A DNA stretch of 19,924 nucleotides from Polyangiaceae bacterium (GTDB lineage Bacteria; Myxococcota_A; Polyangia; Polyangiales; Polyangiaceae). The stretch spans positions 1-19,924 of the forward strand of contig JANRKO010000024.1 in assembly GCA_033763455.1 (NCBI GenBank), read 5' to 3'. Each line of letters begins with the position of its first letter. The first letter of the stretch is position 1. Positions 1 to 19,924 of this stretch are shown piece after piece. The translations under genes and the position numbers were made by a program. Under the pieces are notes generated by a model. The model saw nothing but the letters and a program-made list of their open reading frames with translations. It was not told the DNA's origin and searched no databases.

Positions 1-17
1 TAGTTCTCATCCAGAAA
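1..17 (+). repeat. Left terminal inverted repeat of IS (may include part of the target site)
   Basis: Exact reverse complement of 1623-1639. Confidence 0.9.
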
Positions 18-131
18 CGGCAAGAGCTCGAAAATAAAGCTGTTCTTGATGGTTAATGATGGAAATAAAAGCATCGGAGTGCGTGTTTTCTCGGGGTTCC
101 TCCAAGAACGCTCGAAAGAAACGGCACTCCG

Positions 132-1469
132 ATGCGAGAAAAAGTACACCAGCAACTGCGACTTGTCACGGGTAGAATCGATCACGTCCACGCCCAGGAA
201 TGGGACGCCATTAGCGCCATCCTGGACAGCCTTCCCAGAGCGCTGACCACAGTCCACGCAGATCTGGTAGAAGGGACCCGGAGTCCGCACGTGGGCCGCG
301 GTGCCATGAGCAGCGAACAAGTTCTTCGTGCACTGATCGTCAAGCAGCTCAATGACTTCAGCTACGACGAGCTCGGGTTCCATCTTCAGGACTCGCTCAC
401 CTATCGGCGCTTCTGTCGCTTCGGAATGGGCCAGAGTGCGCCTAAGCGCTCGACGCTACAGGCCAACATGAAACGCATCAAGCCATCGACGCTCGAGATG
501 ATCAACTGCATGGTGATTCGCGAGGCGGTCGAAAGGAAAATCGAGAGCGGCACGAAAGTTCGCATCGACTGCACGGTTGTCGACGCCAACATCCATCCCC
601 CCACTGACTCGACGCTGCTGCGCGATTGCGTCCGCGTGCTGGTGCGTCTCATGAAGCGAGCCCGCCGCTGGGTTTCGACGCGTTTCGTCAATCACCTGCG
701 ACGCGTTAAGCGACGAGTTCTAGACATTCTGAACGCGAAGGCTCACCGTTTCATGATCCCCAAGTACCGTGAGATCTTGAAGCTGACCTCACGCACGCTG
801 GAGAGCGTGAAGAGCATCATCACCGCACTCGGGCGAATCTCCAATCCTGCAGCTCGCCGTTTGCAGGGAAAATTGCTGCACTTTTGCTCGCTAGCAGAGC
901 GCGTTGTCGACCAGACGACACGTCGAGTCGTTCGAGGCGAGAAGGTGCCCGCGCAGGAGAAGGTGGTTTCGATCTTTGAGCCGCACACGGATGTTATCGT
1001 CAAAGATCGCCGCGAGACGTTCTACGGCCACAAGGTCTGTCTCGCGGCTGGCTCGTCCGGTCTCGTCGTCGATCTGCAGACACTTACCGGCAATCCGGGC
1101 GACTCGACCCTTGCTGTTTCTGCCGTCAAGAGGGCGGCCAAAGCGTTAGACCGAACCCCAAGTAGCGTCGCTTTTGACGGAGGCTTCGCGGCTCGACAGA
1201 ACCTCACCGACATTCGCGCGCTCGGCGTCAAGAACGTCGTATTCAGCAAACACGTTGGGTTCAACATCACCGAGATGGCGCGTGATCGGCCCACCTACAA
1301 GGCCCTTCGCAACTTTCGCGCGGGCATCGAAGCAAGCATCTCGACCCTCAAGCGCGCTTTCGGATTTGCTCGATGTACCTGGCGCGGTCGCGAATCGTTT
1401 CATGCGTACGCATGGAGCTCCGTTCTCGCATGCAATCTCCTCCAGTTTGCTCGTCACCTGCTTTCCTGA
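132..1469 (+). CDS. DDE transposase (IS5-like/ISNCY), 445 aa, apparently intact
   Basis: N-terminal InsH/DUF772-like region (FSYDELGFHLQDSLTYRRFC). Catalytic-like motifs RIDCTVV, FDGGF and RAGIEASISTLKR. Lies between the IRs. Confidence 0.93.
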   Translation: MREKVHQQLRLVTGRIDHVHAQEWDAISAILDSLPRALTTVHADLVEGTRSPHVGRGAMSSEQVLRALIVKQLNDFSYDELGFHLQDSLTYRRFCRFGMGQSAPKRSTLQANMKRIKPSTLEMINCMVIREAVERKIESGTKVRIDCTVVDANIHPPTDSTLLRDCVRVLVRLMKRARRWVSTRFVNHLRRVKRRVLDILNAKAHRFMIPKYREILKLTSRTLESVKSIITALGRISNPAARRLQGKLLHFCSLAERVVDQTTRRVVRGEKVPAQEKVVSIFEPHTDVIVKDRRETFYGHKVCLAAGSSGLVVDLQTLTGNPGDSTLAVSAVKRAAKALDRTPSSVAFDGGFAARQNLTDIRALGVKNVVFSKHVGFNITEMARDRPTYKALRNFRAGIEASISTLKRAFGFARCTWRGRESFHAYAWSSVLACNLLQFARHLLS

Positions 1470-1622
1470 TCCAACTTCTCCAGCCCGTGCACTCAGGGGA
1501 TCAGGCACACGTGTCTCGAAAATTCTCCCTTTGACGACATAAGCACTGTCTCGAGACCACTCAAGCTAACCTCGCAGTCCCATCACACCCAGCAACCGCT
1601 CCCCAGATCGCGATTTGCAGCA

Positions 1623-1639
1623 TTTCTGGATGAGAACTA
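1623..1639 (-). repeat. Right terminal inverted repeat of IS (may include part of the target site)
   Basis: Exact reverse complement of 1-17. Confidence 0.9.
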
Positions 1640-2029
1640 GTTATCGAAGGCAGTGCCGACGGCACGCACTTCCAAGAGTATGACTTCAAATTCAAACCGG
1701 ACTCTCTTGACGCCTACCCTGCTTTTTCGACCCCACACATGCCACGCCTCGACTGGCAATTGTGGTTTGCGGCACTTCAGAGCCTCCCCGACGCTCCCTG
1801 GGTAAGCACCCTCTGCCAGCGGCTCCTCGAAGGCTCTCCCCAGGTTCTCTCCTTGCTAGGGCACAACCCCTTCCCCAACGCCCCTCCCCGATTCGTAAGA
1901 GCTGCACTCTACCGCTACCGCTTCACGGACTGGAGCGAGCACCACTCCTCGGGCGCTTGGTGGAAGCGTGAAAAGCTCGGCCCCTATTCCCCGATCTATT
2001 TCAAGGGCGGTTACGGCTGGACGCTCTAA
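1637..2029 (+). pseudogene. 3' fragment of a lipase maturation factor (LMF1) family gene, truncated at the IS
   Basis: The frame from 1637 reads LVIEGSADGTHFQEYDFKFKPDSLDAYPAFSTPHMPRLDWQLWFAAL...NPFPNAPPRFVRAALYRYRFTD...GAWWKRE, matching the LMF C-terminal motifs. In-frame TGA at 1631-1633 inside the IS; the N-terminal membrane part is absent. Confidence 0.88.
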
Positions 2030-2210
2030 GCGCGAACGACTCTGCGACACAATTCGCACGCGGAGTAGCACCAACAAGCCAGGGCCCGCTCCATCCGCGC
2101 AACAGATACTTAGCATGCTAAGATTCGTCCACCAACCGGTATCCCCCTCATGCGCCCACGGAATACCGCGTGCCCGCACGAGTAGGCGCTTCCCCACGCA
2201 CCCCCGAGCC

Positions 2211-3269
2211 TCAGCGCGCAGTTCTTCGCGCAACGACGCCCAGCTCGTAGAGGGACTCAGCAGTGGCAAAAAGCGTGTCCTCGATTGCCGTGTACTTCAT
2301 GCCGAACGAGGCTTCACCCCCATCCTCAAGCAAGAGCTCTCTCCCCAGGTTGTGTTTAAGAAAACCCAGGCTCACTCGAGGATCCAAGAGCGCATTGGCA
2401 AAGAGAAGCCAATTGGGCAGGGTGCGAGTTCGGATCCCTTGATACGGGAACTTCGCTGCTAAGCTTGCTGCAAGCTCACGCCAGTCGCGGCCACGATTTA
2501 CCATCACCACGCGCTGCGCTCTTTTACCTCCTTCGAGCAGCGTTACCGCGGCCCTTGCTATGTCTCGCACATCCACGATGGAAAAATTCAATTTCGGGCA
2601 TCCAGGGTAGGCTCGGCTCAAGATATCGCGCACGATTCCGGGGCTGGAGCGCACATGCGCAGGGCTCAGCAAAGGTCCAAGGACGTATCCCGGACAGATT
2701 ACATTAAGCTCAAATGGTGATAGCGCGGGCTCCGATTGGCTCTTCGCCTGAAGTTCCCAAGCAAGCTTTTCGGAGAGCGTTTTGGCCAAACCGTAAGGGT
2801 TAGTTGCAAGGTTGGCATCTTCGCACCAGTCTTTTGCCGAAAATTTGTAATCCCGTGAATGCGCGTAGGTTATGAGGGCTGCTATCGACGAGAGATGCAC
2901 TACGGTGTGAGTCCTTGAGGAGCGCGCAGCCGCTCCGAGCACGTGGCGAGTCCCTTCCACGGCAACATCCACAATTTCACGTTGTGGATCCTTTGCCGCA
3001 AAGCTTACCACCGCTGCGCAATGAATGACCCCATCCGCGTCAGCTACTATGCCATCCCACACGCCTGGCTCCAATACATCCGCCTTCACACACTTCAGGC
3101 GCTCGCTGCCGGGCATAGCGAACAGATGCCGCAGGCTCTCAGTGCGCTGCGGGTTGCGCACTGGAGCAATCACAGAATAACCCTTTTCAAGCAATGTGCG
3201 TGCAACGTGGGAACCAATGTACCCTGTCGCACCGGTCACACAGACTTGCCGAACGCGCTCAATGTTCAT
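2211..3269 (-). CDS. NAD-dependent epimerase/dehydratase, extended SDR (dihydroflavonol/aldehyde reductase-like)
   Basis: TGATGYIG Rossmann motif, VIHCAA, LSSIAA and the YGLAK catalytic YxxxK. Start placed at ATG 3269 (MNIERVRQ); the ORF extends to 3308. Confidence 0.9.
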   Translation of the reverse strand: MNIERVRQVCVTGATGYIGSHVARTLLEKGYSVIAPVRNPQRTESLRHLFAMPGSERLKCVKADVLEPGVWDGIVADADGVIHCAAVVSFAAKDPQREIVDVAVEGTRHVLGAAARSSRTHTVVHLSSIAALITYAHSRDYKFSAKDWCEDANLATNPYGLAKTLSEKLAWELQAKSQSEPALSPFELNVICPGYVLGPLLSPAHVRSSPGIVRDILSRAYPGCPKLNFSIVDVRDIARAAVTLLEGGKRAQRVVMVNRGRDWRELAASLAAKFPYQGIRTRTLPNWLLFANALLDPRVSLGFLKHNLGRELLLEDGGEASFGMKYTAIEDTLFATAESLYELGVVARRTAR

Positions 3270-3440
3270 GGCTGCACTGTACCATCGGCCTTTCCAACGG
3301 AAGAGCACCGCGCCAACGCCTAAGCGCTGGCCCGCTCAGCTCGGGGCGCATCCGTCCAGGGAACGCCTCATTTCTGCTTATTTTCCGCCGCTAGGTGCAT
3401 CTTCGCGGTGTTGTGCTTAATGTCCGTTCGCGGAAGAACG

Positions 3441-4688
3441 ATGCTACCACCTAACGCCCTTATCCGAGCTTATGGCCCGGGCCTGGGCGCGTGCTTCATC
3501 TACGCGCTCGTCGCTCTTTCCTGCAGCCCCAACTCCGACCCTAATGTTGGCGAACCCAACGTTTCTCGGCAGGGCGGGCGCCATTCCCGCCTTTTTGCTC
3601 AGACGGCGGACCCGCTCCCCAACGGCCTAGCCACTGCCACTGTCGCCGCACCTAGCGCCAATCCTACGTTCGTTTCGCCCACCACTGCCACTGCTCCCGG
3701 TGAGATTTCTCCCATCGCCATTGCCCGTGCCACGGCCGCTGCCGACGAATTTCGTCTGGCGTTTGGATCTTGCAACAAGCAATTCCTCCCACAACCCCTC
3801 TGGAAGGTGATCCAAGCAACGGATCCCCACGCTTGGCTTTGGCTGGGCGATATTGTGTATGCTGATTCAGCTGACGACATCAGCGTAATCCAAAAAGCGT
3901 ACGAAAAGCTGGGCGCAAATCCGGATTATCAAGCTTTCACCCGTAATCGGTTGGTGTTCGGCACCTGGGACGACCACGATTTCGGCGAGAATAACGCCGG
4001 CAAAGATTATAAGCTGAAGAGGCAAACTCAGGCGGCCCTTCTCGATTTCCTAAAAGAGCCTGCGGATAGCCCGCGACGCCGACAAGAGGGTATCTACACC
4101 ATCCAGGATCTAGATGGTGGCCAAATCCGCGTATTTGTTCTCGACACCCGTTACGAACGCGACACACCACATAAAAATGCCACCCCCCTCGGCGAAGATA
4201 TTGGGGATATTCTCGGAGAAAAACAATGGGCATGGTTTGAACGTGAGCTTGCCAATTCCCGCGCCCGTGTCCACGTCATCGCGTCTTCCATCGAGGTCCT
4301 ACCAGATGACCACCACTCTGAGCGGTGGGCTGAGCTTCCCGTGGCACGTTCCCGCCTTCTCAAGCTCCTGGCACAATATTCCCGAGCCACGACCGTGATC
4401 GTCAGTGGGGATCGACATTTTGCGGAACTTTCGCTCATGAAGGAAGGCAAAACGACTTACGTAGAGCTCACGTCAAGTGGGCTTACGCACTCGTGGCATG
4501 GGGGCAAGAACGAGCCGAACCGCTACCGCGTGGGTCAACCATATACGGGGCTCAACTTTGGCCTCCTGACACTCAAGGCTCGCCCGCCTCGCCTTACCAT
4601 TCAGGTCCGGGGCCGTCAGAACGAAGTGGAGCTCCACTACGAGCTTCCCGTGGCACCGCCCGTAAGCGCAGCTCCGGCCTCCAAGTAG
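3441..4688 (+). CDS. phoD: Alkaline phosphatase D (PhoD) family metallophosphatase, probable lipoprotein
   Basis: FGSCNKQ, WLWLGDIVYAD, TWDDHDFG, LDTRYER and SGDRHFAE motifs. N-terminal hydrophobic stretch ending LVALSC. Start uncertain (3408/3420/3441). Confidence 0.88.
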   Translation: MLPPNALIRAYGPGLGACFIYALVALSCSPNSDPNVGEPNVSRQGGRHSRLFAQTADPLPNGLATATVAAPSANPTFVSPTTATAPGEISPIAIARATAAADEFRLAFGSCNKQFLPQPLWKVIQATDPHAWLWLGDIVYADSADDISVIQKAYEKLGANPDYQAFTRNRLVFGTWDDHDFGENNAGKDYKLKRQTQAALLDFLKEPADSPRRRQEGIYTIQDLDGGQIRVFVLDTRYERDTPHKNATPLGEDIGDILGEKQWAWFERELANSRARVHVIASSIEVLPDDHHSERWAELPVARSRLLKLLAQYSRATTVIVSGDRHFAELSLMKEGKTTYVELTSSGLTHSWHGGKNEPNRYRVGQPYTGLNFGLLTLKARPPRLTIQVRGRQNEVELHYELPVAPPVSAAPASK

Positions 4689-5626
4689 CCCACGACTTCC
4701 GCCAAACGCACGAAGCTTCGCCCGTCTGCTTGAAGCTGCTGCACCACGGCGCTGAGCGTCTTTGCCTTATTTTTCCAGGGGATCGCGAGATCCGGCTGAT
4801 GCGGCACGAGCGCCGCCAAGCCGTCGGTTTGGTCCAGAAAATCGATCCCGTGTAGCTCCAAATTGACGAACTCTTCAGAAGATAAGCTGCGAGTAAGAAG
4901 CCTTGAACCCGGCTCCCCAAGCGCGGTGAGCGCTGTTCCAATAATGGGCAAGCGCAACGTGGGGGTTACCTGAATGGGCAATTCCCAAAGCCCATGGCCA
5001 CTCGTAGTGTAGGGAGAGCCCAAGCGATAGGGGCGAGTGGGAGCTGTGAGCACTGAAAGTGAATCTATGAGCGAACGCGAACGTTTCCCCACGAGGCGCT
5101 TTAGCCCAATCGCCGCACCTTTCGCAGCATAGTAGAGAGGGCACGGGAACACAGAGGAATCGTAAAGCGCTCCACTTTTTCGGACCACTTCCAAGAGCTT
5201 ATCGGTGACAACATAGCCGGGTGCGCGAAACCCAACCGCGCCGGGCCCCGCAATCTGCTGCACCGAGCGAGCTCCTTCTTCAACTTGTCGGCGTTGTTCT
5301 TCGGAAGGCAAGCGCGAAAGATCGTAACGGTGATCTAGCGAATGATTTCCGAGCTCATTGCCGCCGGCATACAGCAAGAATAGCCGCTTCTGATTCTCTT
5401 CATTGTTCAAGTCCGCACCCACCACGAAAAGCGTGAGCGGGATCCCCAAGGTATCGGCCCAGGCTCGGACCCGGGCTAGAGCGACTTCGTAAACAGTTCG
5501 GGGCGCTTGTGCCGCACCGGAGAGGCCGTGGATCGCGAGATAACAGCCGATTTCATCCAGATCGACCGATACGGCGCCCAGCCTCGTGGCGCGTTGGGCC
5601 CAGGGCTCACTTGGCCGGAGACTCAA
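4637..5626 (-). CDS. Polysaccharide deacetylase (CE4/NodB-like) family protein
   Basis: SVDLDE, TLFVVG, ELGNHSLDH, GFRAPGY and YDSS motifs. TTG start uncertain; overlaps the upstream OmpA gene stop and the phoD 3' end. Confidence 0.87.
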   Translation of the reverse strand: MSLRPSEPWAQRATRLGAVSVDLDEIGCYLAIHGLSGAAQAPRTVYEVALARVRAWADTLGIPLTLFVVGADLNNEENQKRLFLLYAGGNELGNHSLDHRYDLSRLPSEEQRRQVEEGARSVQQIAGPGAVGFRAPGYVVTDKLLEVVRKSGALYDSSVFPCPLYYAAKGAAIGLKRLVGKRSRSLIDSLSVLTAPTRPYRLGSPYTTSGHGLWELPIQVTPTLRLPIIGTALTALGEPGSRLLTRSLSSEEFVNLELHGIDFLDQTDGLAALVPHQPDLAIPWKNKAKTLSAVVQQLQADGRSFVRLAEVVGYLEAGAALTGGATGSS

Positions 5627-6410
5627 GCACCACCCGCAAAATCACGCGGCGATCGCTTGGAACCTCTTGCCGCGGCCCGTCAGTTCCGAGAGCCACACTG
5701 GCGGTCAGCACGTTCAGCCTTCCGGCATCCACACCGCGCTGCACCAAAGCCGCCCGCACTGCTTGAGCGCGTTGGCTCGCCAGAAGCTGCGGCTCTCCGA
5801 GCGTGACAGAGCCAACAACGGACACGCACTCAATACCGGGCCGTGCATTCAGCTCTTCAGCGAATTGATCTATCAACTTCAAGCTCTCGGCAGTAGGAGT
5901 AACCAAGCCCTGCTCAAATAGCAGCCATTCTTTGAAGCTCGGTGGAGCATTGACGGGAACATTGTCTGGCTGTACGGCACCGGCATCGATCTTAGCGCAA
6001 CCCGTTGGGCCCGAAGGCTCTGCCGCTTCGAGCGTTGCGGGGTCAAACGCGGGAGCATTCACTTGCACGGGGCCGGCAAAGCAAGAATCCGGCGGCGGGG
6101 GCGTACTGCTACAACTCACGGTTTCGTGTTGCTTGAGGTACCCAAGGAATGCTTGCTCGTAAACACCGCGCACTTGATATTCAAGGCGCACCTCAGGTGG
6201 GGTAAAATTGGGCGTTTCGGTGTTGGGTTGGGGTGAAAAAATCACTTCGTAGACGCTCATCGGCACGGGGAATTCCACCTCTTTCGTCTTCACGACGGAG
6301 CGTGCGACGCACATTCCCTTCCAGCTTTCGGGCGTACAACGGGACACCTGCGGGCCCCCACAAGCTAAGGCGGTGCCCAACAAAAACCCACTCACAATCC
6401 AGATGCGCAC
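5607..6410 (-). CDS. OmpA-family C-terminal domain lipoprotein
   Basis: Lipobox LGTALA-C. C-terminal OmpA-like motif LASQRAQAVRAALVQRGVDAGRL...DRRV. Confidence 0.82.
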   Translation of the reverse strand: MRIWIVSGFLLGTALACGGPQVSRCTPESWKGMCVARSVVKTKEVEFPVPMSVYEVIFSPQPNTETPNFTPPEVRLEYQVRGVYEQAFLGYLKQHETVSCSSTPPPPDSCFAGPVQVNAPAFDPATLEAAEPSGPTGCAKIDAGAVQPDNVPVNAPPSFKEWLLFEQGLVTPTAESLKLIDQFAEELNARPGIECVSVVGSVTLGEPQLLASQRAQAVRAALVQRGVDAGRLNVLTASVALGTDGPRQEVPSDRRVILRVVLESPAK

Positions 6411-6457
6411 GATAAAGGAGTGTCAAGGAAGAGGCCTCGGAAGGCAAGGGCGGAAGG

Positions 6458-8413
6458 GTGCTTGTTCTTGGCGCAGGGCTGGCGCATACACCCCGGGGTG
6501 TGACGGCTTTGGCTTCGCTCGATCTAGACGCCGGGCTCAAACGCCTGGGCTACGATGAATTTCGGCCCGGCCAGCGAGAATCTATTCTGGCACTCTTGGA
6601 GCACGGCAAGTTGCTGTTAGTGGCTCCCACAGGCGGCGGAAAAAGCTTGTGTTATCAGCTCCCGGGTTCCTTGCTGCCCGGCACCACCGTGGTGATCTCG
6701 CCACTCATCGCGCTCATGCACGATCAAGTCGAGGCCCTCACCGCCCGAGGCATTGCGGCCACATACCTAGCGGCCACCTTGCCCCCGGAAGAGACCCGGC
6801 GCCGCCTCGCTAACCTGGCACGCGGGGAATACCAAATGCTGTACGTGGCCCCAGAACGCCTAGGCTTCCCTGGGTTTCGAGCTACTGTGCGCGCACTTTC
6901 TTGCCCGCTTGTGGCGATCGATGAAGCGCATTGCATCAGCGAATGGGGCCACGATTTCCGGCCTGATTACCTCGGCATCGGAGATTTTGTGCGGCAGCTT
7001 TCGGGCGCCAAGATCTTGGCATGCACCGCCACCGCAACCCCCATCGTGCGCGACGAAATTCTGCAGCGGCTCGGCCTGGGCGCCGACACGCCACAGGTTC
7101 TCCGCGGCTTCGCCAGGCCCAACCTTATCCTACGAGCCCGCGAGATTTCCACGCTCAAAGAGCGGGAAAAGCACGTCGATGCCACGCTCGGCGAGGCACT
7201 CGGCAAGCCAAAGAGCCCGCGCGGCACAGCAATTCTATATTCACTCACACGCAAAGGTGCCGAGCGTGAAGCGGAACGCTTAAGTTCCCTCGGCTGGGGT
7301 GTGGTTGCCTACCACGCGGGGCTTGCTTCAAAAGATCGAGAACGGGCCCAGGCGCGCTTTATTTCAGGTGAAGTGAACGTGGTGGTCGCTACCAATGCGT
7401 TCGGCATGGGGATCGATCGGGGAGATGTGCGCGCGGTGGTGCACCTAGGGCCGCCGGGCTCCATTGAAGCCTATTATCAGGAAGTGGGGCGTGCAGGGCG
7501 CGATGGAGAACCTGCAATTGGGCTTTTGCTGGCCCGCCCGCAGGATCTCACGCTGCGCCGCCAATTGCTGCAGAGCGAAGCGGACGGCAGAGTGCCTGAT
7601 CCGGCGATCGTGGAACACAAATGGAATCTCTTTCTTGAACTCATGCGTTGGGTGGAAGGCGGAACCTGCCGCCACGACGCGATTCTGCGCTATTTCGAGG
7701 ATGAAGCAGAAACATTGCAGGGCTGCGGCCGCTGCGATGTGTGTTTGGGCCTTGCTACCGAAGACGACGCAAGCGAACAAGAAACGGCTCTCATTGTACG
7801 CAAAGCCTTGAGCGCGGTGGCGCGTGTGCACGCGCAAATGGGGCTCACCGCTGCCGTGAAGCTCGCACGCGGCCAGAAAGATCCGCGCCTAGAGCGTTCC
7901 GGCCTCGAAAGCACACCGACGTTCGGTGTGCTCAAGTCCTATTCGGAAGAGTGGCTCACCAAGCTCCTGCGCCGCTGTATGACGGCAGGGTGGCTCAGCT
8001 TCACCAAAGACGAACGCCCGCTCATTCGCCTCACGCAAGAAGGGCGTGAGGTGATGAAAGGCCTCCGCCCTATTCGCCTGCGTTTGCCGCCTCGGGATCG
8101 CTCTCCGGGAGCAGGCTTCGGTAAGGGGCAATCTGAACGTGGCTCACGCGCCGAAGAAGCCGTGGATCCCGCATCCCACGATCTGTTCGAAGCGCTGCGC
8201 GCCCATCGGCTAGAGATCGCTCAAACCCAGGGAGTGCCAGCCTATGTGGTGGCAAGTGATCGCACGCTGCGCGACATTGCGCTCCTTCGCCCCCAGACCG
8301 AAGATCAGCTCTTGCTAGTGCATGGCATAGGCCCAGCCAAAGCCGCGGCTTACGGTGCGGGCTTTCTGGGCGTGGTGCGCGAGCGCGGGGATGTTAAAAC
8401 TGAGAAGCGCTAG
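6458..8413 (+). CDS. recQ: ATP-dependent DNA helicase RecQ
   Basis: FRPGQ, APTGGGKS, DEAHCISEWGHDFRP, TATAT, YHAG, ATNAFGMGID, QEVGRAGRDG. Zn motif CRH...CGRCDVC, RQC region and C-terminal HRDC (VPAYVVASDRTL...GIGPAK). True start may be slightly downstream. Confidence 0.95.
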   Translation: MLVLGAGLAHTPRGVTALASLDLDAGLKRLGYDEFRPGQRESILALLEHGKLLLVAPTGGGKSLCYQLPGSLLPGTTVVISPLIALMHDQVEALTARGIAATYLAATLPPEETRRRLANLARGEYQMLYVAPERLGFPGFRATVRALSCPLVAIDEAHCISEWGHDFRPDYLGIGDFVRQLSGAKILACTATATPIVRDEILQRLGLGADTPQVLRGFARPNLILRAREISTLKEREKHVDATLGEALGKPKSPRGTAILYSLTRKGAEREAERLSSLGWGVVAYHAGLASKDRERAQARFISGEVNVVVATNAFGMGIDRGDVRAVVHLGPPGSIEAYYQEVGRAGRDGEPAIGLLLARPQDLTLRRQLLQSEADGRVPDPAIVEHKWNLFLELMRWVEGGTCRHDAILRYFEDEAETLQGCGRCDVCLGLATEDDASEQETALIVRKALSAVARVHAQMGLTAAVKLARGQKDPRLERSGLESTPTFGVLKSYSEEWLTKLLRRCMTAGWLSFTKDERPLIRLTQEGREVMKGLRPIRLRLPPRDRSPGAGFGKGQSERGSRAEEAVDPASHDLFEALRAHRLEIAQTQGVPAYVVASDRTLRDIALLRPQTEDQLLLVHGIGPAKAAAYGAGFLGVVRERGDVKTEKR

Positions 8414-8440
8414 TTTGGAAGTTGAAGCACTGCTTCCGGC

Positions 8441-8956
8441 TCACGCAACTTCCACGACCACATAAGAACGCTTCTTGGCTGGAACGGAAAGCTCCACTTC
8501 ATCCCCCACGTGCTGCCCCAAGAGGGAACGACCAAGCGGCGAGCTCGCCGTCAGCACCACGAGCTCAAGCATTCGCTCACCTGGCCCGACCGAAACCTGG
8601 AGCCGTGCCCCGGCGCCCGCGGGTGCCAAAAGGAACGTAGACTGCTCTCCTGAATCTTGATCTTCCAACTGAACAATGGCGCCCATCGCAAGCGGATCGC
8701 TCGGCCGAAAGGCACGCGGGCGCACCACAGACAGCTTGGTGAGCCCTTCGGTGAGCTCCACCACGCGCAATGCCTGACCACGCGCCAGGTAGCTCACCTC
8801 CGTGGCGCGCATGTCTTTATCCCCCTCAGCGCGCCCCTCTTCGTGCGTGGCGCCCTCTTGCGACTGCTTCTGAGCCTTTTCCATGATGCCGAGCTCCTCT
8901 TCGAGCTTCAGCTTCAAGGCTTCCCAGAGGGCTATTTTGTCGATTTTGGCGATCAC
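8441..8956 (-). CDS. GreA/GreB-family transcription elongation factor-like protein
   Basis: N-terminal coiled coil plus C-terminal Gre domain (MGAIVQL...SSPLGRSLLGQHVGDEVEL). GTG start overlaps the ttcA TGA stop. Confidence 0.8.
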   Translation of the reverse strand: MIAKIDKIALWEALKLKLEEELGIMEKAQKQSQEGATHEEGRAEGDKDMRATEVSYLARGQALRVVELTEGLTKLSVVRPRAFRPSDPLAMGAIVQLEDQDSGEQSTFLLAPAGAGARLQVSVGPGERMLELVVLTASSPLGRSLLGQHVGDEVELSVPAKKRSYVVVEVA

Positions 8957-9804
8957 GCGAGGGGCAGCCTTCGGGCCGCGACCTTTGGCAGCGCCTGGTG
9001 GTGCGATTCACGGCGGCTGATGACCTCCTTGGGGCTCACCTCCGCCGGGCGCGCCGCCCAGGCCGCCAGCAAATCTGTATCGAGCAGGTGAGTGGGGATA
9101 ACGTTAGCCAGTGACGCCATGACCGTACTCCGAACATTGGGAATTTCCAACTCCAGTTGCGCCACAAGCTCAGCCATCCGTTGACGCTTCAGCCCCTCTT
9201 GGGAACCGCACAAATTGCACGGCAAGATGGGGAACTCTTGCTCTCGCGCGAATGCCGCAATGGTGGCCTCCGAGCAGTCGATTAATGGGCGAATCACCTC
9301 GAACTTACCGTCGTCCGTGCGGTACGAAGCGGGCATAGCTTGCAGCTTGCCGGAGTAAAACATATTAAGGAGAAACGTCTGAATCGCGTCGTCGCGGTGG
9401 TGCCCGAGGGCGATCTTATTGCAACCGAGCCTTTCCGCAGCCGTGTAAAGAATTCCGCGACGCAACCGCGAGCAAAGCGAGCAATAGGTAGATTTGTTGT
9501 CGAGGTGAGATGTCACCACCGAATAAGTGTCCTCGGATAAAATCTCAAAGTCGTAACCCTTGCCCCTGATCCAATCGACCAGAGGAGCTCCGTCGTAACC
9601 CGGCTGCTGTTGATCCAGGTGCACGGCAACCAGATCGAACTTAAATGGCAACTCTCGCTTAAACCTCTGCAAGAGTTCGAGCAGTGTGTAGCTATCCTTG
9701 CCGCCGCTGATGGCAACAAGGATGCGATCTCCTTCGGACACCAACGCGTACTTGTGACAAGTGCGCTTCAAATCGCGGTAGAGCTCGTGTCCGGAATCTC
9801 GCAT
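8953..9804 (-). CDS. ttcA: tRNA 2-thiocytidine(32) synthetase TtcA
   Basis: PP-loop [38 protein letters not shown] and PCNLCGSQ motifs. Confidence 0.96.
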
Positions 9805-9981
9805 GGCGGCGCTACGCTACCGCAAAATGACCGATCTTGGGCCTCCGCCCGACCAAACCCGGGCCCTTTGGACCCTCGCCAGGGGAGGCTCAGGCCGGCA
9901 AATGCTGGGCCTTCGCGTTGGCCGCCGAAAACGAGCCCCGGACCCTGGCACCAGGCCGTGTGAAGGATTAGCTTGCCCCCC

Positions 9982-10012
9982 GCCCGCCCCCCGGAAACGC
10001 GGGGAGGCGGGC
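9982..10012. promoter_or_regulatory. GC-rich hairpin in the ttcA/secA divergent intergenic region
   Basis: GCCCGCCCCCCG-GAAACG-CGGGG(A)GGCGGGC: 12-bp all-GC stem with one bulge, ~50 nt upstream of the secA ATG. Function unknown. Confidence 0.4.
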
Positions 10013-10063
10013 TTCCTCATTCCGCTTCAACGAAGCGCACCGCCGGACCACGAGACTATTCGC

Positions 10064-13000
10064 ATGCTGACTTGGGTTGCCAAAACACTCTTCGGAACCT
10101 CCAATGAGCGCGCTGTTAAGCGCATGCTACCCAAAGTGGCACGCATCAATGAGCTGGAGCCCAGCCTGGTTAAGCTGAGCGACGCGGAGCTCAAGGGGAA
10201 GACGGCGGAATTCAAGCAAAAGCTGGATAACGGCGCCACCTTAGATGATCTCTTGATCGAGGCCTTCGCCGTCTGCCGCGAAGCCGGCAAGCGTGTACTC
10301 AACATGCGGCACTACGATGTGCAGCTCATGGGCGGCATGGTACTGCACGACGGTAAGATCGCTGAAATGCGAACTGGTGAGGGTAAAACGCTGGTTGCCA
10401 CGCTACCGATTTACCTCAACGCACTCGAAGGGCGTGGCGTGCACTTGATTACGGTGAACGACTACCTTGCCACCCGCGATGCCGAATGGATGGGGAAGAT
10501 TTACAACTTCCTCGGCCTCACCATCGGCACGGTGGTGAACCAACAATCAGACGAAGAGAAGCGCGAAGCTTACAAACGGGACATTTGCTACGGCCAAAAC
10601 AATGAATTCGGCTTCGACTACCTGCGCGATAACATGAAATTTTCTGCGCTAGAATACGCGCAGCGCCAATTAAACTTCGCCATCGTGGATGAAGTAGATT
10701 CCATCCTGATCGACGAGGCTCGCACGCCTCTCATCATCAGCGGCGCTGCGGAGGCCGCGAGCGAAAAATATCGCACACTCAACGAGATCTTCGGCAAGCT
10801 GCGCAAAGACGAACACTACGTGGTGGACGAAAAAGGCCACAGTGCCACCCTCACGGATGAAGGCGTGGAGAGCGTCCAGAAGATGCTCGGCGTGAGCAAC
10901 TTGTACGACCCGGTCAACATTCAATCTCTGCACATTTGCAACCAGCTTTTGCGCGCACATGCCCTCTACAAGCGCGATCAGCACTACATGGTTTCCCCGG
11001 ACGGCAAGGTACTGATCATTGACGAGTTTACCGGCCGTGTTCTTTCTGGTCGCCGCTGGAGTGATGGGCTGCACCAAGCGGTTGAAGCCAAGGAGAACGT
11101 GCGCATTCAGGAAGAGAGTCGCACCATGGCGACCATCACCTTCCAGAACCTCTTCCGCCTGTATAAGAAGCTCGCCGGCATGACGGGCACGGCCGAGACG
11201 GAGGCTCAGGAATTCAGCACAACATATAAGCTCGATGTAGTGGCCATCCCCACCAACAAAGGTGCCGTGCGCGTCGACGAACACGATCTCGTGTACAAGA
11301 CCGAAAAAGAGAAATTCACGGCGGCTATCAACGAGATCTTGGACATGCAGGCGAAAGGGCGGCCGGTGCTCGTCGGCACCACCAGCGTTGAGAAAAGCGG
11401 CGCCATCAGCCGGATCCTCACCAAGAAGAAGGTGGCCCACCACGTGCTGAACGCCAAGCACCACGAAAACGAAGCGTACGTGGTGGCTCAGGCCGGGCGA
11501 AAGGGTGCCATCACCGTGTCCACTAATATGGCTGGCCGCGGCACAGATATTCTCTTGGGTGGTAACCCGGAGATGCTAGCGCGCCTGGAGTTCAAGGAGG
11601 CTGATCGCCATCCTGACGCTGAGCCTGAGGCGTTTGCCGCGCTCGTGAAACAATATCAGGAGCGATGCAAACAGGAGCATGATGAAGTGATCGAGCTCGG
11701 AGGCCTCCATATTCTGGGCACCGAACGCCATGAATCTCGCCGCATCGATAATCAGCTTCGTGGCCGCGCGGGACGCCAGGGAGATCCCGGGTCGAGCCGC
11801 TTCTATCTTTCGCTCGAAGACGATTTGATGCGTATTTTTGCGGGTGATCGGGTGAAAAACCTGATGGATCGCATGGGCATGCCGGATGACGAGCCCATCG
11901 AGCATCCGTGGGTGAGCAAAAGCGTGGAGAATGCCCAGCGCAAGGTGGAGGAGCGCAACTTCGATATTCGCAAGAATCTTCTCGAATACGACGACGTGAT
12001 GAACGCGCAGCGAAAAACGGTCTACGCGCTCCGTCAACAGCTTCTCACCGGCCACTACACGCCCGAGGAAGTCGATGAAGCCGGCAAGCCCACCGGCAAG
12101 TCGCGGGCCATCCCGGTCGACGAGTCGATCGCGAGTGCTGTTCGGCCGCTCATCGGACAGCTCGTCGGCATGTATTCAGAAGAGCCGTTGCATCCACGCG
12201 GCGCGGACGGCAAGCCCCGTGCACCCACCAAGGAAGAGTTGGAAAAAGCCAAGCCTCTTGTTGAGCTCGAATCGCTTCAGCGCGAGGTCTATCAGCTTTG
12301 GGGCGTGAAGCTCGATCTTGAGAGCCGCAAGAAGCGCGATGCTCTGGGCACGGTTGAGGAGCTGGATCGGTTGGTTTGCCAGGGGCTTTCTGAACAGCGA
12401 GAACGCATGCTGGATCTACTCGATCGCGTTATTAGCGCGATGGTGGAGGAGTGCTGCCCCCCCAACAAGCAGCCTGAGGATTGGGATTTTAAGGGCATCC
12501 ACGAGAGCTTTAAGGAATTTTTCAAAGCGTCGCTGAATGACGAAATCGACCGGCTTGGCGATGCCGAGCGCATCGTACGGACGCTGTACGAGCGCGCCGA
12601 AGCCCTGTATCAGCAAAAGGAACAAGAGCACGGCGTTGAGCTATCGATGCGCGTCTTCCGGCATATCTACCTGGAGGCGATTGACGAGGCCTGGGTGGAG
12701 CACCTCAACAACATGGAGCACCTCAGGGATGGCATTGGGCTCCGTGGCTACGGCCAGAGGGATCCTAAGAACGAATACAAGAAAGAGGGCTACAACCTCT
12801 TCTTGAACATGATAGCGCGAGTCTCCAGCACGGTTTTGACGCGCTTCTTCGACGTGAAGATCCAGCGCACCGAAGAGATCGCTGCGCTCGAAGCCGCCGC
12901 TGAGCAACGGCATCTCGCAGAGCTTGAAAGCCTTGTGGCACGCCACCCGGGTGAGGCCGGGCAGGAGAGCGACCCAACAGGCCTCCTTGCGCAGAAGCTG

Positions 13001-13147
13001 GAAGCGGCCTCGGCTCCTCCACCCGCCACGCGGAAGGCTCCGAAAATCGGCCGTAATGACCCCTGTCCCTGCGGCTCCGGGAAGAAATTCAAGCAGTGCC
13101 ACGGCGCCGCACTCGAAGACGACAGCGAAGAAGGGCCACGCGCCTAA
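10064..13147 (+). CDS. secA: Preprotein translocase subunit SecA
   Basis: [55 protein letters not shown] and the C-terminal SEC-C motif [19 protein letters not shown]. Start placed at ATG 10064 ([11 protein letters not shown]), a typical SecA N-terminus. Confidence 0.98.
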
Positions 13148-13195
13148 GCTGCAAACAGCACAAAAGGCAGCCCAACGTAGAAGCGAAAAAGGCCA

Positions 13196-13202
13196 AAGGA
13201 GG
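13196..13202 (+). promoter_or_regulatory. Shine-Dalgarno site
   Basis: AAGGAGG 5 nt before the GTG at 13208. Confidence 0.7.
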
Positions 13203-13207
13203 CCAGC

Positions 13208-14179
13208 GTGAAAAGTAAGCCCAATATCGCCGTACTCGACGGCTACACGCTCAACCCCGGCGATTTGTCGTGGGGGGCCTTGGAAAGCCTAGGCACGGTG
13301 CGTGTCTATGAGCGAACAGCCCCCGCTGACATCCTCCCACGCGCTCTGCACCAGGATATTGTCCTTACGAACAAGACGCCGCTCACGCGCGAAACCCTCA
13401 GCCAATTGCCAAAACTCAAGCTCATCTCCGTTTTAGCTACGGGCTACAACATCGTGGATGTTGCTTGCGCCAAAGAGCGCGGCATTACCGTGTGCAACGT
13501 GCCCAATTACGCCACCGAAAGTGTGGCCCAGTACACCCTTGCGCTATTGCTGGAGCTCACAAGCCAGCCCGCACGCCACTCGCAAGCTGTTCATGCGGGA
13601 GAATGGGTGAGCTCGGTGGATTTCTCCTTCCAAAAGACCAAGCTGATGGAGCTCTCCGGTAAGGTGTGTGGCGTGGTTGGGTTTGGGACCATTGGTCGGC
13701 GTTTTGCTGAACTCGCACACGCTTTGGGCATGAAAGTGTGGGCCACGCCTTCCCGAAAAAGTACGGCACCCAGCTGGCCCAACTTCGAGTGGAAGCCTCT
13801 ACCTGAGCTCTTAGCTGCGGCGGATGTAGTGAGCTTACATTGCCCACTCACACCCCAAACCGAAAAGCTCATCAACGCCGAGCACCTCGCCCTGATGAAG
13901 CCTAGCGCCTTCATCCTCAACACCTCACGGGGCCCGCTGATCGATGAGGCAGCGCTTGGAGAGGCGCTCAAAGCGGGGCGAATTGCCGGCGCCGGCCTCG
14001 ATGTGCTTTCGAGCGAACCCCCTAGACCTGAAAATCCGCTCCTTGCTGCACCCAACTGCATCATTACGCCCCATGTGGCGTGGGCATCTTTCGAAGCTCG
14101 GCAACGCTTGATGGCGGCATCGGTAGAGAATGTACGCGCATTTTTAGCAGGCGCGCCGGTCAACACGGTTCAGCTCTAG
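13208..14179 (+). CDS. D-2-hydroxyacid dehydrogenase (glycerate dehydrogenase/hydroxypyruvate reductase-like)
   Basis: LDGYTLNPGDLSW N-terminus, GFGTIG, SLHCPLT, NTSRG, LDVLSSEP and TPHVAW motifs. Confidence 0.93.
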   Translation: MKSKPNIAVLDGYTLNPGDLSWGALESLGTVRVYERTAPADILPRALHQDIVLTNKTPLTRETLSQLPKLKLISVLATGYNIVDVACAKERGITVCNVPNYATESVAQYTLALLLELTSQPARHSQAVHAGEWVSSVDFSFQKTKLMELSGKVCGVVGFGTIGRRFAELAHALGMKVWATPSRKSTAPSWPNFEWKPLPELLAAADVVSLHCPLTPQTEKLINAEHLALMKPSAFILNTSRGPLIDEAALGEALKAGRIAGAGLDVLSSEPPRPENPLLAAPNCIITPHVAWASFEARQRLMAASVENVRAFLAGAPVNTVQL

Positions 14180-14250
14180 CTCTTCCTGAAGTTGCAACGG
14201 CCCCACCTACCAAGCTTGGGCCCCCCGAAGAAGGCGTGTACCTTCTACGT

Positions 14251-16731
14251 ATGCCAGTTGCGCAAGAAGGGTTCCTTACCGCCTCCGACCTTGGGCTCGA
14301 CAAAGACTCACTCAAGCGCTCGATCGCCCACCACATCGAATACACACGAGTCGCCGACGAGCGCACAGCCACAATGCTCGACTTCTATTGGGCCGTAGCG
14401 AGAGTGGTGCGTGACCGGATGGTGGATCTTTGGAATAAGCGCCAACACCAACCAGAGCAAGTAAGAGAACGCCGCGTCTACTACCTTTCGCTCGAATTTT
14501 TGCTCGGTCGTTTGCTGGAGAACAATCTCCTTAATCTGCAGCTGTATGAACCGATGGCCGAGGCCCTGGGGGAGCTCGGTTACGATATTGCCGACATTCT
14601 TCGACAAGAGGATGACGCCGGCCTAGGCAACGGCGGCTTGGGGCGCCTCGCCGCATGCTTCTTGGACTCCATGGCAACCCTAGGGATTGCTGGCACCGGC
14701 TACGGAATCCGCTACGAATACGGCATATTTAGGCAGGAAATCTCAGACGGAGCACAGGTTGAACGCGCTGATAACTGGTTGCGCTACGGCAACCCTTGGG
14801 AAGTGGAGAAGCCGTCGCCGATTTTTGGAGTACGTTTCGGCGGCAGCGTAAAACGGGCAATTTCGAGCTCGGGGCGCACTCACTTCGAATGGGAAAGCTC
14901 CGACCTGGTCATGGCAATGGCACATGACATATTCATCCCTGGCTACCAAAATGGCATCGTGAACAGGCTGCGCCTCTGGTCTGCTAAGGCAACGCGCGAG
15001 TTTAGCTTCGCCGATTTCAACCGCGGAGATTACCTGCAATCTTTGTACGACAAGAACGCGACCGAGAACATCTCACGGGTGCTCTATCCGAATGACATGG
15101 TCGATCAAGGCCGTGAGCTCCGATTCAAGCAGGAATATTTCTTGGTATCGGCCACCCTGCAAGATGTCATTGCTCGGCACTTGGCCGAATTTGAAAACCT
15201 GGAAAACCTCCACGAAAAGGCCATATTTCAGCTCAATGACACCCATCCGGTGATCGCCATCGCCGAGCTCCTGCGCATCCTCTTGGACGAGCACCATCTC
15301 GGTTGGGAGGCTGCCTATTTCATTGTGACAGGGACATTCGCGTACACCAATCATACCGTGATGCCCGAAGCACTGGAGCACTGGGAGGTTGGCCTTGTCG
15401 AACGCCTCCTGCCCCGCCACCAGATGCTCATCTACGAGATCAATCGACGATTCTTGCAGGAGGTGTCGTCACGTTACCCCGGCGACACTGAGAGATTGCG
15501 CCGAATGTCGTTGATTGATGAAGCGTCGCCCCGACGCGTGCGTATGGCACACTTGGCCCTAGTGGCGAGCTCGGCCGTGAACGGCGTTTCCAAGCTGCAC
15601 ACGCAAATCATCACGCAAAGGCTATTTCGAGATTTCGCCGAGTGGTCGCCCGAAAAGTTCAACAATAAGACGAACGGGATTACCCCGCGGCGCTGGCTCT
15701 TGGGTGCGAATCCCAAGCTCTCACAGCTCATCAGCGCACACATTGGGAAGGAGTGGGTCACCGATCTAGAAGAGCTTAGCCGGCTTGCGCCTCTCGCACG
15801 AAATTCAGACTTTCAGGCGGCATGGCAGCGCGTAAAGCGGGGCAATAAGGAGCTCCTCACGCGACATCTGCGCTCGCTCACTGGCACAACGCTCGATCCA
15901 GAGAGCATGTTTGACGTCCAGGTAAAACGGCTCCACGAATACAAGCGTCAGCTTCTCAACATTCTCCAAGTAGTCGCTCATTATCACGACATACTGCGCG
16001 GCCGCCCAAGTGGCCCTCCTCGCACTTTCCTCTTCGCGGGCAAAGCGGCTCCAGGTTACATAGCCGCCAAATTGATCATTGAATTGATTACGGGGGTGGC
16101 ACGCACGATCGAACTTGATCCAAAGGTTAGCGCGCTGCTCCGCGTGGTGTTTGTGCCCGACTACAACGTCTCACTCGCTGAAAAACTGGTCGTAGCCGCA
16201 GATGTCTCGGAGCAAATTTCGTTGGCCGGCACCGAAGCTTCGGGAACTAGCAACATGAAGTTTGCTCTGAATGGCGCGCTCACTCTAGGCACGCTCGACG
16301 GCGCGAACATCGAAATCCTGGAAGCGGTGGGGCACGAGAATATGTTCATCTTTGGTCTCACCGCACACGAGGTGGAAGCTCGCCGGCAACAAGGCTACCG
16401 CCCGGAAGACATCTGGCATACAGACGCCGAACTCACCGAGGTACTCGACGCGATCGAAACAGGGGCATTTTCCCGGGGTGATCGCGAAAAATTTAGACCG
16501 CTCGTGCGAGACCTGCGCACACAAGATCCGTACTTTGTGTGCGCTGATTTTCGGAGCTACCGTGAGTGCCAGAAGCGTGTTGGTGAGGCCTACGCCGATC
16601 AGGATCGCTGGGTTACCCAATCCATTATGAACAGCGCCCACATGGGCCCCTTCTCAAGCGACCGGGTGATCGCCGAATATGCGCGGGATATCTGGCGCGT
16701 GGGGGACGGAACTCGAAGACGCGCTACTTAG
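14251..16731 (+). CDS. glgP: Glycogen/alpha-glucan phosphorylase
   Basis: YYLSLEFLLGR, GLGNGGLGRLAACFLDS, QLNDTHP, KRLHEYKRQ and the PLP-lysine motif EASGTSNMKF. Start placed at ATG 14251, after the upstream gene ends. Confidence 0.97.
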   Translation: MPVAQEGFLTASDLGLDKDSLKRSIAHHIEYTRVADERTATMLDFYWAVARVVRDRMVDLWNKRQHQPEQVRERRVYYLSLEFLLGRLLENNLLNLQLYEPMAEALGELGYDIADILRQEDDAGLGNGGLGRLAACFLDSMATLGIAGTGYGIRYEYGIFRQEISDGAQVERADNWLRYGNPWEVEKPSPIFGVRFGGSVKRAISSSGRTHFEWESSDLVMAMAHDIFIPGYQNGIVNRLRLWSAKATREFSFADFNRGDYLQSLYDKNATENISRVLYPNDMVDQGRELRFKQEYFLVSATLQDVIARHLAEFENLENLHEKAIFQLNDTHPVIAIAELLRILLDEHHLGWEAAYFIVTGTFAYTNHTVMPEALEHWEVGLVERLLPRHQMLIYEINRRFLQEVSSRYPGDTERLRRMSLIDEASPRRVRMAHLALVASSAVNGVSKLHTQIITQRLFRDFAEWSPEKFNNKTNGITPRRWLLGANPKLSQLISAHIGKEWVTDLEELSRLAPLARNSDFQAAWQRVKRGNKELLTRHLRSLTGTTLDPESMFDVQVKRLHEYKRQLLNILQVVAHYHDILRGRPSGPPRTFLFAGKAAPGYIAAKLIIELITGVARTIELDPKVSALLRVVFVPDYNVSLAEKLVVAADVSEQISLAGTEASGTSNMKFALNGALTLGTLDGANIEILEAVGHENMFIFGLTAHEVEARRQQGYRPEDIWHTDAELTEVLDAIETGAFSRGDREKFRPLVRDLRTQDPYFVCADFRSYRECQKRVGEAYADQDRWVTQSIMNSAHMGPFSSDRVIAEYARDIWRVGDGTRRRAT

Positions 16732-17365
16732 TGCGCTGGATGACGTGAAAGCCGAATGGACTCTCTACAACCTCCGAGTATTGTCCAACCTTCAAAGCGA
16801 AAGCTGGCTCCGCAATGGCACGCATGGCGGTCTCCCGATCCAGCACGCCGAGCACTCCCTTTCGCGATCTCACGTCTGCGCTATCCGTATAAGCCAACAC
16901 TACGCTCTCAAAGGCTTCCCCTTTCTTGAGCTTTTCTAGGGCTTGCTGCGCGAGGCCAAAAGCTTCCTCTTTGGGACGGGTTACCGATGCTACGGCGTGC
17001 CACGAACCGCGGTATTGTACGAGAACGTGGCGAGCTTCGATGGTCTTTGGGCCGCTTGGGTCGAGCGGAACCCCGCGCGCCAACAGGTGCGTTGGAAACT
17101 CCGGGGGAAGCGCGTCGGCAGGCGCTGGCTCGGCGGCAGCCGCTTGACCTCCACGCAATTCCCCCTGTGGAGGGACTGCCTCGACGGATCCCTTAGATTT
17201 CGCCAAACCGCCGAGCGGCAGCCCGCCCAATCCTCCTACCAACCCCAGAACCAAAAGGCTCAAGAGGACCAACCAGGGCGCCCACTCCGAAATGCCACCT
17301 TTTGTCACGCTGGCCTGCGCTTGAATGGGCGACGGTGCTGTCACGGAAGTATCAGTGTTGGTCAT
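16724..17365 (-). CDS. Parvulin (PpiC-type) peptidyl-prolyl isomerase with N-terminal membrane anchor
   Basis: Hydrophobic segment WLVLLSLLVLGLVGGL. Parvulin motifs ARHVLV, G.LG, AFALKVGQYSEVVESPFGFHVI. AAGGA upstream of the start. Confidence 0.9.
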   Translation of the reverse strand: MTNTDTSVTAPSPIQAQASVTKGGISEWAPWLVLLSLLVLGLVGGLGGLPLGGLAKSKGSVEAVPPQGELRGGQAAAAEPAPADALPPEFPTHLLARGVPLDPSGPKTIEARHVLVQYRGSWHAVASVTRPKEEAFGLAQQALEKLKKGEAFESVVLAYTDSADVRSRKGVLGVLDRETAMRAIAEPAFALKVGQYSEVVESPFGFHVIQRTK

Positions 17366-17420
17366 GGGTAGTCCTTTGTGGAAACGGATATATACGCTTT
17401 TAGATTAACGCTTTGAGGTA

Positions 17421-18548
17421 TCAGCCATGGGCTCGCCAGGTGTTTCCGACTTCTCTTGGCGTGCAAGAATGCCAAGCCGGACCGCCCGGAACCGGTAACT
17501 TGGGGCTCCTCTTGGAGGAGAGTTCGCGCCAATCGCTGAGTTTCTCCGAAGCTGCCAACGAGCGTATCCACGTGAACCCCACGGGCTCGGAACCGTGCTG
17601 GCGGACTTCACGCGTACGTACGAAGGATTGGATCGCCGCTCGGAGCTCCAGGATTGGCGAGTCAGTCGCCTTGGCGCAGCTTCGCACTTCGATGAGCTGC
17701 GACAGATCTTCGAGCATCGAAAGGAGCAGGCTCACAGAGAGCAGCCAATGAACCTTCGAGATGGCGAAGGCTCCAAGCTCTGGTAAGTGCTCTCGGCTAT
17801 GCTCGCAGCAGACTACATGAACCTCTTCGTCCGCTCCCCTTGTTCGCATGGTGTCGGTTAGGAAGTCAGCGAGGTGCTGGGAGGAACACCCACCCGTGGA
17901 GGTGCCCTGCAAGAGTTCGTAGGCTCGAAGGAAACTAGGAGGATTGCTGCGCTGAACCTTCATGCGCTTAGCCGCCCCGGGGGCCTTGTGCGAGACACGC
18001 GACGCTTCTGGGGAGGGCGCCTCACCCACGCTCAGCGCTACGATACAATGCGGTGGGGTTATGAAGACCCCACACACTTCGAGCTCTGCGCCCACGCGCC
18101 TAAACTGATGCTGAATTGCAGTAAGGCTCAGATTTCCCTCCGCAACGCGAGATTCCTCCCACACTCTTCGAACCTGGTATTCGCTTGCGCCTACAGCGTC
18201 GGCGACCCTGCGAATGCTCCACCGCGTCGCACCCGGAGGAACCTCTTCGCGCGTGGCGCGCAGGATGGCCTCGCGTCGCTCCTCGGTAATCTTTCGAGGC
18301 TGTCCCGGACGAGGCAAATCACACAGCCCCTCGATACCAAGCGCTCGGAACCGCTTCCGCCACTTGTAGACGGTGAGGGGAACCACACTCAGCTCAAGGC
18401 TGATCTCCTCAGCAGTGCGACCCTCGGCTGAAAGCAGCACGATACGCGCCCGCTCCGCCAGGGAGGCTGAGTTGCCCACTGAGGCCAAATGCAGAAGCTC
18501 TGCCCGAAGCCCTGGCGGTAATAACCATTCGCGCGTCGATCTAACCAT
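17421..18548 (-). CDS. IS630-transposase-derived HTH protein with degenerate DDE domain
   Basis: IS630-type N-terminus ERARIVLLSAEG...TVYKWRKRF...GIEGLCDLPRPGQPRKIT...TRWSIRRVADAVG. The C-terminal half is colinear with the IS630 DDE domain but lacks the catalytic acidic residues. Start placed at ATG 18548; the ORF extends to 18605. Confidence 0.8.
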   Translation of the reverse strand: MVRSTREWLLPPGLRAELLHLASVGNSASLAERARIVLLSAEGRTAEEISLELSVVPLTVYKWRKRFRALGIEGLCDLPRPGQPRKITEERREAILRATREEVPPGATRWSIRRVADAVGASEYQVRRVWEESRVAEGNLSLTAIQHQFRRVGAELEVCGVFITPPHCIVALSVGEAPSPEASRVSHKAPGAAKRMKVQRSNPPSFLRAYELLQGTSTGGCSSQHLADFLTDTMRTRGADEEVHVVCCEHSREHLPELGAFAISKVHWLLSVSLLLSMLEDLSQLIEVRSCAKATDSPILELRAAIQSFVRTREVRQHGSEPVGFTWIRSLAASEKLSDWRELSSKRSPKLPVPGGPAWHSCTPREVGNTWRAHG

Positions 18549-18682
18549 CTTATCAGCCAAGTTGCAGAGTCGGATGCTGAAGCAGGAGCAATCCTGCGCT
18601 CCCACGCGGCGGACTGTATCTGCAATACCTCCCGCTGCACGTTACGTTTTCCCGACGAATCGAGAGATTTGAGAAGAAGCCG

Positions 18683-18700
18683 TGACGAATATGACGAATA
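18683..18700. repeat. Tandem 9-bp direct repeat TGACGAATA x2 (third GACGAAT core at 18654-18660)
   Basis: Read directly from the sequence in the divergent intergenic region. Confidence 0.6.
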
Positions 18701-19041
18701 GGGCATCTGCGCTGCCCGAGTTCTATACGAACTAATCGCTGACATTCACGACCACTCAGGAACCGCGCATTGACTGGATCACGAAAGCAGAGCAACCCAA
18801 ACGGGCAGCCTACTAGGCGATTGGCGCAACGAGATCCCGCGCACACACACCCCGTAGATAGCGCGCACCAACGTTTACTCACGCGCCGCATCGCCATAGT
18901 TCATGACGTTAAAAAGCATGGATTAGACGTGTTCAGCGCACGCGCGGCGCCTCGTACACGTCGACAACCGGGCGCGCAATTGTAACACCCAACTTTTGCA
19001 TCGCAGGTTATAGAGCTCGCGCTGCTATTAGGTTTGCAGCC

Positions 19042-19046
19042 GGAGG
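19042..19046 (+). promoter_or_regulatory. Probable Shine-Dalgarno site
   Basis: GGAGG 11 nt before the ATG at 19058. Confidence 0.55.
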
Positions 19047-19057
19047 TTTGATTGGAC

Positions 19058-19924
19058 ATGAAAACAACTACAGCAATTACGATGTTTCTTGCGGTCGCGG
19101 CTGGCACTGCCAGCGCCGGCGCCGCAATCACACTCAGCGGTTCGGACACACTCGAAACAATGACCAAGCGCATTCTCGCCACCTGTCCCGCCAGCATCGG
19201 GTCGGTTGCCGGGATCAGCTACGGCGGTGGCGGCACGACCACAGGTGAAAACGCGATGAAAGCGGGAACCCAACAGGTTTCGCCGATGTCGCGGGCCCTC
19301 AACCCTGGCAACACCTGCGGCCCCAACCAGGCGAAAGCCGAAAATCTTGAAATCGCCGGCGATGGACTGGCTATTTTGACCTCACCTGCCGCTTCAAACC
19401 AGTGTCAGGGAACCGTCGCCACGGGCGGCTTGGCTAAGAACACAACTGTCGCGGTGGACGGCGGTGGAAGCTACACGTTTACTAGCTGGAGGGACGTCCT
19501 GCGCACTCTGTTCGCTGGCCTCGACAACACCAAGGCCAACACGCTCGCGGCACGCGACTGCAGCAGCAACGTCCGCAAATCCCTCCAGAAGAGCTGGGCC
19601 AAGCTGTTTCAGGCTAGCTGCGGAGCAACTCCCTGCACCGAGCTCAAGCACATCTGGCGCCGAGGCGATCTCTCCGGTACCACCGACACGTTCGTCAGCC
19701 TTGTCGGCTTGCCGAACCCGGTGCGAGTAGGTCCCAACGTCACCCAAACCCCGTTCTGCGGCGGCCTCGACTATGAAGACAACGATCCGATCCGCATCCC
19801 CTGCGACGCCAACGACGACGTGTGCGGCGCTGACGGCACGCTCGGCCTCTTGCAGACGATTTTCGTTCCTGAGAGCCTCACGACCGACGTCGCTTATCCT
19901 CTGACCGCGTGCGATCCGGGCGTT
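19058..19924 (+). CDS. Secreted Cys-rich PstS-like (phosphate-binding protein fold) protein, 3'-partial
   Basis: Manually translated, 289 open codons to the window edge: MKTTTAITMFLAVAAGTASAGAA signal peptide, then ITLSGSDT, YGGGGTTTG, PMSR, DGLAI and WRRGDLSGTTDTF. Not in the ORF track because no stop is reached. Confidence 0.8.
   Translation, partial: MKTTTAITMFLAVAAGTASAGAAITLSGSDTLETMTKRILATCPASIGSVAGISYGGGGTTTGENAMKAGTQQVSPMSRALNPGNTCGPNQAKAENLEIAGDGLAILTSPAASNQCQGTVATGGLAKNTTVAVDGGGSYTFTSWRDVLRTLFAGLDNTKANTLAARDCSSNVRKSLQKSWAKLFQASCGATPCTELKHIWRRGDLSGTTDTFVSLVGLPNPVRVGPNVTQTPFCGGLDYEDNDPIRIPCDANDDVCGADGTLGLLQTIFVPESLTTDVAYPLTACDPGV

Follow-up and report, generated by a model that had tools for sequence, protein, structure and literature searches.

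A single-copy gene of an uncultured Polyangiales genus (Myxococcota) encodes a protein, P0001, which is probably a domesticated transposase of the IS630 family serving as a host gene, its most likely job being transcriptional control of its own operon and/or of the divergent gene for a PBP-like secreted protein. The window, that is the whole stretch of 19,924 nucleotides analysed here, contains this gene together with both neighbours. Three lineages of the genus carry it: lineage A is the source genome (G000), lineage B is G001, and lineage C comprises G003 and two metagenome contigs. The four proteins P0001, P0002, P0003 and P0004, all of which come without a DDE_3 domain, are referred to below as the dead proteins.

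Gene and domain organization

The gene and the parts of its product are located as follows.

17421..18548, minus strand: coding sequence of the dead IS630-derived protein P0001, 375 aa plus stop
18144..18521, minus strand: bipartite (paired-like) HTH DNA-binding domain, residues 10-135, from Pfam, AF2 and fold matches
17559..18143, minus strand: degenerate DDE_3-derived core, residues 136-330, from hhalign, profile search, ESM features and blastp
17424..17558, minus strand: C-terminal tail, residues 331-375, with invariant S338-D339-W340 and W359-H360-S361-C362

The initial annotation had described an uninterrupted reading frame of 375 residues with an IS630-type HTH N-terminus, and both points were borne out. 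The frame runs from the ATG at 18548 to the stop at 17421-17423 without interruption. Its start Met is common to all three lineages, both in the alignment and on the orthologue contigs, and the frame of lineage C opens just five codons ahead of it. A GTG located 19 codons upstream of the ATG is a possible alternative start. Pfam recognizes HTH models alone, over residues 28-130, namely HTH_32 (E 4.7e-16), HTH_23 (E 3.8e-14), HTH_29 (E 6.2e-14) and HTH_28. DDE_3 (PF13358) was not detected by Pfam in P0001 at E<=1, and likewise not in P0003 and P0004 at E<=0.01. P0001 scores 74.6 bits with the NCBIfam model for IS630 (NF033545), whose cut-off is 100, and residues 32-132 alone are aligned to it.

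At the other end, the last ~35-45 residues run past the C-termini of IS630 transposases. This tail is modelled as disordered, and the C-terminal profile is matched to its end by P0004 and P0002 alone. An antisense ORF of 185 aa (17874-18431, plus strand) was considered as a gene and rejected, its conservation being a mere shadow of the HTH coding region. A search of Rfam with positions 17300-19200 gave zero matches at E<=1, and a look-up of RNA data sets that might cover the locus gave no entry.

In the AF2 models of both P0001 and P0003, the HTH pair is confidently modelled. For P0001 its block-mean pLDDT is 82-96, with dips to 67 at residues 81-90 and to 55 at residues 101-110. The pair finds its fold matches in the SETMAR DBD-TIR complex (7s03; Foldseek probability 0.99-1.00, profile E 0.0013), in Pax paired domains and in the bipartite DBD of Tc3, and a likeness of the first HTH to sigma region 4 (Z 5.7-6.6) was seen as well. 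With the full-length AF2 models, neither Foldseek against pdb nor the wide VIA-align search gave a match at E<=0.001, in searches whose high-probability Foldseek rows mostly, and VIA-align rows nearly all, span the HTH pair. For the P0001 core the pLDDT is low, at 29-65. The P0003 core reaches 60-88, with a loop under 50 at residues 178-188; in this model the position of the second catalytic Asp (D2) comes just after a strand, and E282 lies in the long helix which follows the next strand. By our reading of the P0003 model, which has no fold match behind it, this order of strands and helices fits an RNase-H-like layout. Sequence colinearity and the P0003 model together suggest that the RNase-H-like fold is retained in the core.

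Descent from IS630

A word-indexed protein search with P0001 returned 44 proteins. P0002 is 97% identical to the query, and P0003 and P0004 are 43-44% identical to it across their full length. The remaining matches are ordinary IS630 transposases, the closest of which share 30-35% identity and cover 80-92% of P0001, so that the likeness extends well into the catalytic domain. In the alignment the closest active transposases (P0005-P0021) are 29-34% identical to P0001, and more distant ones 20-29%. When P0001 and its orthologues were aligned by MAFFT with nine active transposases, the C-terminal part was found to be colinear with IS630 DDE domains, as the initial annotation had proposed by eye. 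The hhalign comparison of the four dead proteins with 32 IS630 transposases supports the same alignment with a probability of 100 and E 3.1e-47 over 325 colinear columns.

The core could also be traced on its own. A profile of the C-terminal part, searched against 1.84 billion representatives, found two strong clusters (P0004 and P0002), followed by DDE_3 transposases with E values starting at 4e-12; among these representatives the P0001 family is limited to the two clusters, defined at 50% identity. By ESM features of residues 136-375, the nearest neighbours are DDE_3 clusters (0.90-0.91), and 30/30 matches fall within one family set. Taken together, these comparisons show, at the level of sequence, that P0001 derives from IS630 by common ancestry, with both domains homologous and colinear.

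In the tree the four dead proteins fall into a single clade (100/99), whose stem measures 1.45 substitutions/site, and lineage A has an extra branch of 1.06 substitutions/site and a deviant composition. Release from catalytic constraint would be expected to leave such a long stem and lineage A branch. Also grouping with the dead clade is P0047, an HTH protein of a different Myxococcota MAG, in which the first catalytic Asp (D1) is kept, D2 is lost and the tail is absent. P0047 is a possible outlying member of the dead IS630 clade.

Catalytic positions

Catalysis in the IS630 family relies on a DDE triad whose last two members are separated by about 35 residues; the spacing from D258 to E294 in the transposase P0005 is in accord with this. 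The corresponding positions in P0001 are the following.

18024..18026, minus strand: G175 at catalytic position D1, opposite SVDEK, by MAFFT and hhalign
17805..17807, minus strand: C248 at catalytic position D2, opposite ILDNSS, by MAFFT (hhalign puts H250 there)
17709..17711, minus strand: E280, the catalytic Glu of SWLNxVE, kept, by MAFFT and hhalign

All three residues of the triad had been thought to be replaced. This is right for D1 and D2 and wrong for the Glu. The replacement of D1 by Gly was confirmed, as G175 is aligned with the Asp of SVDEK. The replacement of D2 by Cys stands in so far as MAFFT gives C248 and no Asp; hhalign places H250 at the position instead. The reading of the third residue as Ser has to be withdrawn, since both alignments retain the catalytic Glu as E280; the mistake arose from matching W268 to the W of SWLN, 7 residues off. 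E280 is invariant in 4/4 dead proteins and nearly invariant across 39 sequences, and it sits 13 residues after a conserved His, matching the transposases. The structural motif near the C-terminus was correctly recognized as well, ELRAAIQSF...FTW being aligned with ELRxxIRRYI...PFVW.

Across the lineages, the D1 position is Gly in A and B and Glu in C, and the D1 region of lineage B reads SVGTA, with a carboxylate neither at D1 nor beside it. The D2 position is Cys in A and Ser in B and C, with no Asp under either alignment. Many invariant residues of the IS630 core are gone too, including the DEKTQIQALDRTQ block, THK in the motif DNSSTHK and, in SWLN, both W and N. Each lineage has an acidic residue 1-3 positions past D2, namely E249 in A, D in B and EE in C, at offsets which differ. 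An intact alternative acidic triad had been named as an outcome that would overturn the proposal, and in the alignments of the dead proteins no such triad is conserved. The suggestion that the Cys/His-rich CCEH forms a ligand or metal site did not hold, as CCEH is lineage-specific and the orthologues have G--SS or C--SS. The alignments thus show two of the three catalytic carboxylates, D1 and D2, to be lost from P0001.

Orthologues, synteny and immobility

Two neighbouring genes define the locus.

16724..17365, minus strand: membrane-anchored parvulin-type PPIase gene, 213 aa, co-directional and downstream, by Pfam Rotamase and Rotamase_3
19058..19924, plus strand: PBP-like (PstS-like) secreted protein gene, divergent and upstream, with RBS and ATG at 19058, cut by the window end

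In the window the parvulin gene starts 55 nt past the stop of P0001. The PBP-like gene matches PBP_like_2 at E 4e-4, which is under that model's cut-off. Syntenic orthologues beside the parvulin and PstS-like genes, which the initial annotation had proposed to look for, are present in three lineages. Full or partial orthologues were found among 41 related genomes exclusively in the same genus, and the full-length ones, from three species-level Polyangiales lineages with the same gene arrangement, are 43-52% identical. The orthologue of lineage B is full length with 378 aa. In the case of lineage C, the G003 orthologue is partial, being cut by the contig start, and the full-length gene is found on the two metagenome contigs, which match the G003 contig at 96.5% DNA identity. 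A search of genome contigs returned the same two further lineages as carriers of orthologues.

The gene order in A, B and C is a divergent PBP-like gene upstream, the IS630-derived gene, and the membrane parvulin gene 55-60 nt downstream; in G001 two tandem PBP-like copies lie upstream. Beyond the parvulin gene the neighbourhoods differ among the lineages. In G002, a fourth genome from this genus that is 94% complete in 530 contigs, searches found no copy of the gene and no close orthologue of either neighbour, and the locus may be dispensable or unassembled there. Parvulin homologues of other genera are 36-51% identical and share no neighbours. As other genera carry just these distant homologues in unrelated contexts, no empty site can be identified. 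The family is known from three lineages of one uncultured genus only.

The absence of paired terminal inverted repeats (IRs) was confirmed: among 18 pairs of inverted repeats, none has its arms in 17366-17423 and 18549-19051 and so brackets the ORF, and in lineages B and C likewise no inverted repeats flank the gene. True IS630 copies of related genomes, taken as positive controls, have IRs of 18-31 nt adjoining the ORF ends. Multiple copies with IRs had also been named as an outcome that would speak against domestication; the gene has one match in the 6.56-Mb genome G000. Moreover, PF13358 was detected in 0/4 assembled genomes of the genus (94-95% complete, in MAGs, where repeats are often unassembled). 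With no ends, a single copy and a fixed position, the gene is shown by these data to be immobile. Judged by the family cut-off, the triad, the IRs and mobility, all of which fail, P0001 does not appear to be a functional member of IS630.

Selection and divergence

Comparison of the lineages by NG86 gave saturated dS (above 1.7 or undefined) and a dN of 0.18-0.31 for the HTH domain versus 0.63-0.92 for the core. The per-domain comparison which had been suggested therefore finds dN well below the saturated dS, with the HTH lowest. At the amino-acid level the HTH is 64-73% and the core 30-43% identical between lineages, and core segments alone still find each other by blastp at E 1e-20 to 2e-42.

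Codon positions were compared on the basis of protein alignments, which somewhat favours positions 1 and 2. In this comparison the core has an identity of 0.41-0.62 at positions 1 and 2 and of 0.28-0.33 at position 3, where chance gives 0.27-0.28; the HTH has 0.74-0.87 at positions 1 and 2 and 0.33-0.43 at position 3, and the tail 0.47-0.67 at positions 1 and 2. In a neutral, substitution-only simulation run to 45% amino-acid identity, 0/2000 frames were open. With third positions at chance, first and second positions kept even in the core, and none of the simulated frames open, P0001 is read as a domesticated transposase under purifying selection. The substitution pattern shows protein-level purifying selection on the P0001 family, strongest on the double HTH. 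The earlier argument for selection on a non-transposition role, from a conserved HTH and dead catalysis in a frame that has stayed open, is upheld by this constraint.

Polymorphism among strains adds little. On contigs of four metagenome runs, 7N:6S was counted among 13 listed SNPs, plus 5 further differences; the same strain comparison gave 10N:12S for the PBP-like neighbour, and the two lineage-C copies differ by 3N:1S. The strain-level counts for the gene (7N:6S and 3N:1S) are too few and by themselves show no constraint. The sole indel seen within the coding sequence among strains is a 3-nt deletion at 18091, which is in frame.

Spacer DNA and candidate control elements

The spacer between the PBP-like gene and the IS630-derived gene is 334-509 nt long and diverged outside two kinds of conserved element.

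18639..18651, minus strand: exact 13-mer GAAAACGTAACGT, candidate operator or promoter element
18960..18989, minus strand: conserved block of the 18-mer GGTGTTACAATTGCGCGC (18972-18989) and TTGTCGAC (18960-18967)

The 13-mer lies 90 nt upstream of the ATG in lineage A, 35 in B and 38 in C. In its exact form it occurs once in G000 and once in G001 and is absent from G002 and G003, and matches with one mismatch are just as common as those of a reversed control pattern. In lineages B and C, the distance of 35-38 nt from the ATG is where a left IR would lie. The idea that the 13-mer is a relic of such a repeat was found to be unsupported, without being refuted; the IRs of the three IS630 elements compared, CTAGTGTCCTGAGTCC... 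(L004, L066) and CTAGTGTGTCGTCC... (L068), are unlike it.

On the side of the PBP-like gene, the RBS, CTATAACC, GGTGTTACAATTGCGCGC and TTGTCGAC keep fixed distances to the PBP-like ATG, the last two in each of the three lineages, and at the G001 locus a related copy of the 18-mer also precedes the second PBP-like paralogue. The 18-mer may be the plain promoter of the PBP-like gene, because it keeps its distance from that ATG and has been duplicated with that gene. A conserved block of 121 nt occurs in G000 and G001 at this locus exclusively. The 18-mer core has two further matches with one mismatch, one in G002 inside a coding region and one in G001 (C7). A scan of the spacer for consensus promoters and terminators gave 0 sites, and no sigma-70-like promoter was recognised there. 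We regard GAAAACGTAACGT and the 18-mer as candidate operators or promoter elements, and nothing more.

Proposed role and alternative explanations

The history which we propose starts with an IS630 copy that would have become fixed, in the ancestor of the genus, between the PBP-like and membrane parvulin genes. Its terminal repeats would then have disappeared, as would two carboxylates of the catalytic three, and the copy would since have been maintained as a single-copy host gene. Its product would no longer cut DNA and would act as a sequence-specific DNA binder through the paired-like HTH pair. The degenerate RNase-H-like core may serve as a scaffold or oligomerisation module, and the new SDW/WHSC tail as an added interaction surface. 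P0001 would control its own operon, with the parvulin gene, and/or the divergent PBP-like gene, and the conserved 13-mer and 18-mer of the shared spacer would be the operators. The particularly strong constraint on the DNA-binding domain and the position of the gene are our reasons for favouring a local transcription regulator. A regulator which is divergent from one neighbour and operon-like with the other is a common layout of local regulators. P0001 may hence be a transcription factor, a function we infer from these features. A more specific version, which we hold only tentatively, is that of a genus-specific factor born from IS630, whose HTH pair would read GAAAACGTAACGT and/or the PBP-like 18-mer and tie the PBP and the parvulin to the regulator, with the dead core and the SDW/WHSC tail giving oligomerisation or signal input.

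It is also conceivable, if rather unlikely, that P0001 is domesticated without being a transcription factor, the HTH serving as a tether for nucleoid architecture or partner recruitment, or protein contacts dominating. The constraint on core and tail, not obviously needed by a plain repressor, the invariant SDW and WHSC motifs, and the spacer without a recognised sigma-70-like promoter would all suit such a role. Nevertheless, the DNA-binding domain is the part under strongest constraint, and the divergent and operon-like placement is common among local regulators.

A functionless, decaying IS relic with a frame open by chance is very improbable and close to refuted: the badly degraded core, the strain counts of 7:6 and 3:1, which fit weak constraint, and the failure to find the gene in G002 speak for it, but the three lineages, at saturated synonymous sites, all have the gene in full length with the same start and end region and in kept synteny, the codon positions differ as described, and the neutral simulation kept no frame open. 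Equally improbable is a continuing part in transposon biology, as a non-canonical acidic transposase or a trans-acting inhibitor of active IS630, for which the retained E280, the Glu of lineage C at D1 and the acidic residues shortly after D2 in every lineage could be adduced; these last residues vary in position, D1 in lineage B is neither a carboxylate nor flanked by one, and the gene is a single copy without IRs in a fixed position. The role as an IS630 repressor that had been considered earlier is likewise unsupported, as no target is visible: with DDE_3 found in 0/4 genus genomes (repeats being often unassembled in MAGs), there is nothing visible for P0001 to inhibit or be complemented by.

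Comparison with known systems and implications

In eukaryotes it is textbook biology that DDE transposases can be recruited as DNA-binding proteins of the host. For bacteria, whose dead IS copies are assumed to decay fast, there is to our knowledge hardly any documentation of this. IS630 is grouped with the Tc1/mariner superfamily. P0001 resembles the IS630 transposases (NF033545; HTH_23/HTH_29/HTH_32 plus DDE_3; P0005-P0021 and the IS copies L004, L066 and L068) in its double HTH, its length and its colinear core, and the IS630 linker DLPRPGQPRK is nearly identical in it. Unlike them, it has lost D1, D2, most invariant core motifs, DDE_3 detection and IRs, and it has a single copy, a fixed syntenic place and the extra ~35-45 C-terminal residues.

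In SETMAR the catalytic domain is still partly active, and the protein binds to Hsmar1 TIRs that are dispersed. With SETMAR and other eukaryotic host genes derived from Tc1/mariner, P0001 shares a paired-like HTH pair under selection and the loss of transposition; it differs from SETMAR in being bacterial, in having no fusion to another enzyme domain and in keeping the entire dead core. No relic TIR binding sites of P0001 came to light. Screens for domestication are reported from Drosophila (PMC13548663).

A full-text literature search turned up no bacterial case of IS630 transposase domestication, and the nearest prokaryotic precedent that it returned was that of the TnpB-derived TldR repressors, described as nuclease-dead TnpB-like regulators of neighbouring host genes (PMC10705468, PMC13622181). 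As reported, TldR is like the proposed P0001 in being a prokaryotic transposon nuclease recruited as a regulator after the loss of catalysis. It is RNA-guided and comes from IS200/IS605-type TnpB, whereas P0001 is a DDE derivative and would read DNA via its HTH.

The scope of the finding is narrow, covering three lineages of one uncultured genus, all from metagenome assemblies. Within it, the sequence-level marks of domestication, namely a dead active site, lost ends, a single copy, synteny across species and a protein-level substitution pattern, come together at one locus, and its short, exact candidate operators suit a direct binding test. If the proposal is true, IS630, with P0047 as a possible relative, would be a recurrent prokaryotic source of DNA-binding host proteins, comparable to Tc1/mariner in animals.

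Related IS630-type sequences

A mobile IS630 copy from a sister genus served as the positive control for what such a copy looks like.

L004 (G004, contig C713), 105-1302: IS630-family element of ~1.2 kb with terminal inverted repeats at both ends

This element is complete, and its terminal inverted repeats are 31 nt long and 87% complementary.

A further protein, P0047 (346 aa, named in its source as an HTH-domain protein from a Myxococcales MAG), is IS630-like and has no DDE_3 match. At the two catalytic Asp positions lost from the dead clade, the four DDE_3-less proteins of lineages A-C, it keeps D1 (VDH) and has lost D2 (ASS), while the Glu is kept. The PPxC motif is common to P0047 and the dead clade, and the C-terminal tail of the dead proteins is absent from it. 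Its identity is 33-34% to the proteins of lineages B and C versus 25-30% to active IS630 copies (full-length matches). In the tree P0047 is the sister of the dead clade with 100/100 support, a placement that carries a long-branch warning.

Other features of the window

132-1466, + strand: 445-aa ORF with DDE_Tnp_1 and DUF772 domains
17874-18431, + strand: 185-aa ORF, antisense, inside the 17421-18548 (-) gene
19058-19924, + strand: PBP-like gene, incomplete, cut by the window end

The first ORF, at the left end, is an IS4/IS5-type transposase of an apparently ordinary insertion sequence; the remainder of the window carries housekeeping genes, namely those for SecA, RecQ, a GreA-like factor, a PP-loop protein, a 2-hydroxyacid dehydrogenase and glycogen phosphorylase. 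The antisense ORF is weakly conserved in the lineage B genome (42% over 86 aa), and the conserved part overlaps the conserved HTH coding region on the opposite strand; its conservation is most simply explained as a shadow of that region.

Several paralogues of the PBP-like gene were found in the window's genome as pieces on contigs C25 and C60 (60-78% identical), one of them cut by a contig end, and the lineage B genome carries two copies in tandem. The assembly break at the PBP-like gene is probably due to paralogue repeats.
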